The notes under the pieces: model-generated | What the model saw: the letters and a program-made list of their open reading frames with translations, nothing else | Database searches by the model: none | Told to the model about the DNA's origin: nothing | Shown here: positions 1 to 64,000 of the stretch, piece by piece | Position numbering within the stretch: position 1 is the stretch's first letter | How the letters are laid out: every line of letters begins with the position of its first letter | Made by a program: the position numbers and the translations under genes | NCBI GenBank assembly: GCA_000990585.1 | Contig: LBQD01000003.1 | Location: forward strand, 79,504-143,503 | From: Candidatus Moranbacteria bacterium GW2011_GWE2_35_2- | Lineage (GTDB): Bacteria > Patescibacteriota > Minisyncoccia > Moranbacterales > UBA9337 | Direction of reading: 5' to 3' | DNA length: 64,000 nucleotides

Positions 1-73
1 TCTTATAAAAAAACGAGATAAAAAAAGGAAAAAATGGATCAATATAACATTCGATTCTTTTTCAAGAGATGAT

Positions 74-574
74 ATGTATAAAATATCCTATTCTCTCGGA
101 ATATTTTTTTCAGCGATGTGTCTTTTTGAGGGAAATACTGGTTATAGCAGACAACAGCTTATGTTGATCGATAATTTTTTCGTAATCCCTGGATTGGGCG
201 GAGCTGGTTTCTGTGCTTTTTTTTCAGCGCATTTAATCAAGTGGCTGAAAGAAAAACTTGTTGAAAAAAATGGCGATACTAATTTGGGTGAGAAAATTTC
301 CTTGTCTATGAGAAATCGTTATTTCTGTATGGATCCTGGTTCAAAAAAATATTTTCATCGTGATGGATTTCGAACACTTTTCAGATCTCCAGCATGGATA
401 AGCTTAAATTGTCCCGGAGATGCTTGTGATTTGAGTCCTGAATGTTTTCATGATGGCAGTGATGGAGAAGGTTACACAATGGTTCCGCATAACGTGGACA
501 ATGTATTTCAGCAATTTTCTCTTCTTTCTGGTTTGGCAAAAATACACATGCTTGCCAGGAAGGATGGATTTTAG
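74..574 (+). CDS. hypothetical protein
   Basis: 166-aa ORF with no recognisable motifs. Confidence 0.3.
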   Translation: MYKISYSLGIFFSAMCLFEGNTGYSRQQLMLIDNFFVIPGLGGAGFCAFFSAHLIKWLKEKLVEKNGDTNLGEKISLSMRNRYFCMDPGSKKYFHRDGFRTLFRSPAWISLNCPGDACDLSPECFHDGSDGEGYTMVPHNVDNVFQQFSLLSGLAKIHMLARKDGF

Positions 575-704
575 GTTTTTATGGTCGTTTGTGGAGTATT
601 ACAAACGACCTCTTTTTATTTTATAAATCTCTCTTTTTCGTCAGTAGTTGATTGGTTTTTTGGAGGGTGGTATAATTATGGGGTGGTAAAATATTATTAA
701 AAAA

Positions 705-1241
705 ATGAAAAAAAGAATAACAAAAGATCAGTATTATATGAATATTACTCGTGAAGTTGCCGGGCGCACTCCTTGTTTTCGAGCACACCATGGCGCAATA
801 ATTGTGAGTGATGATCAAATAATTGCTACCGGGTATAATGGCGCGCCAAGAAAAACAAAGGATTGTTATGAAAGAGGTAATTGCTTGCGAAGCGAGCTGA
901 AGATCCCATCGGGACAGCGTTATGAATTGTGTCGCAGTGTTCATAGCGAGCAAAATGCCTTGATTAATGCTGCTCGCGCAGGAGTAAGTGTTCTCGGAGG
1001 AACATTATTTTTGTATTCAAAAATATTTGACAAAGACGGAAATGAAAAAATAATCAACGCTTACCCGTGTTTTATTTGCAAAAAAATGCTGGTTAATTCG
1101 GGAATAAAAAATGTAAAATGCAATCAAGAAGATGGCTCCATTAAGGAATATTTTATTGAAGATTGGGTGAAAGATTGGCAGGAAAATGATTTAATCGATG
1201 ATGTTGAACAGTATGGGACCAAAATTATAAAAAATAAATAA
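705..1241 (+). CDS. dCMP/CMP deaminase, zinc-binding (ComEB-like)
   Basis: Cytidine/deoxycytidylate deaminase signature H-x-E (VHSEQNAL) and PCxxC (YPCFICKKM). Confidence 0.75.
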   Translation: MKKRITKDQYYMNITREVAGRTPCFRAHHGAIIVSDDQIIATGYNGAPRKTKDCYERGNCLRSELKIPSGQRYELCRSVHSEQNALINAARAGVSVLGGTLFLYSKIFDKDGNEKIINAYPCFICKKMLVNSGIKNVKCNQEDGSIKEYFIEDWVKDWQENDLIDDVEQYGTKIIKNK

Positions 1242-1245
1242 AATT

Positions 1246-1800
1246 ATGAGTAAAGTTATTTTTGGATTAGCAGGAGAGATTGCAAGCGGAAAAGGAACGG
1301 TGGCAAAATATATAGTTGAAAAACACAATGGATCGTCGCACAGATTTTCAACCGCTCTTCGGGATGTGGCAAAAAGGATGTATATTAAAGAAAACAGAGA
1401 AAATCTTCAAAAAATTTCAACTATTTTTAGAGAGAATTTTGATGATAATTTATTGTCGATGGTCATTTATCAAGATGTAAAAAATGACAGCCATAATATT
1501 GTTGCAATTGATGGAGTCAGAAGAATGGCGGATATCGAGTATCTTAAAAAACTTCCTGAATTTAAATTGGTTTATATTGATGCGGATATAAAAAATCGTT
1601 TTGAAAGAATCACCAAAAGAGGAGAAAACGTTGATGATAACGCGAAAACTTTTGAGCAGTTTAAAAAAGATCATGAAAGGGAGGCTGAATTGCAAATACG
1701 GGATCTGAAAAGTAAAGCGGATTTTATTGTAGATAATAATGGATCTTACGGCGATCTTTACGTTCAAGTTGATGATATTATAGGAAAGAATAAAAATTAA
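1246..1800 (+). CDS. P-loop nucleoside-monophosphate kinase (AK/CMK-like; putative dNMP kinase)
   Basis: N-terminal GxxxxGKGT P-loop (GLAGEIASGKGTVAK) as in adenylate/cytidylate kinases. About 180 aa. Lies between dCMP deaminase and ThyX. Confidence 0.45.
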   Translation: MSKVIFGLAGEIASGKGTVAKYIVEKHNGSSHRFSTALRDVAKRMYIKENRENLQKISTIFRENFDDNLLSMVIYQDVKNDSHNIVAIDGVRRMADIEYLKKLPEFKLVYIDADIKNRFERITKRGENVDDNAKTFEQFKKDHEREAELQIRDLKSKADFIVDNNGSYGDLYVQVDDIIGKNKN

Positions 1801-1813
1801 ATTTTTTATAAAA

Positions 1814-3163
1814 ATGGATATTCTAGAAAAACATACAGTCAGGAGTCTTGACAATGAAGGATTTGTTTTGGTGCTTAATAATGAAGCAAAGATTGATGGG
1901 CAGGCGGAAGCAATGCTTCAAGCACTTCATTCCCGTTCAACAGGGGGAATAAAAAAACATTTACAAGTGCTTGAGGAGAAAGGGGCGGATAATTTTATGG
2001 AGAGATTTTATGTCGGATACGGACACAAATCCATTGGAGATTGCGGCAGCGCAACGGTTTTTGTGGAAGGCGTTTCTATGCTGGCCGCCAAAGCAATCCA
2101 GGACTGGAGATTGTATTCCGGGCAAGAAGCATCAACTAGATATGTGGATTTTTCCAATCAAAAATTTCTAAATCCAAAAAAAACCAAAAAAGGAGAAGAA
2201 ATTTTGGAAAATTGGAGAAAATTTTATCTTAAAGCGCAAAAGCCGGTGCAAGAACATTTGGAAAAACAATTTCCGCGCCAGAATGGTGAGGATGAAAAAA
2301 TATATGAAAAAGCAATCATTGCCAGAGCATTTGATATTACGCGTTCTTTTTTGCCGGCTGGTGCAACCACTAATGTTGCATGGAGAATGAATTTTCGCCA
2401 GTTTGCCGATGAATTGATGCTTCTTCGTCATCATCCGCTGAAAGAGGTTCGAGATATTGCGGAAAAAACCGAACAAGCGCTACTTGAGATGTATCCAAGT
2501 TCTTTTGGTCATGAAAGATTTAAAAATACCGAAGAATATAATAAAAAATGGATGCAGGGAAAATATTATTATGAAAATAAAAAAACCAAGGATTTTGAAT
2601 TGGTTTATGATAATGTGGATAGAAAATTATTAAAAAATTATAAAGATATTTTGAAAAGTCGCCCAATGAAAACAGAGTTGCCAACCGCAATCGGTGAATG
2701 TGGTGTGGTGGCTTATGAATTTCTTTTAGACTTCGGTTCATATCGGGACTTGCAAAGGCATCGAGCTGTTGTTCAGAGGATGCCTCTTTTGGTTCGAAAG
2801 CATGGATTTAATCAATGGTATTTGAACGCGCTTCCGAATGATTTAAAAAAGGAAACCAAGGAGTTTATCAAGAAACAAGAGAAAGAAATCCAAAAAATGA
2901 AGGCTAGCGAAGAAGAGAAACAATATTATACCGCTATGGGTTATCGGGTTCCTTGTCGATTTTCCGGAGATTTGAAAGCTTTAGTTTATTTGGTTGAATT
3001 GCGCTCTACCAGGTTTGTTCATCCGACATTAGTTGAACAAATGTTGAAAGTTATAAACAGTATGAAAAAATTATTCGGAAAAGACGGACTGGTTTTGCAT
3101 TTGGACAATGAGCCGAACAGATTTGATATTCGCCGGGGTGAACAGGATATTATTGAAAAATAA
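1814..3163 (+). CDS. thyX: flavin-dependent thymidylate synthase ThyX-like (extended/duplicated form)
   Basis: ThyX-like block GHKSIGDCGSATVFVEGVSMLAAKAIQDWRLYSGQEASTRY in the N half. A second RHR motif (YRDLQRHRAVV) lies in the C half. At 449 aa it is about twice the normal ThyX length. Confidence 0.55.
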   Translation: MDILEKHTVRSLDNEGFVLVLNNEAKIDGQAEAMLQALHSRSTGGIKKHLQVLEEKGADNFMERFYVGYGHKSIGDCGSATVFVEGVSMLAAKAIQDWRLYSGQEASTRYVDFSNQKFLNPKKTKKGEEILENWRKFYLKAQKPVQEHLEKQFPRQNGEDEKIYEKAIIARAFDITRSFLPAGATTNVAWRMNFRQFADELMLLRHHPLKEVRDIAEKTEQALLEMYPSSFGHERFKNTEEYNKKWMQGKYYYENKKTKDFELVYDNVDRKLLKNYKDILKSRPMKTELPTAIGECGVVAYEFLLDFGSYRDLQRHRAVVQRMPLLVRKHGFNQWYLNALPNDLKKETKEFIKKQEKEIQKMKASEEEKQYYTAMGYRVPCRFSGDLKALVYLVELRSTRFVHPTLVEQMLKVINSMKKLFGKDGLVLHLDNEPNRFDIRRGEQDIIEK

Positions 3164-3194
3164 TTTAATTGATTTTTAGGGGAGTGAAAGAGAT

Positions 3195-3884
3195 ATGAAA
3201 AAAGGAAAATTTATTGTGCTGGATGGAACCGACGGTAGTGGAAAAGCTACGCAGACAAATATTTTAGTGAAAAAATTAAAGAAAGAGGGAAAAAAAGTGA
3301 AAACCATAGATTTTCCTCAATATAAGGATAATTTTTTTGGAAAAATGATCGGAGAATGTTTAGTTGGGGATTATGGAGATTTTATTGCAGTTGATCCTCA
3401 TATCGCTTCAGCACTATATGCTGCGGATAGATGGGAATCGAGTGAAATGATAAATAAATGGATAAGTAACGGATATATTGTAATAGCTGACAGATACACC
3501 AGTTCAAATCAGATTCATCAAGGAGGGAAAATAAAAGATTCAAAAAAGAGAAGAGAATTTCTAAAATGGTTGGAAAAAATGGAATTTGAAGTTCTTAGGA
3601 TTCCAAAACCGGATGCGATTGTCTATTTAGATGTTCCCTATGAAATTACAAAAAAATTATTGCAAGAAAAAAATGCTATAAATAAGAAAAAATATTCTAT
3701 TGGAAAAAAAGATTTGGCTGAAAATAACAAAAAACATCTCAGTGATTCAAGGAAAAGTGCAATAAAATTAGTCGGGGAATGTAATAATTGGATTAAAATA
3801 GATTGTGTTAAAAAAGGAGAAATGATGAGTATTGAAGAAATAAACGAGATTATTTGGAGTAAAGTTTCAAAAATTGTAAAATAA
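3195..3884 (+). CDS. tmk: thymidylate kinase
   Basis: FIVLDGTDGSGKATQ P-loop typical of dTMP kinase. About 229 aa. Confidence 0.85.
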   Translation: MKKGKFIVLDGTDGSGKATQTNILVKKLKKEGKKVKTIDFPQYKDNFFGKMIGECLVGDYGDFIAVDPHIASALYAADRWESSEMINKWISNGYIVIADRYTSSNQIHQGGKIKDSKKRREFLKWLEKMEFEVLRIPKPDAIVYLDVPYEITKKLLQEKNAINKKKYSIGKKDLAENNKKHLSDSRKSAIKLVGECNNWIKIDCVKKGEMMSIEEINEIIWSKVSKIVK

Positions 3885-3890
3885 AATCCT

Positions 3891-4220
3891 ATGAACTTTA
3901 ATGAATACCAAAATAAATCAAGAAAAACAGCTATTTATCCGGACGCGGGCAGTAATTTTGTTTATCCCACTTTGGGATTATCCGGAGAGGCGGGAGAGGT
4001 GGCGGAAAAGATTAAGAAAGTAATCCGAGACAAAAACGGAAAAATAGATCAAGAAACCAAAGAGATGATTAAGAAAGAACTTGGTGATGTTTTGTGGTAT
4101 GTTGCGCAATTGGCGACAGAGCTCGGTTTGACAATGGATGATATTGCGGAGCATAATATAAAAAAACTTTATAGCCGGTTGGAAAGAGGAAAAATCTGCG
4201 GAGACGGGGATAATAGATAG
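3891..4220 (+). CDS. MazG-like nucleoside triphosphate pyrophosphohydrolase
   Basis: Small all-alpha NTP-PPase motif region (LGLSGEAGEVAEKIKK...ELGDVLWYVAQLA). Confidence 0.65.
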   Translation: MNFNEYQNKSRKTAIYPDAGSNFVYPTLGLSGEAGEVAEKIKKVIRDKNGKIDQETKEMIKKELGDVLWYVAQLATELGLTMDDIAEHNIKKLYSRLERGKICGDGDNR

Positions 4221-4251
4221 CTAATATGAAATATTAAAGTGTTCAAATAAT

Positions 4252-5733
4252 ATGAAATACAAGGCGACAATTGGGATGGAGATTCATGTGGAGCTTAAGA
4301 CGGCTTCTAAGATGTTTTGTGGGTGCAAAAATGGACTAGGGCTGGAAAAAAAGCCGAATGTGCACATTTGCCCGGTTTGCACGGCGCAGCCCGGGACGCT
4401 TCCCGTGCCTAACCAAAAAGCGGTTGAATTTGTGCAATTGGCGGGATTGGCTTTGAATTGCAAGTTGCGAGAACAATCCAAGTTTGACCGCAAAAACTAT
4501 TTTTATCCCGACATTCCAAAAGGTTATCAAATTTCTCAATATGATCAGCCGCTGTGCGAGAGGGGAGAATTAAGAATTAAGAATAATGAATTAAAGGAAA
4601 AAAAAATCGGGATTACTAGAATTCATTTAGAGGAAGATACTGGAAAACTTATTCATCCGAAAGGAACGGATTATACTCTGGTGGATTTCAATCGCGCAGG
4701 AGTGCCCTTGATGGAGCTGGTGACTGAACCGGATTTTGACGGCGGAGATGAAGCGAGAATTTTTTGTCAAAAACTTCAACAAGTTTGCCGATATTTGAAT
4801 ATTTCCGATGCGGATATGGAAAAAGGAAATATGCGTTGTGAAGCAAATATTTCACTGTATAAAGAGGGAGAAGACAAATTGTCGGGAACAAAGGTAGAAG
4901 TAAAAAATATCAACTCTTTTAAATTCGTGGAAAAAGCGATTAATTTTGAAATCAAAAGACAATCGGAAGAATTGGAAGCGGGAAAAAAGATTGTGCAGGA
5001 AACGCGAGGGTGGGATGCCAATCGAAACGCGACAGTTTCACAAAGGAAAAAAGAATCAGCACATGATTATCGATATTTTCCTGAGCCGGATATTCCTCCG
5101 ATGGAATTTACAACTGAATATTTTGAAAAATTGCGCTTGAATCTTCCGGAAATGCCGGCGGAAAAATCCAAGAGATTTTCCGAGCAGTATAATCTTGCAT
5201 CCGACGCTGTGGAACTTTTGACTGGCGATCGTGATTTGGCGGATTATTTCGAAAAAACAGTCAGTGAACTCGAGGAAAAAATTTGCTCCAAGGAAATTTC
5301 CTGTGAAAAGAAAAAAGCGGTGAAATTGGTGGCAAATTATATTAATACCGAATTGCGAAAACATCTGACGGAAGGTGGGCATTCAATTCGCGATATTCAA
5401 ATTACCCCGGAAAATTATGCCGAGTTTATTGGAATTGTGGCGGAAGGAAAAATCAATTCCAGCGCGGCACAGACAGTTCTCAAAGAAATGTATCGAACCG
5501 GGGGCGACCCATCACAAATTATCGAAGAAAAGAATTTGATGCAAATGGAAGATGACACCGAATTGGAAAAAGTCATCCATGATATTTTGGTAAAAAATCA
5601 GCAATCCGTGGATGATTTCAAGGCCGGAAAAGACCGAGCTTTGCAATTTTTGGTTGGACAAGTTATGAAAGAAACAAAGGGTAAGGCTAATCCGGCTAAG
5701 GCAATGGAATTTATTAAAAAGATTATCGCATAG
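4252..5733 (+). CDS. gatB: Asp/Glu-tRNA(Asn/Gln) amidotransferase subunit B
   Basis: N-terminal GMEIHVEL...CGC...CPVC motif region. C-terminal YqeY-like tail. 493 aa. Confidence 0.9.
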   Translation: MKYKATIGMEIHVELKTASKMFCGCKNGLGLEKKPNVHICPVCTAQPGTLPVPNQKAVEFVQLAGLALNCKLREQSKFDRKNYFYPDIPKGYQISQYDQPLCERGELRIKNNELKEKKIGITRIHLEEDTGKLIHPKGTDYTLVDFNRAGVPLMELVTEPDFDGGDEARIFCQKLQQVCRYLNISDADMEKGNMRCEANISLYKEGEDKLSGTKVEVKNINSFKFVEKAINFEIKRQSEELEAGKKIVQETRGWDANRNATVSQRKKESAHDYRYFPEPDIPPMEFTTEYFEKLRLNLPEMPAEKSKRFSEQYNLASDAVELLTGDRDLADYFEKTVSELEEKICSKEISCEKKKAVKLVANYINTELRKHLTEGGHSIRDIQITPENYAEFIGIVAEGKINSSAAQTVLKEMYRTGGDPSQIIEEKNLMQMEDDTELEKVIHDILVKNQQSVDDFKAGKDRALQFLVGQVMKETKGKANPAKAMEFIKKIIA

Positions 5734-5744
5734 GCAGAAACGCC

Positions 5745-5828
5745 AGATCCGCCTTTGGAGGAACGGCAACAAAAGGAAGGGCTAATCCAAAAACTGCGAT
5801 GGAGTTGATCAAGAAGATTATCTCTTAG
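5745..5828 (+). repeat. degenerate out-of-frame duplicate of the last ~28 codons of gatB
   Basis: ...TKGRANPKTAMELIKKIIS* against GatB ...TKGKANPAKAMEFIKKIIA*. It sits 12-95 bp after the gatB stop in another frame. Confidence 0.6.
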
Positions 5829-5853
5829 TGTCTGGATTTTATTGCATTTTATG

Positions 5854-5883
5854 ATATTACCATATTTCGTAATATGGTAATAT
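5854..5883. terminator. perfect 13-bp-stem palindrome between convergent gatB and miaA. Twin copy at 61475-61502
   Basis: ATATTACCATATT-TCGT-AATATGGTAATAT, followed by a T-run. Confidence 0.6.
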
Positions 5884-6816
5884 TTATTTTTCAATAAAAC
5901 GGGAAACTTCTTTTTCAATATTTGCGTACTTGTTTTTTTCTTTTTGCTCGATTGGAATCCAGATAATTCTTTTGTCTTTTGCAAACCAAGTTCTTTGACG
6001 TTTGGCATAATTTTTTTCTGCCAGGTATATTTTTTCTTTTAATTCCTCTTTGTTTTTTATGTTTCCTTTTAAGTACTCCGGAATTAAGTTGTAACTAAGT
6101 CCAAAGCTTTGGATTTTTTTCCAACTCAGTTTGTATTTTTCATGCAAATCTTTCACTTCTTCAATCATTCCCATTGAAAATCTTCTGGTGACATTTTTTT
6201 TTATTCTTTCATTTAATTCTTCTTTTTCTCTTGCTATACCTATTTGTAAAAAATCATAATTCTTAATTTTTGATTCTTGATTCATGGGTGGGACTTTCCC
6301 GATGGCTTTGCAAATTTCTATTGCTCGAATTAATCTGACTTTATTTTTAGCATCAATATTTTTCGCTCTTTCCGGATCCAGTTTTTTTAATTTATTAAAA
6401 AGGATTTCCGTGCTTAATTCTTGCATCTTAATTCTTAATTCTTGATTTGGTTTTACTTCCGGAAAATCCACGTTGTCGACAAGCGCTTTGATCCAAAATC
6501 CGGTTCCGCCACAAATGATCGGAACTTTGCCGCGCTTCAAAATATCCTTGATTATTTTCTCGGTTTTCTTTTTGAATTTGGCGGCGTTATATTCCGTTTT
6601 TGGCGAGGCGATATCAAGCATATGGTGCGGAACCATTTTTTGTTCCGCTTCGGTTATTTTTCCAGATCCGATGTCCATTCCGCGGTAAATCTGTCGTGAG
6701 TCAGCGGAAATTATCTCACCATCAAATTTTTGCGCAAGCCGAATTGCCACATCCGATTTTCCGGAAGCAGTAGGACCGAGGATGACGATTATTTTATTAT
6801 CGCTTCTAAATTCCAT
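5884..6816 (-). CDS. miaA: tRNA dimethylallyltransferase
   Basis: IVILGPTASGKS P-loop. IPP-transferase family length and motifs. Confidence 0.9.
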   Translation of the reverse strand: MEFRSDNKIIVILGPTASGKSDVAIRLAQKFDGEIISADSRQIYRGMDIGSGKITEAEQKMVPHHMLDIASPKTEYNAAKFKKKTEKIIKDILKRGKVPIICGGTGFWIKALVDNVDFPEVKPNQELRIKMQELSTEILFNKLKKLDPERAKNIDAKNKVRLIRAIEICKAIGKVPPMNQESKIKNYDFLQIGIAREKEELNERIKKNVTRRFSMGMIEEVKDLHEKYKLSWKKIQSFGLSYNLIPEYLKGNIKNKEELKEKIYLAEKNYAKRQRTWFAKDKRIIWIPIEQKEKNKYANIEKEVSRFIEK

Positions 6817-8351
6817 ATGCTTGCCTTGGTGATTTTTGCTTTTATTATTTTTCCGATGAGATTTTTTGACTCCGACGTTTTGTCGGAGTGAAAATTGGGT
6901 ACAATTTTCACATTTTTCATTGTGCGGGTTTTGCCGAAATAGTTTCCGTTTTTTTTGTTTTCAATCAAGACTTCTAAAGTTTTTCCGACATATTTTTTGT
7001 TATTTTCAAAACACGTTTTCTTGAGAATTTCGTTGAGATAATTTGCTCTTCTTTCTTTTTCCATTTTACTGACGTTATCTTTCATTTTCCAGGCGGCAGT
7101 TTGCGGGCGGGGGGAGAATTTTCCGAAAAATACCATATCGAATTTCGCCTTGCGCATCACTTCGGCGCTATCTTCAAATTGTTTTTTGGTTTCTCCCGGA
7201 AAGCCAACGATAATGTCGGAAGTGATTGAAAATGGAACAGCGGGTTTGTGTTTCTTGAATGCTGATTTTATTTTGCGGACTTTTGTCAGATATTCTTTCT
7301 GGGTATATTTTCGGTTCATATTTTTCAAAACTTCGTCGCAACCGGCTTGAATGGGAAGATGGAAATTTTCGCAAACCTTTTTGCATTTGGCGACCGTTTC
7401 AATCATTTCATCAGTCACGTCTTTCGGATGATTGCTCACAAAACTGATCCAAAATTTTCCGGGAATCGCGTTGATTTTTTTCAGGAGTTGGGGGAAATTT
7501 ATGCTATCGTTCTTGACCCCCTCTGTCCTCCGGACATCTCCCCCTTGGAAAGGGGGAGAGGGTAAAGAGGGGGATTTGTATGAATTCACATTTTGTCCGA
7601 GCAGGATGATGTGCTTTGTTCTATTTTTTATCAATTTTTTTATTTCGGAAATTATTTCATCTGCCATGCGGGAAACTTCGCGTCCGCGGGCGTAGGGAAC
7701 AACGCAGTAGGCGCAAAAATTGTTGCAGCCGGTCATTATGGGGACGCCGGCTTGAAATTTATCGGAGTATTTTGGGGTAATCGAAAAATAGGAAGTATTA
7801 TTTTTGCGGGTTGTTAATTCAGGATACGCCGGAATTTTCAATTTTTCCGCCAAAGGCGGACCAGCCTTGGGCTGGCAATTTACAATTTTTCCGCCAAAGG
7901 CGGACCAGCCTTGGGCTGGCAAACAATTTTCAATGACAAATTTTTCAAACTTTTTGAATCCATTGATTGGGAAAAATAGGTCTACTTTGTTTTTCAATCT
8001 TCTTTGCACATCCGGTCTGTTTGCCAAACATCCTGTCAATATGATTTTAATTCTTGATTTCTGATTCTCGATTCCTGATTCTTGATTCCTGTCTCTCAGA
8101 TTATGTATTTGTCCATAAACCCGGTCTTCTGCCATTTGTCGCACTCCGCAGGTATTAAAAATAACCAAATTGGCGTCATTGATGTTTTTGGTTTCTTTAA
8201 ATTTTTGAGACGACAAAAATCCAGCGATTCTTTCGCTGTCGCTGTAATTCATTTGACACCCGAACGTTTTTATGTAATACTTTAGCATTGAAGTTGTTTG
8301 AAAAATAAATAGTAGTTTTTTCAGCATATCAAAAATTGACCCTAAAATCAA
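6789..8351 (-). CDS. miaB: tRNA-i6A37 methylthiotransferase (radical SAM MTTase) with in-frame repeat insertions
   Basis: MTTase N-domain (KTFGCQMN). Radical SAM CNNFCAYC. TRAM-like C-terminus. About 70 aa longer than usual because of repeat-derived insertions. Confidence 0.85.
   Translation of the reverse strand: MILGSIFDMLKKLLFIFQTTSMLKYYIKTFGCQMNYSDSERIAGFLSSQKFKETKNINDANLVIFNTCGVRQMAEDRVYGQIHNLRDRNQESGIENQKSRIKIILTGCLANRPDVQRRLKNKVDLFFPINGFKKFEKFVIENCLPAQGWSAFGGKIVNCQPKAGPPLAEKLKIPAYPELTTRKNNTSYFSITPKYSDKFQAGVPIMTGCNNFCAYCVVPYARGREVSRMADEIISEIKKLIKNRTKHIILLGQNVNSYKSPSLPSPPFQGGDVRRTEGVKNDSINFPQLLKKINAIPGKFWISFVSNHPKDVTDEMIETVAKCKKVCENFHLPIQAGCDEVLKNMNRKYTQKEYLTKVRKIKSAFKKHKPAVPFSITSDIIVGFPGETKKQFEDSAEVMRKAKFDMVFFGKFSPRPQTAAWKMKDNVSKMEKERRANYLNEILKKTCFENNKKYVGKTLEVLIENKKNGNYFGKTRTMKNVKIVPNFHSDKTSESKNLIGKIIKAKITKASIWNLEAIIK
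7516..7578. repeat. GC-rich palindromic module (TCTCCCCCTT-GGA-AAGGGGGAGA) inserted in frame in miaB
   Basis: Perfect 10-bp arms. Locally GC-rich in an AT-rich gene. Encodes SPSLPSPPFQGGDVRRTEG. Related module in the DGR RT at 18009-18050. Confidence 0.7.
7842..7926. repeat. two tandem copies of a 44-bp GC-rich unit inside miaB
   Basis: TTTTTCCGCCAAAGGCGGACCAGCCTTGGGCTGGCAA occurs twice. It holds sub-palindromes CCGCC-AAAG-GCGG and CCAGCC-TTG-GGCTGG. The ORF stays open. Confidence 0.8.
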
Positions 8352-8360
8352 GGAGGAGTT

Positions 8361-8645
8361 ATGGGAGGCGGAACTGGCATTAGCATCGGCGAACTAGTCG
8401 ACAAAGAAAAAAGCCTGCGCGAGGAGCAGGCGAGGATGGATGAAAAAATCGCGGAAATTCTCTGGACGAATTTTCGCAATTTGGAGGACGGAGGTATCCG
8501 GAAATACCTCCTTGTTTCTAAGTATGGGAACGATGACGTTTCCGTACTTATTACATGCGGATATTTATATGAGGAGGATGGCGATCTCCTCCTAACAGAA
8601 AAAGGAGAGGAGTACGTTATTGATATGCATCTGAAAAATAAGTAA
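8361..8645 (+). CDS. hypothetical small protein
   Basis: 94-aa ORF with a good AGGAGG RBS, followed by a hairpin terminator. Confidence 0.4.
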   Translation: MGGGTGISIGELVDKEKSLREEQARMDEKIAEILWTNFRNLEDGGIRKYLLVSKYGNDDVSVLITCGYLYEEDGDLLLTEKGEEYVIDMHLKNK

Positions 8646-8665
8646 GTTTTTCTATTTTTAGATGC

Positions 8666-8707
8666 AAAAAACCGAGAACTCGGAACGATGAGACTCGGTT
8701 TTTTTTA
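8666..8707. terminator. bidirectional rho-independent terminator between the small ORF and thrS
   Basis: CCGAG...CTCGG stems flanked by A-run and T-run. Confidence 0.55.
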
Positions 8708-8851
8708 TTGCAAAAATTTAAGGGGAGTTGTTTGGCTAAACAACTCCCCGGACAGGCTTTACGCACCTATCTGAGTGGTTTGCAGCGCTCCTTTCTCGAC
8801 AAACTGCTTCCCTGTGATCTAAAGGAGTAAATCGATATGCAGGGAAATTTT

Positions 8852-10618
8852 TTACAAGTGCATTATTTTTTTTTCTTCGATTTCTTTTTTAATTTTTTCT
8901 ACAAATTCTTCAAGAGGCAGGATTTCCTGTTTTTTATCTGCGCGTTTTCGGATGGCGACGGTTTTGGCTGCCATTTCTTTTTCCCCGACTATCAACATAT
9001 ATGGAATTTTCTGTTTTTCGGCTTCGGATATTCTTTTTCCGAGAGATTCGGATTCAAAGCTCATTTCTACGCGAATATTGTTTTCCGAAAGTTTCTTCTC
9101 GACTTCCTTGGCGTAATCTTCGAATTTTTCACTGATTGGAATAATCTTGACTTGAACGGGGGAGAGCCAAAGTGGAAAAGCGCCGGCGAAATGCTCAATC
9201 AGCAACACTAAAAATCTTTCATACGATCCCAAGATTGCGCGATGAACCATTACTGGAGGAATTTTCTCGCCTTTTTCGTTTGTATATTCCAGATTGAATC
9301 TTTTCGGAGTGGCAAAATCAATTTGAACGGTCGGGATTTGAATTTCTTTTCCAAGTGCGTCTTTAAACATAAAGTCCAATTTCGGACCATATAGCGCCGC
9401 TTCACCTTCGCAACGCTTGGCATCAAGCTTCATTTCATCGGAAATTTCTTCAAGTATTTTTTCACATTGATTCCAATCTTTTTCATCCCCGATATATTTT
9501 TCCGGATGGGTGTAATCTCTGACGGAAAGTGAAACCCAATGGTTTCCCCAAAGACCGAGAGCTCCGTAGAAGTCCTTAATAATGTTAATCATATTCTTGA
9601 TTTCATCTTTCACTTGATTGGCTGTGCAAAAAGAATGTCCGTCTTCGACTGTTATCGCATAAACTCTGGACAATCCGCCAACTTCTCCTGTTTTTTCGGC
9701 GCGATATTGTTTGTCTGATTCCATATAACGAATAGGCAAATCTTTATAGGATCTTGTTTTTGAGGCGTATATTTGAGTGTGATGCGGACATTGGACGGGC
9801 TTTAAAACAAAATCGTGCTTTTTTTCCGAGGTTACATGAAACAATTCATCGCCAAACTTTTTGGCGTGTCCGGATATTTCAAATAATTCGACTTTCGCCA
9901 GTGATGGAGCGGATATTTTTTGAAATCCATATTTGCGACAAACTTCTTCAATGTGTTTTTGCAGCTCATCCTTGATGATGGTTCCTTTCGGAGTGAAAAG
10001 CGGAAGTCCCGGTCCAACCAAATCAGAAAAACAAAACAAATCCAATTCTTTTCCTAATTTGCGATGGTCGCGTTCTTTGGCTTTTTCTTGATTTTCCAAA
10101 TATTTTTTGAGTTCTTTTTTGTTTTCAAAAACCACGCCGTACACTCTTTGCATTTGTTTGTTATTTTCATCGGCTCGCCAATAAGCTCCGGAGATTTTGG
10201 TAAGTTTGAAAGATTGCGAGTTTATTTCTCCGGTTGAATCGATGTGGGGTCCGGAGCAAAGATCGACAAAGTTTCCGGTTTTGTATATCGTGACATTTTT
10301 GTTTCCTTCGTTTTGCAAATCCTTGATGATTTCCAATTTGTACGGTTGATTGGCTTTTTGAAAATGCTCGGCGGCATTTTCAGTGGAAATTTCTTGTTTT
10401 TCAAAAGGATGGTTGGCTTTGATAATTTCGCGCATTTTTTCTTCTAAGAGCGGGAGGTCTTCGGGAATAAGGGTTCGTGGCAGATCGAAGTCATAATAAA
10501 ATCCTTCTTCAGTAGCCGGTCCGGTTCCGAATTTGGCTTCCGGAAACATCTCCGAAACCGCCGTCGCCAAAATGTGAGCAGTTGAATGTTTGATAATTTC
10601 TTGTTTTTTATTGTTCAT
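8852..10618 (-). CDS. thrS: threonyl-tRNA synthetase
   Basis: Class II aaRS motifs with an editing-domain N-terminus (HSTAHILA). 588 aa. Confidence 0.9.
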   Translation of the reverse strand: MNNKKQEIIKHSTAHILATAVSEMFPEAKFGTGPATEEGFYYDFDLPRTLIPEDLPLLEEKMREIIKANHPFEKQEISTENAAEHFQKANQPYKLEIIKDLQNEGNKNVTIYKTGNFVDLCSGPHIDSTGEINSQSFKLTKISGAYWRADENNKQMQRVYGVVFENKKELKKYLENQEKAKERDHRKLGKELDLFCFSDLVGPGLPLFTPKGTIIKDELQKHIEEVCRKYGFQKISAPSLAKVELFEISGHAKKFGDELFHVTSEKKHDFVLKPVQCPHHTQIYASKTRSYKDLPIRYMESDKQYRAEKTGEVGGLSRVYAITVEDGHSFCTANQVKDEIKNMINIIKDFYGALGLWGNHWVSLSVRDYTHPEKYIGDEKDWNQCEKILEEISDEMKLDAKRCEGEAALYGPKLDFMFKDALGKEIQIPTVQIDFATPKRFNLEYTNEKGEKIPPVMVHRAILGSYERFLVLLIEHFAGAFPLWLSPVQVKIIPISEKFEDYAKEVEKKLSENNIRVEMSFESESLGKRISEAEKQKIPYMLIVGEKEMAAKTVAIRKRADKKQEILPLEEFVEKIKKEIEEKKIMHL

Positions 10619-10662
10619 ATGGTTATCTTATTAAATTTAAGGGAAAAATGCAAATGCATGTA

Positions 10663-13600
10663 TTAGGTTAATTCAATTTTTGCGCCGGTGGTTTTTTCTA
10701 TTTTTTCGATTAAATCTTTTCCTATGGCGACGCTGTACGAGGTTTCCATTTTTGATTCATTAAGCGAAAGATAGATTCTGGTTTTTCCGAATTTGCAGAC
10801 GCCGAGAGTGTCGGAAATATTTTTGAGGGTCATTTGGCTGGATTCGGGAGGTAAAATAATAGTAAGCTTTTCATTTTTAATTGGTGCATCCTTTTTTTCA
10901 AAATGTCCGTTGCTTTTTTGCGTGTGCAAAACTCTTTTGAAACTTTCCAATTCTTGCTGGTTTATTTCCTTGGCGTCTTCAGCTAGGATTTTGAAAACCC
11001 CGTCTTTGTCCGAAAGTTTTCCTTCGACCAAAACAATGCGGTCTTCTTGCCAAATTGAGCCAATCCGTTCCAGCGTTTTGGGAAAAATTAGAAGTTCTAT
11101 TTTTCCCTTCAAATCTTCAATCGTGGCAAACATCATTTCTTGATGGCGCTTGGTGATGATTTTTTTGACCGCGCTGATAACTCCTCCGACTTTTACCATC
11201 TGCCCGACCATATTTTGGTTCAATGCGTTGACGGGAATCGCCATTTGGTTAAAATATTCCTGATAATCAGAAACCGGATGTCCGCTTACATATAGTCCCA
11301 GCAGTTCTTTTTCCCATTGCAATTTTTCCTTCTTTTCCGCCGGAGCTGCCGGTTCGAGTTGAATTTTTGCTTTGGAAAGAATTTCTTCGCCAAAGAGGCT
11401 GGTTTGACTGGAATTTTTATTTTTTTGGATATTCTTGGAAAAAGCCAGAATAGTTTCTATATTTTCCAGAATTTGATTCCGCTCCGCCATTTGATCAAGC
11501 GCGCCCACTTTTGCCAGCGCTTCAATTGATTTTTTATTCAAATCCCGAATAGTGATTCTTTCAAGCATATCTCCGAGACCTGCATATTTTCCATTTCTTT
11601 TTCTTTCAGCGACAATTTCATGAGCGACCGGCTTGCCCACATTTTTTATGGCATTGAGTCCAAAGCGAATTTTTTCGTTATTATCAGTTCCCTTAACAAC
11701 CGCGAATTCTTCAAAGCTTTCATTGACATCCGGAGGCAAAACTTCGATTCCCATATGTTTGGCTTCATCCACCTCGATAGCGATGCGTTCGATGTTATCT
11801 TGGTCGGAAGTCATCAGTGCCGCCATAAACTCTGCCGGATAATGCGCTTTGAGATATGCTGTTTGATAACCGATGAGTCCATAGCAGGCGGCGTGGGAAT
11901 TATGAACCACGAAATCATTGGCGACAAAGTTGTGAGTGCTTTCGATGGTCAAATCGTAGGTCTTTTTTCTGCCTGATTTTTCGATGGAAATTATTTTATC
12001 CCAATAAATATCAGAGTTTCCCAATTCTAAAAGTTTTTTGCTTTTGAGTATTTTTCCGATTTCAAAAACAGTTTCCCGTAAAAAACCAACCTTCCTTTTG
12101 TCCTTGAAAAACAATCTTTCGGCAAAGTTGTATTCTTGGGAAAATTCTTTAGCGGAATATCCGGCATTTATAATTTCTTTTCTGATAATTTCGATAATTT
12201 CGGATGGAATAATGTCGCGGCTTCCGCGCGCGGAATAATTTTTTAATTGCCCATTTATTATTGGGTGGTTTTTGACGGCTTGTTTGATGTTTTTTAGTTT
12301 TTCTCCGATCAGATATTTTCCGGGACCTTTGTAGAAATTTTCGATATTATTGTACCTGTTTATGGTAAGTGTATATCCGATTTTTATCGTGTTTTTATAT
12401 TTAAATTTTTTCTTATGAATCGTGCCGATAATATTCAGCCGTAAAAGCAAATGTTGGAGCTGATGTGCCATTTTTTTTGAAGATGTCGCATAAAATATTT
12501 GCGGATATTTTCGGGAAAGACTCACACATCCGTCTCCTTGAAACATTTTTCCAATAAGCAAAGACAAGTCTTCGGAGTCTAACTTGAAAGCCAATTCTGG
12601 AATCTCCTTTTCGGTGGCTCTTTTTCCGTGAATTCCGATTGATTTTATCCAATCAACTGCTCCCGACTTTTCTTTCAGATTGATTCTTCCTGCATAAATC
12701 GAGGTTGCCGGTTTGCTTTTGTTGACTGTCGCTTTCGTGTTTTTAAACTTTTGCAAATTCAAAGTATATTCCTTTAATTCTGCCTTGTTTTTTGAGTAGA
12801 AATAGAAGCTGTGCGGATGGCACAAATTTCCTTCGGCCAGCAAGTATCCCAAGATAATCAATTTGTATTTCTCCATTTTTATTCCCTTAAAATTTAAAGG
12901 AAGGTTTCGCGCCATGGCTATTCTTTCTCCTGCCTTTATTTCTTCCAATTTTTTCCATCCGGAAATTGTCAAAAGCGGATGGTTGGCGGTGGCTTTGATT
13001 GTTTTTCCCAGCGCGGTTTTTATTTTAAAAACATCTTTCGTTCCATTGAAAAAAACTTTTGTTATTTTTCCATTTCCAAGTTTCAAATCATTTTTCAATG
13101 TTAAAATTTCGGGAAGTTTTTTTTTGTTGTTGTGCCAGTTATATAATTCTTCAAGGCGGAATTGCTTGCCGCTTTTTGCGTCGGTTATGAGCGTATCTCC
13201 ATCCAAGCATCGATTAAAGCCGTATCCGGCGAACGGTTCGATAAAAGCGAAAACATTTTCGGCAGTTTTTTTGTCGATTCCATTTTTTACGCATCCTTCA
13301 ACGAATTTTATTTTCTGTTCCTGAATTAAATTTAAAATTTTCTTTCCTACCGCTTTGCGAAGAACGTCAGCTTCTCCCAAGGTAAAACCGGCAAGCTGTT
13401 GTGCCATCTGCATAACTTGTTCTTGATAAACTGCTACGCCATAAGTTTTTTTCAAAATCGGTTCCAGTTTTGGATGCAAATAAGTTATCTTTTTCAATCC
13501 ATGTTTGCGCGCGATAAAGTCCGGTATCCAATCCATCGGTCCGGGGCGGTAAAGCGCTACCATAGCAATCACATCTTCAAGATTATTCGGCATTAATTGC

Positions 13601-15468
13601 TTGAGATATCTTTTCATTCCACTGCTTTCCAATTGAAATACTCCCGTGGTATTGGCGTGTTGCAAAAGTTCGTAGGTTTTTTTGTCATCCAGCGGAATAT
13701 TTTCAATGTCGATTTCCAACCCCTTTGTTTTGCGGACAATATTGAGAGTATTTTGGATGATGGTAAGATTTTTCAGTCCCAGAAAGTCCATCTTGAGAAG
13801 TCCGATTTTTTCCACATAGCTGGACTTGGTGGAAGATGAATATTGCGTGACTAATCCGTCGCCCCCTTTGGCGAGAGTTTGTAATGGGGAGTAGGCAGTA
13901 ACAGGTTCTTTGGTAATTACTACTCCGCATGCATGCATTGAAGCGTGGCGGGCAACACCTTCCAATTTTTTGGCGCTGTCGATCAGCTTTTTTCCATTAG
14001 GGTCGCTTTCATAAAGTTGCTTGAATTCTTTTGCATCTTCAAGCGCTTCTGCGATATCGGAAAACATTGGAATCATTTTGGCAGTTCGATCGCAAAAGCT
14101 GTACTCCAGGCCAAGTGCGCGTCCGGCATCGCGAATAGCGGCGCGAGCGGCCATCGTTCCAAAAGTAATAATCTGTGCTACGTGATCGTGGCCATATTTT
14201 TTTCGCACATAATCCAAAACTTCATCGCGGCGGTTGTCGGCGAAATCCATATCGACATCGGGCATAGATATTCTTTCCGGATTGAGAAATCGTTCAAAAA
14301 GCAGATCATACTTTATTGGGTCGACATTGGTTATTCCGATAAGATATGAAACAAAACTTCCTGCGGCACTTCCGCGACCCGGTCCGACGACGATTCCTTG
14401 CTGTTTTGCCCAATTGACAAAATCTTGAACGATAAGGAAGTATGATGGAAATCCGGTTTTTTCAATAATTTTCAGTTCGTATTCCATGCGATCGCGGTGT
14501 TCTTGCGTGATGTTTCCTTGATATTTTTTTTCGAGTCCTTTTTCAGTAAGATGGCGGAGATAAGTGACGTCCGTATATCCATCCGGAACGTCGAAATGAG
14601 GGAGTTGCGTTTCTCCGAGTTTGATATGAAAATCGCATTTATTGACAATTTCCTGGGTATTGGCGATAGCCTCGGGAGTATTTTTGAACGCACGTTGCAT
14701 TTCTTCCGGAGATTTCATCGAGAGATCGAAATCCATCAAGCTCATGCGGTTTTTTTCTTGGACTTTACGGTTGGTTTGGATACAGAGAAGAATGTCTTGT
14801 ATCTCAGCATCTTCTTTGTTGACATAATGAATATCTCCGGTGGCAACAACAGGAATTCCGGTTTTTTTGGAAATTTCCAGCATTCCCTTATTGGCATTTT
14901 TCTGTTCATTGTTGTTGGGATGATGTTGAAGTTCCATGAAAAAATTTCCTTTGCCAAAAATTTGTTCATATTCGCGAGCGACATCCCGCGCTTTTTCATA
15001 ATTTCCATTATTGATTTCATTGGGAATTTCTCCGGCTAGGCATCCGCTCATCGCAATCAGTCCGGTGGAATATTTTCTCAAAGTTTTTTTGTCAATTCTG
15101 GGCTTGTAATAGAATCCTTCCAAGTGGGCGATGGAAACCAGATGCATCAGATTTTTGTATCCATCTTCATCTTTGACCAAAAGAGTGAGGTGGTGCATTT
15201 TTCTATCAAGAGCTGTATTATTTTTGCTGGTTAAATCATGGGAAACATACATTTCGCATCCGATAATCGGTTTGATTCCCCGTTCTTTGGCTTTGATGGA
15301 AAATTCCACTGCGCCATACATCACGCCGTGGTCGGTGAGTGCCAGCGAGTCCATTCCCATTTCTTTGGCGCGGTCAAGAAGCTCATCGATTTTTGCCAAA
15401 CCGTCCAGGAGTGAATAATGGCTATGGACATGCAAGTGAGTAAATTTTTTATTTGAATTTTCCGGCAT
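10663..15468 (-). CDS. dnaE: DNA polymerase III alpha subunit DnaE containing an intein
   Basis: PHP domain (HLHVHSHYSLLDG). Polymerase core. FAGYGFNR|...|SHAACYG is split by a 437-aa insertion. The extein is about 1164 aa. Confidence 0.9.
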   Translation of the reverse strand: MPENSNKKFTHLHVHSHYSLLDGLAKIDELLDRAKEMGMDSLALTDHGVMYGAVEFSIKAKERGIKPIIGCEMYVSHDLTSKNNTALDRKMHHLTLLVKDEDGYKNLMHLVSIAHLEGFYYKPRIDKKTLRKYSTGLIAMSGCLAGEIPNEINNGNYEKARDVAREYEQIFGKGNFFMELQHHPNNNEQKNANKGMLEISKKTGIPVVATGDIHYVNKEDAEIQDILLCIQTNRKVQEKNRMSLMDFDLSMKSPEEMQRAFKNTPEAIANTQEIVNKCDFHIKLGETQLPHFDVPDGYTDVTYLRHLTEKGLEKKYQGNITQEHRDRMEYELKIIEKTGFPSYFLIVQDFVNWAKQQGIVVGPGRGSAAGSFVSYLIGITNVDPIKYDLLFERFLNPERISMPDVDMDFADNRRDEVLDYVRKKYGHDHVAQIITFGTMAARAAIRDAGRALGLEYSFCDRTAKMIPMFSDIAEALEDAKEFKQLYESDPNGKKLIDSAKKLEGVARHASMHACGVVITKEPVTAYSPLQTLAKGGDGLVTQYSSSTKSSYVEKIGLLKMDFLGLKNLTIIQNTLNIVRKTKGLEIDIENIPLDDKKTYELLQHANTTGVFQLESSGMKRYLKQLMPNNLEDVIAMVALYRPGPMDWIPDFIARKHGLKKITYLHPKLEPILKKTYGVAVYQEQVMQMAQQLAGFTLGEADVLRKAVGKKILNLIQEQKIKFVEGCVKNGIDKKTAENVFAFIEPFAGYGFNRCLDGDTLITDAKSGKQFRLEELYNWHNNKKKLPEILTLKNDLKLGNGKITKVFFNGTKDVFKIKTALGKTIKATANHPLLTISGWKKLEEIKAGERIAMARNLPLNFKGIKMEKYKLIILGYLLAEGNLCHPHSFYFYSKNKAELKEYTLNLQKFKNTKATVNKSKPATSIYAGRINLKEKSGAVDWIKSIGIHGKRATEKEIPELAFKLDSEDLSLLIGKMFQGDGCVSLSRKYPQIFYATSSKKMAHQLQHLLLRLNIIGTIHKKKFKYKNTIKIGYTLTINRYNNIENFYKGPGKYLIGEKLKNIKQAVKNHPIINGQLKNYSARGSRDIIPSEIIEIIRKEIINAGYSAKEFSQEYNFAERLFFKDKRKVGFLRETVFEIGKILKSKKLLELGNSDIYWDKIISIEKSGRKKTYDLTIESTHNFVANDFVVHNSHAACYGLIGYQTAYLKAHYPAEFMAALMTSDQDNIERIAIEVDEAKHMGIEVLPPDVNESFEEFAVVKGTDNNEKIRFGLNAIKNVGKPVAHEIVAERKRNGKYAGLGDMLERITIRDLNKKSIEALAKVGALDQMAERNQILENIETILAFSKNIQKNKNSSQTSLFGEEILSKAKIQLEPAAPAEKKEKLQWEKELLGLYVSGHPVSDYQEYFNQMAIPVNALNQNMVGQMVKVGGVISAVKKIITKRHQEMMFATIEDLKGKIELLIFPKTLERIGSIWQEDRIVLVEGKLSDKDGVFKILAEDAKEINQQELESFKRVLHTQKSNGHFEKKDAPIKNEKLTIILPPESSQMTLKNISDTLGVCKFGKTRIYLSLNESKMETSYSVAIGKDLIEKIEKTTGAKIELT
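11899..13209 (-). mobile_element. intein with LAGLIDADG homing-endonuclease domain in DnaE
   Basis: Starts CLDGDTLI (block A) just after GFNR. LAGLIDADG-like LIILGYLLAEGN and LLIGKMFQGDGCV. Ends ...FVVHN followed by S. Splits the conserved GFNKSHA motif. Confidence 0.8.
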
Positions 15469-15802
15469 ATATTTTGTTTGAAATTTTCAATTTTCAATTT
15501 CGAAACAATTTTCAATGATTCAATCTTAAAATTTTAAAATTAAGACATTGTTTGTAAGTTGTAAATTAAAAATTGATAATTAAAAAGCCTCGCTATGAAA
15601 TAGCAGGCGTGGCAAAACGTAAAAACATAAATTTAAACACAGTATTTTATTCATATATTTATTCTCCCCATAGCCCAGGTTTCCCAACGGGTTTTGCAAG
15701 AAAAGTTTTTATATCTTTACTACCATTGTAGCAGGTTCCGGGAAAATAAAAAAGATTTTGCATTAAAAATCCTTTATTTAAGCCAAAAAACAATACGAAC
15801 GT

Positions 15803-15832
15803 TTGACAAAACGCCGAAAATATGTATATAAT
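15803..15832 (+). promoter_or_regulatory. sigma70-like promoter upstream of the DGR target gene
   Basis: TTGACA at 15803, an ~18-bp spacer, then TATAAT at 15827. Confidence 0.5.
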
Positions 15833-15907
15833 GTAATGATATGCTGGAAAAGCATAGAGTTCATTTAATGGCGAGTCTGGGGCTTTGGCGTGGTGCTAAA
15901 GTGAGGG

Positions 15908-16600
15908 ATGAGCCAAATAAAAAAGAGGTGTGTTATGTCGAAAAGCAAGAAGCAGGTTGAGGCGATTGTGTCGGCGATGGGAGTTTTCACGGCGATTATT
16001 TCCACTCTCGTTGAACTGGTCAAAAAGTTCGGCGGAACGATGGAAAACATCTATCGTTTGGCGATTCCGGAAGGGCTTGTGACCCTGGAGGAGGTTGCGC
16101 GGGTGATCGTCGGGGCTGTTAAAGTTAAAAACGAGTTTCTCTGCCTCATTTTCGGTGGTGAAAATCTCATTATCGACGAGTGCAATGGTCGTGAAATTCT
16201 TGCCGATGCCAGTGATGTATTTGACTGGATCGACAGCGATTTTCGGAGCTGGGGTGCGGATGAGCAGGGACCAGCTACTAAAAAAACTCCCGTTCAGGTT
16301 TACGAGCTGGAAAAGGATGGGAAATTTCCTCAGATTTACGGCGCGCATTCGTCTGATCTGGATAAGCTCTGTCTAACCCAGCACCAGATTAAAAAATTTG
16401 TGCAGAAGTGTCGCGATTGGTTGAGAACTGATGGATACGGAACGTTTTTCTTATTCAAATCCAAGGGACATTATTTCGTCGCCGGTGTGGGCTTTGATTC
16501 CGGTGGCAGGCTTTGGGTGAGCGTGCACCGGCTCGAGAATGTGTATGTCTGGGATGCCGAGAATCGATATCGCTTTGTGTTTCCGCAACTGGACATCTAA
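15908..16600 (+). CDS. DGR variable (target) protein, 230 aa, C-terminal VR
   Basis: Its 3' 116 bp is a near-copy of the downstream TR, with adenine-specific differences. Higher GC than the surroundings. Confidence 0.7.
   Translation: MSQIKKRCVMSKSKKQVEAIVSAMGVFTAIISTLVELVKKFGGTMENIYRLAIPEGLVTLEEVARVIVGAVKVKNEFLCLIFGGENLIIDECNGREILADASDVFDWIDSDFRSWGADEQGPATKKTPVQVYELEKDGKFPQIYGAHSSDLDKLCLTQHQIKKFVQKCRDWLRTDGYGTFFLFKSKGHYFVAGVGFDSGGRLWVSVHRLENVYVWDAENRYRFVFPQLDI
16475..16590 (+). repeat. DGR variable repeat (VR)
   Basis: 116-bp ungapped alignment to 16908-17023. 15 mismatches, 13 at TR adenines. Confidence 0.75.
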
Positions 16601-16907
16601 CACTTTGTCCTATTGTGGCGCTTTGTCCCTTGGACTCTTTGACGCTTCTGCGTTTTGAGTTCAAGGGATTTTTTTGTATAATAAAATTGCAATCCTGGAA
16701 ATATCCGCGGTCAAGGCTTCGGGTCAAGGTTGTTGGAAAAATATATTCCGGAATTTTGTCGGACAAGTCTTGCAAAAGAGTGAAGATATTTTTTTAAAAA
16801 TAAAAACAGACAGTTGGTGCGGTAAATTGGAGAACTTTTAGGGTTTCAAATAAAATTCAATCCAGAGAGTATTCAATGGATGGTGGTATTGATGATTTGC
16901 CGCATAC

Positions 16908-17023
16908 TTCGTCGCCAATGTGAACTTTAATTCCGATGGCAGGCTTAAGGTGAGCGTGAACCGGCTCGAGAATGACAATGTCTGGAATGCCGAGAATCGA
17001 CATCGCTTTGTGTTTCCGAAACT
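16908..17023 (+). repeat. DGR template repeat (TR)
   Basis: Noncoding copy of the VR. Variable positions are AAY/AAR codons (aat, aac, aat, aag, aac, gacaat, aat, aaa). Confidence 0.75.
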
Positions 17024-17036
17024 TTCTGTTTTTCTC

Positions 17037-17339
17037 TCATCCATTCGATGAGAGTTTTTTATCCAAACCTTTTTTCCAACCGCCAAGCATTCTTCCGATT
17101 TCTTCCAATTTCTCGGAAAGGTCGATATATTTTTCATTGGGAATAAGTTTGTTTTCCCAAGCGGTTTGAGTAAAAAATTTCAAAACATCCAGTCTGGAGA
17201 TAGTCTTGCTTAAAAATATTATTTTATGTTCCGGCGGGAGATATGAAGCAGTAAAGGAAAGTTCCAGGATTTCAAGAAAAAGATTGTCAACTTTTCTCCC
17301 AATTCCATAGCGTTCGGTCTTGGGAAAATCACGATGCAA
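17037..17339 (-). CDS. avd: Avd-like four-helix-bundle accessory protein (23S-IVS protein family)
   Basis: FPKTERYGIGRKV...NEKYIDLSEKLEEIGRMLGGW matches the FPKEEKYGL...MLNgLi pattern. The ORF probably extends upstream to a non-ATG start. Opposite strand to the RT. Confidence 0.55.
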   Translation of the reverse strand: MHRDFPKTERYGIGRKVDNLFLEILELSFTASYLPPEHKIIFLSKTISRLDVLKFFTQTAWENKLIPNEKYIDLSEKLEEIGRMLGGWKKGLDKKLSSNG

Positions 17340-17391
17340 AATTAACCAAAAAGAATAAGATTCTTTAAGCTTATGAATTACAACAGGGACG

Positions 17392-18429
17392 TTGCCGGGG
17401 GGGGGTTATAAAAGTCATAGTTTTGCTTTTCCGGACAAAAGCAAAAGTGCTTTTGATGGGAAAAATAAATTAAAAATTACATTTGAAGAAATCATATCTT
17501 TGGAAAATCTGCTGGAGGCTTGGAAAGAATTTGAAAAAGGAAAGAAAAACAGAAAAGATGTGCAGGAATTTTCAATGAATCTGATGGATAATATTTTTTC
17601 TCTCCATCAAGATCTTCTCAATCATACCTACAAACACGGCGGTTATCAAGCTTTCAAAATCAATGATCCCAAGCCTAGAGATATCCACAAAGCAAAAGTC
17701 AGGGACAGGCTTTTGCATCACGCCATCTACCGAAAACTCTATCCGTTTTTCGACAAAACTTTTATTTCCGATTCATATTCTTGCCGAATAAACAAAGGCA
17801 CACACAAAGCGATTGAAAAATTTCGAAAGTATTTTAACAAAGTAAGTCAAAACAACACGAAAACTTGTTATGTTCTCAAATGCGACATCAAAAAGTTTTT
17901 CGCCAGTATTGACCACGAAATTCTAATTTCAATCTTGAAAGAACATATTCCGGATGAAAATATTTTGTGGTTATTGGTGGAAATTATTGAAAGTTTTCAT
18001 ATTTCAAAACCCCTCCCCAGCCCTCCCCTTGAAAAGGGGAGGGGGATTGGACTGCCGCTGGGCAATTTAACCTCGCAATTGTTTGTGAATATTTATATGA
18101 ACAAATTTGACCAGTTCGTCAAACATAAACTGAAAGCCGAATATTACATTCGCTATGCCGACGATTTTGTGTTTTTGTCGCAAGACAGAAAATGGTTGGA
18201 AGATTTGATTCCAAGAGTCGGCAAATTTTTAGGCGATGAATTAAAACTCAAATTGCATCCGAATAAAGTTTACATCAAAACTTTTTCTTCCGGCGTGGAT
18301 TTTTTGGGAATAATCAATTTTCCGCACCACAAAATCCTGCGGACGAAAACGAAAAGAAGAATGATGAAAAAAATATTTCTCAATCATAAGATGTTGAGAG
18401 AGGGATTGATTTCAGAAGATAAATTTTAA
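17392..18429 (+). CDS. DGR reverse transcriptase
   Basis: RT domains with YADD (IRYADDFVFL). DGR-type motif IGLPLGNLTSQLFVNIYMNKFD. About 330 aa. Start uncertain and likely non-ATG. Confidence 0.85.
   Translation: MPGGGYKSHSFAFPDKSKSAFDGKNKLKITFEEIISLENLLEAWKEFEKGKKNRKDVQEFSMNLMDNIFSLHQDLLNHTYKHGGYQAFKINDPKPRDIHKAKVRDRLLHHAIYRKLYPFFDKTFISDSYSCRINKGTHKAIEKFRKYFNKVSQNNTKTCYVLKCDIKKFFASIDHEILISILKEHIPDENILWLLVEIIESFHISKPLPSPPLEKGRGIGLPLGNLTSQLFVNIYMNKFDQFVKHKLKAEYYIRYADDFVFLSQDRKWLEDLIPRVGKFLGDELKLKLHPNKVYIKTFSSGVDFLGIINFPHHKILRTKTKRRMMKKIFLNHKMLREGLISEDKF
17397..17405. repeat. G9 homopolymer between divergent avd and RT
   Basis: gccGGGGGGGGGtta, unusual in an AT-rich genome. Lies in the 5' region of both genes. 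Confidence 0.8.
18009..18050. repeat. GC-rich palindromic module (CCCTCCCCTT-GAA-AAGGGGAGGG) inserted in frame in the RT gene
   Basis: Perfect 10-bp arms. Encodes PLPSPPLEKGRG just before the conserved IGLPLGNLTSQ motif. Confidence 0.7.
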
Positions 18430-18536
18430 TCAAAGTTTGCAATCGTATTTGGGGATTCTGAGGCATTGTGATGGGTGGGGGATTGAGAAAGAGATAATGA
18501 AAATATCAGAATAAAAAAGTAAAGTTTTTTGATAAA

Positions 18537-18971
18537 TTATTTTTTCAAGAGTTTTAAGATTTCTTTTTTGAAATCTTTCAAATCGACAATTCTTTCTTGA
18601 AGATAGTCATATACTTTTTCTTTGTCTATTTTTCCATATTCGTGAACCAGGATATTTCGAAATCCGACAATCCCGTCCAATCTCGATGCCAATTTTTTGG
18701 AAATTATCTTCTTCTCGAAAAGCAAAGAAATCGCTTCCTGATTTTCTTCCGGACGTTCGAATTTTTCTTCTATAATAATCATCTGGACAAGATCAATGAT
18801 GGTCTGGATCGATAGTTGCAAATATCTTTCAGCAAGTCCGAAAAAATGAAAATCACTGACGAAAGCAACTTTGTTTTTTTTTGTTTCCTTGGCGAGCGCT
18901 TCAAGATATTTTATATATTCGTCCAAGTTTTGAATTTTGTCGAAAAATTTCTTCTTGATTATTTTTGTCAT
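18537..18971 (-). CDS. hepT: HepT-like (DUF86) toxin
   Basis: R-x4-H-x-Y motif (FRNILVHEY). About 144 aa. Directly downstream of the MntA-like gene. Confidence 0.7.
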   Translation of the reverse strand: MTKIIKKKFFDKIQNLDEYIKYLEALAKETKKNKVAFVSDFHFFGLAERYLQLSIQTIIDLVQMIIIEEKFERPEENQEAISLLFEKKIISKKLASRLDGIVGFRNILVHEYGKIDKEKVYDYLQERIVDLKDFKKEILKLLKK

Positions 18972-18983
18972 AAAGTTTATTTT

Positions 18984-19403
18984 TTAATTTCGATTCAGTT
19001 CTCTTTTTAAATAGGCTTCGTTATATTTTTCGATAAAGGGCGCGAAATCGTAGTAATCATTCATTGTTTTTAATTCAAATTCGAGCTTTTCCCCGTGATC
19101 TTTTGCGTAAATCAGTTTTCCTTCTTTGATGATTACGAATTTGAAAAGGATGGATTTTGTGTCATTGAGAATGACGACCTCTGTTTCTTTTTTGAATATT
19201 TTCGAAAGCTCGGAAATTATTTTGCATCGAATATCAAATCTTTTTTTCGCGTCGATATCTTTTGACAGCATTATGGCAATATCGATATCGCTGTTTTTTA
19301 TCGCTTTTCCGGTAGCTTGCGAACCGAATAAATACGCAAAAACAACCTTGTGTTTGGCAAAGATTTTCGAAAATTCCCCAGTTTTGTCTTTGATAAGTTT
19401 CAT
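18984..19403 (-). CDS. mntA: MntA-like minimal nucleotidyltransferase antitoxin
   Basis: GS-x9-DxD motif (LFGSQATGKAIKNSDIDIAI). Confidence 0.7.
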   Translation of the reverse strand: MKLIKDKTGEFSKIFAKHKVVFAYLFGSQATGKAIKNSDIDIAIMLSKDIDAKKRFDIRCKIISELSKIFKKETEVVILNDTKSILFKFVIIKEGKLIYAKDHGEKLEFELKTMNDYYDFAPFIEKYNEAYLKRELNRN

Positions 19404-19515
19404 AATCTTGATTAAAAGTATAGCATATTTTTGAAAAATAAAAAATCGCGCCGAGGAGTGGATTTTAATAGGGTCTTTGATTGTTCGGCTACGTATAGTA
19501 GTGTATTATTAAAAT

Positions 19516-20205
19516 ATGGAAATAGCAACATTTGATTTGGAAAAAAAACTTCTTGGCAAAGGGTATGGATTTGTTATTGGGGTGGATGAGGCGGGGAGAG
19601 GACCACTTGTTGGACCCGTTGTGGCTTGCGCGGCAACTCTTAAGAATAATGAATCAGGAATCAAGAACCAAGAATTAAAAGAATGGGATTTGGTGCGGGA
19701 TTCGAAAAAACTTTCTGCCGGACAACGGGAAAAGGCTTTTGATTTTGTTTTGGAAAATTTTCACGTTGGCATCGGGATTTGCGATCACGAAACCATTGAC
19801 CGAGTGAATATCTTAGAAGCATCATTTCTTGCAATGAAAATTGCCTTAGTAGATTTGAATTCAAAATTAAAAAATTATAAATTGAATAAAAATTCAAAAT
19901 TCAAAATTCAAAATTACAAGCAAATTTTGCTTGTAGATGGGAATAAGAAAATTCCCAATTTTTCCGGTGAGCAATTGGCGGTGGTCGGAGGGGATAAGAT
20001 CGTCAAATCGATTTCGGCGGCGTCGATTGTCGCTAAAGTGACCAGGGACCGAATGATGATGGAAGCGCACGAGAAATACCCTCAGTATCATTTCGACAAA
20101 CATAAGGGCTATGGCACTAAAATCCACATGGAATCGCTCAAACAATACGGACCTTGTGAAATTCATCGGAAATCCTTTGCTCCGGTTAAAAAAACGTTAA
20201 AATAA
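19516..20205 (+). CDS. rnhB: ribonuclease HII
   Basis: GVDEAGRGPLVGPVV, DSKKLS, LVDGN and a C-terminal KHKGYG. Carries in-frame low-complexity insertions. Confidence 0.9.
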   Translation: MEIATFDLEKKLLGKGYGFVIGVDEAGRGPLVGPVVACAATLKNNESGIKNQELKEWDLVRDSKKLSAGQREKAFDFVLENFHVGIGICDHETIDRVNILEASFLAMKIALVDLNSKLKNYKLNKNSKFKIQNYKQILLVDGNKKIPNFSGEQLAVVGGDKIVKSISAASIVAKVTRDRMMMEAHEKYPQYHFDKHKGYGTKIHMESLKQYGPCEIHRKSFAPVKKTLK

Positions 20206-20228
20206 AGAATTTTTGCATTAAAACTTAT

Positions 20229-20267
20229 CTCACTCACTTTTATGCAATCGCATAAAAGTGAGTGAGT
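20229..20267 (+). terminator. long perfect hairpin after rnhB
   Basis: CTCACTCACTTTTATGC-AATC-GCATAAAAGTGAGTGAG. Confidence 0.5.
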
Positions 20268-20387
20268 GGCAGAGAGTCTTATTGAGCGACTCTTGTCAAA
20301 TTGGAAGTTCAATGGTAGACTTTTTCAGTAGTTAGATTTTCAAAAAATAAATAATTTAACTGTATAACAATTTAGCAATTTAATATT

Positions 20388-20588
20388 ATGCCAGTACCAA
20401 AACAACGACACAACAAAGCCAGACAAGGAAGAAGGAGAGCCGGACAGCTTCAGGCTGTCGGAATTAAAAAAACTCAGAAATGCCCGAAATGCGGAGCAAC
20501 GGTAATGCCTCACAGGGCTTGCGCCAAGTGTGGATATTACAAGGGAAATGAAATTGTAAATACTTTAAAAAAGAAGAAAAAGCAATAG
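20388..20588 (+). CDS. rpmF: 50S ribosomal protein L32
   Basis: [18 protein letters not shown]... with Cys pairs CPKC/CAKC. Confidence 0.85.
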
Positions 20589-20628
20589 TTTTTTAAACTT
20601 CTCGCTTTACACTTCTAGTTTTTTATAT

Positions 20629-21135
20629 ATGGCCAATCGACATTTGCAAAGATCGATAGCAATGCAATCTCTTTTTGAGTGGGATTTTGGAGGATGTGGA
20701 GATAATACATCCAAAGAGATTATAGAACGCAATGTGGGTGAATTTGCTGCCGGACTCAAGGAGGCGAATCTTGTTGGATCGCTCGTGGATGGTGTTATCA
20801 GCCATAAAAAACAGATCAATGAGTTGATTGAGAAATGCGCTCCGGAATGGCCATTGGATCAAATTACAATTGTTGATAGAAATATTTTACGTTTGGGGAT
20901 TTATGAGTTGATACATGGGAATTATCAAGAAGTTCCTCCAAAAGTGGCAATCAATGAGGCGATTGAGCTGGCGAAAACTTTCGGCGGAACTAATTCCGCA
21001 AAATTTGTTAACGGTGTGTTAGGAACAATTTATCGAGAGATGGGAGAACCAATGAAAGATGATTGCAGTGAAAAACACAAAAAACCGGAAAAGAATAAAA
21101 ATACCTCTAATGAATCAAAAGATGAAGTGGAATAG
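20629..21135 (+). CDS. nusB: transcription antitermination factor NusB
   Basis: RxxAlQsLFqwdf N-terminus and the FVNGVLG motif. Confidence 0.8.
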
Positions 21136-21305
21136 AAAATAGCTTTTTTGATAATTTATAATTAATTTACCAAGGAAACAAGAAACAAGGACACAAATAA
21201 TATTCAAATTACAGTATTTAATTATTAAAAAATAATTTGGAAGTCGGTTATTATTTAATTTGTATCTTTTATCTTGCATCTTGCATCTTGTTTCTTTTTA
21301 AAGAA

Positions 21306-21995
21306 ATGTTTTCTATTGAAAAATTTGCCGACTCTATTAAGGTAAAATTTAAAAATATCGACTTTTTGCGCGAGGCGCTCACTCATCGTTCCTATTTGAA
21401 TGAAAATCGTTCATATAAATTGAACCACAACGAGCGGATGGAATTTTTGGGCGATGCGGTTTTGGAATTGGTGGTTACTGAATTTTTGTATCATAATTAT
21501 CCCAATCCGGAAGGAGAGCTTACGAGCTGGAGAGCGGCGTTAGTAAACGGAGAGATGTTGGCGAGTATTGCGGGGGAATTAGGAGTGGAGGATTATTTAT
21601 TGATGAGTAGGGGGGAAGCTAAGGATACCGGGCGCGCCCGCCAGTATCTTTTGGCAAATGCAATGGAAGCGATTATTGGAGCGATTTATTTGGATCAAGG
21701 ATATGACAGCGCCAAAAAATTCATTATGGATAATGTGGCAATCAAAATTGAGGATATCTTGAAAAACAAATCATATATGGATCCGAAGAGTTATTTTCAA
21801 GAAAAATCCCAAGAGCATATGAGAATTACCCCGTCATATCGGGTATTGGGGGAATCCGGACCGGATCATGACAAGCGTTTTGTTGTCGGTGTGTTTTTGG
21901 ATGAAGAATTGGTAGCGGAAGGCGAGGGAATTTCCAAACAAGACGCCCAAAGAAACGCCGCCGCCGCCGGATTGGAAAAGAAAGGGTGGATATGA
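21306..21995 (+). CDS. rnc: ribonuclease III
   Basis: ERMEFLGDAVLELVVTEFLY signature plus a C-terminal dsRBD. Start taken at the ATG at 21306. Confidence 0.88.
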   Translation: MFSIEKFADSIKVKFKNIDFLREALTHRSYLNENRSYKLNHNERMEFLGDAVLELVVTEFLYHNYPNPEGELTSWRAALVNGEMLASIAGELGVEDYLLMSRGEAKDTGRARQYLLANAMEAIIGAIYLDQGYDSAKKFIMDNVAIKIEDILKNKSYMDPKSYFQEKSQEHMRITPSYRVLGESGPDHDKRFVVGVFLDEELVAEGEGISKQDAQRNAAAAGLEKKGWI

Positions 21996-22441
21996 AATTT
22001 ATGATTAGCGGTGATATAAAAACATACACATGGGCGGAAATTTTAATGTGGAGTTTCGGCTTGGCATTAATTATAATTCTTCTGGGTATGTTGGCAACGT
22101 ATATTGATTCTAGTTCCGTTTTATTTTTTTATGTGGCTATGGGAGCTATTATAATATGGGGAATCATTGCCGGACTTTCATATGATGAAAATTCCCGATT
22201 TTGTATTATCAGAAATTCATTTTTAGTTGCTTGCATTTTAATGGTTGCATTGATTGGAATGCTTTCTATGTATATAGCGGTCATTGAACCTCCGAGATTC
22301 GGAAATATTTTCGAAAAAATATTCAATACTATAGTTTTTGCAACTTTTCCTGTTTTTTCTTTTGTAGGAGGGTTTTTTATTGTAGGATATCTCAGTGCCT
22401 TCGCGGTTAAATTTTTTAGTAATATTTGCAAAAGAAAGTAG
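21986..22441 (+). CDS. hypothetical integral membrane protein
   Basis: 151 aa with 4 predicted TM helices. Overlaps the rnc stop. Confidence 0.4.
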   Translation: MDMKFMISGDIKTYTWAEILMWSFGLALIIILLGMLATYIDSSSVLFFYVAMGAIIIWGIIAGLSYDENSRFCIIRNSFLVACILMVALIGMLSMYIAVIEPPRFGNIFEKIFNTIVFATFPVFSFVGGFFIVGYLSAFAVKFFSNICKRK

Positions 22442-22595
22442 GTCGATTTTTGTTTGGTTTTATGCTAGTTTAGGTGACGGTGCAGGGTAGTGCTAAAAAA
22501 CCCAAAAGGAAGTAAAATGAAAAAGATTGATTTCAAGAGAGCGAAATGTTGATTTATGCTTACATCTGTGCTAAATTGAAAAATAGATTCAAGTA

Positions 22596-23195
22596 TTGGT
22601 CAATTTTTTATTTATGAAAAACAAGAAGAATATTTTAATTTTAGCGATAGCACTGGTGATAATGATTATTGTCGGAGGTTTTTTTGTTTGGGGAAATAAT
22701 CAAAAACAGAGTGAAATTAGTGAAATTGTTCAAAATCAAAACCAGAATCAAAATCAGCAAGCAGAAACGGATATAAGTGATTGGAAAACCTACAAAAATG
22801 AAGAATATGGCTTTGAGGTTAAGTATCCTCAAGACTGGGAATATGATTTGATTGACGGAGTTACATTTGGAGATAAGAAAAATTGCGAAAGGAGTATAAT
22901 TGATAATTATTGGTGTGAGAATTATATTAGCTTTATAAAATCTGAAAAAAATCCAAGAGTTGGCAATGAGAGATTTGAAAAAGATGTTGTAGATATTTTA
23001 AATATTAATAATGATGTTTATAATACTAAAAAAGAACTTAGCGATGGTAGTGTTTTTGATGAATATTATTTTACTGACGATAGGAGTAATATTTATGAAT
23101 GGATAATTGTATTAAAGTATGACAATAAAAAAGAAAATCAAGCGGAAATAACAATTTTAAGAGAAATTCTAAAAACATTTAAATTGTCAGACTAG
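22596..23195 (+). CDS. hypothetical membrane-anchored/secreted protein
   Basis: N-terminal TM/signal anchor, then a QNQNQNQ linker. Confidence 0.4.
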   Translation: MVNFLFMKNKKNILILAIALVIMIIVGGFFVWGNNQKQSEISEIVQNQNQNQNQQAETDISDWKTYKNEEYGFEVKYPQDWEYDLIDGVTFGDKKNCERSIIDNYWCENYISFIKSEKNPRVGNERFEKDVVDILNINNDVYNTKKELSDGSVFDEYYFTDDRSNIYEWIIVLKYDNKKENQAEITILREILKTFKLSD

Positions 23196-23328
23196 TTTAT
23201 TTTCATAAATAGGCGTTAAAAATTAATTCCTATAAAATGGAAATCAATTGTGATTCCATCGTTAAAGCAGTTGTTTGACAACAGAATAATGGCGCAGAAT
23301 AGCGCCAAAACTTGAAAAAGGAGGAAAG

Positions 23329-24039
23329 ATGAAAAAGATTATTCCGGAAAGTTTCAAAGTGTTTTTATTGTCAATGGCATTGGTTTTGTGTTTTGAGCCA
23401 ATAGTGTTTGCGTATGAAACTTTTTTGTGTACGGGAGGTGATTTCATTAAAAATATTGATGATGATTTCGGGGAGTGTGTTTTATATGTGAGGTATGAAA
23501 TAGGAGGAAGTGAATATTACGATGTTTGTAATGGATATGCAAAAACCTGTTATCAGGATGCTCAATCTGCTGGCTATGCAGTTGGTCAAACACCCGAAAT
23601 TGGTGCAATCATGGTTATCAATGGATGGGGTAGCAATACTGCCGGTCATGTGGGGATTGTTATCGATAAGCGCAATGATAATCAGGAGGTCAAATTGCGT
23701 CATTCAAACTGGCACTTGGATGGTAAGGTTAGTGAGGAATGGATATCTGTAAGTCAATATCCCATTCTCGGATATATCTATTGCGATGGAAGTGGTCCGA
23801 GCGCGAATGAAAATGAAACATATGTTAATCTTCGCACTGTCAATGGCATTGGTTGGTATCCGCCAAACAAAACTTGCGTCAATGCGAGTCAGTGGTACAA
23901 AACTGTCGATGGCAAAGCGATTGCATCGTATGCGGACAATTCAGCTTGCTATCTTGTCGGTTCTTTCTATATCAACAACATTCTTTGGCAAAACGTGCTT
24001 TTCGGAACTGGTGATTTGCCTCTGGAATGCACCCAATGA
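23329..24039 (+). CDS. secreted CHAP-domain (cysteine/histidine peptidase) protein
   Basis: Signal peptide. Cys in GECVLYVRY and His in GHVGIVI, spaced like CHAP amidase/peptidase domains. Confidence 0.55.
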   Translation: MKKIIPESFKVFLLSMALVLCFEPIVFAYETFLCTGGDFIKNIDDDFGECVLYVRYEIGGSEYYDVCNGYAKTCYQDAQSAGYAVGQTPEIGAIMVINGWGSNTAGHVGIVIDKRNDNQEVKLRHSNWHLDGKVSEEWISVSQYPILGYIYCDGSGPSANENETYVNLRTVNGIGWYPPNKTCVNASQWYKTVDGKAIASYADNSACYLVGSFYINNILWQNVLFGTGDLPLECTQ

Positions 24040-24056
24040 AAAACTGAAAATCAAAA

Positions 24057-25403
24057 ATGAAAAAGGAGGTTTGCATGAAGAACAAAGAATCGACACTCAT
24101 TTTCAGTGTCATTTTTTTCTTTCTGGCATTGGCACTGGTTGAAAATGTCATAGCCCAATGCGGAACTGTGGCTGCAGTACAAGTAGAGCCAACCAATGAC
24201 AATGAATCCGGAACCTGGAGCAATGAAGTTTCATATACTCCTCCCGGAGATGACAGCGTAAGTTCGGGAGGCGATCCGGATTTCAAACCGATGGAGCTAT
24301 ATATCGATCACCACAGGAAACTGCTTCGTCCCGGACAAGATCATGAAGTCTTCACTCGAATCAAAAACAAGGGCGATGCCAGTTCTCCGGAAGATATCCA
24401 AATCAGATATTGGCTTTCTGACGGGTATAAAATCGATGCCAAAGACGATCGCATAAGTTTCGGCACTGACAACATCCAAAAAGAAAATCTTCCACCAGGC
24501 GACAGCAAGTGGGAAAGTAAGACTAACGAGGCTCCAAATACGCCCGGAATTTACAACTATACTGTTGAGGCGGATGATGAAGATGATATAGAAGAGGTCA
24601 AGGAATCAAACAATACATTCGATCCTCCCTATGTCTTTGAAGTCAAAAAGCCGGAACTGTATTTTGCCAATGCTTACATTGTCGGAGAGCAGGAGCAATA
24701 TTCTCCCGGTTATGTATTCCAGTTGAAAGTTTTTACCGAAAATGACGGCGCCAATCCTGGAAAGGATGTAAAAGTATATTATTACATGGATGGAGTGAAG
24801 TTCGGTGAAGATAATATGCGCGAATACAATATTGAACCTGAAGATCCTCCCAAAGAAGAAAGTATTTATGCAGTAGCTCCGATGACTCCCGGAACGCACA
24901 CGGTGAGCGCCGTGGTCGATCCCGGAGATTATGTCGATGAAGGGAATGAAAATAATAACACATGGTCAAAAACATTTACAGTAGTAGCTCCTGATCCCGA
25001 GCCGGTATATGACACCGCCGTTGCCAGTGTTTCAGTGAGTAATCCGGAACTTTCTTTTTATCCCGGTGAAATTTTTGAGATCAGCGCGGTAGCGCAAAAT
25101 CTCGGCGATAATCCGCCAAGCGATATCCTTATGGGATATTTTTTGTTGGGCGGAGAACTCTCAGAGCCGTTACTTTTAGGAAGTATTACAATTACCAGTC
25201 AAGATTTTCCGAGTACTTCAATCATAACCAAGTCATTGGGAAATATTGGAGCGCCCGGTTTGTCCGAAATTTATCAAATCAAAGCTTGCATCAATTATGA
25301 CGAACGGTTCGTAGAAGCAAGCGAAGAAAACGATTGCCGGACAATTGAAATTGAAGTTAAAAAAGAGCATCTCAACCCCGCTGTCATTAATATTCTTGAT
25401 TAA
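24057..25403 (+). CDS. secreted protein with repeated CARDB-like domains
   Basis: Signal peptide. Repeated units ending ...VDEGNENNNTWS / ...KESNNTFDP / ...EENDCRTIEIEV typical of CARDB repeats. Confidence 0.5.
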   Translation: MKKEVCMKNKESTLIFSVIFFFLALALVENVIAQCGTVAAVQVEPTNDNESGTWSNEVSYTPPGDDSVSSGGDPDFKPMELYIDHHRKLLRPGQDHEVFTRIKNKGDASSPEDIQIRYWLSDGYKIDAKDDRISFGTDNIQKENLPPGDSKWESKTNEAPNTPGIYNYTVEADDEDDIEEVKESNNTFDPPYVFEVKKPELYFANAYIVGEQEQYSPGYVFQLKVFTENDGANPGKDVKVYYYMDGVKFGEDNMREYNIEPEDPPKEESIYAVAPMTPGTHTVSAVVDPGDYVDEGNENNNTWSKTFTVVAPDPEPVYDTAVASVSVSNPELSFYPGEIFEISAVAQNLGDNPPSDILMGYFLLGGELSEPLLLGSITITSQDFPSTSIITKSLGNIGAPGLSEIYQIKACINYDERFVEASEENDCRTIEIEVKKEHLNPAVINILD

Positions 25404-25414
25404 AGGAGAAAAAA

Positions 25415-25744
25415 ATGAAAAAAAACATCGTAGCCCTGCTGGTATCTATTTTTGTTTGTGCATTTGGTTTGTCTGCAAACGCAGATGAAGCTTGCTTTGA
25501 CCCTAATGCGCAATATTTTGATGTGAATGGTGTGAGTCGGCTGAATCTTTGGGGAATTCCCGAAGCTAATGATAATGCGGTTTTTGCTGATGCCAGGCAA
25601 TCTTGGCATACTGAGCTTTCTGTTGCAATGTGGTACGCCACGATTTTGAAAGCTCAAGAAAATGATATGGTGGTAGTTGTTGGCTATGACCCGGCAAGCT
25701 ATGAGTTGTGGTACGTGGCAAAGCCGCGGCCGACTTGTCCGTAA
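25415..25744 (+). CDS. small secreted protein
   Basis: Signal peptide MKKNIVALLVSIFVCAFGLSANA. 109 aa. Terminator-like hairpin downstream. Confidence 0.4.
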   Translation: MKKNIVALLVSIFVCAFGLSANADEACFDPNAQYFDVNGVSRLNLWGIPEANDNAVFADARQSWHTELSVAMWYATILKAQENDMVVVVGYDPASYELWYVAKPRPTCP

Positions 25745-25858
25745 GGCGAATTTTTTTCAGTACCTTGTTAGTGAAGCCTTTTGGGGAAATCTCCGAAGGG
25801 CTTCTTTTTATTTCCTAAAAACAAAAAATGTAGTAAGATAATAAGGTAGTTTATTATT

Positions 25859-25937
25859 GTCATTCCCGCAAAGGCGGGAATCCAGAAAATAATTAAAAAT
25901 ACAATATACCAGATTCCCGCCTTCGCGGGAATGACAC
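25859..25937. repeat. pair of inverted GC-rich palindromic units upstream of smc
   Basis: GTCATTCCCGCAAAGGCGGGAATCCAG, then after a 23-bp spacer its inverted copy CCAGATTCCCGCCTTCGCGGGAATGACAC. Each unit is itself a palindrome (ATTCCC-N8-GGGAAT). Confidence 0.8.
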
Positions 25938-25950
25938 ATATTTTTTTTGC

Positions 25951-28263
25951 ATGTTTTTAAAGAGTCTTGAAATACAGGGGTTTAAGTCATTTGCCAATCG
26001 AACCGTGCTGGAATTTGATCCAGAGCGGGGTTTTGGCGATGTCGAGAAAAATGCTCAAGGGATTACGGCAATCGTCGGACCGAACGGAAGCGGAAAATCC
26101 AATGTTGCCGATGCGATTCGCTGGGTAATGGGGGAACAGTCGATGAAAAATTTGCGCGGAAAAAAATCCGAAGATATTATTTTTGCCGGATCAGGGAAAA
26201 AAGCCAGACTCGGAAGCGCTTGGGTAAAATTGAGCTTTAATAATTCACAAAAAAGAATTCCCTTGGATTTTTCGGAAGTTTCAGTGACGCGAAAAATATA
26301 TCGAAGTGGAGAATCGGAATATCTGATTAATGGCAGTCGGGTACGCCTCATCGATGTGGTGGATCTTTTGGCAAAAGCCGGAGTCGGAAAGGAAAGTTAT
26401 TGCGTGATCAACCAGGGGATGTCCGACGCTGTGCTTAATGCCAGCCATGCCGATAGAAGGACAATCCTGGAAGATGCTGCCGGAGTAAAACAATTTCAAA
26501 TCCAAAAAGAAAGAGCTTTAAAAAAACTCTTAAATACTAAAATAAATTTGGAAAGAGTATATGAACTCGCCAAAGAAATCGAACCGCATTTGCGGATGCT
26601 CAAACGGCAAGCGGAAAAATCAGCCCAAAGAAAGGAAGTCGAAGAAAAACTCAAAGAAGAGCAAGTGAAGCTCTATTCATTCTTGTGGCATAATTTTCAA
26701 AGAGAACGTAGCGGGTCATTTGAAGAAAAAGAGGAATTGGGGCGTCGAATGATGAATATTCAGCGCGAAGCGGACAAAATAAATGATGATCTAAAGAGTG
26801 AGTCAGGAGAGGTAAAGGATTCCAGCGGGCAGGAAAAATTTGAGCAAGAAAGAGGATTGGCATATCAAAAACTGAATGAATTGGAAAAACAGCGGGCGAT
26901 TATTGACGGTCGGATTGAAATCCTCGAAGAAAGAAAAGACCAGCAAAAAGTAATTCAAAGCATTCCCGTTGATCGAAAATATGTCAAAGGGCATTTGAGT
27001 GAAATTAAAAAAAATCATGAAAAATTGATTCAGAGATTGGAGAATGCGGAATCAATGGATCAATTGCAGGATATTTCCGAATTTGCGCGCGTCATCAGTC
27101 AATCTATATTTGAATTACTGGCGGATGTGGACAAGGGTGAAGCCAAGATAGAACAAATTTCGGGAAAATCAAAGGAGGAACTTGAAATTGTAGAAAAAAT
27201 TGAAATTTATCGAAAACAAAAAAGCAAAATCATAGAAGATATCGCTGATTTTAAGAAAAAAATTGAGCAAGTAGATTTGAAAATTAAGCAAGAAATTGAA
27301 AAAGATAAAAAAGCTCGAGAAAAATTTTTCCAATTAGAAGGTCAATTGCAATTGAAGCAGGCAGAATTGAACAGATTGCGGGATAGTTTTAACGAAGCTA
27401 AGATTCGTTTGGCGCGTGTTGAAGTCCGAGAGGAAGATTTGATTGAAGAGGTTAAGAATGAATTGCAGACAGAGGCGAAAAAACTTGAATATGACGGGAG
27501 TCCGGTTGATAAGGATAGGGCGGAAAGGGAAATAAGAAGATTGAAATTTCAAATGGAACAAATTGGAGGAATTGATCCGATGGTGATTCAAGAATATCAA
27601 GAAACGAAAGATCGTTTTGAATTTTTGAGCCAGGAATCGAAAGATTTGGAAAACGCTATTGAATCGCTCAAAAAAATTGCCAAGGAAATGGATCAGAAAA
27701 TTGATAAAGTTTTTGCCATCGCTTTTGAGCAGATAAACAAAGAATTTTCCAAATACTTCAAAATTATTTTTGGCGGAGGAAAGGCCGGGTTGATTAAAAC
27801 AAGAAAGCAGAAAAAAATAAAATTATCAGCGCAGGAGGATGTTGATAGTGAAAGTGGCGAGGAGAATATTTCTGAAGATGAAAATGATGAGAAGGCGGAG
27901 ATCGGAATTGATATTTCCGCTTGTCCTCCCGGCAAAAAAATTGCTAATTTGTCGATGTTGTCCGGAGGAGAAAGATCGCTTACCTCGATAGCGCTGTTGT
28001 TTGCCATTATTTCTTATAACCCACCGCCATTTACAGTCCTGGATGAAATTGAAGCGGCACTGGATGAGGCGAATGCAAAAAGATTCAGTCGAATTTTGCA
28101 GGAACTTTCCAGCGGAACGCAATTTATTGCTATTACGCACAATCGAGAAACAATGCGCCAAGCCTCTTTGCTTTATGGTGTGACGATGGGTGAAGATGGG
28201 ATTTCAAAAATTTTATCAGTCAAATTGGAACAAATAGGAAAGGGCGGAAAAATCAAGAAATAA
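25951..28263 (+). CDS. smc: SMC-like chromosome segregation ATPase (short form, 770 aa)
   Basis: N-terminal Walker A GPNGSGKSN. Long coiled coil. C-terminal LSGGERSLTSIALLFAI signature plus Walker B VLDEIEAALD. Confidence 0.8.
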   Translation: MFLKSLEIQGFKSFANRTVLEFDPERGFGDVEKNAQGITAIVGPNGSGKSNVADAIRWVMGEQSMKNLRGKKSEDIIFAGSGKKARLGSAWVKLSFNNSQKRIPLDFSEVSVTRKIYRSGESEYLINGSRVRLIDVVDLLAKAGVGKESYCVINQGMSDAVLNASHADRRTILEDAAGVKQFQIQKERALKKLLNTKINLERVYELAKEIEPHLRMLKRQAEKSAQRKEVEEKLKEEQVKLYSFLWHNFQRERSGSFEEKEELGRRMMNIQREADKINDDLKSESGEVKDSSGQEKFEQERGLAYQKLNELEKQRAIIDGRIEILEERKDQQKVIQSIPVDRKYVKGHLSEIKKNHEKLIQRLENAESMDQLQDISEFARVISQSIFELLADVDKGEAKIEQISGKSKEELEIVEKIEIYRKQKSKIIEDIADFKKKIEQVDLKIKQEIEKDKKAREKFFQLEGQLQLKQAELNRLRDSFNEAKIRLARVEVREEDLIEEVKNELQTEAKKLEYDGSPVDKDRAEREIRRLKFQMEQIGGIDPMVIQEYQETKDRFEFLSQESKDLENAIESLKKIAKEMDQKIDKVFAIAFEQINKEFSKYFKIIFGGGKAGLIKTRKQKKIKLSAQEDVDSESGEENISEDENDEKAEIGIDISACPPGKKIANLSMLSGGERSLTSIALLFAIISYNPPPFTVLDEIEAALDEANAKRFSRILQELSSGTQFIAITHNRETMRQASLLYGVTMGEDGISKILSVKLEQIGKGGKIKK

Positions 28264-28311
28264 AAAAAACAATATTATTGTGTTGCAAACATCAGAAATT
28301 TGAAATAATGC

Positions 28312-28345
28312 TTGCGCTTGCTTGTGAAAGCGATTGTGGTATAAT
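28312..28345 (+). promoter_or_regulatory. extended -10 promoter (TGgTATAAT)
   Basis: TGgTATAAT at 28337-28345, upstream of the 28392 ORF. Confidence 0.35.
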
Positions 28346-28391
28346 ATTAAGTAAGTTAAGTTTTATAAAAAAAAATTAAAAACAAAAAAAT

Positions 28392-28739
28392 ATGATGAAA
28401 AAGTATTATTCGTTAATTTTATTCGTAGTATTTGTTTTGGTGGCGGGAGCGATTTTATTATTTCAAAGCGGGAAGAATGAAAGATCAATAAATAATCAAG
28501 CACCGATTGTTTCTGAAGATGCGAATGTTGATTCTGAATTTTCTACTGAAAATTTAGGCAGTGAAATTGATAGTAATGATGAAAATGATGAAGTTGTTTC
28601 CGATCCTGAATATGCGGATTTGGAAAATGTTAGTGTTGATTTTGAGCAAGATGTTATTGAAACAGAAGATATTCTTGAAGATTATTCAAATTTGGATGGT
28701 GAGATTGATGCGGACTCCATTGATGATGATTTATTATAG
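28392..28739 (+). CDS. hypothetical acidic membrane-anchored protein
   Basis: N-terminal TM, then a D/E-rich tail. Confidence 0.35.
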   Translation: MMKKYYSLILFVVFVLVAGAILLFQSGKNERSINNQAPIVSEDANVDSEFSTENLGSEIDSNDENDEVVSDPEYADLENVSVDFEQDVIETEDILEDYSNLDGEIDADSIDDDLL

Positions 28740-28775
28740 ATTCATAAATAATTATTAATTTTTTTAAATAAAAAA

Positions 28776-29615
28776 ATGAAAAAAATTTTTACAAAAAATA
28801 AAACAACCATTGTATTTTTCTCTTTCTGTTTGTTGTTTGCAGGAGTGGCCGGCGCTGCTAATAATGCAAACAATTCGAATATTGAAGATAAAAAAGATCA
28901 AATGCAACAAATAAAAGATGATCGTAAGGCAACAAGCCAAGATCGTATTTGTGATAGAATGGAAGAATTGGAGGGAAAAATTCAAACGAAATTAAAAACG
29001 AGAAGTGAAAATAGACAACAATTTAGAATAGAAAGCGAAAAACAACTTGAAGCAAAATTGCAGGAGCGTGAAGATGAATTAACCCAGAGACGTCAAGTTC
29101 GTGATCAATATCGAAGTGAATTCTATGCTCGATTACAAGAAAGAGTAAATAATCAACAACAAAAAGATGCCGTATCAGAATTTAAAAATGTTGTTGAGAA
29201 TGCTGTTAATACCAGAAGAGAAGCAGTTGATGATGCTTTGGATATTTTTCATGACGGAGTTCAGCAAGCTGTAGATTCAAGAAAAACTTCCATTGATAAT
29301 TTGATTACGGAATATGGAAAAAATAGAGAGCAATTAACAGCCGAAGTTCGTAAATTTTGCGAAACAAGCGGGGATGCCGTAAAGGCGAGACAAACTCTTC
29401 AAAATAGGTTGCAGCAAGCGAGAGAGGAATTTAAAGTTGATCAAAAAGAAGTTTCGAGCGTGGGGGATACAGTAAAAGAGTTGGCGCAAATAAAAAATGA
29501 AGCAATAAGGAAAGCTTCAGAAGTGTTTATGTCCGTGCTTAAAGATGCTCAAGAAAAATTGCAAACAGAATTAGGGGGGGCTGTCGTAGATAATGAGACT
29601 TCGATTTCCGAGTAG
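28776..29615 (+). CDS. hypothetical secreted coiled-coil protein
   Basis: Signal peptide. Q/E/R-rich heptad-like sequence. Confidence 0.4.
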   Translation: MKKIFTKNKTTIVFFSFCLLFAGVAGAANNANNSNIEDKKDQMQQIKDDRKATSQDRICDRMEELEGKIQTKLKTRSENRQQFRIESEKQLEAKLQEREDELTQRRQVRDQYRSEFYARLQERVNNQQQKDAVSEFKNVVENAVNTRREAVDDALDIFHDGVQQAVDSRKTSIDNLITEYGKNREQLTAEVRKFCETSGDAVKARQTLQNRLQQAREEFKVDQKEVSSVGDTVKELAQIKNEAIRKASEVFMSVLKDAQEKLQTELGGAVVDNETSISE

Positions 29616-29654
29616 TTTCTGATGCAATATATCGTTATTTTAAAAATGGTGTAT

Positions 29655-29683
29655 TGACATTTTGTTTGGCGTGATGTAGAATG
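29655..29683 (+). promoter_or_regulatory. sigma70-like promoter of rpsP
   Basis: TTGACA, 17 bp, TAGAAT. Confidence 0.5.
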
Positions 29684-29753
29684 CAATAGTAAAAAAATAA
29701 GCTTAAAAATAAGCATTTTTAAGTGTGCTTATTTATATTTAACCTAAAGAATT

Positions 29754-30152
29754 ATGTTGGTAATGAGATTTTCAAGAGTGGGAAAAAGGAATAAGGCGCA
29801 ATATCGAATCGTCGTTCAGGAGCATACTGCGAATCCGAAAGGAAAACATGTTGATATTGTTGGAAGTTATGATCCTCATTCAAAAAAGAGTGTTCTAAAA
29901 AAGGACAAAATAGAACAATGGATCAAAAACGGGGTTAAGTTATCCGACTCAGTGCATAATTTGTTTGTTTCCCAGGGAGTTATAAAAGGAGAAAAAAGAG
30001 CGGTAAAGATGCCAAAGAAAGAAGTTGAAGCTGTAGTTGAACCGGTTGCAGAAGTAGGTGCTAAAGCGGAAGAAAAGAAAGAGGAGATTAAAGTCGAAGA
30101 AAAGAAGGAAGATGCCGTAAAAGAAGAGACAAAGACCGAGGAAAAGAAATAG
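29754..30152 (+). CDS. rpsP: 30S ribosomal protein S16 with K/E-rich C-terminal extension
   Basis: MRFSRVGKRNKAQYRIVV N-terminus typical of S16. Confidence 0.85.
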   Translation: MLVMRFSRVGKRNKAQYRIVVQEHTANPKGKHVDIVGSYDPHSKKSVLKKDKIEQWIKNGVKLSDSVHNLFVSQGVIKGEKRAVKMPKKEVEAVVEPVAEVGAKAEEKKEEIKVEEKKEDAVKEETKTEEKK

Positions 30153-30189
30153 TATTCGGCGTTGACAGATTGATGTTTCATAGTATATA

Positions 30190-30370
30190 CTGAAAAAAAT
30201 TAAAAATTGAAGTTTTCCGCAGACAGCACCGACGCAATGTCGGTATTTCGACAGAAGTTGTCGGGATAGGCAGCTCAAAAAGCATAAGTCCAGCCGAGGA
30301 AAGATTTTTAGCGAAAGTTAATCTTCTTTATGCCTTGCTGCGGATTGTCCGCAGTTTTTATTTTTTCTAA
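30190..30370 (+). promoter_or_regulatory. putative L10 (rplJ) leader / attenuator
   Basis: Structured, more GC-rich 5' UTR with hairpin CTGCGGA-TTGT-CCGCAG plus a T-run directly upstream of rplJ. Confidence 0.35.
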
Positions 30371-30402
30371 GAATTACGAATTTTTTAAATTTAAATAATC
30401 CT

Positions 30403-30921
30403 ATGTTAACAAGAAAAAACAAAGAGCAAATCGTAAAAGATTTGACTGAAGAAATAAAATCCGCAAAATCTGTTGTTTTTGCTGATTTTAAAGGAGTTAA
30501 AGTTAATGAGTCAATAAAGCTAAAGAAAGAGTTAAAAAAAGAAGGTTCAAATCTCCGGGTGTATAAAAAGAATTTGATTGATATTGCTTTGAAAAATGCA
30601 AACGTTGATTTGAAGACAAAAGGAATGGAAGGGCAAGTTGCTGTTTCCATTGCCACTCAAGATGAAGTAAGTTCAGCGAGAATTATTGAGAAGTTTTCCA
30701 AAACCAATGAAAGTTTGAAAATATTGGGAGGAATTTTGGGGATTAAGGCTATGAGTGCGCAGGAAGTTATTGCTTTGGCGAAATTGCCAAGCAAGGAAGA
30801 ATTGCTGTCGAGATTGGTTGGAAGCTTGAGTTCTCCTATCCGAGGATTGATGAATGTCTTCCAGGGAAACCAGCGTTCATTGGTTCAAGTTTTAAAAGCC
30901 ATCAGTGAAAATAAGCAATAA
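30403..30921 (+). CDS. rplJ: 50S ribosomal protein L10
   Basis: L10 N-terminal motif region (KEQIVKDLTEEIKSAKSVVFADFKG). Confidence 0.85.
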   Translation: MLTRKNKEQIVKDLTEEIKSAKSVVFADFKGVKVNESIKLKKELKKEGSNLRVYKKNLIDIALKNANVDLKTKGMEGQVAVSIATQDEVSSARIIEKFSKTNESLKILGGILGIKAMSAQEVIALAKLPSKEELLSRLVGSLSSPIRGLMNVFQGNQRSLVQVLKAISENKQ

Positions 30922-30981
30922 TTTAATAATAATTAATAGGTCGTATAAGACAAGTAAGACTTATAAGACGTATATAAAAGT

Positions 30982-31419
30982 ATGACTGAAGAAAAAAAAG
31001 TTGAAGCCACGGAGGCTAAAGAAGAGAAGAAGGAAGTAGAGGTTCCGGAAAAATTCAAAAAGCTTGTTGGGGAAATTGAGAAAATGAGCGTTTTAGATCT
31101 TTCGGAATTGGTGAAGGTTTTGGAAGAAAAATTCGGAGTTAGTGCTGCTGCTCCTATGATGATGGGTGCGATGCCTGCTGGCGGAGGAGAAGCTGTTGCT
31201 GAAGAGAAAACAGATTTTGATATTGAGTTGGTTGCAGCCGGAGAGCAAAAAATCAATGTTATCAAAGCTGTTCGTGAAATTACCGGACTTGGACTTAAAG
31301 AGGCCAAAGATATGGTTGATGCTGCGCCAAAAGTAATCAAAGAAAAAGTTGCCAAAGCGGAAGCGGAGGAAGTTAAAAAGAAATTGGAAGGATCTGGAGC
31401 GACTGTGAATTTAAAGTAA
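30982..31419 (+). CDS. rplL: 50S ribosomal protein L7/L12
   Basis: C-terminal domain ...[24 protein letters not shown]... typical of L7/L12. Confidence 0.9.
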
Positions 31420-31440
31420 TATTCTGATAGTTTAGAAATA

Positions 31441-31474
31441 AAAATCCTCGATATAAATTGAGGATTTTTATTTT
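31441..31474 (+). terminator. rho-independent terminator after rplL
   Basis: AAAATCCTC-loop-GAGGATTTT, then a T-run. Confidence 0.7.
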
Positions 31475-31699
31475 GAGAAAATAATAGGTGTTTTTGTATA
31501 AAAATAATTCCGTTTACGCTTCCATCAATAAGACTTTGTCATACCAATTTGGCGCTCGCGGTTTCTTTTTTGCCCCCTTTTCCCTAACCCTAGAAAAGAA
31601 GATTCATTTCTCCGCGTTAGCGAAGAGGATTAGATTCGTTAGCACTTATTACTACTAATAAAGAGAGAAAAATATTTCAATATATAAGATATAACTATA

Positions 31700-31728
31700 T
31701 TGACTGAAATGCGAAATTACACTATAAT
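31700..31728 (+). promoter_or_regulatory. sigma70-like promoter of the efflux operon
   Basis: TTGACT, 17 bp, TATAAT. Confidence 0.5.
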
Positions 31729-31768
31729 AGAATGATTATTTGGAAATAATTATAATAAATAAAATACT

Positions 31769-32926
31769 ATGAAGTTGATTAATGATGTGAAAAATTTTAT
31801 TAAAAAAAGTCCAGTGGTATTTTTTATCGGTCTTCTATTGGTTTTGTTTGCGCTTATTTATATCGGAAACAAGTTTCGTGTTCCAAAGATGCAAGTTTCT
31901 CAAAATCAAGAAATGGTAAAAAATGTTTCCGTTTTTGATTTCAAGGATAATCCTCGACTAAATATACAAGCGAAAGTAGATAAAGAAAATATCGTGGAAT
32001 TGATTGCTCAGAAAAGCGGAATAATAAAAAGAATTTATGTCGATAATGGACAAAATATTTTTTCCGGAAATTCCATTGCATATATTAGCGATATTGTTGG
32101 AGGGGTAAGCAGCGCTTCTGTCGGTCTTGAAATTGCCAAAAGGCAAGAAGAAGCTTCTGATGAAAATATCAAACGACAGGAAAAGATATTCAAGAAACAA
32201 AAAGAAATTATTGATCACACTTCGGCACCAACAAAGAATGCTGAAAGACAGGAATATATTGATAAAAAACAAATTAGTGTGAATAAGGAAAATGCCAAAC
32301 TTGCAAATGAAATGAGTGAGTTTAGTCTGAAACAGGCGCAAATTTCAGCAGAATTGGCCAGAGTGAGTGCTCCGCAAAATGGAACAGTGGAAAAAATATT
32401 TGTCAATCCGGGTCAATTTGTGTTAGCCGGAACTCCAATCGCGCTTTTCCGTTCCGAAAAAGGTAGCTTGCTACTTGAAGCGAAAGTTTCAATTGATGTA
32501 GCCTCTATAATTTCAACAGAGGAATACTCTATGGTAAATATTGCAGGAGAAGAAGTTGAAATTAAGCCGATTTATATCTCAAGTGAGGCAACTGATTCCT
32601 ATCTTTATTCGATAATTTTCTGCTTGGATGAAAAATATTCAAATTCTATTGCTAATGAGTCATTCGTTTCTATTAATATTCCATTAGATAGATCAGTTTC
32701 TGAAAATTATTTTCACCCATTGGTTTCACTTGATACGCTTCAAATAACTCAAGAAGGAGCTTTTGCTTTTGTATTTGAAGACGGCGTGGCCAGAAGCAGG
32801 GAGTTGGATCTCGGAAAAGTTTTCGGGCAATATGTGGAAGTTATTTCTGGATTAAGCAAGGAGGATAAAGTGATAATTAACAGAAATGTTTTCGATGGAG
32901 ATAGAGTGTCAATAGATGCCAGTTAA
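31769..32926 (+). CDS. efflux pump periplasmic adaptor (membrane fusion protein, HlyD family)
   Basis: N-terminal TM anchor, coiled coil, biotinyl/lipoyl-like and beta-barrel regions. Directly upstream of the RND pump. Confidence 0.6.
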   Translation: MKLINDVKNFIKKSPVVFFIGLLLVLFALIYIGNKFRVPKMQVSQNQEMVKNVSVFDFKDNPRLNIQAKVDKENIVELIAQKSGIIKRIYVDNGQNIFSGNSIAYISDIVGGVSSASVGLEIAKRQEEASDENIKRQEKIFKKQKEIIDHTSAPTKNAERQEYIDKKQISVNKENAKLANEMSEFSLKQAQISAELARVSAPQNGTVEKIFVNPGQFVLAGTPIALFRSEKGSLLLEAKVSIDVASIISTEEYSMVNIAGEEVEIKPIYISSEATDSYLYSIIFCLDEKYSNSIANESFVSINIPLDRSVSENYFHPLVSLDTLQITQEGAFAFVFEDGVARSRELDLGKVFGQYVEVISGLSKEDKVIINRNVFDGDRVSIDAS

Positions 32927-32973
32927 TTTGTGTTTGAAAAACTATACTTTAAAAACGGCAATTACGAAATTAT

Positions 32974-35900
32974 ATGCAACAGAAAAAAGATTTATATATT
33001 GATAAGATAAAGTTTAATATTGAAAATTTCAGCAACCTTATTAAAGGATATCTTGGAAATATCCGCTTTGCCTTAATGTTGGTTATAATTTTGCTCGGGT
33101 CAGGAATTTTTAGTTATTTTACTTTATCAAGAACACTCAATCCAGAAGTAAAAATCCCGATTGTTTCCGTTTTTACTGCACTTCCCGGAGCTGGTCCGGA
33201 AGATATTGAATCCTTGATAACAATTCCTTTAGAGGATGAAATTCGCGGACTTACCGGAATTGACGCAATATCTTCTTCATCAAGAGAGGGTGTTTCGAGT
33301 ATTATGATTCAATTTCTATCTAATGTTGATCCTGATAAGGCAAAACAAGATGTGCAATCAACGGTGGATTCAGTCGTGAACTTACCTAAGGACGCGACGA
33401 CTCCCAGAGTGGAAAAATTAGATTTTGAGAATCAGCCAATTTGGACATTTTCAATTGTTTCAGAAACTGATCAAGCGACGCTTAATCGTTTTTCTAAGCA
33501 ATTGCGTGAAGATGTCGAAGATTTGTCGAAAATCGATCACGTCTCAGTGAATGGACTTGAAGAGCAAGAAATTCAAGTCCTTATTAAAGAGGAAGCTATT
33601 TCTCAGTATGGAATCAATCCATCTGCATTAGTGGCAACCATAAAAGCACAAACATCCTCTCATCCTGTCGGATTAGTTAATAGCGATCAATCTTCATTCT
33701 CACTTACAATTGATTCTCAGGTAATGTCAGTTAATGATATTCGTGACATAAACATAATTTTGTCTGGTGCTAGATATAAATTATCCGACATTGCCGTGAT
33801 AGCAGAGCGGTCAAAACCCGATCAATTCGGTGCTTTTTTGGCGAGACCAAATTCTCCAATTGAAAAATCAGTTAGTTTTAATATTTTCAAAACGAGTGAT
33901 GCAAATATTACTCAGGCTCAGAGCGATGCGGATGAATTAATAAAAGCTGAAATTGAAAAATATGGAGAAAAATTTGAATTGATTGATGTTTTTAGTACAG
34001 CCAAGGAATTGGAGATTCAGTTCGATGATTTGTTTTCAAGTTTTCGAAATACTATATTTTTAGTCTTCTTAGTTTTGTTGGTATTTTTTGGAATAAGGCA
34101 GGCAATAATTGCTTCTCTCACAATTCCACTTACATTTTTAGCAGCTCTTGTTGTCATGGATTTTAGTGGAATAACTTTAAATTTTCTTTCTTCATTTTCT
34201 TTATTGCTCTCTTTGGGTCTTTTGGTTGATGTGACAATCGTGATTATTTCTGCCATAACTTCATTTTATCGAAGTGGAAAGTTTTCTCCATATGAATCCG
34301 GGCTTCTGGTTTGGAAGGATTATCTTATTGCTTTGTCAACTACAACCCTGACAACGGTGTGGGCTTTCATCCCGCTTCTTTTAGCGAGTGGTATTATCGG
34401 AGAATTTATCAAACCAATTCCAATCGTTGTTTCTTCAACGTTGATTTCGGCGACACTTATTGGATTTTTTATAACTCTTCCCTTGATGGTATTTATTTTA
34501 AAACCGAGTTTTCCTTCAAGAGTAAGAATATTCTTCAGATTTTTGTTTGTAATTTTTGGAGGAGTTACTGTTTTTATAGCAGTTAAGGGAAGCGGATTGC
34601 TTTCGATTATCATGTTTGCATATGTTGCAATAATTTTATTTACTTATTCATTCAGAATATATTTGACACAATCTGCAAGGGACTATTTTTCAAATAGCCG
34701 ATTGATAAGTTGGATCTCCAAAGGAGCAGGTCAAATGATGGATAGCGGCTTAATAAGTATGCAGGTAGTCAGTGGATATTACCAAAGTATTTTGGAAAGA
34801 ATAATAGCTTCAAAAAAGAATCGGCGAAAGGTTGCCTTGATGGTAGTTTTATTTTCATTGTTTGCTTTTTCTCTTTTTCCTTTGGGGTTTGTCGTAAATG
34901 AATTTTTTCCAAAAGAAGATGTTAATGAGATATATGTGGATATTGAATATCCGGAGGGAACAAGAAAATCTGTTGTTCAAGAAAAATCTTTGGCTATTTT
35001 GAATGAATTGAAAGACACTCAACTTTCTGAGACAACACTTCTTCAAATTGGAGTGGGGTTTGATAGTCAGAATGGTCCCGGAGGCGTTTCTGGATCAAAC
35101 TTGGCTTTGTTCACGATTAATTTGATTGATAAGGATGATAGAGAGATTGGATCTGAGGAAATTTCCAAAAATATTCGAGAAAAATTTTCAAATTATACCG
35201 ATGGAAGATTGGCTGTAAATGTTCTTTCTGGAGGTCCTCCGGCAGGAAGCGATGTGCAAATAAAATATCTCGGGGATGATTTGACAGTACTGGATGATTT
35301 AGCAAATAGAACAGTTAATTATTTAAATGGTCAGTCTGGAATAGTCAATGCGGATAAGTCTATTAAATCCGGAACGGCAAAAATAGTTTTTATTCCCGAT
35401 AATGCAAAAATTGCCCAAGCGGGGATTACTCTTTCTGACATTGGAGCACAAATGAGAACTTTTGTCAGCGGTTTTGAACTTGATAATGATATTAATTTGA
35501 AAAATAATGGGAAAGATAAATATGATATTATTCTAAGGACTAATAGTGAGATGCAGAATGCTGATTCTTTGGGAAATGTTGTGATTGCTGTATCGAAAGG
35601 AAATGTTCCGCTGATGGCTCTGGGAGATTTGAAGTTAGCCTCAAATCCGACAATAATAACCAGAGAAGAAGGAAAAAGAAGTATTTCGGTTTCAGCCGGA
35701 GCGGCGGCTGGATTTTCATCCACAAAACTTAATGCTGATTTGGCCAATTTTGCTCAAAATGAATTGAATCTTCCTTCGGGTTATGAATGGAAAACTGGAG
35801 GGGCAAATGAGGAAAATCAGAAATCGGTTCAGTCAATTTTACGTGCAATGATTTTGTCATTTTTGTTGATTTTAGCAACTATGGTGATTCAATTTGGTTC

Positions 35901-36306
35901 CTTTCGAATGGCCATGTTGGTTTTACTGGTAATTCCTTTGGCAGTTTCGGGGGTATTTATTGTTTTTGCGCTCACGGGCGTTCCACTTTCTTTTCCAGCC
36001 TTAATTGGAGTTTTGGCTCTTTTTGGAATTGTGGTGAATAATTCGATTATTTTGATTGATAAAATTAAACTAAATTTGAATATTGGAATGGAGCTTAATG
36101 AATCGATTATTGAGGCATCAGTTAGTCGACTTGAGCCGATTGCCCTCAGTTCTATCACGACGATTGTCGGTTTGATTCCGGTAACGTTATCTAATGTTCT
36201 TTGGCAAGGTTTGGGCGGAGCGATAATCGCCGGACTAATTTTTTCCGGAACTATTATGCTTTTCTTTATTCCGGTAGTTTACAGAATGTGGTTCGGGAAA
36301 GAGTAG
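32974..36306 (+). CDS. RND-family efflux transporter (AcrB-like permease)
   Basis: 1110 aa. 12-TM topology with two large periplasmic loops. Resembles the AcrB/AcrD/AcrF N-terminus. Confidence 0.8.
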   Translation: MQQKKDLYIDKIKFNIENFSNLIKGYLGNIRFALMLVIILLGSGIFSYFTLSRTLNPEVKIPIVSVFTALPGAGPEDIESLITIPLEDEIRGLTGIDAISSSSREGVSSIMIQFLSNVDPDKAKQDVQSTVDSVVNLPKDATTPRVEKLDFENQPIWTFSIVSETDQATLNRFSKQLREDVEDLSKIDHVSVNGLEEQEIQVLIKEEAISQYGINPSALVATIKAQTSSHPVGLVNSDQSSFSLTIDSQVMSVNDIRDINIILSGARYKLSDIAVIAERSKPDQFGAFLARPNSPIEKSVSFNIFKTSDANITQAQSDADELIKAEIEKYGEKFELIDVFSTAKELEIQFDDLFSSFRNTIFLVFLVLLVFFGIRQAIIASLTIPLTFLAALVVMDFSGITLNFLSSFSLLLSLGLLVDVTIVIISAITSFYRSGKFSPYESGLLVWKDYLIALSTTTLTTVWAFIPLLLASGIIGEFIKPIPIVVSSTLISATLIGFFITLPLMVFILKPSFPSRVRIFFRFLFVIFGGVTVFIAVKGSGLLSIIMFAYVAIILFTYSFRIYLTQSARDYFSNSRLISWISKGAGQMMDSGLISMQVVSGYYQSILERIIASKKNRRKVALMVVLFSLFAFSLFPLGFVVNEFFPKEDVNEIYVDIEYPEGTRKSVVQEKSLAILNELKDTQLSETTLLQIGVGFDSQNGPGGVSGSNLALFTINLIDKDDREIGSEEISKNIREKFSNYTDGRLAVNVLSGGPPAGSDVQIKYLGDDLTVLDDLANRTVNYLNGQSGIVNADKSIKSGTAKIVFIPDNAKIAQAGITLSDIGAQMRTFVSGFELDNDINLKNNGKDKYDIILRTNSEMQNADSLGNVVIAVSKGNVPLMALGDLKLASNPTIITREEGKRSISVSAGAAAGFSSTKLNADLANFAQNELNLPSGYEWKTGGANEENQKSVQSILRAMILSFLLILATMVIQFGSFRMAMLVLLVIPLAVSGVFIVFALTGVPLSFPALIGVLALFGIVVNNSIILIDKIKLNLNIGMELNESIIEASVSRLEPIALSSITTIVGLIPVTLSNVLWQGLGGAIIAGLIFSGTIMLFFIPVVYRMWFGKE

Positions 36307-36343
36307 GGGAGAAAAAAATCAAATATCATTTTTGTGAAAAATA

Positions 36344-36381
36344 AAAACCCCGAAGTGGCAAAATGCGCCACGCGGGGTTTT
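36344..36381. terminator. bidirectional terminator hairpin
   Basis: AAAACCCCG...CGGGGTTTT. Confidence 0.55.
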
Positions 36382-36634
36382 AATGTCGAGATATAAATTC
36401 TTTATATGCTCGACAATAAGGACAATTTGAGTCTTCGCAGACCTGTCCTTTCGTGAGATGTCTCTCCTTTCTATGCTCACAATAGCCAGGAGGAAATCCT
36501 GGAGGAAGGGAGAAATCATCACAATGAGGAATATAGCCTATCTTTACTCCAATGAAATAGGCTATATCCATGAGTAATTTAGATATTTTCATGGTTGCCA
36601 TTTCACCTCCATGTTCTTTTTTGGAAGATAGCAA
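36380..36634 (-). CDS. small Cys-rich protein (possible zinc ribbon)
   Basis: 84 aa with CDD...CEH...CEDSNCPYC. Confidence 0.3.
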   Translation of the reverse strand: MLSSKKEHGGEMATMKISKLLMDIAYFIGVKIGYIPHCDDFSLPPGFPPGYCEHRKERHLTKGQVCEDSNCPYCRAYKEFISRH

Positions 36635-37110
36635 TATTCATCTTCCACGATAGCAGGCACATTAGATATTTTTTCAGGATTTCTGGGGTTCATCATTGAG
36701 AATATGATGATTTCTTTTGTACAGAAATTTTCTCCCGAATCATATCCAACGCGCAACCCGAAGGATTTTCTCGGCCCGATTGCATCGTGCACCTCTTTGG
36801 TGTCGATGACTATCAAATACTTGTCTGCCGATCCATCATTTTCTTCAAAAACTGATATCCCTCGGGTGAAGAATTTCCCCGGTTGATCCTCTGTCTCCCA
36901 TAGAGCAACAGGATTTGCCGCTCCGCTGAGTTCCATCCCAATTTTTATAATAGCAGGATTTTCTCCCTCGCGGAGGGGAATGACCTGGAGTTTTGTAATC
37001 CTGATTTCTTCGGTTATTATTATCACAGAAGAGTTCGGAATTTTTGCACTGGCATTAATTGCCAGCAATAACGAACAGAAAAAACAAACAGCAATGATTA
37101 GTTGTTTCAT
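36589..37110 (-). CDS. hypothetical secreted protein
   Basis: Cleavable signal peptide MKQLIIAVCFFCSLLLAINASA. Confidence 0.4.
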   Translation of the reverse strand: MKQLIIAVCFFCSLLLAINASAKIPNSSVIIITEEIRITKLQVIPLREGENPAIIKIGMELSGAANPVALWETEDQPGKFFTRGISVFEENDGSADKYLIVIDTKEVHDAIGPRKSFGLRVGYDSGENFCTKEIIIFSMMNPRNPEKISNVPAIVEDEYCYLPKKNMEVKWQP

Positions 37111-37395
37111 TTTTTATTCCTTAAATGTATATTGTTAAAAAACTGTAAAAAATACCAGCCAACTCGGTATTTTTTTGTTATTATTTCTCCCTAGTATATG
37201 CCAAAACTTCAATCACATCAAATTGCTGATATAATTATCAACGATAGCATATTTTGGGAAAAAAGTCAAGATTTTTGCATGGATGGTGATAGTTTATTTT
37301 TTGATGTATAAAAAAGAACCGCACCCTTGTTTTTTTCTCGGTTGAGAATTGGGGAGCGGTTGGTCTTGTGAGTGGGACTTGGAATAACGCGATGG

Positions 37396-37875
37396 TTATT
37401 TAATCCCTGCGTATCCGTGAAATAACTCGCAAATATCAGGTGGGAGTTCAGAGATGTAAGGCAAGCATTTTTTTTGAAAAACATCATATCCGGCCGAAGA
37501 ACGATGTACGAAGTAAGATCCATCCTCGTTATAATGCATTGTCCTGATTATTCCTTCAGTTCCATTTGGGGAAATGATGATGATTTGTTCGACGTCATTT
37601 CCATTGAAGCCGCGGTCAGTGGCTTCAATTTTGATTCCCTTGTTGTCTTGTCGGGTGTAGATTCGGCATTCGATGCCTGTTGCTACACTTAAGGAATAAG
37701 ATTTTTTCCAGTAAGCGTTGCTGTCATCTTCTATTTTCTCCCAGGTTATTTCTTTAGCGGTAAGTGGCATTGCCGAAAAGAAGAAGATTGCGAAAAAAAT
37801 AGCGACGACAAAAACCAAGCTTGTTTTTTTTGCGGACATTTTTGAGCCTCCATTTGTTAAGTTACGGCAACTCAA
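37396..37875 (-). CDS. hypothetical secreted protein
   Basis: Internal start MSAKKTSLVFVVAIFFAIFFFSA is a signal anchor. Confidence 0.35.
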   Translation of the reverse strand: MSCRNLTNGGSKMSAKKTSLVFVVAIFFAIFFFSAMPLTAKEITWEKIEDDSNAYWKKSYSLSVATGIECRIYTRQDNKGIKIEATDRGFNGNDVEQIIIISPNGTEGIIRTMHYNEDGSYFVHRSSAGYDVFQKKCLPYISELPPDICELFHGYAGIK

Positions 37876-38017
37876 CTACATAGGACTTCTTATAATTTAA
37901 TAGTATATTATTTTTTCAAAGAAAAAGCAATGCTCCTAAAAAAACATTCACGCATAAAAAAGGCCGCCTTTCGCACGATGTGCTAGGGCGACTTTTTAGA
38001 TGTCGATGATGTGACAT

Positions 38018-38386
38018 CTATTCGGTAGGGAGGGGTTTTTCGGCAAATTTTCTGATGACAGGCGCTAAGTCAATCCTTTGAGGTGTTGGCCTTAGGACCA
38101 TACGGTCTTCATCAAAACGATACCCATTTTCTTCCCCGGTTTCATAAGTTTTTACCAGTTGGAAAATGGGAGTCTCGAAAATTACCAATTCACAACTCAT
38201 CATGTTCCCATACCCTATGCATATAATTTTATCTTCAACCTCTTTTTCTATTTTAGCCTGTTCCTCCTTAGTCAGAGGAGGAGTATTGGTAATGCGTGAT
38301 GATGTGTATACTGCAACAATGATCAACGCTACAAACAACGCCACATTTTTCGATTTTGTCAACCGCACAATCAAAAAACAGCTCAT
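38018..38386 (-). CDS. hypothetical membrane-anchored protein
   Basis: 122 aa with an N-terminal TM. Confidence 0.3.
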   Translation of the reverse strand: MSCFLIVRLTKSKNVALFVALIIVAVYTSSRITNTPPLTKEEQAKIEKEVEDKIICIGYGNMMSCELVIFETPIFQLVKTYETGEENGYRFDEDRMVLRPTPQRIDLAPVIRKFAEKPLPTE

Positions 38387-38410
38387 TTTAGCTGTTTTTT
38401 CTTTTCAATG

Positions 38411-38482
38411 TTGGGGCGGTAGGATTCGAACCTACGCGTGGGGGCTTCAAAGGCCCCTGCCTTACCGCTTGGCTACGCCCCA
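38411..38482 (-). tRNA. tRNA-Gln (anticodon UUG)
   Basis: Reverse complement UGGGGCGUAGCCAAGCGGUAAGGCAGGGGCCUUUGAAGCCCC...GGUUCGAAUCC...CGCCCCAA. Cloverleaf with anticodon loop CUUUGAA and a Gln-type D-loop. No encoded CCA. Confidence 0.85.
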
Positions 38483-38589
38483 AAATAATTTTTTAACTTT
38501 CCTTTTAAAAATTCTCTTCCATATCCTGTTTTATAAAACATTTCCATATCTCTGGCATCTTTTTCATTTACGTGTCCCCAAAATATACT

Positions 38590-40245
38590 TTATTGCTCTT
38601 CCACGATCTTTCCGCCGAACATTTGAGCGGCGTCTTGAAGGAGGGAGGCAGTTTCGCTGAGCTTGGATGCTTGTTGTGAATATTGGGAAGCGCTGATTTT
38701 TTTGCTTATTTTTACTCCCGCTTCTTCTTCGGTGGCAATGTTGATTTTACAGTCAACCTCTAAGATTTTATCGAAAATTTGCTTGATTGTCAATCTATTT
38801 TGCGGTTCATTGAATTTTTCTTTATAGAAAGAAAAAGCGGTGGCAATAGTAATAACATTTCCTTCGGTTTTGACTGCTTCGCAATTAGAAAGAAACGCCG
38901 CCAAAGAATGATTAGTCGGGCGAATTTGGGAAAGAAATTTATTCCAAACTGTCTTTACTTCACTCAAATCAATATCTTTTTTTAGGTATGCGGTTTTTTC
39001 TTTTGATTTTTTTGCAGTGTTTTGAATATTATTTTCCGGAGCGATTTTAACTTCCGCGACTTTTTCTTGAATTTTTTTCGAGAGAATATTTTCCTTGTTT
39101 TGTTTTTCTGACTTATTTGAAGTAGGGTGGTCGGGGGCAGTTTCTGGAATATTTTTTTTATCGGCAATTTTAACCATTGCGATTTCCAGTGGAAGTTGAG
39201 GCAGGAACGATGATTTTATTTTATTTTGCGCTTCTGCGAGAATTTCAATCGCGAAAATAATGTTTTCCAAAGATGTTTCTTTGACAAGTGAGGTTATTGA
39301 TTTAAATTGTTCCGCGGTGAAATTTTTGGAAATTTCTGACATTTCGGGATTAATGCAAAGAAGCATAGTTTGGCGTAAATAATTCAAGAGAGCTTTTCCG
39401 AAAACTTCTAAATCAGCTCCGTTTTTAACAAGCTCGTTCAATAATAAAAGTGATTCGGATGTTCGTCCTTGGAGTAACAGATTTGCCATTTTTTCCGTTT
39501 CATTGCGGGAAGTTGTTCCGAGAATTTCTTGGACTTCCGCGGAGGTAATATTTTTATCTTCCAAGGAAATGATTTGCGCTAAAAGCGATTCAGCATCGCG
39601 CATTCCTCCTTCGGCGGCAAGAGCGATCATTTCCAATGCTTCTTTTTCAATTTTAACTTTTTCACTTTTAGCAATAGAAGAAAGTTTTTGAATTATATTA
39701 TTCATCGAAAGGCGAGAAAAATCAAAACGTTGACAGCGAGAAAGAATAGTTTCCGGTACTTTATGGATTTCGGTAGTTGCCAGAATAAAAATTGCGTGAG
39801 CAGGAGGTTCTTCTAGTGTCTTAAGTAAGGCATTGAATGCTCCAGAAGAAAGCATGTGCACTTCGTCGATGATATATATTTTGTATTTTCCGATAGCTGG
39901 TGAGAGCTTGACGGTTTCGCGCAATTCGCGGATATTTTCCACACCAGTGTTGGAAGCGGCGTCAATTTCGATAATGTCCATTGATTTTCCTGTGGATATG
40001 AGTTGGCAGGATTGGCATTTTTCGCAAGGTTCGTATTTGTTTCGATCTATACAACTGATAGCTTTGGCAAAGATACGTGCTAAGGTTGTTTTTCCCGTTC
40101 CGCGTGGTCCGGTAAAAAGATAGGCGTGTCCGATGCGACTACGAACAATGGCGCCGGAAAGTGTTTTGACAATGTGTTGTTGCCCGATAATATCGGAAAA
40201 TTTCTGCGGTCGGTATTTCCGGTATAATGTAGTTGAATTATTCAT
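38590..40245 (-). CDS. dnaX: DNA polymerase III subunit gamma/tau
   Basis: GPRGTGKTT Walker A, zinc module CEKCQSCQ, and a SRC-box region. Confidence 0.9.
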   Translation of the reverse strand: MNNSTTLYRKYRPQKFSDIIGQQHIVKTLSGAIVRSRIGHAYLFTGPRGTGKTTLARIFAKAISCIDRNKYEPCEKCQSCQLISTGKSMDIIEIDAASNTGVENIRELRETVKLSPAIGKYKIYIIDEVHMLSSGAFNALLKTLEEPPAHAIFILATTEIHKVPETILSRCQRFDFSRLSMNNIIQKLSSIAKSEKVKIEKEALEMIALAAEGGMRDAESLLAQIISLEDKNITSAEVQEILGTTSRNETEKMANLLLQGRTSESLLLLNELVKNGADLEVFGKALLNYLRQTMLLCINPEMSEISKNFTAEQFKSITSLVKETSLENIIFAIEILAEAQNKIKSSFLPQLPLEIAMVKIADKKNIPETAPDHPTSNKSEKQNKENILSKKIQEKVAEVKIAPENNIQNTAKKSKEKTAYLKKDIDLSEVKTVWNKFLSQIRPTNHSLAAFLSNCEAVKTEGNVITIATAFSFYKEKFNEPQNRLTIKQIFDKILEVDCKINIATEEEAGVKISKKISASQYSQQASKLSETASLLQDAAQMFGGKIVEEQ

Positions 40246-40267
40246 ATATTATGATAATAGCATTTTT

Positions 40268-40304
40268 TGATTAAAAATAAAAATCCCCGCTTTGTGGAGC
40301 GGGG
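40268..40304 (-). terminator. rho-independent terminator (minus strand) after the GtrA-like gene
   Basis: CCCCGC-TTTGTGGA-GCGGGG with an A-run on the plus strand (a T-run on minus). Confidence 0.55.
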
Positions 40305-40322
40305 AGGTGGGGTATTTAGTTG

Positions 40323-40781
40323 TTATTTTTTGAAAACCCAGAATTTATAGCCGATGAAGTTCCAGAATAGTCCGACAGCGGTTCCGGCAAGACCGCCTAT
40401 GCTTACCCAAAGTTGATCGGTAAGGAATTTCAAATTGACAAATTCATTAATTGGTTCCTTAAGGTATGTTACTGTTATGGTTGCGACTGAAACATTAATT
40501 AACATTCCAATTATACTCACAAATATAAATTGAGAAAACTTTCTTCCTTCGTCTTTCTTGGATTTATCTTGGAATGTCCAATGTTTATTCAAAAAATAGC
40601 TGAAAGTCACTGCTACTAAAAATGAAACTCCTTTTTGGATTCCGTAGCCGGCCCCGTCTTTTATTCCTGTGGTCATTGTTTCTATATTAAGCACTACCAA
40701 ATCCACTCCTGTATTCATTACACCGATAACGGCGAATCGTAGAAATTGACTAAGTGACCTTTTTGTTTCTTTTGTATCCAT
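40323..40781 (-). CDS. GtrA-family membrane protein
   Basis: RFAVIGVMNTGVDLVVLN motif. 4 TM helices. About 150 aa. Confidence 0.65.
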   Translation of the reverse strand: MDTKETKRSLSQFLRFAVIGVMNTGVDLVVLNIETMTTGIKDGAGYGIQKGVSFLVAVTFSYFLNKHWTFQDKSKKDEGRKFSQFIFVSIIGMLINVSVATITVTYLKEPINEFVNLKFLTDQLWVSIGGLAGTAVGLFWNFIGYKFWVFKK

Positions 40782-40813
40782 TTTTTAGGTAAGTATTTTA
40801 TTTTATTATTTTT

Positions 40814-41584
40814 TCAATTTCCGGCTTTTTCTTTTTCAATTTCTTTTTTTATTTCTTCAATATCAAGCGCCCAGTCGTCCATATCGCTATTAGAATGGTT
40901 ATCTTCTAATGCGTCTTTTTCTTCCGGTTGCGATTCGTTATTTTCCTGAACTTCAATATGTTCATTGTCGGAATGATTATTTTCAAGCTGTTGAATCGGG
41001 GGAATGCTGTGAGTAGTTCCTTTTTGCAGAACATTTTCAATTGCTGCCCATTCACTGTTGATGTTTTTCGGGACAACAATAACAACTTCGTCTCCCGGTT
41101 CAATTTTAAAATAGGTAATGGAAGCCAACAGAATGCGATAAGGTTTTCCTTCGGCAATGACAAAATAATTTTCATTTTCGTCTTGTCCGATAATGCCGAT
41201 AATATTTTTTCTTTCGGCTGGACCGATTTGTTTGTAGATAAAAGATCCATTGGAAGAAATTGTGAGCTTGAGCATATCTCCTTCAACGAGTTTTGATTTC
41301 GACGCATAATTTGCCGGAACCGGATATTGTTTTCCGTCCGTTCCTACCATTATTTGACCGTCAAATGTTCCTTGGATTATGTTTGATTCCGCATATTCTT
41401 CGTCGACTTTTCTTCTTCGTCCCGCTTTCTTTTTTCCTTCCAAATTCAAAAGCATGGCTTTGGCGCTTTGAATGGTTTTCTCGGCGCTATTGATTGTGTC
41501 GCGCAATGCCTCAATTTGACGTATTTTATTTTCTTCAGTCATATCAATAGCCGAAGCTTTTGTTTTTTTGTTTTCTTTTTTCAT
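40814..41584 (-). CDS. hypothetical protein with acidic C-terminus
   Basis: 256-aa ORF with no recognised motifs. Confidence 0.4.
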   Translation of the reverse strand: MKKENKKTKASAIDMTEENKIRQIEALRDTINSAEKTIQSAKAMLLNLEGKKKAGRRRKVDEEYAESNIIQGTFDGQIMVGTDGKQYPVPANYASKSKLVEGDMLKLTISSNGSFIYKQIGPAERKNIIGIIGQDENENYFVIAEGKPYRILLASITYFKIEPGDEVVIVVPKNINSEWAAIENVLQKGTTHSIPPIQQLENNHSDNEHIEVQENNESQPEEKDALEDNHSNSDMDDWALDIEEIKKEIEKEKAGN

Positions 41585-42013
41585 TTTTATTTTTAAAATT
41601 GGACAAATCCAAAAAGAAAAATTCCCCCCAAGATTTGCAATTTTTATTGTTAATAAAATTATATAGTGTTTTTAAAAATATGGCAACTTTATTTTAAATA
41701 TTTATCAAAAATGTGCTATTATTATATTGTATATTACGCAGAAGTGAAAAAAGATATTTTGCAGATGGTGGAATAATCGCTTGGTTTGATGATAATAAAT
41801 AATATTTTGTGCGTTGCGTTTTCAGGTGGCACTTATTTTGATAGGTTATCAGGGGAAATACAAAAAAATCAAAAAATTCCTCAAATAAAGAAATAATATT
41901 GAAAAAATCATCAAGAAAAATAAACAAAATTTTTAGATAAATATCGTTAGATTTAGGTAAATTATTGTAGATTGTTCAAGATAAAAATTTAATTTTTTTA
42001 AGCGAATATTTTT

Positions 42014-42274
42014 ATGCAAATGATTAACGTTATCAATATTAAATGTGGAGGGTGCGAGGCGGGAATTAGGAGTGTGTTGGAAAAAGAAGGGTTTACGAAT
42101 GTGATAGTCAGCGTGCAAAATCAGACGGTTTCTTTTGAAAATGGCGATATGGAAAAAGCCAAACAGATACTTTCTAAAATGGGTTATCCGCAGGTATCGA
42201 GCAAAGAAGCGAAAAGTTTGACAAAAAAAGCCAAATCATATCTATCTTGTGTAATCGGAAAAATGAAGAGATAA
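42014..42274 (+). CDS. heavy-metal-associated (HMA) domain protein, CopZ-like
   Basis: IKCGGCEAGIRSVLEKEGFTNVIVSV, a CxxC metal-binding ferredoxin-like fold. Confidence 0.55.
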   Translation: MQMINVINIKCGGCEAGIRSVLEKEGFTNVIVSVQNQTVSFENGDMEKAKQILSKMGYPQVSSKEAKSLTKKAKSYLSCVIGKMKR

Positions 42275-42342
42275 AAATTTTATCTGTGGATAACTTGAAA
42301 AAACCTCTCATTTGGGCGGTTTTTTTTGTTGGTGAAAATGTG

Positions 42343-42371
42343 TTGACGGCTGGATGGTGGTGGAGTAAAAT
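42343..42371 (+). promoter_or_regulatory. promoter upstream of mraZ (first of two tandem TTGAC elements)
   Basis: TTGACG, 17 bp, TAAAAT. A second TTGACA lies at 42383. Confidence 0.45.
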
Positions 42372-42439
42372 AGAGGTAAGTGTTGACAGGTGGAATTAAG
42401 TGGTGAATTTAGTTTGCGATAATTCCTAATTCCTAAAAT

Positions 42440-42874
42440 ATGTTTATTGGAGAATACCAGCATTCAATAGATCCGAAAAAAAGGTTGGCAGTGCCTTCTA
42501 AGTTTCGCGGTGAATTGGGAAACAAAATTGTGGTAACTCGCGGGCTGGACAGATGTTTATTTGTGTATCCGATGAAAGTTTGGGAAGAGATTGCCGGAAA
42601 ATTAGGAAGCCTCCCAATGGGAGAATCGGCAACTCGAAGTTTTGTTCGTTTGATGCTTGCCGGAGCGATTGATGTGGAAATTGACAAACAAGGAAGAGTT
42701 CTGATTCCTGATTATTTGAAAGATTATGCCGGACTAGGAAAAAATGTGGTTATTGCGGGACTATTCAATCGATTAGAAGTTTGGGCGGAAAAAAATTGGA
42801 ACCAGTACAAAACCAAAGCGGAAAAAAATACCGATGAAATAGCGGAGCAACTCGGGAAGCTGGGAATCTATTAG
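42440..42874 (+). CDS. mraZ: transcriptional regulator MraZ
   Basis: Duplicated DxxxR motifs. Typical MraZ N-terminus MFIGEYQHSIDPKKRLAVP. Confidence 0.9.
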   Translation: MFIGEYQHSIDPKKRLAVPSKFRGELGNKIVVTRGLDRCLFVYPMKVWEEIAGKLGSLPMGESATRSFVRLMLAGAIDVEIDKQGRVLIPDYLKDYAGLGKNVVIAGLFNRLEVWAEKNWNQYKTKAEKNTDEIAEQLGKLGIY

Positions 42875-42987
42875 GATTAATTATCAATTTTAAATTTTCA
42901 AACAATTTTCAATAACTCAATGAATTAATTTTAAAATTAAAAAATTAGATATTGTTTGAAAATTTAAAATTTGAAATTAGAAATTTA

Positions 42988-43968
42988 ATGCAAAGTATTC
43001 ACAAAACGGTTTTACTAAGGGAAGCGATAGAAAATTTACAATTAAAAAGAGGAATGGTGGTTGTGGATGCGACTTTGGGCGGGGGCGGACATTCTCGCGA
43101 AATTATAGATAAAATTGGAGAAGCAGGAATTTTTGTAGGTTTTGATAGAGATATTAGTGCCTTGGAAAAGTTTGCGGAATTTCCAATTTATAATTTCCAA
43201 TTTCCAAATGATTCGCAAATACCGATATTTAAGAAAGATAATATTTATTTGGTTAGTTGCAATTTTTCAGAGATAAAGAAGGTTTTAGAAATTTTAAATT
43301 TTAAAGAAGTTGATGCAATTTTAGCGGATTTTGGACTATCATCCGATCAATTGGATGATGCCGATAGGGGATTCGGTTTTATGTCTGATGGACCGCTTGA
43401 TATGCGGATGAATAAAATTGATACGAGTCAAAAAACAGCGGCGGATGTGGTGAACAATTATTCCGAGCACGCTCTGAAGCGAATAATAAAAGAATATGGT
43501 CAGGAAAATTATTCCGGCAGTATTGCCAGGAAAATTGTTAAAACTCGCGCGGAAAAAAAAATCGAAACAACAGGAGAATTGGTGAATGTGATTGCAGGAT
43601 CGGTTCCGGGAAAATATCGTCATAGAAAAATTCATTTTGCAACCAGAACGTTTCAAGCGCTCAGGATAGAAGTGAATAATGAATTGGAAAGTATCGAGAA
43701 ATTTTTACAAGATTCAATAGATATTTTGAAAAAAGACGGAAAATTGACAGTGATTTCTTTTCATTCGGGAGAGGATCGGATTGCAAAAAATATTTTTCGG
43801 GAAAATGCAAGGGGATGCATTTGTCCGAAAGAATTTCCAGTTTGTCGTTGTGGAAACGAGCCACAAATAGAAATAATCACGCGCAAGCCGATTGTTCCAT
43901 CGGAAGAAGAAATTAATAAAAATCCGCGTTCAAGGAGCGCTAAACTCCGAGTAATAAAGAAAATATAA
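42988..43968 (+). CDS. rsmH: 16S rRNA (cytosine1402-N4)-methyltransferase
   Basis: HKTVLLREAIENL...VDATLGGGGHS motif. Start placed at the ATG at 42988. Confidence 0.9.
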   Translation: MQSIHKTVLLREAIENLQLKRGMVVVDATLGGGGHSREIIDKIGEAGIFVGFDRDISALEKFAEFPIYNFQFPNDSQIPIFKKDNIYLVSCNFSEIKKVLEILNFKEVDAILADFGLSSDQLDDADRGFGFMSDGPLDMRMNKIDTSQKTAADVVNNYSEHALKRIIKEYGQENYSGSIARKIVKTRAEKKIETTGELVNVIAGSVPGKYRHRKIHFATRTFQALRIEVNNELESIEKFLQDSIDILKKDGKLTVISFHSGEDRIAKNIFRENARGCICPKEFPVCRCGNEPQIEIITRKPIVPSEEEINKNPRSRSAKLRVIKKI

Positions 43969-44122
43969 TAAAAATATTCTTTGGGGGGATACAAAGAATA
44001 TGAGAAACAAAAACAAAAAAATTATCAATGGAGGCGGTTATTGTTATTTCAAACAGCCTGCTTTTGCGCGTTCTGAAAATGTTTCCGCTGTAAAAATAAG
44101 ATATAATTGCGGATTCATTAAT

Positions 44123-44389
44123 ATGAAGGTAATACTGGTTGTTTTGTTTGCATTTATGGGTGGCGCGTATCTTTATTTTGTCAATGGAAGCGCTATTAAA
44201 GGTTATCAAATAAAATCAATCGAAAAAGAAATAAATGCATTGAAGAAGGAAAATGAGAAACTGAAAATTGATGAAGCCGAATTGAATTCCTTGCAACATA
44301 TTGAAGAAGCAAGTAAGAATTTTATCAATATGGCACAATCAGATCAAATAGTATATATCAAAGAAGATGGACCAATGGCATTGAGATGA
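44123..44389 (+). CDS. FtsL-like cell division protein
   Basis: Single TM, then coiled coil (EKEINALKKENEKLKIDEAEL), between rsmH and ftsI. Start is ambiguous: the ORF is open from 44000. Confidence 0.45.
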   Translation: MKVILVVLFAFMGGAYLYFVNGSAIKGYQIKSIEKEINALKKENEKLKIDEAELNSLQHIEEASKNFINMAQSDQIVYIKEDGPMALR

Positions 44390-46179
44390 AATTCTTAGGA
44401 TGTAAGACAAGGAATGAGCTTATGAGCGGAAGAATGGTAAAAAAAACTGCAAACAAATATTGTTCTTCGGAAAACTGGAGAATTCATTTTTTGGCGTTGT
44501 TGATTTTTTTGATTTCAGGCATAGTAATTACGCGCTTATACTGTCTTCAAGTTTTGGCGTATGAAAACTATGTGGAAATTGCGCGCGACCAGCATCAAGT
44601 GTTCAAAGAATTGATGCCTAGTCGGGGAAGTATTTTTTTGCGGGATAAAAATGGAGGAAAATATCCGTTGGCAATAAATAAAAATTACCCTATGGTATAT
44701 GCCGTACCTAGGGAGATAGGCGATCATGAAAAAGTTGTCTATGCTTTGTCTTCGATTCTTGGAATGAGCGAGGATGACATTAGAAAAAAAATTTCTAATC
44801 CTGATGACGTATTTGAAATCATAAAGCATCGACTTTCCGATGAAGAATCATTGAAAATAAAACAACTCGATGATTTAGGAATAAAACTCGTTGATGAGAG
44901 TTTTAGATATTATGTTGGAGGAGAGTTGGCATCGCAGGTGGTTGGATTTTTTGGAAGCGACGGTGAAAAATTCAGAGGCAGATATGGAGTGGAAGCTTGG
45001 TGGGAGGATAGTCTCAGAGGAGAACCCGGGTCACTTAGTCAGGAAAGAGACGCCGCCGGAAGATGGATATCGATTGCTGATCGACAATTGAATCCAGCCA
45101 AGCAAGGAGTGGATCTTGTTCTTACGATGGATTATGCGGTGCAATATGAGGTGGAAAAAATATTACGAGAAGCGATGGAAAAGCATGGAGCGGATGATGG
45201 CGCGGTTTTAGTAATGCAACCCAAAACGGGAAAAATTTTAGCGATGGCGGGATGGCCGACTTTTAACCCAAATGAGTATTCAAACGTAGAAGATATGTCG
45301 ACATTTTTGAATCCGTCCATAAGTATTCCTTATGAGCCGGGCTCTATTTTCAAGCCGGTGACTATGGCAATTGGTATTGATGATGGAAAGATTGAGCCGG
45401 ATACGGAATATGTGGATAATGGTTTTGTGAAAGAGGCGGGTTATACTATTAAAAATTCTGAGGATAAGGTATATGGGAAACAAACGATGACACAAGTCTT
45501 GGAAGAGTCAATTAATACAGGGGTAATTTTTGTGGAAAAATCAGTGGGCAATAAAAATTTTTCCCAATATGTGAGTCGCTTTGGTTTTGGCGAGAAGAGT
45601 GGAATAGACTTGCCGGGAGAATCTGCTGGAAATATAAGTAATCTTAAGGCTATTAACCGGGATATACAGTTTTTTACTGCGTCATTCGGACAAGGAATAA
45701 CCGCAACTCCATTACAAATGGCAAATGCTTTCTCGGTGATTGCCAATGGTGGGGTTTTGATGAAACCGCAAATTATTGATAAGATAGTTTATACGGATGG
45801 AGAAGAGGATGATATTGCGCCTGTGGAGATTCGAAGGGTTATTACCGAAGAAACAGCGAAAAAGGTTTCGCAAATGTTACGTAGTGTTGTAGTGAACGGG
45901 CATGGCAAGCGGGCTGATGTCGCGGGATATTTGGTTGGAGGAAAAACTGGAACTGCTCAAGTGGCAAAAATGGATTCTAAGGGATATGAAGACGGAATGA
46001 CAATCGGATCTTTTGCCGGTTTTGCTCCGCTGGATGATCCGATGTTTACGGTTTTGGTTAAAATAACCAATCCGAAGGACGTGCAATGGGCGGAGTCCAG
46101 CGCGGCTCCGGCTTTTGGAAAAATAATGAAGTTTTTATTGGAGTATTATGATGTTAAACCGACGGAAGTCGTGGAATAA
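44386..46179 (+). CDS. ftsI: peptidoglycan D,D-transpeptidase (class B PBP, FtsI-like)
   Basis: SxxK (SIFKP), SxN (SINTG) and KTGT motifs. N-terminal TM. Confidence 0.85.
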   Translation: MKFLGCKTRNELMSGRMVKKTANKYCSSENWRIHFLALLIFLISGIVITRLYCLQVLAYENYVEIARDQHQVFKELMPSRGSIFLRDKNGGKYPLAINKNYPMVYAVPREIGDHEKVVYALSSILGMSEDDIRKKISNPDDVFEIIKHRLSDEESLKIKQLDDLGIKLVDESFRYYVGGELASQVVGFFGSDGEKFRGRYGVEAWWEDSLRGEPGSLSQERDAAGRWISIADRQLNPAKQGVDLVLTMDYAVQYEVEKILREAMEKHGADDGAVLVMQPKTGKILAMAGWPTFNPNEYSNVEDMSTFLNPSISIPYEPGSIFKPVTMAIGIDDGKIEPDTEYVDNGFVKEAGYTIKNSEDKVYGKQTMTQVLEESINTGVIFVEKSVGNKNFSQYVSRFGFGEKSGIDLPGESAGNISNLKAINRDIQFFTASFGQGITATPLQMANAFSVIANGGVLMKPQIIDKIVYTDGEEDDIAPVEIRRVITEETAKKVSQMLRSVVVNGHGKRADVAGYLVGGKTGTAQVAKMDSKGYEDGMTIGSFAGFAPLDDPMFTVLVKITNPKDVQWAESSAAPAFGKIMKFLLEYYDVKPTEVVE

Positions 46180-46225
46180 GATATGAATCAGGAAGCAGGA
46201 ATTAAGAATTAAAAATTGTTTATAT

Positions 46226-47548
46226 GTGTTTATGAAAAGTAAATCAAAGAAAATTCAAATATTAGAAAGAATATTGCGTTTTTTGGCGCGCGCGGTTATT
46301 GCTAAATATGATCCGAAAATTATTGGTATTACCGGTTCGGTGGGAAAAACTTCAGCTAAAGAAGCGATAGTTTTGGTTTTAGGATCAAAATTTCGTGTGC
46401 GAGGAAGCGAAAAAAACTATAACAATGAAATTGGAATCCCGCTTACTATTTTAGGATCTTATGGCGGTGGCGCTTCTTTTTTTGGATGGATGCGAGTTTT
46501 TGCGAAAGGAATTTTTTTACTGATTTTTCCATGGGAATATCCGGAAATTCTAGTGCTTGAAATGGCGGTTGATCGTCCGCAGGATATGGATTATTTACTT
46601 TCCTTCGTTTCGCCGAATGTAGGAGTAGTTACTAATATTTCTTCCAGTCACGGAGAATTTTTTGGTAGCCTTGAAAATATCACCAAAGAGAAGTGGAAGT
46701 TAATTGAAAGTGTGAAAAAAGAAGGCGTGGCAATTATCAATGGCGATGATGAAAATATCGTTAAAGCAAGGGATGGTTTTTCCGGCAGAGTTGTTAATTT
46801 TGGTTTTCAGGAAGGAGTAGAAGTGCAAGCGACTGATGCTAATTTTAATTATTTCGACAGAAAAATTTCTGGAATTAGTTTTAAACTCAATCATCAAGGT
46901 AAGATAATTCCTTTCAGATTGCCACATATCTTGGCGTTTCATCAAGTATATGCCATACTGGCGGCGATTTCAGTAGGGATGCAATTTAGAATAAATTTGG
47001 TTGAAATGGCTCAGTCGTTGGAAAATTTTTTTCCGCCTTGCGGAAGAATGAATTTGCTTGAGGGAAAAAATAAAAGCAATATAATTGATGACACATATAA
47101 TTCTTCTCCGACTTCCGCATTGGCGGCTTTGCGAGCTATGGCAACAGTTTTGGCGCGCAGAAAAATTGTTGTCCTGGGAGATATGTTGGAATTGGGAAAA
47201 GAATCGGAGAGGGGACATTTCGAGGTTATTGCGGAAGTTTTTTCATCTGGAGCGGAATTGTTTTTTTCGGTGGGACGAAGAATGAGAGAAGCAACACGAG
47301 ATTATTTGAGATCAGCGGGTAGAATGGATATGGATGGAAAAAAAGTTTTGTATTTTTCCGATCCGGTTTCTTGTGCAAGAGAACTGAAAAAAATTGTTGA
47401 GCAAGATGATTTGATTTTGGTCAAAGGATCGCAATCAATGAGAATGGAAAAAATTGTCGAGGAGATTATGGAAAAACAATTTGATGCGCGCGAATTATTG
47501 TGTCGCCAATCAAAAGAATGGAGAAAAAAGCCTTTTGTTGAGCCATAA
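46226..47548 (+). CDS. murF: UDP-MurNAc-pentapeptide synthetase (Mur ligase, MurF-like)
   Basis: ITGSVGKTSAKEAIVLVL P-loop resembling MurF TGSSGKTSVKEM. About 440 aa. Confidence 0.7.
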   Translation: MFMKSKSKKIQILERILRFLARAVIAKYDPKIIGITGSVGKTSAKEAIVLVLGSKFRVRGSEKNYNNEIGIPLTILGSYGGGASFFGWMRVFAKGIFLLIFPWEYPEILVLEMAVDRPQDMDYLLSFVSPNVGVVTNISSSHGEFFGSLENITKEKWKLIESVKKEGVAIINGDDENIVKARDGFSGRVVNFGFQEGVEVQATDANFNYFDRKISGISFKLNHQGKIIPFRLPHILAFHQVYAILAAISVGMQFRINLVEMAQSLENFFPPCGRMNLLEGKNKSNIIDDTYNSSPTSALAALRAMATVLARRKIVVLGDMLELGKESERGHFEVIAEVFSSGAELFFSVGRRMREATRDYLRSAGRMDMDGKKVLYFSDPVSCARELKKIVEQDDLILVKGSQSMRMEKIVEEIMEKQFDARELLCRQSKEWRKKPFVEP

Positions 47549-47794
47549 TCAGCCTGTGGATAACTTTTTAATAATGTTGTTGACAGAAAGTCAATTTGGG
47601 TGTGAAATATAAGTGTAAGAAGAAAAAGAGAGCAGTCGGCAGAGAAAACAAAAAATAAATTTAAATAGTCCAATAAGCAAAGACGATGTACTTTGTAAAC
47701 AAAAGACAGTTCCTGAGGGGGTTGTCTTTTGTTCGTTTCCAACTAGTTTTTTTTTGAGGAGGTCGCTTTCAATGAAAGTGATCAAACGAGAAAA

Positions 47795-47998
47795 ATGAAA
47801 AAGAGGAGGAAAATAGTGGGAAATGAAAATTTACTGTTCTCATACGAGCATATTGAAAAAATGAGGATGAGGATGGGACTTTCTCTTGACGGAACTATTC
47901 GGGAGTATGGAGAAAAGTTCCAGAAACCGATAATGGAGGAGGCTTACCAGAGACTTCAGAAAACCCGCGAAAGATTAAATTTGAGAGGTGCGCAATGA
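47795..47998 (+). CDS. hypothetical small protein
   Basis: 67-aa ORF. Weak call. Confidence 0.2.
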   Translation: MKKRRKIVGNENLLFSYEHIEKMRMRMGLSLDGTIREYGEKFQKPIMEEAYQRLQKTRERLNLRGAQ

Positions 47999-48254
47999 AT
48001 ATCGACGCAACTCCCACACCCCCGGAAATTTCTTTTTGTAAGTTTGAATTCAAACTTACTTGTATAACAATACAACAAAAAAAGAAATTTCTCCGGGGCT
48101 TTTTATTTTTTTGCAATCCGACATAATTCCACGGTCGTGGAATTATGTTAATTTTTTTTAATACAGATGTTGGCATTGATTCAAATTTTTCGGTAAATTA
48201 TCAGCTTGATTTATTTTATTTTTGTTGCTAATATAGCTTTTAGTGAAATATTTT

Positions 48255-48289
48255 GGCGCTATCGTCTAGTGGCTAGGACGCCAGGTTCT
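48255..48289 (+). pseudogene. partial duplicate of tRNA-Glu 5' half (acceptor, D-arm, 5' anticodon stem and start of loop)
   Basis: 35/35 identity with 48599-48633. Fused after TTCT to the 32-nt module. Confidence 0.7.
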
Positions 48290-48321
48290 TCGCCCTAGCG
48301 GGCGACCACCCGTTAGGGTGG
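48290..48321 (+). repeat. 32-nt GC-rich two-hairpin module, copy 1 (copy 2 at 48696-48727)
   Basis: TCGCCCTAGCGGGCGACCACCCGTTAGGGTGG = hairpins CGCCC-TAGC-GGGCG and CCACCC-GTTA-GGGTGG. Identical in both copies. Confidence 0.8.
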
Positions 48322-48338
48322 CATCCTTTTGAATTTTT

Positions 48339-48593
48339 ATGTATTATACATATGTTTTAAAAAGTGAAGCGGACAATAATTTGTATATTGGGTATACTGG
48401 CGATTTGAGGCAACGAATAAAAGATCATAATCAAGGAAAAACCAAATCTATAAAACATAGAATTCCATTTAAATTGATTTATTATGAGGCATATAAAAAT
48501 AAGACGGATGCCAGAAAAAGAGAAATAGAATTAAAGAAGAATAATTATCAAAAAGAGCAATTAATAAAAAGAATAGAAAATTCATTGAGATAA
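48339..48593 (+). CDS. GIY-YIG domain endonuclease (URI-type small nuclease)
   Basis: YTYVLKS...LYIGYTGDLRQRIKDHN...Y.E motifs of the GIY-YIG fold. 84 aa. Confidence 0.7.
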   Translation: MYYTYVLKSEADNNLYIGYTGDLRQRIKDHNQGKTKSIKHRIPFKLIYYEAYKNKTDARKREIELKKNNYQKEQLIKRIENSLR

Positions 48594-48598
48594 TGTTC

Positions 48599-48670
48599 GG
48601 CGCTATCGTCTAGTGGCTAGGACGCCAGGTTCTCATCCTGGTAACCGGGGTTCGATTCCCCGTAGCGCTA
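48599..48670 (+). tRNA. tRNA-Glu (anticodon CUC)
   Basis: GGCGCUAUCGUCUAGUGGCUAGGACGCCAGGUUCUCAUCCUGGUAACCGGGGUUCGAUUCCCCGUAGCGCUA. Glu-type D-loop. Anticodon loop UUCUCAU. Confidence 0.85.
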
Positions 48671-48685
48671 CAAAAATATGTATTA

Positions 48686-48748
48686 GGGGGGGTTCTCGCC
48701 CTAGCGGGCGACCACCCGTTAGGGTGGGATTCCCCGTAGTCGCTGCCA
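48686..48748 (+). other. tRNA-Glu T-arm/3'-acceptor-like fragment interrupted by the 32-nt module, ending in CCA
   Basis: GGGGGGTTC-[module]-GATTCCCCGTAGTCGCTGCCA against tRNA-Glu CGGGGTTCGATTCCCCGTAGCGCTA. Confidence 0.6.
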
Positions 48749-48752
48749 TCAC

Positions 48753-48786
48753 AAAAAAACCAACCTTTTCGAGGTTGGTTTTTTTG
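48753..48786 (+). terminator. rho-independent terminator
   Basis: AAACCAACC-TTTTCGA-GGTTGGTTT, then a T-run. Confidence 0.65.
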
Positions 48787-48909
48787 TTGGGAATTTTTCT
48801 TGACAAATAACATTTTTTTTGCTAGTCTGTCAAATCAATTTATAATAGATTAATTTCTTATTTTTCGGGTTTTGGATGAATAAAAAATGTCGAAAAATAA
48901 GGTAAAAAA

Positions 48910-49848
48910 ATGAATATTGTATCAATCAAGAAAAAAGAAATCGCAGTGAGTATTTTATTGTTGGCAATTTTGATTTTGCCTGTTTTTTCTTTTGCCGGAA
49001 CAAGCAAGATCTATGTTAATGATAATGCTAGCGGTAAACAGGATGGAAGCTTGAAGCATCCGTATAAAACAATTACTCAAGCACTTAAAAAAGCTGATAA
49101 AGATGACGAAGTTCATATCGCCAGTGGAACATATAAAGAAAACATTGAGATTCCTAGTCGAGTAAAAGTTTTTGGGAGCGGAATGGATGATGTTGTAATC
49201 GAGGCTAAGGATGGTTCACAAGAAGTGGTTGATATGCATAATAAAAGTGAAATAAACAAAGTAACCGTTCGCGGAGGGGAATACGGTATTGAAGTTGACG
49301 AAAATAGTAAAGCTTCTATTATAAAATGCCGCGTTGTTGATAATGATAAGGATGGAATTTTTATCGAAGGAGGAGATGCTGATGATAAACGCAAAATTTC
49401 TATTGTAGAAAGTAAAATTGAGAAAAACGGTCGCGCAGGGATTTATTCTAAAAAAAGTCGTTTAGTTATTATTGAAAATGAAATAATAGATAATGATAGT
49501 GACGGAATTGATATCGCGAAAGGATCAAGCGCTTGGATTGCGGACAATAGAATTAAAGATAATGGTGGTAGCGGAATGAAAGTTGTCTTGGATGGAAGTG
49601 AAATTTGGACCAAAAACAATACTTTTTATGATAATGATCGCGAAGGAATCGAGATTAACGCATATGGTCAAAATGGAAGAATTGATATTAATAAATCAAA
49701 ATTTTACAAAAATGATCGTTGGGGAATTGCCAAGGTTCAAAAAGGAGAATTTCCGGTTTCTGTTTGGAATGGAGCAGTAGTTCAAGGAGATAATATTTTC
49801 TGGGAGAATAAAACTGGCGATGTTTCCGATGCTATTTCGGTAAAATAA
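48910..49848 (+). CDS. secreted right-handed parallel beta-helix repeat protein
   Basis: Signal peptide. Periodic G-x-x-G-I / N-x-I repeats (EYGIEVDENS, DGIFIEGG, AGIYSKKS, DGIDIAKGS, SGMKVVLDGS, EGIEINAYG). Confidence 0.5.
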   Translation: MNIVSIKKKEIAVSILLLAILILPVFSFAGTSKIYVNDNASGKQDGSLKHPYKTITQALKKADKDDEVHIASGTYKENIEIPSRVKVFGSGMDDVVIEAKDGSQEVVDMHNKSEINKVTVRGGEYGIEVDENSKASIIKCRVVDNDKDGIFIEGGDADDKRKISIVESKIEKNGRAGIYSKKSRLVIIENEIIDNDSDGIDIAKGSSAWIADNRIKDNGGSGMKVVLDGSEIWTKNNTFYDNDREGIEINAYGQNGRIDINKSKFYKNDRWGIAKVQKGEFPVSVWNGAVVQGDNIFWENKTGDVSDAISVK

Positions 49849-49864
49849 TATTTTTTTTGAGAAT

Positions 49865-51001
49865 ATGAAAATAGCATTTATTGGACAAAAAGGAATTCCT
49901 GCCAAGTTTGGAGGAGTTGAAACGCATGCGCAAGAACTGGCTGTTCGATTGGCTGGTTTTGGCAATGAAGTCGTTGTTTATGTACGAAATAATTATACCG
50001 ATAAAAATATACAAAAGTACAAAGGCGTTAAATTAGTTCATTTGCCAAGTATTGCAACGAAAAATTTGGACGCTATAACACACACATTCTTGGCAATCGT
50101 TCACGCGCTTTTTTGTCGCTATGATGTTGTTCATTTTCATGCAATCGGACCCAGTTCACTTGCTTGGATTGTAAAAATTTTTAGTCCGAAGACGATTTTG
50201 GTCGCAACATTTCATTGCCAGGATTATTTGCATCAAAAATGGAGTTTTTTTGCGCGCTCATATTTGCGTTTTGGAGAAAAAATGGCAAATATTATTCCGG
50301 ACAGAACAATAGTTGTTAGTAAATTATTAGGCGAATACGCCGAAAAAAAATATCATAATAATCCAATGTTTATTCCCAATGGAGCTACTATTGGAAATAA
50401 TAAAGAATCTTTAAAATTGTCCGCGTGGAATATTAGGAAAAAAAAATATATTCTTTCAATGGGAAGATTGGTCAAGCATAAAGGCGTGCATTATTTGATT
50501 GAGGCTTTCAAACAATTGGAAGACACAAATCGATTGCCAAATAATTTTAAGTTGGTAATTGTCGGCGCCGGATCATTTACGGACGATTATGTGAAATATC
50601 TCAAGACAATCAGTCAGGAAAGAGATAGTATAATATTTACCGGAAATCAAACAGGCGGAGCGCTTTCTCAATTGCTTTCCAATGCTTATCTCTTTGTGCA
50701 ACCATCGGAATCGGAAGGGCTTTCCATTGCTCTTTTGGAGGCGATGGGTCATAGTGTTGCTCCTTTGGTAAGTGACATTCCTGAAAATATAGAGGCGATT
50801 GGCGAAGATGGATTTTCTTTTTCCAATAAAAATGTTGATAGTTTACGGGATAAATTGGCATATCTTTTGAATAAGCCGGATGAAGTGGAGAATATGGGAA
50901 AAAAATCACAACAAAGAATCGCCAAGGAATTCAGTTGGCAATCAATTGCCCAAAAAACCGATAGATTATATCGGGATATTGCAATGAAAAAGGAAAAATA
51001 A
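49865..51001 (+). CDS. glycosyltransferase family 4
   Basis: GT4 N-terminus (KGIPAKFGGVETH). C-terminal E-x7-E region (SESEGLSIALLEAM). Confidence 0.75.
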   Translation: MKIAFIGQKGIPAKFGGVETHAQELAVRLAGFGNEVVVYVRNNYTDKNIQKYKGVKLVHLPSIATKNLDAITHTFLAIVHALFCRYDVVHFHAIGPSSLAWIVKIFSPKTILVATFHCQDYLHQKWSFFARSYLRFGEKMANIIPDRTIVVSKLLGEYAEKKYHNNPMFIPNGATIGNNKESLKLSAWNIRKKKYILSMGRLVKHKGVHYLIEAFKQLEDTNRLPNNFKLVIVGAGSFTDDYVKYLKTISQERDSIIFTGNQTGGALSQLLSNAYLFVQPSESEGLSIALLEAMGHSVAPLVSDIPENIEAIGEDGFSFSNKNVDSLRDKLAYLLNKPDEVENMGKKSQQRIAKEFSWQSIAQKTDRLYRDIAMKKEK

Positions 51002-51016
51002 TTTTGGTGCACAGGC

Positions 51017-52027
51017 TTGAAGCTTATTATGAATATGCAAAAAACACTTTTTGAAAAATTGAAAACTCAGGTAAAAATCGATGGATATTTTATTTTTTTG
51101 TGGATTGTTTTTTCCTGTACTTTTATTTTTATTTTATTGTCTCAATCGATTACTTACCGTAGCGAGATGATTCTCTTGGTTATTCCAAAGAATGAAAGAA
51201 TAGCCGTTGTTTCCGAAGATATTGCTGGAAATTTGAATGAGATGGTGGGAACGTTGTTTTTCTATGAAAAATTATTGAAAGATAATCCGGGCATAGAAGA
51301 TGAATGGGCGGATTTTTCCAAAGACAAAAAAAAGAAATTATGGAATGAAAAAGCCAAAGCGTTTCATCGAGCGGGAAGCACGGTTTTCGTTGTTGAAATC
51401 ATGGATAAAAAACAGGCACAGTCGAATTTTTTGGCAAAGCAGTTGGTCGGCAGTTTGTTTAATTTGGCGGGAAAGTATTATAATATAAAAACCGATATTG
51501 ATTTGCGGATTTTAGAGGGACCGATAACGAAAATGATCTTGCGCGGATGGTATTGGATTGTTTTAGCGGGTATTTTGATTGGAGCTTTCTTCTCTTGGTT
51601 GGTTCAATTGTTTTTTATTTTTATTGAAAAATTATTTTCTACCAAATCCAAATTGAAATTTTCTTCCATAAAATTTCCAAAAATCAAAAATACAAGCGGA
51701 AGGAAAAAAGAAGACTTGGAAAAATTGATAGAGAATTATGCGGAGAAAGATAATGTTTTTTTTGCGCCGAAAATAAAAAAAGAATTTCGAAAAAGCAATC
51801 CGCCGATAAATTTGCCGATTGCTTCCGTTATTGAAGAAAAAGATGTTCAAGAGAAAGAAGATGACATTCACACAGTGCAACAAAAAAATGAAATTCCCGC
51901 CTTTAAGGAAGATCAAATTGGATTGGAGCAAATTATTGAAGAAGAAAATACTAACAAGATTATTCCAGAACCTACCGAAGATGAATTTAAAAAAAGGCTC
52001 AATCAGCTTTTGAAAGGTGATTTATAA
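51017..52027 (+). CDS. hypothetical membrane protein
   Basis: Two TM segments. Lysine-rich C-terminal half. Confidence 0.35.
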   Translation: MKLIMNMQKTLFEKLKTQVKIDGYFIFLWIVFSCTFIFILLSQSITYRSEMILLVIPKNERIAVVSEDIAGNLNEMVGTLFFYEKLLKDNPGIEDEWADFSKDKKKKLWNEKAKAFHRAGSTVFVVEIMDKKQAQSNFLAKQLVGSLFNLAGKYYNIKTDIDLRILEGPITKMILRGWYWIVLAGILIGAFFSWLVQLFFIFIEKLFSTKSKLKFSSIKFPKIKNTSGRKKEDLEKLIENYAEKDNVFFAPKIKKEFRKSNPPINLPIASVIEEKDVQEKEDDIHTVQQKNEIPAFKEDQIGLEQIIEEENTNKIIPEPTEDEFKKRLNQLLKGDL

Positions 52028-52075
52028 AAATCTTCACTCTAATTCTCTCTTGGAAGGAGAGAAGGAAATAACTTT

Positions 52076-53419
52076 ATGAAAAAATATTCGCGAAAATTCT
52101 GGATAATTTTCTGGCTGTCGTCCGTTGTTTTTTTGGCAACGTGGTATGTTTTTTGGCAAACGCGTTTCGGCGGAGATATTAAACAGGATTCTTTCTCTGG
52201 AAAGAGTTCCGGTGAACTTGGTGCTTTATATGAAGTGGCGAATTATTTTTTGAAAAATGACAATCAGGAAAAAACTTTTTTGATTTTGTTTCAAAATAAC
52301 TTAGAGCTCCGTCCCGGCGGAGGATTTATTGGTTCGTTTGGAATATTCAAAATTAAAAATGGAAAGTTGACGCTTTCGCAGATTCACGATACTGGAAATT
52401 TCGATGGGAGAATTCCGGACACTGTTGAGCCTCCATATCCAATGAAGCAAACATTACGCATCAATTCATGGAAATTGCGTGATTCAAATTTTTCTCCGGA
52501 TTTTCAAGTCAATGCCAAAAAAGCGGAAGAATTTTATTATATGGGAAGCGGCGGAGAAAAGTTTGACGGCGTGATCGGAATTACCACGAATGTTCTTTCT
52601 TCTTTCCTCAAGGCGACCGGTCCGATTCAAATTGAAGGTTATCCGGGAACATATGACAGTGAAAATGCAGTAATTACTTTGGAACGGCAAGTAGAAAAAG
52701 ATTATGTTGAGCAGGGAATCGAGGCAGGAGAGAGAAAGGCGGTAATGAGCGAGTTGGGTAAGGAAGTTCTCAAAAGAGTTTTTGACTCGAGCGGTTCTCA
52801 AAAGTTGGAATTGTTTGGTATTATTGCGGATGATTTGGAAAACAAGGATATCCAAATGTATTTTCACGATAAAAAATTGCAACAATTGGTATGGGAAAAT
52901 GGCTGGGCGGGAGATGTTGATCAAGATTGGAATAAGGATTATTTGATGATGGTGGATGCTAATCTCGGAGCATATAAAAGTGATTATTATATTAAACGCT
53001 CAATGGACTATTTTGTTGATTTTTCCAAGCAAAGACCGGAGGCGACTTTGAAAATAACCTACAAACACACAGCATTACAAAAAGATTGGATGACGAAGGA
53101 TTATCTGAGTTATTTGCGCATTTATGTTCCCGGAGGATCTGAGTTTATTTCGACGGAAAATACGGACAAAAATATTCAAAAGGGAGAAGAGTTTGGGAAA
53201 CAATATTTTGGAGCGATAGTTAATGTTCCGCTTGATTCGGAAAAAACCGCAGTATGGAAATATTATTTGCCGGAAAATATTACCGCCGAAGATTATGCCC
53301 TGGAAATTCAAAAGCAATCAGGAATAGGTAATATGTCGGTAAAAGTAGAAATTATTCAAAAAGATGGAATAAAGAAAAATTTCGATACAATTATAGATAA
53401 AGATACAATTCTTCAATAA
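52076..53419 (+). CDS. DUF4012 domain protein
   Basis: N-terminal TM plus ELRPGGGFIGSFG motif characteristic of DUF4012. Confidence 0.55.
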   Translation: MKKYSRKFWIIFWLSSVVFLATWYVFWQTRFGGDIKQDSFSGKSSGELGALYEVANYFLKNDNQEKTFLILFQNNLELRPGGGFIGSFGIFKIKNGKLTLSQIHDTGNFDGRIPDTVEPPYPMKQTLRINSWKLRDSNFSPDFQVNAKKAEEFYYMGSGGEKFDGVIGITTNVLSSFLKATGPIQIEGYPGTYDSENAVITLERQVEKDYVEQGIEAGERKAVMSELGKEVLKRVFDSSGSQKLELFGIIADDLENKDIQMYFHDKKLQQLVWENGWAGDVDQDWNKDYLMMVDANLGAYKSDYYIKRSMDYFVDFSKQRPEATLKITYKHTALQKDWMTKDYLSYLRIYVPGGSEFISTENTDKNIQKGEEFGKQYFGAIVNVPLDSEKTAVWKYYLPENITAEDYALEIQKQSGIGNMSVKVEIIQKDGIKKNFDTIIDKDTILQ

Positions 53420-53500
53420 TGAAGAATTGTTTTTTTAATTTAATGGTATTTTTTATTTTTTCAAATTTGATGATATACTGGCGGTAAAGGAAAAAATATT

Positions 53501-54079
53501 ATGAATATTATTAAAACCAAAATCGAAGGATTGTTGATTATTGAGCCGCAAGTTTTCGGAGATGAGCGCGGTTTTTTTGTTGAAACTTATCATAAAAAAA
53601 GATATGCCGAGGCGGGAATCCCTTCATTTAGTGAAGAATTTGTGCAGGATAATTTGTCTATGTCTTCAAAGGGAGTTTTACGCGGACTTCATTGGCAGAT
53701 GCCGCCTTTTGCGCAAGGAAAATTGGTACAGGTTATTCAGGGAAAAATTTTGGATGTGGCGGTGGATATCCGATTCGGTTCGCTCACTTTTGGACAATAT
53801 GTTGTAGTGGAGCTTTCCGGAGAAAATAAAAAGCAATTCTGGATTCCTCCGGGATTTGCGCACGGCTTTGTTTCTCTCGAAGATAACACAATTTTTTCCT
53901 ACAAATGCACGAATTTGTATAACAAAGATTCTGAAAGAGGAATAATGTGGAATGACCCGGATATTAATGTCGATTGGCAATTGAAAAAATACGGAATTTC
54001 CAACCCGATTATTTCCGAAAAAGACCAAAAAAACAAATTTTTCAAAGATATCGAAAAAGATTTCATTTGTAAGTTGTAA
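53501..54079 (+). CDS. rfbC: dTDP-4-dehydrorhamnose 3,5-epimerase
   Basis: IEGLLIIEPQVFGDERGFF...RGLHWQ cupin motifs of RmlC. Confidence 0.85.
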   Translation: MNIIKTKIEGLLIIEPQVFGDERGFFVETYHKKRYAEAGIPSFSEEFVQDNLSMSSKGVLRGLHWQMPPFAQGKLVQVIQGKILDVAVDIRFGSLTFGQYVVVELSGENKKQFWIPPGFAHGFVSLEDNTIFSYKCTNLYNKDSERGIMWNDPDINVDWQLKKYGISNPIISEKDQKNKFFKDIEKDFICKL

Positions 54080-54090
54080 ATGTAAAATTT

Positions 54091-55095
54091 ATGAAATTAT
54101 TGATTACTGGCGGGGCGGGGTTTATTGGGGCGAATTTTATTCATTATTGGATGCAAAATTATCCAAACGACGAAATTGTCAATTTGGATGCTTTGACGTA
54201 TGCCGGGAATTTGGAAAATCTGAAAGATTTGGAAAATAATCCCAATTACAAATTTGTAAAAGGAAATATATGCGATGAAAAATTAGTAGATGAATTAGTA
54301 AAAGATGTGGATGCTATTGTTCATTTTGCTGCTGAATCGCATGTGGACCGTTCGATTTCCGACAGTGGAGATTTTATCCGGACTAATATTTCCGGAACGC
54401 ATACGCTTTTGGAAGCGGCGCGCAAAAATGGAAACAAAAGATTCCATCATATTTCCACGGATGAAGTTTTCGGTTCGCTCGAGGAAAACGATCCTGCTTT
54501 TAACGAAGACACGTCATATGATCCCAGAAGTCCGTACAGCGCGTCAAAGGCATCATCCGACCATTTGGTGCGGGCGTATTTCCATACATATGGATTGCCG
54601 ATCACGATTTCTAACTGTTCAAATAACTACGGTCCGTACCAGTTTCCAGAAAAACTAATTCCGCTTTTTGCGACAAATTTGATTGAAGGCAAAAAAATTC
54701 CTGTTTATGGAAAGGGTGATAATATTAGGGATTGGATTCATGTCGATGATCACAATCGTGGAGTGGATATGATTTTGAAAAAGGGAAAAATCGGAGAAAC
54801 TTATTGTTTGGGCGGAAATAGCGAGAAAACTAATTTGGAAATTACGCATAAAATTTTGGAGCTGACAGGTAAGGGCGAGGAAATGATTGAATATGTGGCA
54901 GATAGAAAAGGGCATGACAAGAGATATGCAATTGATTTTTCCAAGGCAAAAAAAGAACTCGGATGGGAGCCGCAGATTTCTTTTGAGGATGGATTGAAAA
55001 AAACAATTGCTTGGTATGAAGATAGTCAGGATTGGTGGAAGAAAATTAAGAACGGAGAATATAAAGAATATTATGAAAAGCAATATAAGAGTTAG
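54091..55095 (+). CDS. rfbB: dTDP-glucose 4,6-dehydratase
   Basis: TGGAGFIGANF Rossmann motif. YxxxK (YSASKASSD). RmlB length. Confidence 0.88.
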   Translation: MKLLITGGAGFIGANFIHYWMQNYPNDEIVNLDALTYAGNLENLKDLENNPNYKFVKGNICDEKLVDELVKDVDAIVHFAAESHVDRSISDSGDFIRTNISGTHTLLEAARKNGNKRFHHISTDEVFGSLEENDPAFNEDTSYDPRSPYSASKASSDHLVRAYFHTYGLPITISNCSNNYGPYQFPEKLIPLFATNLIEGKKIPVYGKGDNIRDWIHVDDHNRGVDMILKKGKIGETYCLGGNSEKTNLEITHKILELTGKGEEMIEYVADRKGHDKRYAIDFSKAKKELGWEPQISFEDGLKKTIAWYEDSQDWWKKIKNGEYKEYYEKQYKS

Positions 55096-55184
55096 AAATT
55101 AGGAATTAAAAATTAAAATGTTAATTTAATTAGCGTTGTTTACAAAAATTGTTAAAATATAACCAAACAATTAAGAATTAGAAG

Positions 55185-56144
55185 TTGAATAAAATTATGA
55201 AGAAGATTTTAATAATCGGTTCCAAAGGGATGTTGGGTCAAGAATTGGTTAATGTTTTTGGCAATGATGAAGATTGCAAAGTTGTGGCTTGGGATAGGGA
55301 AGATATTGATATAGCGGACAGTGCGCAGATTAGGGTGAAAGTAGGAGAAATAAAACCTGATGTGATTATCAATGCGGCGGCGTACAACGCGGTGGATAAA
55401 TGTGAAGAAGATAAAAAGGAGTATGAAATTGCAGAAATAATCAATGGAAAATCGCCGGGATATTTGGCGGAAATATCCAAAGAAATCGGAGCGGTTTTTG
55501 TACATTATTCAACTGATTATGTTTTTGGAAAAGAAATGCCTCCGATTCCAGAGCCGGCAGGTTGTACGGGAAGTTGTGCGTCCTGTGGATTGCATAATGA
55601 TTATATTCCGGAAATCGGATTTGATGAGCAAGCAAAGCCGGCGCCCGTGAGTAAATATGGAGAAACCAAGTTGATGGGGGAAAAATCGGTGCAAGAAAAA
55701 GGAGAAAAATATTATATTATCCGCACTTCAAAAATTTTCGGCAAACCTGGAGTGACAGAAGGCGCAAAAAAAAGTTTTTTTGATGTGATGCTTGCGGTCG
55801 GTAAAAAGGCGGAAGCGGGAGGTGGCGAAGTGAAGGCAGTGGATGAGGAAACGAGTTGTTTTACCTATGCCCCGGACTTGGCTCGTAAAACCAGGGAAAT
55901 TATTGAAGCAAAAAAAGAATTTGGGATTTATCACGTGGTTAATTCTGATCCGTGTACTTGGTATGAGGCGGTTTTGGAATTGTATGGTCAAGCGGGAATT
56001 AAAGCAAAAGTTGTTCCTGTTTCCGGTGATGAATTTCCCCGTCCGGCAATGCGTCCATTTTTTTCCGTGTTGCTTAATACAAAATTAAATTCATTGAGAA
56101 ATTGGAAAAACGCGTTAGAAGAATATTTGAATAATAAAAAATAA
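55185..56144 (+). CDS. rfbD: dTDP-4-dehydrorhamnose reductase (with ~30-aa Cys-rich insertion)
   Basis: IGSKGMLGQEL Rossmann. STDYVF and YGETKLMGE motifs of RmlD. Confidence 0.8.
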   Translation: MNKIMKKILIIGSKGMLGQELVNVFGNDEDCKVVAWDREDIDIADSAQIRVKVGEIKPDVIINAAAYNAVDKCEEDKKEYEIAEIINGKSPGYLAEISKEIGAVFVHYSTDYVFGKEMPPIPEPAGCTGSCASCGLHNDYIPEIGFDEQAKPAPVSKYGETKLMGEKSVQEKGEKYYIIRTSKIFGKPGVTEGAKKSFFDVMLAVGKKAEAGGGEVKAVDEETSCFTYAPDLARKTREIIEAKKEFGIYHVVNSDPCTWYEAVLELYGQAGIKAKVVPVSGDEFPRPAMRPFFSVLLNTKLNSLRNWKNALEEYLNNKK

Positions 56145-56150
56145 TAAAAT

Positions 56151-57287
56151 ATGAAAATTGCGATTCAGGCGGCGGATTTGGATAACAAGCGGATAGACGG
56201 AACCAGGGTTTATCTTTTGAATTTGCTAAAATATTTCGGAAAAATTTCTCCCGAGGATGAATTTTTAATTTATCATCGAAAAGAATTTAATCCAGAATTG
56301 ACTCCGAAAAATTTTTCCAATTATAAGATAAAAAGAATAACTTCTCCTTGTTTTTGGACGCAAACAAGGTTCGCAGCTGAGGTTTGGAAGGATAATCCGG
56401 ATGTTTTATGGATGCCGATGCATAATATTCCCTTAATACGAAAAAGAAAATTGAAAACAGTGGCGACCATTCATGATTTGGCGTTCAAGATTTTTCCGGA
56501 AAGTTTTCCGACAAAAGATTTACGACAAATCAATTTCTTGACAGATATAGCGATTAGAAATGCGGATAAGATGATTGCTATATCGCATTCGACAAAAAAT
56601 GATATTTTGAAATTTTATTCGCAAATTGACAAGCGCAAGATTAAAGTAATTCATCACGGTTTCGATATGGAATTATTTCAAAAAGAAATTCCGGAAAGCA
56701 AATCAGCAGAGGTTTTTTCAAAATTCAAAATTCAAAATTCAAAATTTATTTTGTATGTTGGCGCCGTTCAGCCGCGAAAAAATTTGGAAACTTTAATTTG
56801 GGCGTTTGAGAAATATAGAAATGAGCAACGAAAAAAAATAAACAATGGACAGCAGGTGAAATTGGTATTTGCTGGAAGTAGGGCGTGGATGTGGGAGCGA
56901 GTAATTGAAAGAGTGGAGAATAGTCCGTTTCGGGATGACATCATTTTGACTGGCAGAGTGGATTTTTTAACTTTGGCGACGCTTTATCGCAACGCCGGTT
57001 TATTTGTTTTTCCTTCTTTATATGAAGGGTTCGGAATTCCGGTTTTGGAGGCGATGGCATCGAAAGTTCCGGTAATTTGTGCCGACAATTCCAGTTTGAG
57101 AGAAGCAGGAGGCGAGGCGGCTGAATATTTCCATTCTTTTGATCCAAGTGAATTAGCGGAAAAAATAGAAAAGATTTTTAGTGATGATGAAATGAGAAAG
57201 TCTATGATTGAAAAAGGAATAAAACAGGCGGAAAATTTTTCATGGGAAAGATGTGCGCGGGAGACTTTGGAATGGTTGAAGTGCTAA
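56151..57287 (+). CDS. glycosyltransferase family 4
   Basis: C-terminal GT4 motifs (ILYVGAVQPRKN, FPSLYEGFGIPVLEAMA). Confidence 0.75.
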   Translation: MKIAIQAADLDNKRIDGTRVYLLNLLKYFGKISPEDEFLIYHRKEFNPELTPKNFSNYKIKRITSPCFWTQTRFAAEVWKDNPDVLWMPMHNIPLIRKRKLKTVATIHDLAFKIFPESFPTKDLRQINFLTDIAIRNADKMIAISHSTKNDILKFYSQIDKRKIKVIHHGFDMELFQKEIPESKSAEVFSKFKIQNSKFILYVGAVQPRKNLETLIWAFEKYRNEQRKKINNGQQVKLVFAGSRAWMWERVIERVENSPFRDDIILTGRVDFLTLATLYRNAGLFVFPSLYEGFGIPVLEAMASKVPVICADNSSLREAGGEAAEYFHSFDPSELAEKIEKIFSDDEMRKSMIEKGIKQAENFSWERCARETLEWLKC

Positions 57288-57679
57288 ATTATTTCTTTTT
57301 TAGCATAAAAGGTGATTGCTATTGTTAGTATTGTCGTAATGATAATTTCCCATAGAGAAAAACCGAAAAGGGAAAGAAAGATTATAATTAAAAATAAAAC
57401 AAACAACAACCAAAAGGTTAAGCTGTTTTCTTCTTGTGGAGTCGTTGAGATATCTTCTTGTCCTGACTTTTTCGACAAAAAAGCGGAAATGATAATCGTT
57501 GCAATTAGAATCCAAGTTAGAATTGTCATGCTTATATGAGAAGAAATTATTCCCGGAAGGATTGCTTCGGCCAGCAGAATCATTCCATAGGAAAACATAA
57601 AAAGAATCAAAAAATCTCGAGAGAGTTTTGAAAGAATAATGATTAGATTTTTATTATTTGTGATTTTTGCGATATTCAT
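57284..57679 (-). CDS. small integral membrane protein
   Basis: 131 aa with 4 TM helices. Confidence 0.35.
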   Translation of the reverse strand: MNIAKITNNKNLIIILSKLSRDFLILFMFSYGMILLAEAILPGIISSHISMTILTWILIATIIISAFLSKKSGQEDISTTPQEENSLTFWLLFVLFLIIIFLSLFGFSLWEIIITTILTIAITFYAKKEII

Positions 57680-58653
57680 CTTCGTGTAAGATATTTTAGA
57701 ATGATTCTGTTTTTTATTTTGCTTAGTGAATTTCTGATATTATTCCAAGTTATTTTTTCTCCAAGTTGAATTCTGACTTGTTCCGGCTGTGTCTGTTTTT
57801 CTAAATCAAGATAAATTCGATAGTCTTTTCCCGGATAATTGACGAAATCTTCAATTGAAATCTGGCAATTATATCTCTCGAAAATAATATCATCTGACAG
57901 AGAGCAGCTTTGTCCGTTTGTAATTGCCGATTCGATAACAGAAACCGAAGATTTATTTTTCAGATACGAATCAATTATTTCTTTTGAGCCCTTGATTTCT
58001 CTTTTTTGTCCTTTTGAAATATAAAAATATTTGTTAGTATCTGTGGTATAAAAAATTGTTCCATCCGGGTGGACATCATTTATATTTATTAATGAACCTT
58101 TTTCATATTTTGATAAAGATTCTTCGTCAAATGGCACGACATCGCTCCATTTATAGCCAAAAGCCTCAAAGGTTGTTGGACTGTCGATTGGGAGTTTTTG
58201 GTTTTCGTGAATTATATAGACTGTTTCTTGTGAAGAAACGAGTCTTCCATTATCCGGATTGAGATTTGATGCGGATATTTCTTTTGTAAAGTCTTCTCCT
58301 TGCGGGTAAAAAAAGGCTTGATAAGACTTGTTAATAGAGGCACTACCTATTTCATTATTTTTTTCTTGAAAATTTTTATTTTCAAAAAATATTTTTGCTT
58401 CGGAAAAATCATTTATTGAGGAAGCGAAAAGAGTAATTGCGTCATTAGATCGTTGAAAATTTTTCAAGTTATTTTTGTTGCTTTCCGGATTATCGAAAGA
58501 AAAATTGAAATCCTGAGAGGATAGCAGGACTTTATATGAAAGATAAATTCCGGCAAACAAAAAGGTGATCACCAGAAATATTCTGGAAATTTGATATGCC
58601 TGCTGCCAATTTTTCGGTAATTTTTGCATAGTTGTGTTATTTCTCAATCTCAA
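57676..58653 (-). CDS. hypothetical membrane-anchored protein
   Basis: N-terminal TM, then a soluble domain. Confidence 0.35.
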   Translation of the reverse strand: MRLRNNTTMQKLPKNWQQAYQISRIFLVITFLFAGIYLSYKVLLSSQDFNFSFDNPESNKNNLKNFQRSNDAITLFASSINDFSEAKIFFENKNFQEKNNEIGSASINKSYQAFFYPQGEDFTKEISASNLNPDNGRLVSSQETVYIIHENQKLPIDSPTTFEAFGYKWSDVVPFDEESLSKYEKGSLININDVHPDGTIFYTTDTNKYFYISKGQKREIKGSKEIIDSYLKNKSSVSVIESAITNGQSCSLSDDIIFERYNCQISIEDFVNYPGKDYRIYLDLEKQTQPEQVRIQLGEKITWNNIRNSLSKIKNRIILKYLTRR

Positions 58654-60538
58654 ATATTACGCCGGAAACGATTTCATATTTTTTGCTTGCAAATTTCAAT
58701 TCTAAATTTTCATCATCTTCATTATTCTCCAATCTGTGTGTTTGCAGGGAATAATTTTTCAAAAAATGCATTCGAGATTCTATCGGGCTGTTTTGATAAA
58801 ACGCGATATTTTTATCGGGAGCTATTAAATATATTCTATCAAATTTTTCCAAATTAAGCTTGTCGAAGTCTTGCGGGTTGAAAAAATAGACGGAATTTTT
58901 TTCAAAAATAAAATTCATCGGACCGCTAATCATTGCCCAACCATCTCCGCTTGCCAGACGGTCAATTAAAATTAAGTCATTGCTCGAAAAATTTTGACTG
59001 ATTTTTTTTATTTGTTCGAGCAACTTGTTGTTTTCTGAAAAATCAAGGTGGCGGACAAAAGCAGGAAGGTTTCCGGCAAGTAATAGAAAAAATATTATTA
59101 TTGCTAACAGACGGATATTTTTTCTGAAATGTAGGTGAAGTTTGGATAGAAAAAGAATAGAGTAGAAAATGAAAATAGGGAGAATGGAAAAGGCGAAGCG
59201 TCGGAGCATCCACGGGTGATCGGAAGAAATATTGGAATCGATGAGATAAATAAAAGACGGACTGGTAATCAGTAAAGGCATAAGAATCAGATATTTTTTC
59301 TTTTTCAGAAAATAAAAAATACCAACAATTCCTGCAATAAAAAATCCCAATAGTCCATAGAGAAAATAAATTTTCAAACTGTATAAAGCGGGATAAATAT
59401 ATTTTTCCAAAAGATTTGTTTCGGTGTCAAGGTTAACGATAGTGTTTTGCGTTGAACCAAAAATGGCTTTGGAAATTTCCTTGTAGAATCCTAGATTGGC
59501 ATGAAAATTTATGACGAAAATTACTGCCAGAATTATGAGCGGAATAATAGCGAAAGAAGAAATATTTTTTTTGATATATTCGCGCGCTTGAAGCGAGAAA
59601 AAGATGGCAATAAAGCTGAATACGAAAAAGGCTACTCCTTCAATTCGAGCAAAGATTAGTAATGAGGAAGAAAGAAAAAAATACCAGTATGAGCTTTTTG
59701 CGGGTTTTTGTAAAAATAAAACCAAGTTTAATATGGAAAACCAAAGCAGGGTTAGTGCTATATTTTCAGTGAGAGTGAATTTTGCTATCCAGAAAAATGA
59801 AAAACTTGTTAGTAGTAGAAGTATTCCAAATGTGGCGCATTTTTTGGCGACAAATATTCGCAGAAGTAAATAAAAAGAGCAAGCAAAAAGGAAAAAGAGT
59901 ATTGCATTCGCAATGATCAATCCGAGTAGTCCCAGTCCAAATATTGAAAAAAATACAGCCAGCCAGCCTATATAGACTAACGGAAATTGAGTTATTAGTG
60001 TCCCATTTTCAGTGTAGTGAAATCCGGGAAAGTTGAGCGCTTTGCCTGGTCCGTATATTTTGAAAAATTCTTGACTGGCGGGGGTGGAAAATTCCAGTTG
60101 GTGGTTTTGCGCCAAGCGGATAGCAGCTTCACTGATTGATCCCTGATCGCGTCCGGAAAAAACGGTCGGAGTGGAAAAGAAAGAAACTGCAATAGCAATA
60201 ATCGCGATTGCTAAATATATAATGATCATTTCTTTGGAAATTCGAAAGCGTTTTTTTCTAATAGAGCGAAGTAGGTAGGAAATTCCGAAAATAAAATAAG
60301 CTTCAAAAATATATTCGTAAAAAAGTCCCGATAGTGATAGAGTGAACGCTAAAAATCCCAATCCCAGCCAAAATAAAAAAAAGCGAGAATAGATTTTGTA
60401 ATCGGATGTGGCAAGTATGTTTTTTCTTTGATTTTCCATATTTAAAATATACATTGTCTTGGCGGATAAGTAAACCGAGAGAGAGGTTCTTGATAAATTT
60501 TTTGTATTGACAAAAAAGAATTTGTCTGCTAGAATCAC
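58637..60538 (-). CDS. polytopic membrane protein, possible PMT/ArnT-type glycosyltransferase
   Basis: More than 10 TM helices plus a C-terminal soluble domain. Within the glycosylation cluster. Family assignment is tentative. Confidence 0.35.
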   Translation of the reverse strand: MILADKFFFVNTKNLSRTSLSVYLSAKTMYILNMENQRKNILATSDYKIYSRFFLFWLGLGFLAFTLSLSGLFYEYIFEAYFIFGISYLLRSIRKKRFRISKEMIIIYLAIAIIAIAVSFFSTPTVFSGRDQGSISEAAIRLAQNHQLEFSTPASQEFFKIYGPGKALNFPGFHYTENGTLITQFPLVYIGWLAVFFSIFGLGLLGLIIANAILFFLFACSFYLLLRIFVAKKCATFGILLLLTSFSFFWIAKFTLTENIALTLLWFSILNLVLFLQKPAKSSYWYFFLSSSLLIFARIEGVAFFVFSFIAIFFSLQAREYIKKNISSFAIIPLIILAVIFVINFHANLGFYKEISKAIFGSTQNTIVNLDTETNLLEKYIYPALYSLKIYFLYGLLGFFIAGIVGIFYFLKKKKYLILMPLLITSPSFIYLIDSNISSDHPWMLRRFAFSILPIFIFYSILFLSKLHLHFRKNIRLLAIIIFFLLLAGNLPAFVRHLDFSENNKLLEQIKKISQNFSSNDLILIDRLASGDGWAMISGPMNFIFEKNSVYFFNPQDFDKLNLEKFDRIYLIAPDKNIAFYQNSPIESRMHFLKNYSLQTHRLENNEDDENLELKFASKKYEIVSGVIFEIEK

Positions 60539-60564
60539 ATATCAAATTTGAATATGTAAAAAAT

Positions 60565-61221
60565 ATGACTAATAGCGTAAATATGGCTCAAAATAAGCAA
60601 AAAATTGGAACATTCTTGTTGGCGGGGTTTTTGTTGGCGGCTTTGTCGTTTCTTTTTTTGGTCGTGAGTCAGAAAAGTTTCAAGGCTTCTACTGATTATT
60701 TGGTGGTGCCGACCGGCGGGGAGGACTCAAAAGATTTTTATTCCGTGTTCAAATCAGCTGAATATGTGAACCGAGTTTTAGGGGAAGTTGTGTATAGCGA
60801 GCTTTTCATTGATCAAGTGGTTAAAACCGGAGAGGTGAATGGTGAATTTCTTCCTTTTGATCGAAAAGAAAGATTGGAAGAGTGGAGTAATCGGGTGAAA
60901 GTAGGCGGAAAATTTCAATATGGAATCGTGAGTTTTGAAGTTTTTGCCAATAGTCAAAAAGAAGCGGTGCAAATTTCCAATGCGATTGCAAAAGTAATGG
61001 AAGCCGGAGGAAGCGTGCTGGATGGAAAGGCTGATTTGCACGTGCAAATTTTGACGGGGCCGATTTGGGAAAAAAATCCGAGCGTCAAAGAAATAGTTGC
61101 TGTCGTGATCGGAGGGTTTTTGGTTGGTGTAATTTTGAGCGCGATGTGGGCGTATTATTTTGCAACAATGGGATTGCCACGGGAAGAGAAGGAATATTTA
61201 GAGAGTTTGAATGAACTTTAA
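60565..61221 (+). CDS. Wzz-like (two-TM, periplasmic domain) hypothetical protein
   Basis: TM near the N-terminus and at the C-terminus (VIGGFLVGVILSAMWAYYFA). Confidence 0.3.
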   Translation: MTNSVNMAQNKQKIGTFLLAGFLLAALSFLFLVVSQKSFKASTDYLVVPTGGEDSKDFYSVFKSAEYVNRVLGEVVYSELFIDQVVKTGEVNGEFLPFDRKERLEEWSNRVKVGGKFQYGIVSFEVFANSQKEAVQISNAIAKVMEAGGSVLDGKADLHVQILTGPIWEKNPSVKEIVAVVIGGFLVGVILSAMWAYYFATMGLPREEKEYLESLNEL

Positions 61222-61474
61222 ATTAAGAATCAAGAATTAGGAATCAAGAAGTGAGAATTAGGAATTGGAGTTTAGATAGAAAAATTTTCTTGGTGGAAGT
61301 GGTGAGTTGTTTGGAAATTGGTATGTTTTTTTTGAAACATATTCTTTCGAAGCTCACTCTTCCGCTTGGAAGTTCCAAGTGTTGGATATATTTTTTTGCA
61401 CATTAACTCACGGTCGTGAGAAAATGTGCTATAAAATAAGTTGTCTTGACAACTTAATAGGTAATCAATACAAA

Positions 61475-61502
61475 CATTACCATATTTCGTAATATGGTAA
61501 TG
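61475..61502. repeat. second copy of the 26-bp perfect palindrome ATTACCATATTTCGTAATATGGTAAT
   Basis: Identical to 5856-5881. Confidence 0.85.
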
Positions 61503-61567
61503 ATGAGATATATATGGGAAGTTAATTCCCGATATTTCAAATCAAAAACTTCTGCACTGGGAGGTGC

Positions 61568-62458
61568 GTGATGAAAAATTTTCTGAAGTATGTCGCTGTT
61601 TTATTTTTCGTTAGCGCATTTCTTTTGACAGGGTGCGCGAATAAGATTGAAGTTTTCACCGGCACTGAAATTCCGGTAGAAAATTCTGTTACGGAATTCA
61701 AAATCGATCAACCACCTGTAATGACTCTCGGTATTCCGATGGCGGATTACCGAAGTGCTCAAGAGTTTGTCGTGCCATTTTCCAGAGAGCTGGAAAATGA
61801 ATACCGATTATTTAGGGTATCCTGGATCGTTGTCGGAATTGATTCTTCGGGAAATTTATATCCCGGAGTTGGTATTCTTGAGACCGATAAGCGCAATTCT
61901 GCCGGGAACTTTTGGTGCATTGGCAAAGTTTTTGCTCCGCAAAGAGAGGGAATAAATATCTTTATTCTTTCTACGCGAGCAAAATATGCCTATGGAATTG
62001 AGGATAAAGGTATTCTTATTGACCGCAATCTTTTGGGCAATAAGGAATATCTCGCTTCGATTTTTTCCAAGGGAATTCCCCTTTCGAGTCTCTTTGAGAC
62101 TGATAGATTCGGGATTGTGACGGCGACTTGGGAGAGTAAGAGAACTCCTTTCGGATTCCTTACAACTTCTTGTGAGGATAAAGTGATTGATTCGATTGCT
62201 GTCATTAATACCGGATACTCTCCAGATGAAAGACGAATGAGAGATCGGCGAAATGTCATTGCTCCGAATCCTATCGGAATGGCAATTAGCTGGTCTGTTG
62301 ATGGATATCAGGAGATTCAAGAACAGCGCGGGGTTTTCAAAACTTCCGGCTGGGACTTTGATTCTCCAGTATCTGAAGAAGAAAAAAATCTTTTGCGACA
62401 AACTCTGAACAGTTTCAGAGCGGTTGCAAGAGTTATCGATTACGGAGGCTTACCATGA
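61568..62458 (+). CDS. lipoprotein, hypothetical
   Basis: Lipobox LLTGC after the signal peptide. Confidence 0.5.
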   Translation: MMKNFLKYVAVLFFVSAFLLTGCANKIEVFTGTEIPVENSVTEFKIDQPPVMTLGIPMADYRSAQEFVVPFSRELENEYRLFRVSWIVVGIDSSGNLYPGVGILETDKRNSAGNFWCIGKVFAPQREGINIFILSTRAKYAYGIEDKGILIDRNLLGNKEYLASIFSKGIPLSSLFETDRFGIVTATWESKRTPFGFLTTSCEDKVIDSIAVINTGYSPDERRMRDRRNVIAPNPIGMAISWSVDGYQEIQEQRGVFKTSGWDFDSPVSEEEKNLLRQTLNSFRAVARVIDYGGLP

Positions 62459-64000
62459 AATTATTTCTTACAGTTTTTGTTTCTGTTGTTCTGGCTTTGG
62501 CTGGAATAGCTGAAGCAAAGCCGTATAAAGTTGTGAAGGGTGATACGCTTAGCGGTATTGCTCTTCGTGAAATGGGTTCAGTGAAATTTATTGAGGATAT
62601 CATGAAAGTGAATTCTCAAAAAATTAAAAATTCCAAGCATATCGAGGTTGGTTGGAATATTGAAATTCCGGAATCTTCTGCGAAGGAGCAACTGGTAAAA
62701 AATATTCTGACTGTTTCCAAGAAAAAAGTAGTTGTCGCAAAAAAAGTGACAACTGGCACTAAGGAAAATCCCGCCGCTTATACTAATAGCGAAGTCGGGG
62801 ATGATCCTTGGCGCGGGAATGTTATTGAAGGCTTGAGACTTTTGGGAATTGATATTCTCGAAGGTGCTGATGTCCGTTTTTCTTACGAGGGAATGGACGA
62901 ATTGAAACCCGGAGAGGTTGTTCAGATGTTGTCCGGGAAGAATAAGGCGAAGTGGTATGAGGTGCAACTGTCTCCTGAGAAGGCGATGGTGCGCAGGCTT
63001 GGCATTATCATCAACGGAAAGCGCATTGGTGTAGTCTATCTGAAACCCGAGTGTGCCAATTGGCTTACAAGGGAAGATCTGCCGCCCGTGCCGTCAGAAC
63101 CTGCTCCTCCTGCTGCGCCCGAACCGGAAAATCCTTCGATTTCAATGCCGATCGTGGAGCCTTTTGTGCCCTTTGAGCCGTTTATACCTTGGGTGCCGGA
63201 AAAACCGCCACAGTGTCGAGATTTCGAACTGTCGTTGGGTACCGGCTTGCTCTTTGGGAGTGAGGCTAGTATGAAGGATCAATGGTATTATGGCGAGGGT
63301 ATGTACTGGAATTCTTGTTGGGGGTGGAGCCAAGGTATCGGATTCTACTTCAATGGAGATTTCGGCGATGTCGATTCTCCATACGAATGGGATAATTTTG
63401 GTATCGGACCGCAAGTCGGTCTCCGGTATCAAGGCATTATCAAGGATAAGAGCGGAGTGGTTCATCCTTTTGGATGGACTGCCAAGCTTCGCTTGATTTG
63501 GGCTAATGCCACGGGGAACAATCCTGAATCCGGTTATGATATGAGCCAAAAAGATCTTCTTCTTGGTCTGTACAATGAGTATCTGCGTCAATTGAAAAAG
63601 GGATTGATTGTCGGTATCACGTTTGAAGCATGGATGAGCTTATATTCATCTATTGATTCGACGTGGAGTGGTGATTCGCCCTCTGATAGGGCCAGAGCGG
63701 AAATCAAGATTTTCTTGCAAAAGAAAATATCCGAAGATTGGCAGATCAGAGGCGGACTCAGTTCTTTTTATCAATTCAGCGATTATACTCTTGCCGCCGG
63801 TCCTTTCGGGGAGTTTCGGTACAATGAGTGGCTGATGATTGGGGCATCTGCTTATTATCTCTTTCCGGGTGTTGTAGGTGGTCCGAGTGTCCGAATTGAG
63901 ATGGGAAATTATTTCCGTCAAAAACGTCAACAACAGATTCTCGAGGGGATTTGGGCTGTTGATGCGGATGGAAATCCCAAAGAAGTAAATCACGGCAAAA
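62455..64000 (+). CDS. secreted LysM-domain protein (3' partial at window end; absent from the ORF track)
   Basis: ATG overlaps the upstream TGA (ATGA). Signal peptide, then LysM YKVVKGDTLSGIAL. Frame open to position 64000. GC higher than average. Confidence 0.6.
   Translation, partial: MKLFLTVFVSVVLALAGIAEAKPYKVVKGDTLSGIALREMGSVKFIEDIMKVNSQKIKNSKHIEVGWNIEIPESSAKEQLVKNILTVSKKKVVVAKKVTTGTKENPAAYTNSEVGDDPWRGNVIEGLRLLGIDILEGADVRFSYEGMDELKPGEVVQMLSGKNKAKWYEVQLSPEKAMVRRLGIIINGKRIGVVYLKPECANWLTREDLPPVPSEPAPPAAPEPENPSISMPIVEPFVPFEPFIPWVPEKPPQCRDFELSLGTGLLFGSEASMKDQWYYGEGMYWNSCWGWSQGIGFYFNGDFGDVDSPYEWDNFGIGPQVGLRYQGIIKDKSGVVHPFGWTAKLRLIWANATGNNPESGYDMSQKDLLLGLYNEYLRQLKKGLIVGITFEAWMSLYSSIDSTWSGDSPSDRARAEIKIFLQKKISEDWQIRGGLSSFYQFSDYTLAAGPFGEFRYNEWLMIGASAYYLFPGVVGGPSVRIEMGNYFRQKRQQQILEGIWAVDADGNPKEVNHGK

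Follow-up and report, generated by a model that had tools for sequence, protein, structure and literature searches.

How a conserved gene can be interrupted by repeat DNA and still encode a complete protein is the question raised by the miaB gene in the 64-kb stretch of DNA that was analysed here (hereafter the window). The coding sequence (6789..8288, minus strand) is intact and specifies a protein of 499 aa, which is identical to the database protein P0001. In the initial annotation the open reading frame was drawn from 6789 to 8351. Such a frame is present, but position 8351 corresponds to an upstream TTG, and the true start is almost certainly the ATG at 8288 (MLKYYIKTFGCQMN). The product contains UPF0004, Radical_SAM and TRAM domains (Pfam), thus all three domains of MiaB. 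Its closest relative of solved structure is B. uniformis MiaB (7mjv, E=1e-60), and the best fold match of its AF2 model (pLDDT 85.5) is MiaB 7mjz. All cluster cysteines are kept: CNNFCAYC (residues 188-195) represents the radical-SAM motif CxxxCxxC, and the two N-terminal cysteines, Cys47 and Cys87, do not vary. The domains, the cysteines, the relatives in sequence and fold, and the miaA gene directly downstream identify the product as MiaB, the tRNA ms2i6A methylthiotransferase. With 499 residues it is near the upper end of the range found among 118 orthologues (416-509 aa). Four variable loops exceed their shortest versions by 9, 38, 21-22 and 8-9 aa, respectively, in total by approximately 76-78 aa, in good agreement with the previous estimate that the protein is about 70 aa longer than usual.

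The extra DNA was found in frame in these four loops. Only three had been noticed before, and the count has to be raised because of a fourth insertion in the TRAM loop (6861-6899). Alignment with MiaB orthologues showed that the three segments described earlier are missing or shorter in other Moranbacteria-type MiaB proteins, and that even orthologues with 80-89% identity differ in them. The lengths of the loops in the 118 orthologues range from 9 to 26 aa (site 1), from 20 to 58 aa (the inter-domain linker, site 2), from 5 to 39 aa (site 3) and from 8 to 22 aa (the TRAM loop, site 4). The proposed check by structure prediction gave a consistent picture: the AF2 model otherwise resembles solved MiaB, but at each of the four sites it shows coil, and the pLDDT is lowered there.

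Site 1 (8042-8091, minus) is a (GAATCAR)n heptanucleotide array situated in the loop that connects helix 51-70 to strand 81-86. TRF reports a period of 7 and 6.9 copies at 8042-8088, encoding RDRNQESGIENQKSRIKI. The loop has 18 aa here and 9 aa in 36 of the 118 orthologues, and in P0004 the site is shorter by exactly 21 nt, which corresponds to three heptamer units. The description of this segment as an in-frame low-complexity repeat was correct, but it is a tandem array and not a palindrome. Site 3 (7517-7573, minus) is a nested C5/G5 palindrome with an outer CCCCCTC/GAGGGGG stem, an inner hairpin at 7537-7559 (TCTCCCCCTT-TCC-AAGGGGGAGA) and a small second hairpin; its fold has a free energy of -19.2 kcal/mol (z = -3.3). 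The palindrome is part of the extra residues 238-262 (7503-7577) that follow LLGQNVNSY in the radical-SAM domain, where a palindrome had been reported. The loop is 27 aa long here and 6 aa in 35 of the 118 orthologues, others having different palindrome-like peptides at this place; relative to 7mjv the site represents an insertion of 13-16 aa with pLDDT 57-68. A metagenome scan with the site 3 palindrome yielded five loose relatives and no close copy: the palindrome belongs to a class of similar palindromes, not to a tight family. Site 4 (6861-6899, minus) is 8 aa longer (PNFHSDKTSESKN) and contains the hairpin CTCCGAC-AAAA-GTCGGAG at 6870-6888 (fold z = -4.7). Its loop comprises 17 aa, compared to 9 aa in 97 of the 118 orthologues, with pLDDT below 50 at residues 469-472. 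In P0004 a SPSPSGRGVRGEG palindrome occupies the place of this hairpin.

The longest of the four loops is the linker that joins the MTTase domain to the radical-SAM domain (site 2; 7831-7949, minus). It has 58 aa in the window, compared to a minimum of 20 and a median of 38 aa among the 118 orthologues. Residues 128-164 in this linker have pLDDT values below 50. The site is an AT-rich heptamer array, the H element (GTCATTGAAAATTGTTTG..AAAATTG..), which hosts two copies of a 30-nt GC-rich double hairpin designated E (CCAGCCCAAGGCTGG|TCCGCCTTTGGCGGA). E begins with CCAG and ends with GGCGGA, and its DNA fold has a free energy of -11.9 kcal/mol (z = -4.5). Copy 1 (7890-7919, minus) is translated as PAQGWSAFGG, whereas copy 2 (7846-7875, minus), the identical 30 nt, is read in another frame as (C)QPKAGPPLAE. 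The exact 30-nt core was found twice in the linker, with zero occurrences expected by chance.

This segment had been described as two tandem 44-bp GC-rich units, and TRF does detect a repeat of period 44 at 7833-7922 (2.0 copies, 97% identical). If slippage had duplicated one 44-bp stretch (E plus 14 nt) in tandem, the near-identity of the two units would be readily understood, and the tandem E+7 or E+8 arrays present at loci L033, L024 and L123 could be taken as parallels. However, 44 is not a multiple of 3, and a duplication predicts six heptamers after the first junction, whereas the window has four, the same number as the empty allele of P0013 and the single-copy allele of P0027. Moreover, P0027 has E only at the first junction, whereas P0005 (one copy) and P0017 (a reversed copy) have it only at the second. 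On the heptamer counts this duplication was rejected, and we consider it improbable that slippage produced the two units. The period-44 repeat is better described as two 30-nt insertions located 14 nt apart in an older heptamer array. Copy 1 is absent from P0002, P0004 and P0013, and P0027 carries E at the same junction. The linker contains two copies in the window, one in P0003 (in the third frame), one in P0005, one in P0017 and none in the closest relatives P0002 and P0004. The indels are clean in DNA alignments of the orthologues. Taking into account that P0013 (empty) and P0027 (one E) have equal numbers of heptamers on both sides, the difference between them is a 30-nt insertion without duplication. 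Both linker copies are at heptamer junctions of the type TTG^RAAATT, and no target-site duplication was found when empty and filled miaB alleles were compared. In the different orthologues E occurs in the linker in three reading frames and in both orientations. Because E is 30 nt long and lacks stop codons in all six frames, the reading frame survives any insertion. The linker is an old heptamer array that later acquired two separate, clean 30-nt E insertions.

The initial annotation also assigned all three segments to non-coding repeat families with members elsewhere in the window. This holds for the heptamer array and for the AT-rich flank of segment 2, but not for the 30-nt GC-rich unit and the 23-nt palindrome, of which no further copies were found in the window when up to three mismatches were allowed. 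Heptamer arrays related to site 1 are located in intergenic DNA (46181-46218 and 61221-61266) and in frame in rnhB (19642-19675), and the family is also represented in frame in miaA. The AT-rich sequence flanking the linker repeats recurs between genes at 15503-15519 (exact match) and at 42900-42916. The window contains 21 period-7 arrays, compared to a mean of 2.9 in shuffled sequences. AT-rich heptanucleotide arrays are over-represented in this genome, and inside ORFs their length shifts in 21-nt steps. They are one of the two kinds of DNA taken up by miaB, the other being short GC-rich hairpin elements. A C/G palindrome related to site 3 (CCCTCCCCTTGAAAAGGGGAGGG; 18021-18043, plus) is in frame (KPLPSPPLEKGRGI) in the reverse-transcriptase gene at 17392-18429.

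The genome-wide search proposed in the initial annotation was more rewarding. An exact 21-mer scan, whose copy numbers and taxonomic range are biased and have to be read as lower bounds, detected E at 119 or more stretches, almost all of them labelled as Patescibacteria MAGs; the assemblies concerned number more than 100 and come from independent studies. About one quarter of the E matches listed are labelled as non-CPR in third-party MAG records; we think that these labels are wrong, judging from flanks identical to Moraniibacteriota loci and a GC content of 0.32-0.56 in part of the records. A total of 128 copies were counted in 0.94 Mb of retrieved DNA, the number of exact-core copies per assembly being at least 1-4. 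Among the matches listed, approximately 45 per cent of the copies are inside long ORFs, as judged by an ORF-based heuristic that wrongly counted at least L013 and L059 as coding. All ten E-bearing ORFs that were sampled proved to be genuine genes, including those for PolA, Obg, ArgRS, PheT, FtsK and SMC. Frame use is skewed to PAQGWSAxGG, SAxGGPALGW and QPKAGPPxAE. Compensated changes maintain the two stems of E: in copies found without reference to pairing, 55 stem changes were compensated and 30 broken, the latter mostly in spurious partial matches. The same loop-2 variant was shared by 62% of E pairs within an assembly, whereas 21% was expected (permutation p < 0.0002). This likeness within genomes, together with the presence or absence of E differing among close relatives, shows that E propagates within genomes.

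These observations bear on the nature of the extra segments in MiaB. One could argue that they are native, lineage-specific loops, as sites 1 and 4 are common to the two or three closest orthologues, or that they are assembly artefacts. Neither explanation is compatible with the same DNA being present in three frames and both orientations, or with the recurrence of the same 30-mer, both in genes unrelated to miaB and in intergenic DNA, in the independently obtained assemblies mentioned above; in addition, the identical miaB protein was deposited independently (the P0001 record has eight member sequences). We regard this possibility as very remote. The use of three frames and both orientations, and the presence of E in unrelated genes and in intergenic DNA, show instead that a repeat was inserted at the DNA level with the frame kept. 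With a probability of roughly 80 per cent, in our estimate, miaB is a working gene that has taken repeat DNA into four surface loops, the E family account being part of this reading. The palindromes of sites 3 and 4 would represent looser classes that behave in the same way as E.

No E was found in IMG/VR, and a phage vector was therefore dropped as a candidate. Rfam had no match to E at the gathering or E-value thresholds, which disposed of a known RNA family. Searches of the literature for the topic, the DNA string and the encoded peptides brought up no published account. E is apparently an undescribed element, spread across Patescibacteria and often located inside housekeeping genes.

The flanks of E follow the consensus AAATTS + E + AAAWTT, with a loose TT[C/G] preference on the left. 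Flanking 7-mers that are identical in at least six of seven positions were found at 23% of the copies and at 0.6% of control positions. A 7-bp target-site duplication was rejected as the cause, since the empty and filled miaB alleles show none; the identical 7-mers are attributed to insertion into pre-existing period-7 arrays. AT-rich H sequence flanks E in L105, L055, L085 and L070. The flanks show some complementarity to each other, approximately twice the control level and mostly AT-rich. It was too low to retain insertion into hairpin loops as a candidate mode.

A second setting in which the family occurs is seen at a tRNA-Glu locus of the window. A 32-nt variant, E' (CCACCC-TAAC-GGGTGG + TCGCCC-GCTA-GGGCGA), whose stem differences relative to E are compensated, is located on the minus strand at 48290-48321, after a 5' fragment of tRNA-Glu (48255-48289) and just upstream of a small GIY-YIG nuclease gene (48339-48593, plus; 84 aa; Pfam PF01541, E=5.7e-17). 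A second, identical copy (48696-48727, minus) is within a tRNA T-arm/acceptor fragment downstream of the intact tRNA-Glu (48599-48671), so that the nuclease gene lies between the two copies. Of seven loci holding such an ORF, six have it within approximately 105 nt of E. The order tRNA 5' fragment, E, GIY-YIG, intact tRNA, to be compared with that of a homing-endonuclease cassette, recurs in six loci, the nuclease being predicted. Most copies of E have no GIY-YIG gene nearby. A role of E as a tRNA intron or split-tRNA signal was dismissed, as the tRNA pieces that carry E are truncated copies, each with an intact tRNA next to it according to ARAGORN.

It might be supposed that the inserts are taken out at the RNA level and that the protein is not longer at all. 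Insertions in CPR rRNA genes, which measure hundreds of bases and some of which encode GIY-YIG proteins, are removed from transcripts (PMC11270868), and E also occurs in tRNA-derived sequence. The two systems share the phylum and the presence of GIY-YIG-bearing, non-intron insertions in structured-RNA genes, but neither a 30-nt hairpin nor protein-coding targets are mentioned in PMC11270868. Several observations argue against removal from RNA: every coding copy is in frame, E is free of stops in six frames, frame use is strongly biased to loop-friendly peptides, and the heptamer arrays in ORFs shift in 21-nt steps. The E-bearing tRNA pieces are fragments beside intact genes rather than interrupted genes, and E matches no Rfam intron or other RNA family. 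We consider this explanation quite unlikely. Translation of the inserts, which we infer from frame preservation and frame bias, would give loops of 10 aa with a high content of Gly, Pro, Ala and Ser, and selection would leave copies only in disordered loops or linkers.

Could E instead serve the host, for instance in protein binding, recombination or regulation, and be kept by selection, with the coding copies as tolerated by-products? Such a role would fit the near-invariance of E, at low copy number, in deeply separated Patescibacteria lineages, the compensated changes in its stems, and its repeated placement both at tRNA/GIY-YIG cassettes and, close to gene starts, in heptamer arrays between genes. 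On the other hand, copies are gained and lost among near-identical orthologues and in both orientations, and they occur at arbitrary positions within essential genes without any consistent position relative to genes. A host signal thus seems rather unlikely.

E probably cannot move by itself. It could be mobilised in trans by a structure-specific nuclease or transposase, or be spread by homology-driven copying between similar heptamer arrays. Homology-driven copying cannot account for the copies at array-free sites (PolA, SMC, FtsK), and the near-invariance of E across deep lineages at few copies per genome makes a purely selfish, vertically inherited element insufficient as an explanation. 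We favour a mixture of the trans-nuclease and homology-copying routes, the mobilising activity being putative. The best candidate for the nuclease, and a candidate partner of the E family, would be the small GIY-YIG protein encoded beside E in the tRNA-linked cassettes; we know of no GIY-YIG enzymes that act as transposases. As a tentative proposal, which we hold to be less likely than not by a wide measure, E and variants such as E' might be the cis element of an unrecognised mobile system of Patescibacteria, probably driven by the small GIY-YIG nucleases, that inserts double hairpins of 30 nt both at the junctions of AT-rich heptamers and in genes for structured RNAs. If true, this would explain together why the cassettes contain tRNA fragments, why heptamer arrays are in excess (at least in part) and why 10-residue peptides are scattered through housekeeping proteins across the phylum.

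In-frame insertion of repeats into conserved genes is known from the Rickettsia palindromic elements (RPEs; reviewed in PMC10969869), which were described by Ogata et al. (2000), are about 100-150 bp long, form about ten families, each encoding a conserved peptide, and are confined to Rickettsia (PMC10969869). Like RPEs, E is a palindromic repeat found both in intergenic DNA and in frame in unrelated housekeeping genes (the six named above), at places compatible with the fold, such as the low-confidence coil of the miaB sites. In contrast to RPEs, to which it is presumably unrelated in sequence, E consists of two separate 6-bp hairpins, is read in all six frames and is distributed phylum-wide. 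E measures 30 nt and the site 3 unit about 57 nt, and the host belongs to Patescibacteria; the repeats studied here are not members of the RPE families, and the likeness is one of behaviour only. The initial suggestion that palindromic elements enter genes in frame as in Rickettsia is, in this sense, supported by the frames, the orientations and the unrelated genes.

Several other groups of small repeats share some of these traits. The SDR repeats of heterocystous cyanobacteria are reportedly hairpin-forming, 21-27 nt long, seemingly mobile and mostly non-coding; they are said to be often nested in larger repeats, in genomes rich in heptameric tandem repeats (STRR). They differ from E in lineage and sequence, and E is often intragenic and much more widely conserved. 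IS200/IS605-type elements have hairpin ends and transpose as single-stranded DNA without target duplication. E resembles them in having a hairpin at each end, no target-site duplication and a weak left-flank motif preference, but it is far smaller than any described derivative, and the one recurrent neighbour found is a GIY-YIG nuclease gene. GC clusters and double-hairpin elements of fungal mitochondria are short GC-rich hairpins in AT-rich genomes, which may sit in frame in coding regions, but they belong to organelle genomes and are unrelated in sequence. Unlike MITEs, E has two adjacent independent hairpins, no terminal inverted repeats and no duplication. REP sequences and REPINs are extragenic, species-specific and present in hundreds of copies per genome, carry a GTAG or CGTC tag and are associated with RAYT transposases (PMC3116915; PMC3733652). 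E shares with REPs the character of a GC-rich palindrome of 20-40 nt that is probably non-autonomous and thought to be mobilised as a hairpin, but it has few copies per genome, a large intragenic share among the matches listed (see above), and neither tag in its flank profile.

Invasion of essential genes by in-frame palindromic elements, so far mainly a feature of Rickettsia, is thus extended to uncultured Patescibacteria. At 30 nt, E is among the smallest mobile-looking elements known to us, and yet it is almost invariant throughout the phylum. Elements of this type inflate protein lengths, yield "hypothetical" peptides and can mislead those who align or annotate CPR genomes. They also suggest a connection, open to test, of hairpin elements with heptamer arrays, with tRNA-gene cassettes and with small GIY-YIG nucleases. 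For the organisms themselves, E offers a source of lineage-specific loop insertions in CPR proteins and, for those who study their MAGs, a marker of recent genome change.

The miaB frame given in the initial annotation as 6789-8351 on the minus strand was confirmed, and its start was placed at the ATG at 8288 (MLKYYIKTFGCQMN) on the basis of the orthologues and of an identical database protein of 499 aa (P0001). The product has UPF0004, Radical_SAM and TRAM domains, retains the cluster cysteines and finds its nearest solved relative in Bacteroides uniformis MiaB (7mjv, E=1e-60); miaA follows directly. Named homologues are nearly all from Candidatus Moranbacteria/Moraniibacteriota, which identifies the host as a member of the Patescibacteria (CPR). 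The GC content of the window is approximately 0.33-0.45.

When 118 MiaB orthologues (identity at least 56%) were aligned, length variation was confined mostly to a few loops. Four of these bear inserts in the window protein: the site 1 loop (18 aa, 9-26 aa across the orthologues), the inter-domain linker (58 aa, 20-58 aa), site 3 after QNVNSY (27 aa, 5-39 aa, with 6 aa in 35 proteins) and site 4, the TRAM loop (17 aa, 8-22 aa, with 9 aa in 97). Two or three further hot spots of the orthologues are vacant here. Alignment with the solved B. uniformis enzyme placed gaps at the same loop positions, and in the AlphaFold model (pLDDT 85.5, best fold matches to solved MiaB structures) all four sites lie in coil of lowered confidence (pLDDT below 50 at residues 128-164 and 469-472, 57-68 at 241-260). 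The extra miaB segments are insertions.

Three repeat-derived segments had been described in miaB, and all were located at their positions: a period-7 array of 6.9 copies (8042-8088), a repeat of period 44 (7833-7922; 2.0 copies at 97% identity), whose 30-nt GC-rich core has two exact occurrences versus none expected by chance, and the palindrome TCTCCCCCTT-TCC-AAGGGGGAGA (7537-7559). The count was one short, the hairpin CTCCGAC-AAAA-GTCGGAG in the TRAM loop (6861-6899) having been overlooked. The further statement that each of them is also present as a non-coding repeat elsewhere in the window holds only for the heptamer family, with intergenic arrays at 46181-46218 and 61221-61266 and in-frame ones in miaA and RNase HII; no further copy of the 30-nt unit or of the palindrome was found within the window. 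With these corrections, and one concerning the 44-bp units, the finding is real, and the proposed in-frame insertion of repeats into a conserved gene, resembling Rickettsia palindromic elements (RPEs), is supported.

The "44-bp units" were resolved by DNA alignment with the nearest miaB orthologues. The linker is built on an AT-rich heptamer array, GTCATTGAAAATTGTTTG AAAATTG TAAATTG AAAATTG AAAATTC, which also occurs in the intergenic regions at 15503-15519 (exact match) and 42900-42916. At two heptamer junctions of this array sits a 30-nt element, E, consisting of two 6-bp hairpins in succession, CCAGCC-CAA-GGCTGG and TCCGCC-TTT-GGCGGA (DNA fold -11.9 kcal/mol, z = -4.5). The array is empty in orthologue P0013; P0027 carries a single E, at the first junction, and since its heptamer counts on either side equal those of P0013, the insertion comprises exactly 30 nt without target-site duplication. 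One E occupies the second junction in P0005, a reversed E the same junction in P0017, and P0003 has one E read in a third frame; the closest relatives, P0002 and P0004 (83% and 79% BLASTP identity), have none. The two window copies are read in differing frames (PAQGWSAFGG and (C)QPKAGPPLAE). A single 44-nt duplication predicts six heptamers after the first junction; four were found, as in the empty allele, and the duplication was therefore rejected. Inverted pairs of the array type that makes up the linker (H elements) lie between genes at 15477-15586 and 42877-42983, just upstream of genes, and are possibly promoter-related; in other Moranbacteria genomes, E is found in arrays of this type.

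Site 1 is a plain heptamer array. Site 3 has a nested fold, with a CCCCCTC/GAGGGGG outer stem around two hairpins (z = -3.3), and is one of a loosely defined group of C5-6/G5-6 palindromes. Of these, 20 occur in the 0.94 Mb fetched; one is in-frame in the reverse transcriptase of the window, and P0005 has one at a different miaB loop. Five relatives of the nested form came up in a metagenome scan, of which one forms an in-frame part of a uvrC-like ORF (L125, 258-294) and three lie beside a conserved box of RNase P RNA, GAGGAAAGTCCGGGC (L126-L128, approximately 4314-4350 in L126). The palindromes at sites 3 and 4 differ between orthologues. At the P0004 locus the GC-rich palindrome CCCTCGCCCTCCGGGAGAGGGGTTAGGGGTGAGGG (SPSPSGRGVRGEG) has three copies within 1.3 kb, two of them in miaB loops and the third in a miaA loop, where the window carries a heptamer array instead; in the closest relatives SPSPSGRGVRGEG lies at 3610, 4252 and 4872 of L002 and at 3658 and 5146 of L004. 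An AT-rich hairpin, ATTACCATATTTCGTAATATGGTAAT, with 86% complementarity over 35 nt, is present twice (5856-5890 and 61467-61501), once just downstream of miaA; the two may act as terminators or represent a further family of small repeats. The window also contains a diversity-generating retroelement (15908-18429) with a variable repeat (16472-16590) at the 3' end of ORF 15908-16600, a template repeat (16905-17023) and a reverse transcriptase (17392-18429); all 15 internal mismatches between the repeats are at A in the template.

Searching one genome per species for the first 21 nt of E yielded at least 119 matching stretches. Among the matches listed, nearly all are from Patescibacteria MAGs of many classes (Moran-, Wolfe-, Nomura-, Sacchari-, Berkel-, Levy-, Falkow-, Uhr-, Komeili-, Magasanik-, Yonath-, Giovannoni-, Azam- and Taylorbacteria), and about a quarter are labelled non-CPR in third-party records (Bdellovibrionales, Gammaproteobacteria, Pseudomonadales, Micavibrio; L013, L014, L016, L022, L024, L029 and others). 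These labels are probably wrong and the records look like Patescibacteria, because one such assembly, CAZRJL01, contains the Moranbacteria-type P0005, others have flanks in common with Moraniibacteriota loci, and their GC (0.32-0.56) falls in the same range as that of CPR-labelled loci. The only isolate among the matches listed, Kribbella, lacks the second hairpin, and no copy was found in IMG/VR.

The fetched 0.94 Mb contained 128 family members. Free variation is limited to the second loop; the stems vary by compensated pairs (CCCGCC/GGCGGG, TCAGCC/GGCTGA, CCAGCT/AGCTGG, CCACCC/GGGTGG). In a search without a pairing requirement 55 stem changes were compensated versus 30 broken, the latter mostly from spurious partial matches. 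The 32-nt double hairpin of the window at 48290 and 48696 (E') is a variant with compensated stem changes. At L080 (539-568) E is inserted exactly in the loop of the common palindrome TCCCGC-GAAA-GCGGGA ('SFPRKRES'-type repeat), a hairpin element nested within another.

Approximately 45% of E copies lie inside long ORFs, and all ten E-bearing ORFs sampled were real genes (PolA, Obg, a glycosyltransferase, two O-antigen-ligase-like proteins, ArgRS, a class-V aminotransferase, FtsK, SMC and PheT). E is stop-free in all six frames. Coding copies use the two orientations equally and the frames unequally: Gly/Pro/Ala/Ser-rich readings account for 21, 17 and 10 copies versus 5, 3 and 2 for Arg/Leu-rich ones. 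Such a bias is expected from selection on a translated peptide and is the chief evidence, though indirect, for translation of the inserts.

Within assemblies, 62% of E pairs have the same loop-2 variant versus 21% expected (p < 0.0002). This sharing and the patchy presence of E in closely related miaB orthologues point to spread within genomes. The flank consensus is AAATT[C/G] | E | AAA[A/T]TT, and the 7-mers on the two sides are near-identical in 23% of copies versus 0.6% of control positions; E therefore lies in register within heptamer arrays. The window has 21 period-7 arrays versus a mean of 2.9 in shuffles, about sevenfold more (e.g. 4566-4594, 6259-6283, 6413-6447, 19642-19675, 19858-19916, 21260-21296, 43178-43207, 56717-56746); many are in-frame (gatB, miaA, RNase HII, others), giving 7-residue-periodic low-complexity peptides, and arrays within ORFs vary by 21 nt (P0004 at site 1). 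Since E-bearing arrays of one genome share longer flanks (L031/L103; L051/L055/L070), E could be copied between arrays by homology, which would explain both clean in-register insertion and precise loss, but no array is present at the copies in PolA, SMC and FtsK, for which homology cannot account.

A nuclease-driven route has its lead in small GIY-YIG genes, one of which lies within about 105 nt of E in six of the seven loci containing such a gene. The order is always a 12-13-nt tRNA 5' fragment, E, GIY-YIG and an intact tRNA. A cassette of this type in the window (48255-48748) comprises a tRNA-Glu 5' fragment (nt 1-35), E', an 84-aa GIY-YIG gene (48339-48593), intact tRNA-Glu(CUC) (48599-48671) and a T-arm/acceptor fragment split by the second E' (48696-48727); the layout recurs with tRNA-Ser in L007, L016, L022, L101 and L114. 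Non-intron, GIY-YIG-bearing insertions have been noted in a survey of CPR rRNA genes (PMC11270868).

The miaB elements behave like RPEs but are set apart from them by size, architecture, lineage and breadth, and by the defining tests they do not qualify as RPEs, REP/REPIN sequences or MITEs. Hairpin ends and the lack of duplication are shared with IS200/IS605-type elements, a likeness that is no more than suggestive. In scale, E comes closest to the cyanobacterial small dispersed repeats of 21-27 nt and to the GC clusters or double-hairpin elements of mitochondria. Rfam gave no family match, and our literature search found neither a paper containing the E sequence or its peptides nor a description of in-frame hairpin insertions in CPR genes; the family thus appears to be undescribed. 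E is probably mobilised, by a route that may be nuclease-driven or homology-driven.

Follow-up and report, generated by a model that had tools for sequence, protein, structure and literature searches.

The window, a 64,000-nt stretch of a contig from a Candidatus Moranbacteria genome, carries a genuine diversity-generating retroelement (DGR), of a kind already known as common in CPR bacteria. In prokaryotes, no other system of targeted protein hypermutation is known, and few taxa have as many DGRs as the CPR bacteria. The locus consists of a target gene, TR (+), avd (-) and a reverse transcriptase (RT) gene (+), with no other accessory gene, which is the core of Architecture B3 (Table 1). The original prediction had called the layout TR(+)-avd(-)-RT(+) non-canonical. 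This label did not hold: the layout is Architecture B3, 'TR-(avd)-RT' with avd inverted, as defined by Wu et al. 2018 (NAR 46:11, PMC5758913), and it is common among relatives. The full order was found in about 30 of 79 related loci, and avd (-) lay downstream of the target in 35 of the 79. The locus had also been described as richer in GC than its flanks, which is true of the target gene (0.46-0.49) but not of avd and RT (0.34-0.38, like the flanks).

Table 1. Features of the locus, in positions of the window.
Feature	Position	Strand	Remarks
Predicted sigma-70-type target promoter	15803..15832	+	TTGACA-18-TATAAT, 12/12 consensus match
Target gene, 221 aa	15935..16600	+	Likely start ATG 15935; GAGGTG Shine-Dalgarno
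VR	16472..16590	+	Last 39 target codons; codons 180-218 of 221
IMH-like VR 3' end, TCGCTTTGTGTTTCCGCAACTGG	16570..16592	+	C at 16586 is a fixed difference from TR
Target terminator hairpin, CCCTTGGACTC...GAGTTCAAGGG then T7	16627..16675	+	Kept in relatives; compensatory changes in alignment
Predicted TR RNA promoter	16655..16682	+	TTGAGT-16-TATAAT, 10/12 match; -10 box directly after T-run
Structured TR RNA 5' leader	16683..16904	+	About 220 nt, 9 helices
TR	16905..17023	+	30 adenines, 27 upstream of IMH*-like end; 8 AAY codons in target frame
TR RNA intrinsic terminator	17034..17060	+	8-bp hairpin CTCTCATC/GATGAGAG then T6; overlaps avd stop codon
avd	17037..17418	-	Frame: ATG 17418-17416 through poly-C tract to stop at 17037
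DGR RT	17392..18429	+	YADD and LGNLTSQ; PF00078
Single-base tract	17397..17405	.	G9 on +; poly-C on avd strand, read Pro-Pro-Pro; putative slippage/phase switch

The target ORF had been given as 230 aa at 15908-16600. The ORF is present, but this is its mechanical maximum. A start at 15935 is more likely, judging from the Shine-Dalgarno sequence and from the N-terminus MSKSKK, which is the start common to the homologues and to the NCBI annotation. The strong promoter claimed ahead of the ORF was recovered as a predicted full match to the consensus (Table 1). The protein, which had no Pfam match, is predicted to consist of an N-terminal hydrophobic helix (mean hydropathy of 2.07 over residues 11-29), a small region of helices and, at the C-terminus, a putative divergent C-type-lectin-like domain (residues ~62-221); the AF2 models have pLDDT of 90.2 and 93.6. 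By analogy with other systems, the helix may anchor the target at the cell surface, and the VR stretch should form a ligand-binding face, as in solved DGR targets. The family comprises 1,985 clusters at 50% identity (E <= 1e-10). Its size, about 2,000 clusters, appears to be new. The family is large and uncharacterised, and its members are probably surface binders of episymbiotic bacteria.

VR and TR could be aligned without gaps over 119 nt at an offset of 433 and were 87% identical (pairwise alignment). When substitutions were tabulated by TR base, 13 of the 30 adenines but only 3 of the 89 other positions were mismatched, 16 mismatches in all (Fisher p = 5.3e-7). All 13 adenine mismatches were at codon positions 1 or 2. 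For the slightly shorter repeat claimed originally (16475-16590), our recount agreed, with 15 mismatches, 13 on TR adenines and 2 on TR cytosines; the changes at adenines were 8 A>G, 3 A>T and 2 A>C. The bias was general: in 32 related loci, the window included, 551 of 598 pooled mismatches (92%) were on TR adenines. Among 70 target homologues, ten alignment columns had an entropy above 3 bits. Each of them had an adenine in the corresponding TR codon, which was AAY for eight, and no column without an adenine in its TR codon exceeded that value.

The 3' ends of the repeats differ in a fixed manner, VR CCGCAACTGG versus TR CCGAAACT, and this difference recurs in nearly all of the 32 loci. Adenines beyond it showed no variation across loci, and target codon 218 encodes Q in 56 of the 70 homologues. 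On the paradigm of the Bordetella phage BPP-1, from which we infer the steps of homing, TR would be transcribed, its RNA would be copied into cDNA by RT and Avd with misincorporation opposite adenines, and the cDNA would replace VR. The VR 3' end would have the putative role of IMH, and the fixed 3'-end difference would provide directionality. Homing could recode 17 codons, or ~1e15 protein variants, in the C-terminal stretch of the putative divergent C-type-lectin-like domain.

Variation of VR was visible in relatives. In the cluster of one relative's target (P0025, 19 members), the 15 members listed were near-identical over residues 1-180 and differed at VR positions. In one related population, alleles differed almost solely at the hypervariable columns of the family. 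For the Moranbacteria target itself, only one VR allele was found, its protein cluster being a single sequence (23 contigs read, indexed in 35 collection blocks).

The DGR-type RT with YADD was confirmed and is closer to bRT than to group II enzymes by search E-values. Its best PDB match was 8ub7 (Bordetella phage bRT; E = 1.2e-40 versus 5e-17 for the best group II RT). In the alignment, LGNLTSQ corresponds to IGSLTSQ of bRT (I181...SQ) and PKPR to bRT R74. Homology to bRT starts at 17482 (F31). The ORF extends to the TTG at 17392 only with G9; at an A5 run, a shift of one base separates the usual ATG (17456) from the RT frame. The Avd-like gene had been placed at 17037-17339 (-), the mechanically listed ORF with a TTG start and 100 aa. 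Its product matches PF22296 (bAvd; 50.4 bits, cut-off 40), but the alignment starts only at profile position 19; the listed ORF is therefore N-terminally incomplete, and its frame runs on to 17418. The original proposal of adenine-directed mutagenesis from TR to VR thus has strong support: the adenine bias of the window is shared by 31 related loci, the RT has its closest solved relative in bRT, and the accessory protein matches Avd.

TR appears to be a gene in its own right, and this is the second of three points that appear to be new. Comparative analysis predicts that TR belongs to a stand-alone ~375-nt gene that includes a -10 box of its own, a covariation-supported ~220-nt leader and, ~10 nt past TR, an intrinsic terminator. 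A TATAAT or TATACT box was at the same place in all aligned loci. In a 27-locus alignment (A3) analyzed with RNAalifold, 36 of the 50 predicted pairs of the leader showed compensatory changes. Leader cells were paired in 93.8%, against 41-50% in slid controls, and 226 double-change cells were counted, against 28-48 in slid controls; none of 500 shuffles reached the observed values. A long-range helix of 12 bp (16817-16828 / 16894-16905) closes the 3' domain of the leader right before TR. The terminator hairpin was found in 24 of 25 related loci, with 7-12 bp, differing inner stem sequence and a T-run directly after it.

RT-7 (RF03028) and RT-9 (RF03080) are structured RNAs that reportedly lie beside RT genes and are said to have been described by Weinberg and colleagues in 2017. 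The first leader hairpin, with the loop GGUYAMGGCU, fits the RT-9 consensus, and a leader hairpin followed by AGAGUG fits the RT-7 5' hairpin, but neither motif accounts for the bulk of the leader or for its 12-bp closing helix. The leader did not reach the Rfam gathering threshold for RT-9 (22.3 versus 46.1 bits) or RT-7 (22.0 versus 116.8 bits), and in 15 related loci no threshold of the RT-n families was reached.

The covariation-supported leader and the nearby terminator suggest that the RNA elements recruiting RT-Avd are probably 5' of TR, whereas in BPP-1 they are in the 3' spacer. Here the TR RNA is predicted to be a separate transcript ending ~35 nt past TR, which leaves no room for the 140-nt 3' spacer that primes cDNA synthesis in BPP-1 (Rfam RT-10); instead, there is a structured leader of ~220 nt on the 5' side. 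There is also no GC hairpin directly after IMH, the conserved hairpin being the terminator ~35 nt downstream. A TR RNA with a 5' leader suggests that the priming geometry of BPP-1 is not universal, and the ~375-nt RNA is a defined substrate for in vitro reconstitution of a CPR DGR. In other respects the locus resembles the BPP-1 DGR (mtd-avd-TR-brt): an RT with LGxxxSQ and a conserved equivalent of R74, a four-helix-bundle Avd, the A-to-N pattern of TR and VR with AAY codons, VR at the C-terminus of a putative CLec-type domain and an IMH/IMH*-like fixed difference at the 3' end. Two further differences concern avd, which here is on the opposite strand and contains a frameshift-prone poly-C run.

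This run is the G9 tract, confirmed as a feature of the locus. It had been listed without a role in the original prediction and proved to be the most interesting part of the locus. It is the sole run of at least eight G or C in the 64 kb. A strict single-base run, G6 to G15, was kept in 28 of 35 avd-bearing loci. It came in more than one length in each of three natural populations: G9 was found in the window and one other assembly (L109) and G10 in four otherwise identical assemblies, while C8, C9 and C10 occurred in one other population and G6 and G7 in another, with identical flanks. These are comparisons of assemblies, not of reads.

Several observations place the tract within the 5' coding region of avd, with the poly-C at codons ~5-8. 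An ATG precedes it by 13 nt in the window and by 4-49 nt in most loci; in roughly half of the loci the distance is 13-16 nt. Upstream of the listed start and through the tract, the avd frame is open and the peptide conserved, and variability by codon position upstream of that start (0.41/0.33/0.56) is like that of the gene body. Among the 120 best Avd homologues, 42 have a methionine and leader running into the prolines and on to KEKEAY, in the form M-x(2-6)-PP(P)- (for example, P0142). CCC accounts for only 24% of the Pro codons nearby. Two tract-less loci (L035 and L072) retain the in-frame avd leader. From the tract to helix 1 there is no conserved start codon, and 11 loci, including the window, lack any start codon in that interval.

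The tract is a conserved, length-variable single-base run inside avd, and it probably switches the hypermutation machinery on and off. Slippage would alter the tract length and move the avd ATG in or out of frame, so that the supply of Avd, and hence mutagenic homing, would be reversibly switched. The ATG is in frame only at C8 or C11 and one base out at C9. Because the tract is C9 or C10 here, the element is predicted to be OFF at present, which is consistent with the single VR allele in every assembly. A tract at this position in avd appears to be new, and its putative action as a switch of avd is our main new claim. On the whole, we consider it likely that the locus is a chromosomal DGR of a CPR/Patescibacteria lineage, with a Candidatus Moranbacteria host and Architecture B3, and that it includes the tract switch. 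The papers searched contained no account of a single-base tract in avd, nor of a TR RNA gene that stands alone, nor of a structured leader 5' of TR.

The switch might not work in the same way in every locus. One population has three tract lengths, of which two come with an ATG in frame, and this speaks against simple on/off control everywhere. In the window, no tract length frames both the avd ATG and the sole canonical RT start (TTG 17392).

The latter point, together with the frameshifted RT ATG, could also mean that this copy is simply decaying: an inactive DGR with frameshifted avd and RT starts, a frozen VR and tract polymorphism from neutral slippage. We think this unlikely. In its favour, none of the six assemblies, whether with G9 or with G10, has the avd ATG in frame, the usual RT ATG is frameshifted as well, 23 contigs yielded a single VR allele, and there are three non-A mismatches in the VR/TR pair. 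With both of these ATGs out of frame, the description of the DGR as complete is doubtful. All the components listed are present at or near where the original prediction had placed them. Non-A changes, however, are frequent in CPR DGRs according to Wu et al. 2018 (PMC5758913). The bodies of RT and Avd have no internal stops, all catalytic motifs are intact, and the TR RNA gene retains its promoter, its leader helices and its terminator. Furthermore, a strict single-base run is kept across loci in which Avd is only ~50-70% identical, which argues for selection on the tract itself.

Alternatively, the tract could be a DNA or RNA element without coding function in the control region from which avd and RT diverge; it might space a promoter, form part of the 5' UTR of the RT mRNA or block read-through from TR. 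Avd would then start downstream, and only by coincidence would an ATG lie upstream of the tract and Pro-Pro-Pro be in frame. We regard this as rather improbable. In relatives, the RT ATG follows the tract by 19-60 nt, and gene callers often place the Avd start past the tract. The avd ATG is in frame in 11 of 30 tract-bearing loci and in 42 of 120 database proteins, a share of about one third that is also expected of a non-coding tract. Moreover, Avd could start in 17 of 28 loci at some in-frame GTG or TTG close behind the tract. These codons are not conserved as starts, however, being GTA, GTT or CTx elsewhere. The stretch from the tract to the listed start encodes a conserved peptide and evolves like coding sequence, the tract-less lineages keep an in-frame ATG and leader at the same place, and the ATG at 4-49 nt from the tract is nearly universal.

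That the differences in tract length are errors of sequencing or assembly at a single-base run is very unlikely. The lengths are from separate assemblies, and G9 versus G10 is within the known error of short-read (Illumina) assembly. Like differences were found at G6/G7, where errors are rare, and at C8/C9/C10, with flanks identical base for base, and protein forms implying different lengths were on many independent contigs (142 aa, C9, on 24 and 128 aa, C10, on 18 contigs read). A TR that is a randomly diverged pseudogene duplicate of the target 3' end, or an RT of a group II intron or retron, is practically untenable: the best named NCBIfam model for the RT was group_II_RT_mat, yet at 141 bits against a cut-off of 300, and the substitution table (p = 5e-7 here; 92% of mismatches on TR adenines across loci) and the comparison of RTs, with bRT by far the best solved relative, refute it. 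The adjoining Avd gene and the lack of intron RNA domains also speak against it; at gathering threshold, Rfam gave only tRNAs.

Tract switching has precedents in other genes. Contingency loci with single-base tracts include poly-G/C in Neisseria, Campylobacter and Helicobacter, and Mycobacterium glpK. The avd tract resembles them in being a run of 6-15 G or C close to the start of a gene, within its first few codons, with one-base length differences within populations, all three frames occurring, and 'locked' tract-less alleles in some lineages. It differs in that the gene putatively switched encodes an accessory factor of a hypermutator instead of a surface or restriction-modification product. 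By this analogy, one stochastic mutator would gate another.

A wider proposal is that in a large lineage of CPR DGRs the avd poly-C slips by one base at high frequency, making hypermutation phase-variable, and that the structure for recognition and priming of the TR RNA is 5' of TR. We hold it tentatively, as nearly an even call that leans slightly towards failure. If true, each population would be a mixture of cells in which the diversifier is ON and others in which it is OFF, a useful VR allele could be frozen by a heritable yet reversible frameshift, and cDNA priming would use an RNA geometry other than that of BPP-1. A reversible frameshift switch in an essential accessory gene would be a simple answer to how a useful variant escapes overwriting. 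Should the tract turn out to be neutral, the locus would be an ordinary DGR of a well-catalogued class, possibly one in decay.

The locus is a known kind of element, probably with a new regulatory variant. Like other CPR DGRs (Wu et al. 2018, B3; Roux et al. 2021, DGR clade 2), it lies on the chromosome of a CPR host, has the gene order with inverted avd, encodes a small target in which no domains are recognised and shows occasional non-A substitutions. There is no architectural difference, and it probably belongs to that very set (GW2011 groundwater genomes). The flanking genes named in the original prediction, dnaE, rnhB and HepT/MntA, are all present around the locus. The HepT/MntA pair is an unlinked neighbour, and the flanking dnaE carries an intein.

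The VR (16472-16590) and the TR (16905-17023) aligned over 119 nt without gaps at 87% identity. The adenine bias claimed for this pair in the original prediction was reproduced exactly: within the range considered there, 13 of the 15 mismatches fell on TR adenines (8 A to G, 3 A to T and 2 A to C) and 2 on TR cytosines. Over the whole repeat there were 16 mismatches, at 13 of 30 adenine positions versus 3 of 89 others (Fisher p = 5.3e-7), and the adenine mismatches were confined to codon positions 1 or 2. When mismatches were pooled from the 32 loci with an alignable VR/TR pair, the window included, TR adenines took 551 of 598 although adenine makes up only 26% of TR bases. The RT carries the YADD and LGNLTSQ motifs attributed to it. 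Its best solved relative is the RT of Bordetella phage BPP-1 (bRT; 8ub7, E = 1.2e-40), followed by group II RTs at 5e-17 or weaker, and at the bRT fidelity positions its PKPR aligned with R74 and its L-G-N-L-T-S-Q with I181...SQ. The adenine bias, the affinity of the RT to bRT and the population-level VR diversity in relatives described below bear out the assignment: the element is a true DGR, of the well-catalogued CPR type and ordinary in architecture. When remote targets were sought as further TR-like 3′ ends, the 64-kb window contained no second TR-like or target-like sequence.

The target ORF at 15908-16600 exists, probably with the later start listed in the table, and a consensus match for the strong promoter proposed ahead of it was found. 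Its product had no match in Pfam or NCBIfam, and the family as a whole lacks a Pfam model. In a profile search against 1.84 billion representatives, 2,569 clusters (50% identity) reached E ≤ 1e-3 and 1,985 of these reached E ≤ 1e-10. These proteins are mostly 200-230 aa long. A few contain the C-terminal domain doubled or tripled in tandem, among them the database proteins P0314 (476 aa) and P0315 (560 aa), where it is CLec-like. AlphaFold gave confident models of the full-length target (pLDDT 90.2) and of residues 62-221 (pLDDT 93.6, pTM 0.90). Rather than the new variable-protein scaffold that had been suggested, the C-terminal domain is tentatively taken for a highly divergent CLec-like domain. 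Across 70 aligned homologues, entropy exceeded 3 bits at 10 columns, each with an adenine in the TR codon (8 of them AAY) and none adenine-free, and the scaffold columns between them were almost invariant. Along the predicted strands 179-187 and 193-199, the variable columns occur in alternation, and they run on into the next loop. The 27 mutable adenines allow a theoretical repertoire of about 1.6e15 protein sequences. In the 90% cluster of the target homologue P0025, the 15 listed of 19 members were near-identical over residues 1-180 and differed at the variable columns; judged from these sequences, the differences are population-level diversification. Residues 11-29 of the window target (mean Kyte-Doolittle 2.07) are hydrophobic enough that they might form a membrane anchor.

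We retrieved 79 genomic loci encoding relatives of the target. In 35 of them avd lies downstream of the target on the opposite strand, and 28 also have the RT. The gene order, called non-canonical in the original prediction, is the norm for the phylum, as follows also from architecture B3, TR-(avd)-RT, of Wu et al. 2018 (PMC5758913) and from Roux et al. 2021 (PMC8144416), who assign CPR DGRs to a cell-encoded clade 2. Targets in that clade have no recognisable domains, and they are expected to represent new C-Lec variants. The GC-rich island held for the target gene only and not for the rest of the locus. The HepT/MntA-type toxin-antitoxin pair directly 3′ of the RT (PF01934 and PF18765; 18537-19403, minus strand) was considered as a part of the element, but it had no homologue in any of the 79 loci and is therefore an unlinked neighbour. 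The dnaE gene (10663-15468, minus strand; 1601 aa) is split by an intein that includes a LAGLIDADG homing-endonuclease domain (Pfam matches Intein_splicing and LAGLIDADG_3).

The headline of the original prediction, a DGR, was right but ordinary, and the novelty of layout and scaffold falls away. The locus is probably a new regulatory variant of this known system, because the G tract looks like a conserved poly-C run within avd that varies in length, and the TR seems to belong to an RNA that is transcribed separately and is highly structured. The avd tract and the TR RNA make it worth a targeted experiment.

Coordinates of features in the DGR locus (window numbering)
Feature	Position	Strand	Remark
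Target promoter TTGACA-18-TATAAT	15803-15832	+	12/12 match
Target ORF	start ATG 15935, 221 aa	+	GAGGTG precedes; start common to homologues and NCBI annotation
Target-gene terminator hairpin, conserved	16627-16667, then T7	+	3′ of VR
TR RNA -10 box TATAAT, conserved	16677-16682	+	directly after terminator T-run
Long-range 12-bp helix	16817-16828 with 16894-16905	+	closes 3′ domain right before TR
TR RNA terminator (predicted)	17034-17054, then T6	+	overlaps avd stop codon
G9 run	17397-17405	+ (C9 on -)	sole G/C run of at least 8 in window
avd ATG	17418-17416	-	ATG ACT TTT ATA A, then C9

The leader of the TR RNA, about 220 nt up to the TR, could be aligned across 27 loci. RNAalifold gave 50 pairs in 9 helices, with compensatory double changes in 36 of the 50. 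Paired cells amounted to 93.8%, versus 41-50% when the partners were slid by 1-3 columns, and double-change cells numbered 226, versus 28-48 in the slid controls; none of 500 shuffles reached the observed values. About 10 nt 3′ of the TR, a hairpin of 7-12 bp with differing inner sequences is followed at once by a T-run in 24 of 25 loci. These hairpins were folded locus by locus; a joint RNAalifold of the MAFFT alignment was dropped since the arms were misaligned and only 5 pairs resulted. The positions of promoter box, leader and terminator put the predicted ends of the template RNA at about 16689 and about 17060. BPP-1 has a 140-nt 3′ spacer after its TR, whereas the predicted RNA has no room for one, so that its structured part would lie 5′ of the TR. 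Most relatives (L002-L079 among the compared loci) carry, at the same place, the features seen at 16596-16650.

The leader matched nothing in Rfam at the gathering threshold. In a permissive scan, two of its hairpins gave sub-threshold scores for RT-9 (22.3 versus 46.1 bits) and RT-7 (22.0 versus 116.8 bits), and none of 15 related loci reached the threshold of an RT-n motif. RT-7 and RT-9 come from Weinberg et al. 2017 (PMC5737381), who identified RT-10 as the BPP-1 spacer and raised the speculation that further RT motifs have a role in DGRs. An invariant, single-stranded CAGTTGG in the leader (16811-16816) could pair with CAACTGG at the VR end (16587-16592). In the related locus L044 the VR end is changed without a matching change in the leader, and the complementarity may be a chance match.

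The G9 tract had been noted without explanation. A run of G6-G15 lies between avd and the RT in 28 of the 35 avd-bearing loci, and the exceptions are mostly contig ends or N-masked gaps. The Avd assignment of 17037-17339 stood, with a PF22296 match above the cut-off, but as a complete gene the ORF fell short, the alignment starting only at profile position 19. Upstream of the listed TTG start the frame is open and enters the poly-C, read Pro-Pro-Pro. The conserved peptide specified by this upstream part, P-x-V-[IL]-x-K-x-K-E-[AS]-Y-x-x-W, covers the 18 N-terminal positions of the bAvd profile that the listed ORF lacks. Variability by codon position in the 17 upstream codons (0.41/0.33/0.56) agreed with that in the avd body (0.39/0.30/0.61). 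No conserved start codon was found between tract and peptide, and 11 loci, including the window, had no start there. In most loci an ATG is found 4-49 nt ahead of the tract, at 13-16 nt in about half, and two tract-less loci (L035 and L072) retain an in-frame leader. We read the tract as coding on four grounds: the peptide is conserved, no internal start is, an ATG lies close upstream, and the alleles lacking the tract are in frame. With the hypothetical in-frame Avd as query, many homologues of 120-144 aa were found, with N-termini such as MTIMTPPPKTSPAVIIKEKEAY. One of them, P0142, was 81% identical over 99% of the query, and 42 of the best 120 matches had a leader with PP, PPP or PPPP.

The tract is strictly C-only across Avd proteins 50-70% identical, while CCC accounts for only 24% of proline codons in neighbouring genes, which points to selection on the single-base run itself. 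The exclusive use of CCC likewise argues for selection at the nucleotide level against a role of PPP as an EF-P-dependent stalling signal. One related locus, L009, has two avd copies (6134-6403 and 7758-8039), each followed by a G11 tract and a similar RT-start region, with a full RT after the second only. A perfect 10-bp hairpin (17421-17446; TTTTGCTTTT CCGGAC AAAAGCAAAA) separates the G tract of the window from the conserved N-terminus of the RT; on the other strand it would fall in the 5′ untranslated region of avd. Two GC hairpins occupy this site in L002, and other relatives lack any.

Tract lengths were compared between assemblies, not reads. For the window organism, the window and an older Rifle contig both had G9, and four other assemblies had G10, three of them otherwise identical over the 7.6 kb compared and the fourth with one SNP. 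When JGI metagenome contigs were scanned for an exact match to the tract flank, a single contig turned up, with G9, which yields no length distribution. In a Portnoybacteria-like population with identical flanks, C8, C9 and C10 gave Avd calls of 114, 142 and 128 aa in different upstream frames. In the P0025 population, likewise with identical flanks, the tract was G6 (with an Avd of 132 aa wherever one was called) or G7 (with an Avd of 114 aa), and the same VR allele accompanied either length. The window avd ATG is in frame only at C8 or C11, so that both alleles observed in its organism, C9 and C10, would be OFF. This fits the single recorded VR allele, the target cluster consisting of one sequence read on 23 contigs.

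An upstream start shared its frame with the tract in 11 of 30 loci and in 42 of 120 proteins. This share of about one third would be expected from an unbiased phase-variable gene and likewise from an irrelevant non-coding run. In one population with three tract lengths, two lengths meet an ATG, so the tract may serve leader-switching rather than a pure on/off switch. Nothing in the literature searched tied a DGR or avd to single-base tracts or phase variation, and a wider search on phase variation by slippage had no DGR paper among its 15 best matches.

In relatives, the RT starts at an ATG 9-13 codons before F-E-x-I-I-S. The corresponding ATG of the window (17456; ATG GGA AAA ATA AAT TAA) is one base out of frame at the A5 run 17460-17464. 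One extra A there would restore M-G-K-N-K-L-K-I-T-F-E-E-I-I-S, and A5 is present in all five covering assemblies of the organism. Otherwise the RT frame stays open only by way of the G tract, as far as TTG 17392, and solely with G9 or G12; with avd requiring C8 or C11 no one tract length suits both canonical starts. In the G10 assemblies, gene callers placed the RT start at TTG 17500. Either the window RT uses an internal or non-canonical start, or this copy is decaying.

In the P0025 population, an IS200/IS605-type Y1 transposase directly follows a short RT call (165-175 aa; L098, L099, L101 and L105), and one contig has a longer call. Part of this population may carry an interrupted RT, its VR diversity notwithstanding. 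In the RT coding region of the window, a GC-rich perfect palindrome (18021-18043; CCCTCCCC TTGAAAA GGGGAGGG) adds PSPPLEKGRG to the loop between RT motifs 3 and 4. The length of this loop differs among relatives, with a similar insert in L012 and other inserts in L005, L061 and L052; by this comparison, the loop seems to tolerate small palindromic insertions.

Follow-up and report, generated by a model that had tools for sequence, protein, structure and literature searches.

Among the genetic systems close to the locus described here, two may be named at the outset. The first is the canonical DGR, that of Bordetella phage BPP-1 (mtd-avd-TR-brt), which combines an RT carrying an LGxxxSQ motif with a bAvd-family protein and shows TR/VR mismatches at TR adenines. 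When this DGR was reconstituted, loss of Avd brought the repair frequency to about 1e-9, and the same 2026 study calls the natural regulation of DGR mutagenesis "an exciting frontier" (PMC12875486). The second comprises the SSR contingency loci of host-adapted pathogens, in which a repeat tract turns a gene ON or OFF by frameshift. A repeat switch is undescribed for the DGRs of BPP-1, Legionella or Treponema in the literature searched, and no published report of one in a DGR was found in the full-text literature searched, from which Paul et al. 2017 (PMC5436926), the main paper on CPR DGRs, is excepted.

The element analyzed here lies in a window of 64 kb (the whole stretch of 64,000 nucleotides under analysis, with a G+C content of 37%) taken from a Rifle-aquifer Candidatus Moranbacteria genome (Patescibacteria/CPR), where it belongs to a scaffold of 622 kb. 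It shares the three features of the BPP-1 DGR listed above, and differs from it in that avd is inverted, overlaps the RT gene head to head and is interrupted by a tract of nine G, and in that TR is located upstream of avd with a terminator-like hairpin of its own. What appears to be new is the combination of a DGR with a putative repeat-based phase switch, both kinds of system being already known separately.

The G9 tract and the two reading frames

The G9 tract sits within the DGR, at the point where avd on the minus strand and the RT gene on the plus strand overlap head to head. The features of the locus, the anatomy of which was directly observed, are as follows.

15908-16600, plus strand: DGR target gene with VR at its C-terminus, a 230-aa ORF (221 aa in the public annotation)
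16472-16590, plus strand: VR, a 119-nt direct repeat with 87% identity to TR
16828-16856, plus strand: promoter-like site upstream of TR, candidate promoter of the TR RNA (TGGAGA-17-TAAAAT, 9 of 12 matches, based on consensus only)
16905-17023, plus strand: TR, forming a repeat pair with VR
17034-17054, plus strand: terminator-like hairpin and T-run directly 3' of TR, overlapping the avd stop codon (fold z = -2.7)
17037-17396, minus strand: avd core, between the stop codon and a point just below the tract (listed ORF 17037-17339)
17373-17375, plus strand: upstream RT ATG, antisense of an avd His codon, sharing the frame of the RT body at G8 or G11 but not otherwise
17392-18429, plus strand: RT ORF as assembled, with a TTG start, 345 aa, the tract being read as Gly-Gly-Gly
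17397-17405, unstranded: G9/C9 homopolymer, putative repeat switch, coding for Pro on the avd strand and for Gly on the RT strand
17406-17418, minus strand: avd 5' segment with ATG (17418-17416), MTFI(T), sharing the core frame at G8 or G11 alone
17421-17446, unstranded: perfect AT-rich hairpin flanked by the avd ATG and the vestigial RT ATG, TTTTGCTTTT-CCGGAC-AAAAGCAAAA (minus-strand fold z = -3.7)
17456-17458, plus strand: vestigial canonical RT start ATG, located where relatives begin with MKIQL.H, and shifted by one base relative to the frame of the RT body
18424-18427, plus strand: T4 run (UUU-UAA at 18424-18429), in which one extra T truncates the RT just before its conserved C-terminal motif (from sequence and homolog comparison)
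18428-18514, plus strand: rest of the RT C-terminus, NQSLQSYLGILRHCDGWGIEKEIMKISE and a stop, in the +1 frame (from tblastn of the repaired model)

The RT matches Pfam RVT_1 (E = 3e-23), meets the criterion for an RT of the DGR clade and contains LPLGNLTSQ, a motif typical of DGR RTs. The avd gene, modeled with eight G, scores 53.2 bits against Pfam PF22296 (bAvd; cut-off 40), and thus meets the criterion for this family; profile positions 3-106 of 107 correspond to residues 13-117 of the model, implying that the TTG-started avd of the G9 allele lacks about half of helix 1. In the 119-nt repeat, 13 of the 16 TR/VR mismatches fall at TR adenines, as demanded of a DGR repeat pair, and multiple non-A changes are reported to be common in CPR DGRs (PMC5758913). 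The target gene has no Pfam match, and a viral-contig scan did not find relatives. The AT-rich hairpin at 17421-17446 is restricted to the window's lineage. A MNT/HepT toxin-antitoxin pair comes next after the RT gene, and an Rfam search over the window returned two tRNAs and nothing else.

A sequence-only reading of this DNA had described a run of nine G in the first codons or 5' UTR of the RT that also overlaps the likely upstream extension of avd, and it was correct in its location and description: positions 17392-17410 read TTGCCGGGGGGGGGTTATA, the nine G occupying 17397-17405. This is the only G/C run longer than seven in the 64-kb window, where further G7 runs lie at 29574-29580 and 48686-48692, and 0.056 G runs of at least nine per window are expected from base composition. 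Read on the minus strand, the tract is CCC CCC CCC and is directly preceded by an in-frame TAA. We confirmed the further claims that the avd frame remains open upstream of the listed TTG start (17339, within helix 1), since it extends through IHKLKESYSFWLIL and the tract (PPP) up to the TAA at 17406-17408, and that at G9 neither avd nor RT has an in-frame ATG. Relative to the tract frame, the avd ATG (17418-17416, MTFIT...) is shifted by one base, so that avd is out of frame and its sole remaining start is the TTG inside helix 1; the only RT start is TTG 17392. At G10 there is no RT start before the conserved N-terminus. The suggestion that tract length sets the frame was likewise borne out when alternative lengths were modeled, as G8 or G11 joins the avd ATG to the core in an ORF of 126 or 127 aa and gives an ATG-started, full-length ORF for Avd (ATG 17418) and an ATG-started ORF for RT (ATG 17373). 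Read from the sequence, G8 and G11 would thus be ON states for both genes and G9 and G10 OFF states for avd in the window's organism, the effect on expression being inferred.

Independently of the tract, the RT gene does not meet the criterion of an intact ORF: its canonical ATG is out of frame and the T4 frameshift drops the C-terminal motif. Some version of this motif (consensus F-x-QSLQSYLG-x-L-x-HC) is kept in all 20 homologs inspected, and tblastn matches of the repaired RT model reach residues 362-379 in most relatives. The T4 site is the same in seven of the seven assemblies checked, and the 3' frameshift is thus fixed. Ongoing VR diversification was not seen, VR being identical among the G9, G10 and G11 assemblies at the consensus level, the only level available. 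Together, the fixed RT frameshift and the invariance of VR make it possible that the window's element is inactive; its DGR may be dead and its tract drifting neutrally.

Length and distribution of the tract

Assemblies of the same organism differ in tract length. Against the G9 of the window, which is present in three public records, six other assemblies, obtained from different runs and with different pipelines, carry G10 and one carries G11. Five of the six G10 assemblies have no mismatch to the window over 3964 nt and the sixth has five mismatches, while the G11 allele, on a MEGAHIT contig (L089), has none over 7059 nt. Six of the seven assemblies therefore depart from the window at no site other than the tract over 4-7 kb. 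The G11 contig encodes an in-frame Avd beginning MTFITPPPGNVPVV and an ATG-started RT of 352 aa (protein P0003) beginning MNYNRDVAGGGGYKSH, so that OFF and ON alleles both exist in the window's organism and the repeat-number polymorphism required of an SSR contingency locus is met. This length polymorphism among otherwise identical assemblies is a direct observation. Heterogeneity within a population is inferred from differences between consensus assemblies, without read-level data, and some of the one-base differences at G9-G11 could be explained by Illumina or assembler error. Records matched by the RT call P0010 are uninformative on length variation, because this call spans the tract and thus fixes its length. 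A pattern scan of JGI metagenome contigs produced a sole extra match (L082), which has G9, an avd 97% identical to the window's (four synonymous and three non-synonymous changes, uninformative as to dN/dS) and a different TR, and which ends 8 nt past the tract.

A second species, in which the RT is intact, also shows length variation, one assembly (L003) having G9 in frame and eight others G10 out of frame; the four of these eight that were checked differ from L003 by 1-5 mismatches per 1887 nt besides the tract. Four species with pure tracts of at least nine were compared and two of them, both with pure G9, were invariant, with a single length throughout in 6 of 6 and 10 of 10 assemblies. A short G7 tract was invariant in four assemblies and an interrupted G6AG3 tract in nine, as expected for stabilized repeats; in the latter case avd is out of frame with its ATG, yet a GTG at helix 1 is available.

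A search for related loci, limited to one genome per GTDB species, yielded 80 loci with an RT 55-73% identical to the window's. Their hosts are Moran-, Yanofsky-, Azam-, Niyogi-, Jorgensen-, Levyi-, Kaiser-, Doudna-, Zambryski-, Nomura-, Wildermuth-, Adler- and Falkowbacteria, together with other groups. The two genes are divergent in all 75 loci in which both lie inside the fetched DNA. A pure run of G8-G14 (mode 9-10) occupies the homologous avd position in 59 of these 75, always with G on the RT strand, and seven others carry (GA)10-16, (CT)10, (GT)8-10 or (TGGC)6-8 at the same position. These substitute repeats are all non-triplet and unrelated in sequence, and the non-triplet repeat unit required of an SSR contingency locus is thus found. 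Overall, 66 repeats occur in 12 kb of site sequence versus 3 in 436 kb of flanks, where G/C runs of at least eight outside the tract site number just one. This family-wide occurrence was directly observed and is far beyond chance. We rejected a role of the tract within the TR RNA or as an IMH-like GC element, as it lies 374 nt downstream of TR with a terminator-like hairpin after TR, and such a role is also contradicted by the unrelated motifs that replace the G run elsewhere.

Of 60 loci, 46 have a separate RT ATG downstream of the tract, and in these cases the tract affects avd alone. It is separated from this ATG by 8-52 nt (median 19), in most loci too great a distance for the tract to be the Shine-Dalgarno sequence of the RT, and this candidate was discarded. 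The RT His-7 codon, read on the opposite strand, often provides the avd ATG, and the 5' ends of both genes accordingly overlap. In ten loci, including the window, the RT lacks an ATG after the tract and its ATG-started ORF begins beyond it; in all ten, the tract lengths that bring this ORF into frame are exactly those that do so for avd. As assembled, L050, which is among the ten, has both genes ON, as does the closest relative, fetched separately (L120), which has the same arrangement with G7. Since the two ORFs are co-phased, one tract would toggle both genes in the window's lineage. Part of this co-phasing may be due to the codon-aligned antisense arrangement rather than to selection for co-switching. 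For some relatives, tblastn seemed to prove the N-terminal extension of the RT by homology; this was rejected, because the residues upstream of the tract mirror avd on the opposite strand and are not independent evidence for an extension.

Reading frames across the family and their interpretation

We compared frames in the 64 gap-free loci that bear a repeat. In 13 of them the avd core can be read in frame from an upstream ATG; among the remainder 27 need one unit fewer, 21 one unit more and 3 either, and none is unrecoverable. When GTG and TTG starts are allowed, 17 of 64 are in frame. With ATG only, about 80% of loci are OFF, and the in-frame share falls below the neutral expectation of one-third (binomial p = 0.016); with GTG and TTG allowed, the deficit has p = 0.15. 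This deficit could also reflect decay. Where the repeat is absent or degenerate and the avd 5' end has not been deleted, avd is in frame from ATG in all eight loci, as in L008, where GGGGAGGAG encodes APPL in frame. The comparison between these in-frame loci and the scrambled repeat-bearing ones shows that the avd ORF truly crosses the tract and that the repeat is what breaks it. The best avd tblastn match per locus is one unbroken stretch that covers most of the core in most loci. A TTG, GTG or ATG codon, mostly TTG at a conserved L-P-V motif, lies just downstream of the tract in 26 of 58 loci (about 45%), from which avd could be initiated independently of the tract.

We regard slipped-strand phase variation of Avd, and in the window's lineage of RT too, as the probable explanation of these data. 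In this view the G tract, within the 5' coding part of avd, would be a simple-sequence repeat prone to hypermutation: slipped-strand mispairing during replication would add or remove a G, and the four-helix-bundle core would thereby move into or out of frame with the avd start codon. Such a shift would flip Avd, and with it DGR mutagenic retrohoming, ON or OFF in a stochastic and reversible manner within a population, and an OFF tract should silence the DGR because Avd is essential in the system studied (PMC12875486). In the window's lineage, where the RT start lies beyond the tract on the opposite strand, both genes would be toggled together. The likely adaptive role would be to freeze a useful VR variant and to limit the cost of mutagenesis. 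The signature on which this reading rests, as far as sequence can indicate it, is made up of a conserved position, non-triplet units, convergent motifs, variable length, scrambled frames one unit from repair, intact cores, stabilized interrupted tracts and polymorphism; the frame logic itself is directly observed, whereas the switching mechanism, its rate, the protein-level effect and the adaptive role are inferred in the absence of RNA or protein data. The slipped-strand toggle of Avd and/or RT put forward by the sequence-only reading is thus supported by the sequence pattern and by the G9, G10 and G11 alleles, with the qualification that co-toggling of RT is confined to a minority (the ten loci and L120). 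For this Patescibacteria DGR clade as a whole, we lean towards the view that the hypermutation machinery is placed under a second, stochastic switch, populations being mostly OFF, so that the variable protein is frozen, with a minority of cells re-entering diversification, and some lineages co-toggling Avd and RT.

Constitutive recoding, by RNA polymerase stuttering on C9-C11 or by +1/-1 slippage of tRNA-Pro on CCC-C, would produce a steady in-frame fraction of Avd at any genomic length; drift of the genomic frame would be unconstrained in that case, and populations would not switch ON and OFF. The roughly even spread of frames over the three phases is what would be expected if genomic length hardly mattered, the tracts are long (mode 9-10), C runs are +1-prone sites for tRNA-Pro, and the consensus length is stable in two species. 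We nevertheless consider this explanation unlikely. The (GA)n, (CT)n, (GT)n and (TGGC)n repeats of seven loci are substrates of DNA slippage and not known recoding sites, no conserved stimulatory element is present, and DNA length differs among otherwise identical assemblies. Moreover, 27 loci need a -1 and 21 a +1 correction, and such similar numbers imply that there is no single programmed direction, so the criterion for a programmed frameshift is failed. Slippage during expression does not exclude a DNA switch, and OFF states may be leaky.

Decay of the element is a further possibility, the repeat being in that case a mere mutational hot spot without an adaptive role as a switch, and most avd genes, including the window's, being pseudogenes in the course of loss. 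The 80% of loci found out of frame, the displaced start and fixed 3' frameshift of the window's RT and the invariance of VR among assemblies are all compatible with it. Against this, avd matches are uninterrupted and one unit repairs every out-of-frame locus, whereas real pseudogenes gather more lesions; pure tracts persist at one site across RTs 55-73% identical to the window's, where neutral hot spots would become interrupted and disappear; and different motifs have been independently gained at the same site. General decay is, in our opinion, quite improbable.

We see very little chance that the tract acts primarily as a non-B DNA or promoter element that sets promoter spacing or absorbs supercoiling, its effects on frame being incidental. 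Two divergent starts do flank the tract, the RT ATG following it at a median distance of 19 nt, every type of repeat seen here (G-runs, (GT)n, (GA)n and others) is a non-B-prone motif, and in Haemophilus hifA/hifB a single repeat between divergent genes acts on promoter spacing. However, the tract is inside the avd ORF, and repeat-free relatives read the homologous codons in frame; the 80% of scrambled frames would remain unexplained unless Avd were dispensable, and Avd is essential in the DGR studied. None of the promoter-like sites in the window has the tract for its spacer, which also eliminated a role as a sigma-70 promoter spacer.

Finally, a sequencing or assembly artefact at the homopolymer is scarcely conceivable: N-gaps abut the tract in two related loci (L067 and L075), the L082 contig stops 8 nt after it and the differences between assemblies amount to just one or two bases, but the homologous-site tract recurs in 59 independent assemblies from many laboratories and assemblers, which excludes assembly error as its origin, G10 was recovered in six assemblies and G9 in three public records, and the two other RT frame defects are the same in all assemblies, indicating that the data are not generally indel-prone.

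Comparison with known systems

If slipped-strand phase variation of Avd is confirmed, it would represent the first description of a genetic ON/OFF control built into DGRs and a case of phase variation in uncultivated environmental ultra-small bacteria, extending the biology of contingency loci from host-adapted pathogens to CPR. An always-on DGR keeps overwriting useful variants; a heritable and reversible switch would diversify a few cells and lock the rest. It would also offer a natural design for switchable DGR-based directed-evolution tools.

The proposed switch resembles phasevarions (phase-variable DNA methyltransferases) in that a repeat acts on an enzyme system with population-wide secondary consequences, although its output would be mutation of the VR of one target gene and not a change in genome-wide methylation or expression. 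As with the (TA)n repeat of Haemophilus influenzae hifA/hifB, one tract would govern two divergent genes; there it sets the -35/-10 spacing of overlapping promoters, whereas here it would set the translational frame of antisense-overlapping ORFs. Long runs inside ORFs with genomic frames that are often wrong are also seen in slippage-rescued homopolymers, such as the poly(A) runs of endosymbionts and those of IS-element transposases, but the latter are A/T runs while the tracts described here are G/C and are replaced in some lineages by di- or tetranucleotide repeats.

The resemblance to SSR contingency loci, namely the poly-G/C tracts of Campylobacter jejuni and Neisseria and the tetranucleotides of Haemophilus influenzae, covers a non-triplet repeat in the 5' coding region with ON/OFF frameshifting, near-identical genomes that differ in repeat length, stabilization by interruption, and a motif that varies while its position is kept. 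Unlike these loci, the tracts reported here occur in free-living or episymbiotic groundwater Patescibacteria and not in host-adapted pathogens, the controlled gene encodes the cofactor of a mutagenic retroelement rather than a surface or restriction-modification function, and in a subset of the CPR loci the tract is coding on both strands.

State of the G tract in related genomes

In two relatives (L067 and L075), runs of N, corresponding to scaffold gaps, adjoin the G tract, and a further contig, L082, stops 8 nt past the tract. Assembly breaks tend to fall at this position, which is consistent with heterogeneity among the reads. The interrupted tract GGGGGGAGGG, found in the P0049 species (L121-L129), displayed no variation across nine assemblies obtained from unrelated samples; it does not leave avd in frame with the ATG, but a GTG is present at helix 1. 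The interrupted tract GGGGAGGAG of L008, a relative without a pure repeat, is locked in frame. Both interrupted tracts look like locked alleles.

RT start and the adjoining hairpin

Two features lie near the RT start:

17421-17446: AT-rich hairpin with a perfect 10-bp stem (TTTTGCTTTT/AAAAGCAAAA) and the loop CCGGAC, just upstream of the avd ATG
17450-17475: ATG at the RT start position of relatives (MKIQL.H...), one base out of frame with the RT body

In the window lineage and in L120, its closest relative, the start of RT seems to have been shifted upstream across the G tract. The hairpin, which was not found in the relatives compared at the tract site, explains the greater spacing between tract and RT in the window lineage.

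Alterations within RT and neighboring genes

Two further features were mapped inside RT or at its 3' end:

18005-18049: GC-rich palindrome (CCCCTCCCC...GGGGAGGGG), inside RT and in frame, encoding SKPLPSPPLEKGRG
18418-18514: RT truncation, due to a single additional T in GAT AAA TTT TAA, and the remaining C-terminus

Past the stop, the conserved RT C-terminus (NQSLQSYLGILRHCDGWGIEKEIMKISE) carries on in the +1 frame. Since the extra-T site was identical in all seven assemblies of the window organism checked there, the frameshift is real; two readings are possible, that the extra T inactivates RT or that UUU-UAA serves as a +1 shift site. Differing Pro/Gly-rich inserts occupy the palindrome-bearing loop in RT homologs P0007, P0011, P0020, P0030 and P0087. 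Judged from sequence alone, these inserts suggest either that a small palindromic element has inserted here repeatedly or that the loop is hypervariable.

Directly downstream of RT lies an MNT (nucleotidyltransferase)/HepT toxin-antitoxin pair (18537-19403), and such a pair also adjoins the RT of another species (P0010 group, L096-L100). Elsewhere in the window, the gene for DnaE (DNA polymerase III alpha; 10663-15468) contains an intein, which bears a LAGLIDADG endonuclease domain.

Putative TR transcript

The TR is flanked by two candidate transcription signals:

16828-16856: promoter-like site upstream of TR
17034-17054: terminator-like hairpin and T-run directly 3' of TR, overlapping the avd stop

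From these two signals, the TR of the window DGR may be transcribed separately as a short RNA, in contrast to the avd-TR-spacer RNA of BPP-1.

Follow-up and report, generated by a model that had tools for sequence, protein, structure and literature searches.

Results

The DGR locus and the element in its reverse transcriptase gene

The window, which is the whole 64-kb stretch of DNA analysed here, is A+T-rich (37% G+C). It contains a DGR reverse transcriptase (RT) gene that carries a short G/C-rich palindrome within its coding sequence. The features of this gene are as follows.

17392–18429, plus strand: host gene, DGR reverse transcriptase ORF of 345 aa, RVT_1 match with E = 2e-23
18010–18045, plus strand: inserted element CCCCTCCCCAGCCCTCCCCTTGAAAAGGGGAGGGGG, 36 nt, translated as PLPSPPLEKGRG
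18010–18018, plus strand: third block CCCCTCCCC, a mirror of the adjoining arm; its minus strand is the putative reverse-Hoogsteen G block GGGAGGGG of a class II triplex motif
18021–18030, plus strand: pyrimidine arm of the RT hairpin, CCCTCCCCTT
18031–18033, plus strand: 3-nt centre of the RT hairpin, GAA
18034–18043, plus strand: purine arm of the RT hairpin, AAGGGGAGGG

A bAvd gene lies on the minus strand at 17037–17339. The VR (16472–16590), located at the end of the target gene (15908–16600), is 87% identical to the TR (16905–17023), and nearly all of the differences fall at TR adenines. The locus shows every feature by which a DGR is recognized: the ...GxxxSQ motif in its RT, an Avd gene as accessory, and a TR/VR pair whose differences lie at TR adenines. 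The bAvd gene and the TR/VR pair thus bear out the DGR identity that an earlier, sequence-only reading of this DNA had given the RT.

Direct reading of the window places the perfect palindrome CCCTCCCCTT-GAA-AAGGGGAGGG at 18021–18043, inside the interval 18009–18050 in which 10-bp arms had been described. The degenerate pattern CCCYCCCCTT-N3-AAGGGGRGGG has one match in the window and none in 100 dinucleotide-preserving shuffles. Translation of the ORF gives ...SFHISK-PLPSPPLEKGRG-IGLPLGNLTSQ (the longer reading is ...ESFHISKPLPSPPLEKGRGIGLPLGNLTSQ...), in agreement with the earlier claim that PLPSPPLEKGRG is encoded directly ahead of the IGLPLGNLTSQ motif. The reading frame is intact and free of stop codons.

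The insert falls between helix 189–201 and the IGLPLGNLTSQ motif. In the AlphaFold2 model of the RT (mean pLDDT 76), residues 205–218 have pLDDT values below 50 and are modelled as coil between helices 189–201 and 226–247; since a low-confidence coil joins two helices at this point, the insert occupies a permissive surface loop. The loop is predicted by the model to be surface-exposed, and the insert is tolerated by the enzyme.

A sibling element in miaB

A second element of similar design lies in the miaB gene.

6789–8351, minus strand: host gene miaB, with the element at a hypervariable site between LGQNVNSY and NFxxLLKK
7515–7574, minus strand: sibling element of 20 codons, peptide SPSLPSPPFQGGDVRRTEGV, with outer stem CCCCCTCT/AGAGGGGG

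On the plus strand the miaB palindrome reads TCTCCCCCTT-GGA-AAGGGGGAGA at 7537–7559, followed by a third block, AGAGGGGG, at 7566–7573. On the coding strand the inner hairpin is TCTCCCCCTT-TCC-AAGGGGGAGA, and it is accompanied by a side hairpin, GTCC-GGA-GGAC. The predicted fold of the element has a minimum free energy of −35.9 kcal/mol (z = −2.6). The sequence-only reading held that the arm order was reversed on the miaB coding strand; this is wrong, because a palindrome of this kind starts with its C-rich arm on either strand. The miaB element is translated as ...LPSPPFQGG..., Pro/Ser followed by Gly as in the RT copy, and the common design that this reading saw in the two modules is that of one dispersed repeat family.

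Three-block architecture

Both elements have a third block, a feature that the earlier note overlooked and that makes each a three-block triplex motif. The minus strand of the RT element reads CCCTCCCC-ttttcaa-GGGGAGGG-ctg-GGGAGGGG with no mismatches. The ITxF definition of an intrastrand triplex motif calls for pyrimidine, purine, and reverse-Hoogsteen blocks, with stems of 6–15 nt, at most one mismatch, and loops of 1–6 nt. By these sequence rules both the RT and the miaB copies are ITxF motifs. An ITxF-like scan returns CCTCCCCT-tttca-AGGGGAGG-gctgg-GGAGGGGT at 18009–18042 on the minus strand and, in miaB, TCTCCCCC-ttggaaa-GGGGGAGA-gggtaa-AGAGGGGG at 7537–7573 on the plus strand, each with no mismatches. 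The first loop of the miaB motif is 7 nt long when the stems are taken as 8 nt, and 3 nt when the full 10-bp hairpin is counted. Perfect triplex motifs with 8-nt stems occur exactly twice in the 64 kb, in the RT and miaB genes, against none in 30 shuffles.

Copies from other genomes provide a broader view of this arrangement. A search with YCYYCCCCTTNNNAAGGGGRRGR, in which three arm positions are free, gave at least 120 matches with one genome taken per species. The matches listed come from Nostoc, Microcoleus, Pseudanabaena, Cellvibrio, Nitrospirota, Dehalococcoidia, Planctomycetota, Saccharibacteria, and other Patescibacteria. Among the matches listed, the arms are perfectly complementary in 119 of 133 copies, whereas under shuffled pairing this number averages 49 and never exceeds 64. 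In 98 of 119 listed copies the flank mirrors the adjacent arm at 7 or more of 8 positions; a direct repeat fits equally well in only 41 of the 119. For each of the arm types CCTC, TCCC, TCTC, and TCCT among these listed genome copies, the best match is the type's own mirror, and covariation of all three stems is seen among the copies in RT loops. A mirror block can neither pair in Watson–Crick fashion nor arise by strand copying; it is what a triple helix requires.

Judged by these sequence rules, the RT palindrome is the hairpin core of a G/C-rich intrastrand triplex motif of 36–39 nt. We infer that the elements of the window can actually form triplexes. A G-quadruplex built from the four G tracts in GGGGAGGG-TTA-GGGTGGGG was considered and set aside, since copies of the TCTCCCCC type contain no more than two long G runs, whereas every type conforms to the mirror-block rule.

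Occupied, empty, and replaced sites

A sister contig (L206) preserves the gene order NTase, RT, Avd, target, dnaE, thrS, and miaB. Its RT has an empty site, IIRSF-SK-GLPLGN, encoded by the codons AGC TTT TCC AAG GGC CTG, and the gap relative to the window RT amounts to 13 aa or 39 nt (18010–18048). The contrast between occupied and empty sites that the sequence-only reading had called for is thus provided by these two RT genes. Across some 20 kb of syntenic sequence, the indels of at least 5 aa that are specific to the window are the DnaE intein, the RT and miaB elements, a second double-hairpin module present twice in miaB, and three small indels that contain no hairpin. The comparison of close syntenic relatives indicates that the RT and miaB modules are insertions. 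A 117-nt difference in gyrB between two other contigs (L201 and L202) was rejected as a further occupied/empty pair, being an assembly gap of Ns.

The RT loop was surveyed in 191 relatives, drawn from 120 proteins and 80 metagenome loci, with the loop masked for construction of the tree. The loop is 2–8 aa long in 132 of these and long in 59. Short loops typically follow S-[ST]-x-x-K-x-x-V, and most RTs have 6–8 ordinary residues at this position. On a neighbor-joining tree, the window clade is nested among short-loop RTs and the loop changes state at least 36 times, although this tree is only approximate, and independent gains could be overcounted if RT genes have recombined. Three RTs (L244, L245, and L246) share the insertion with the window RT, codon and frame included, apparently by descent, and in L245 an additional 33-nt palindrome is nested within it. 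The proposal that a homologous loop in other RT lineages would argue against insertion therefore receives a divided answer: these three carry such a loop, but most RTs have no insert and others have different hairpins.

The 80 metagenome loci were selected by N-terminal RT motifs and form an unbiased set. Every long loop of the C/G type among them contains a perfect hairpin of 9–10 bp. These hairpins are CCCTCTCCCG-atta-CGGGAGAGGG (L121), TCCCCTCCC-atcaa-GGGAGGGGA (L134), and CCCTCTCCC-gtcaa-GGGAGAGGG (L158). Unrelated hairpins occupy the loop in L151 (9 bp), L174 (10 bp), and L189 (14 bp), and a few long loops among the 80 loci have no hairpin. Among 79 of the 80 unbiased loci, every occupied site is in frame and free of stops, a pattern consistent with plain translation.

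The miaB site is likewise crowded with inserts. About 40 of 120 MiaB relatives have four residues there (KDGK-like), and the remainder carry many unrelated inserts, including hairpins of C/G types, other palindromes, and A+T-rich repeats. The sequence of the window's miaB element is absent from the same site in three relatives (L204–L206), and inserts at the site differ even among the closest syntenic relatives, whose DnaE proteins are 89–97% identical. The second repeat in miaB is translated in two different frames. Compensatory changes preserve the side hairpin in the elements of miaB type from the window, L248, and L249.

A dispersed family

The elements in the RT loop of L121 and the miaB gene of L249 are identical at 37 of 39 nt and lie in the same frame (PSPQPSPDYGRGG). 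L206 has three copies of a single 39-mer, SPSPSGRGVRGEG: one at the miaB hot spot, another in miaA, and a third close to the miaB TRAM domain. In L205 it is found at the hot spot and in miaA. Other CPR matches lie in genes for AlaRS, a class I aaRS, QueA, the Pol I linker, and a GT2 glycosyltransferase. Further copies thus exist in many genomes, contrary to the outcome in which the earlier interpretation would have failed, and the near-identical copies that related CPR genomes carry in frame within different genes uphold its claim that in-frame insertion is tolerated.

Copy number is low: about 15 triplex motifs in 664 kb of CPR DNA, and 2 in the 64 kb of the window. Of the 15, 11 are in long ORFs, and 5 of those 11 are in the RT loop. 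Outside the RT loop, 6 of 10 motifs fall in long ORFs, compared with about 80% of random positions, so that coding DNA tolerates the element without being enriched in it. The suggestion that in-frame coding insertion is selected for is not sustained by these figures.

The RT loop is a different matter. Triplex motifs were observed there in 3 of the 80 unbiased loci, whereas the background density predicts about 0.01–0.1. Protein tolerance explains where inserts survive, but it does not by itself account for an excess over intergenic density. Site targeting, longer retention in coding DNA, or local instability seeded by a first insert could account for it. The last of these would agree with the observations of Holder et al. 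(PMC4666352).

That the elements are mobile, as the sequence-only reading proposed, is in keeping with a dispersed family and with patterns of presence and absence, but the flanks examined share no target-site duplication, which along with terminal inverted repeats marks a MITE. The three L206 copies of the 39-mer are bordered by AAA|...|GCT, ATC|...|GAA, and TTC|...|TCT, and these few copies have no duplication in common with one another or with the flanks of the window copies. To our knowledge no mobilizing enzyme has been linked to repeats of the BoxC/PIT/TMECO kind. No mobilizing enzyme, terminal signature, or target-site duplication came to light, and the case for movement is distributional. 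Phages are not an obvious reservoir, the pattern being found in only 37 stretches of 2.9 million viral contigs. Sequestration of Shine–Dalgarno or anti-Shine–Dalgarno sequences and a function as DNA-uptake sequences were also considered and are not supported by 2 copies per 64 kb.

Discussion

Relation to known repeats

BoxC and PIT triplex motifs have been known for decades. Under the name TMECO (earlier BoxC or PIT) they have been given the pattern CCCTCNCCC N3-6 GGGNGAGGG N3 GGGNGAGGG (Holder et al. 2015, PMC4666352), the second loop being TTA in type A. There are 3610 copies in 262 proteobacterial genomes; the motifs are abundant in Enterobacteria and are also numerous in cyanobacteria, and all 23 copies of E. 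coli MG1655 are intergenic (PMC4666352). TMECO sequences form triplexes in vitro, as observed by CD and NMR with single-stranded DNA, and no in vivo signal was detected in E. coli; neither promoter nor terminator activity was seen for PIT motifs (PMC4666352). The motifs are associated with unstable, strain-variable sites and were not tied to mobile elements (PMC4666352).

The elements of the window resemble this family in layout: a loop joins the pyrimidine stem to the purine stem, and a short loop then leads to the mirrored third stem. They resemble it also in length (about 34–39 nt), in G/C-rich stems with a single A/T position, in highly conserved stems with free loops, and in sites that are locally unstable and vary among strains. 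The 39-nt element of L205 and L206 shares about 90% identity with E. coli copies across 37 nt. Exact TMECO matches are found in the RT-loop insert of L121, in the miaB hot-spot insert of L249, and in the E. coli thiQ–yabI spacer (L247), but there are none in the window, where the stems are CCCTCCCC and TCTCCCCC in place of CCCTCNCCC. Since the exact consensus is lacking in the window but present in L121 and L249 at the same sites, the window elements are, at the level of sequence, sibling variants of the described BoxC/PIT/TMECO kind. Two further differences concern structure and context: the miaB variant has a side hairpin instead of the second loop, and whereas the E. coli copies are intergenic, the window and CPR copies are in frame within genes, often in the same protein loop.

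The manner of insertion recalls the RPE of Rickettsia, palindromic repeats that lie in frame in unrelated housekeeping genes of a reduced genome, at positions the protein fold can accommodate, and are translated with the host protein (Ogata et al. 2000; PMC10969869). RPE are about 150 bp long, occur in Rickettsia alone, and code for a conserved peptide (PMC10969869). Insertion in frame at structurally permissive positions of unrelated genes is common to both systems. The window elements differ from RPE in length (36–39 nt), in their triplex-type layout, in their cross-phylum distribution, and in peptides that vary with the variant and the frame. The window element works like an RPE but is not a member of the RPE family.

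REP sequences are extragenic and have a GTAG or CGTC head (PMC3733652). REP, BIME, and REPIN elements, which are mobilized by RAYT transposases, are like the present repeats in being short (20–40 nt), G/C-rich, dispersed hairpins with compensatory stem changes. Inspection of both ends of both window copies found no GTAG or CGTC head; the copies are intragenic, and a mirrored third block is not known as a feature of REP.

Two other systems deserve mention. The small dispersed repeats of Nostoc treated by Elhai et al. in 2008 are reportedly 21–27 nt long, structured, and subject to nested insertion, and are said not to have been called triplex motifs or coding insertions. By description they resemble the present palindrome, which is likewise most abundant in cyanobacteria among the matches listed. 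In yeast mitochondria, GC clusters and byp elements are G/C-rich hairpins that invade the genes of an A+T-rich genome. The byp elements disrupt the reading frame and ribosomes bypass them, whereas the occupied RT sites among 79 of the 80 unbiased loci stay in frame and fit plain translation.

A literature search returned nothing relevant for the arm sequences or for palindromic insertions in CPR bacteria. The triplex-repeat kind is known, while its coding, hot-spot context in CPR bacteria appears to be undescribed. What is new here is an element of the BoxC/PIT kind that lies in frame inside essential CPR genes and recurs at the same loops across lineages.

Constraint on the element and the alternatives

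The nucleotide sequence of the element is conserved to an unusual degree. When the window is compared with L245, DNA identity is 72.6% over the RT gene and 58% at third positions of conserved codons, but the element is identical at 35 of 36 nt. Elements of L205 and L206 match at 39/39 and 38/39 nt, including 26/26 third positions, in host genes whose third positions are otherwise 72% and 82% identical; the chance of 26 invariant third positions is about 0.001. In L246 all three stems are altered in concert, to TCTCCCCT / AGGGGAGA / AGAGGGGT. In two sequence comparisons, then, the element is more tightly kept than the synonymous sites of its host gene. Such conservation could come from structural selection, from gene conversion between copies, or from re-insertion more than once. 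It could also mean that the RT copy has a function.

The most substantial alternative to a passenger repeat is that the structure serves the RT gene or the DGR as a cis-acting element and is maintained by selection in this RT clade. It would be either a hairpin or triplex that sets RT dosage by pausing transcription, translation, or replication, or a structure recognized by the DGR machinery. The 35/36 identity set against 58% at third positions, the joint change of the three L246 stems, and the density of hairpins in the RT loop, far above background, all speak for it. However, the same family occurs in miaB, miaA, aaRS genes, Pol I, QueA, intergenic DNA, and E. coli, where there is no comparable RT context. 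Most of the family's RTs, that of the syntenic L206 locus among them, work with no insert, and unrelated hairpins occupy the same loop in L151, L174, and L189. Rfam searches covering both the DGR region and the entire window placed no family on either hairpin (two tRNAs and a sub-threshold RT-7 match at 16747–16795 were all that came up), and a terminator scan found no terminator-like site at the RT palindrome. A DGR-specific role for the element is unlikely, and cis-acting function in the broader sense is given little weight.

The palindrome might instead have been made in place, by replication template-switching on a quasi-palindrome, its likeness to other copies reflecting convergence of C runs and G runs. 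Arms that are nearly always complementary though they differ between copies are what templated correction would give, and empty sites do contain short inverted repeats (TTTTC...GAAAA, CCAAGG). Strand copying cannot, however, make a mirrored third block, and this block covaries with the arms. Local origin is also difficult to reconcile with elements identical at 37 of 39 nt in unrelated genes of different contigs, with a 39-mer present three times in L206, or with the identity of about 90%, across 37 nt, between a CPR copy and E. coli BoxC. It is quite improbable that the palindrome arose in this way.

Retention for the sake of the protein, as a flexible Pro/Ser/Gly-rich loop beside motif 4 with the palindrome a by-product of codon choice, is more doubtful still. 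Pro/Ser...Gly/Arg-rich loops do occur at this position in many RT relatives, and the AlphaFold model has the loop exposed. But the peptides vary by family and frame while it is the DNA structure that is conserved, third codon positions are invariant, the second miaB repeat is read in two frames, and most RTs manage with 6–8 ordinary residues.

A chance palindrome in a low-complexity stretch can practically be dismissed: shuffled C/G-run sequences also fold well and the RNA fold of the RT region has a z of only −1.6, but the pattern is found in none of 100 window shuffles, the two triplex motifs compare with none in 30 shuffles, and orthologous and paralogous copies exist elsewhere.

A probable passenger repeat and its significance

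The element is probably a triplex repeat of the BoxC/TMECO kind that was inserted into the RT gene and is translated as a tolerated, disordered loop, a passenger and not a part of the DGR. In the proposed sequence of events, a copy of the repeat would have entered the DGR RT gene of a Moranbacteria lineage at the short surface loop before motif 4. Having kept the frame, it would be read as a disordered Pro/Ser...Gly/Arg loop that the RT tolerates, and the sibling copy in miaB would be handled likewise, in frame and translated. The element would act, independently of the DGR, as structured "selfish" or instability-prone DNA. A constraint at the level of the nucleic acid would keep the three stems in register. 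The comparisons made above show that the repeat was inserted, that it is tolerated, and that its structure is conserved. By a route that we infer, copies would be gained, replaced, and lost at a few permissive protein loops.

A wider proposal is more tentative. It is possible, if on balance doubtful, that triplex repeats are a cross-phylum, structure-constrained mini-element that repeatedly colonizes codon-scale sites in essential CPR genes. The sites in question would be the DGR RT loop before motif 4, the radical-SAM loop of MiaB, MiaA, aaRSs, and Pol I. If this were true, a mechanism of targeting or retention would be implied, and the repeats would be built-in generators of protein-loop indels instead of passive intergenic clutter.

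The occupied, empty, and replaced sites constitute a natural system for studying repeat movement and local destabilization. They also call for caution in annotation, as Pro/Ser...Gly/Arg-rich "loops" of CPR proteins can be repeat DNA and not evolved features of the protein. The RT loop itself is marked out as a permissive site for the engineering of DGR reverse transcriptases.

Palindromic Elements in Reverse Transcriptase Loci of Relatives

In L245, one of the related metagenome loci, the loop that precedes the IGLPLGNLTSQ motif of the DGR reverse transcriptase (RT) holds at 906-938 a 33-nt palindromic element (CCGCCTGCCATAGCCTGGCACTGGCGGGCAGGC) that is nested within the G/C-rich triplex element. 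The nested palindrome encodes the peptide PPAIAWHWRAG, which is also present in the relative proteins P0038 and P0045. A second related locus, L158, carries two perfect triplex motifs in opposite orientations (5142-5173 and 5207-5238), both with TTA second loops. The pair lies just 3′ of an RT gene, and the loop of this same RT holds another triplex motif. The arrangement matches the paired, inverted one reported for the TMECO repeat of E. coli.

C-Terminus of the Window RT

The RT reading frame of the window ends at 18429, following …SEDKF (region 18420-18515). The conserved C-terminal 28 residues (NQSLQSYLGILRHCDGWGIEKEIMKISE) are encoded beyond this stop in the +1 frame, past a T run; the syntenic sister L206 and other relatives encode them without a change of frame. 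An identical 345-aa RT product is recorded at NCBI, JGI, and ENA, and the break is therefore a real frameshift, a sign that the gene is decaying, or an assembly error common to these records.

Other Repeats and Insertions

Other features of the window are the following:
7846-7877 and 7890-7921, minus strand: two copies of another repeat family in miaB
11899-13209, minus strand: 437-aa intein-like insertion in dnaE, CLDGDTL...VVHN
25862-25881 and 25913-25932, intergenic: two copies of ATTCCCGC-N4-GCGGGAAT
48275-48327 and 48683-48736: G/C-rich hairpin (GCCCTAGCGGGCGACCACCCGTTAGGGTGG), present twice

The RT loop of two relatives (P0071 and P0095) is occupied by the peptide LDSR[LP]RGNDK, which would be a typical translation of palindromes like ATTCCCGC-N4-GCGGGAAT.

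Each 32-nt unit of the miaB repeat consists of two hairpins, TCCGCC-AAA-GGCGGA and CCAGCC-TTG-GGCTGG. Because the copies are spaced 44 nt apart, they are translated in different frames, giving PAQGWSAFGG and QPKAGPPLAE; neither copy is present in the syntenic relatives compared, L204-L206. The DnaE proteins of these relatives, 89-97% identical to that of the window, are without the intein-like insertion.

A+T-rich repeats of the NSKFKIQN type are also found as insertions in proteins. They occupy the hypervariable site between LGQNVNSY and NFxxLLKK in several MiaB relatives, and one such insertion (NSKLKNYKLNKNSKFKIQNYKQ) is contained in the window RNase HII (19516-20205), whose extra segments differ from those of L205 RNase HII.

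The hairpin copy at 48683-48736 immediately follows a tRNA (48599-48670).
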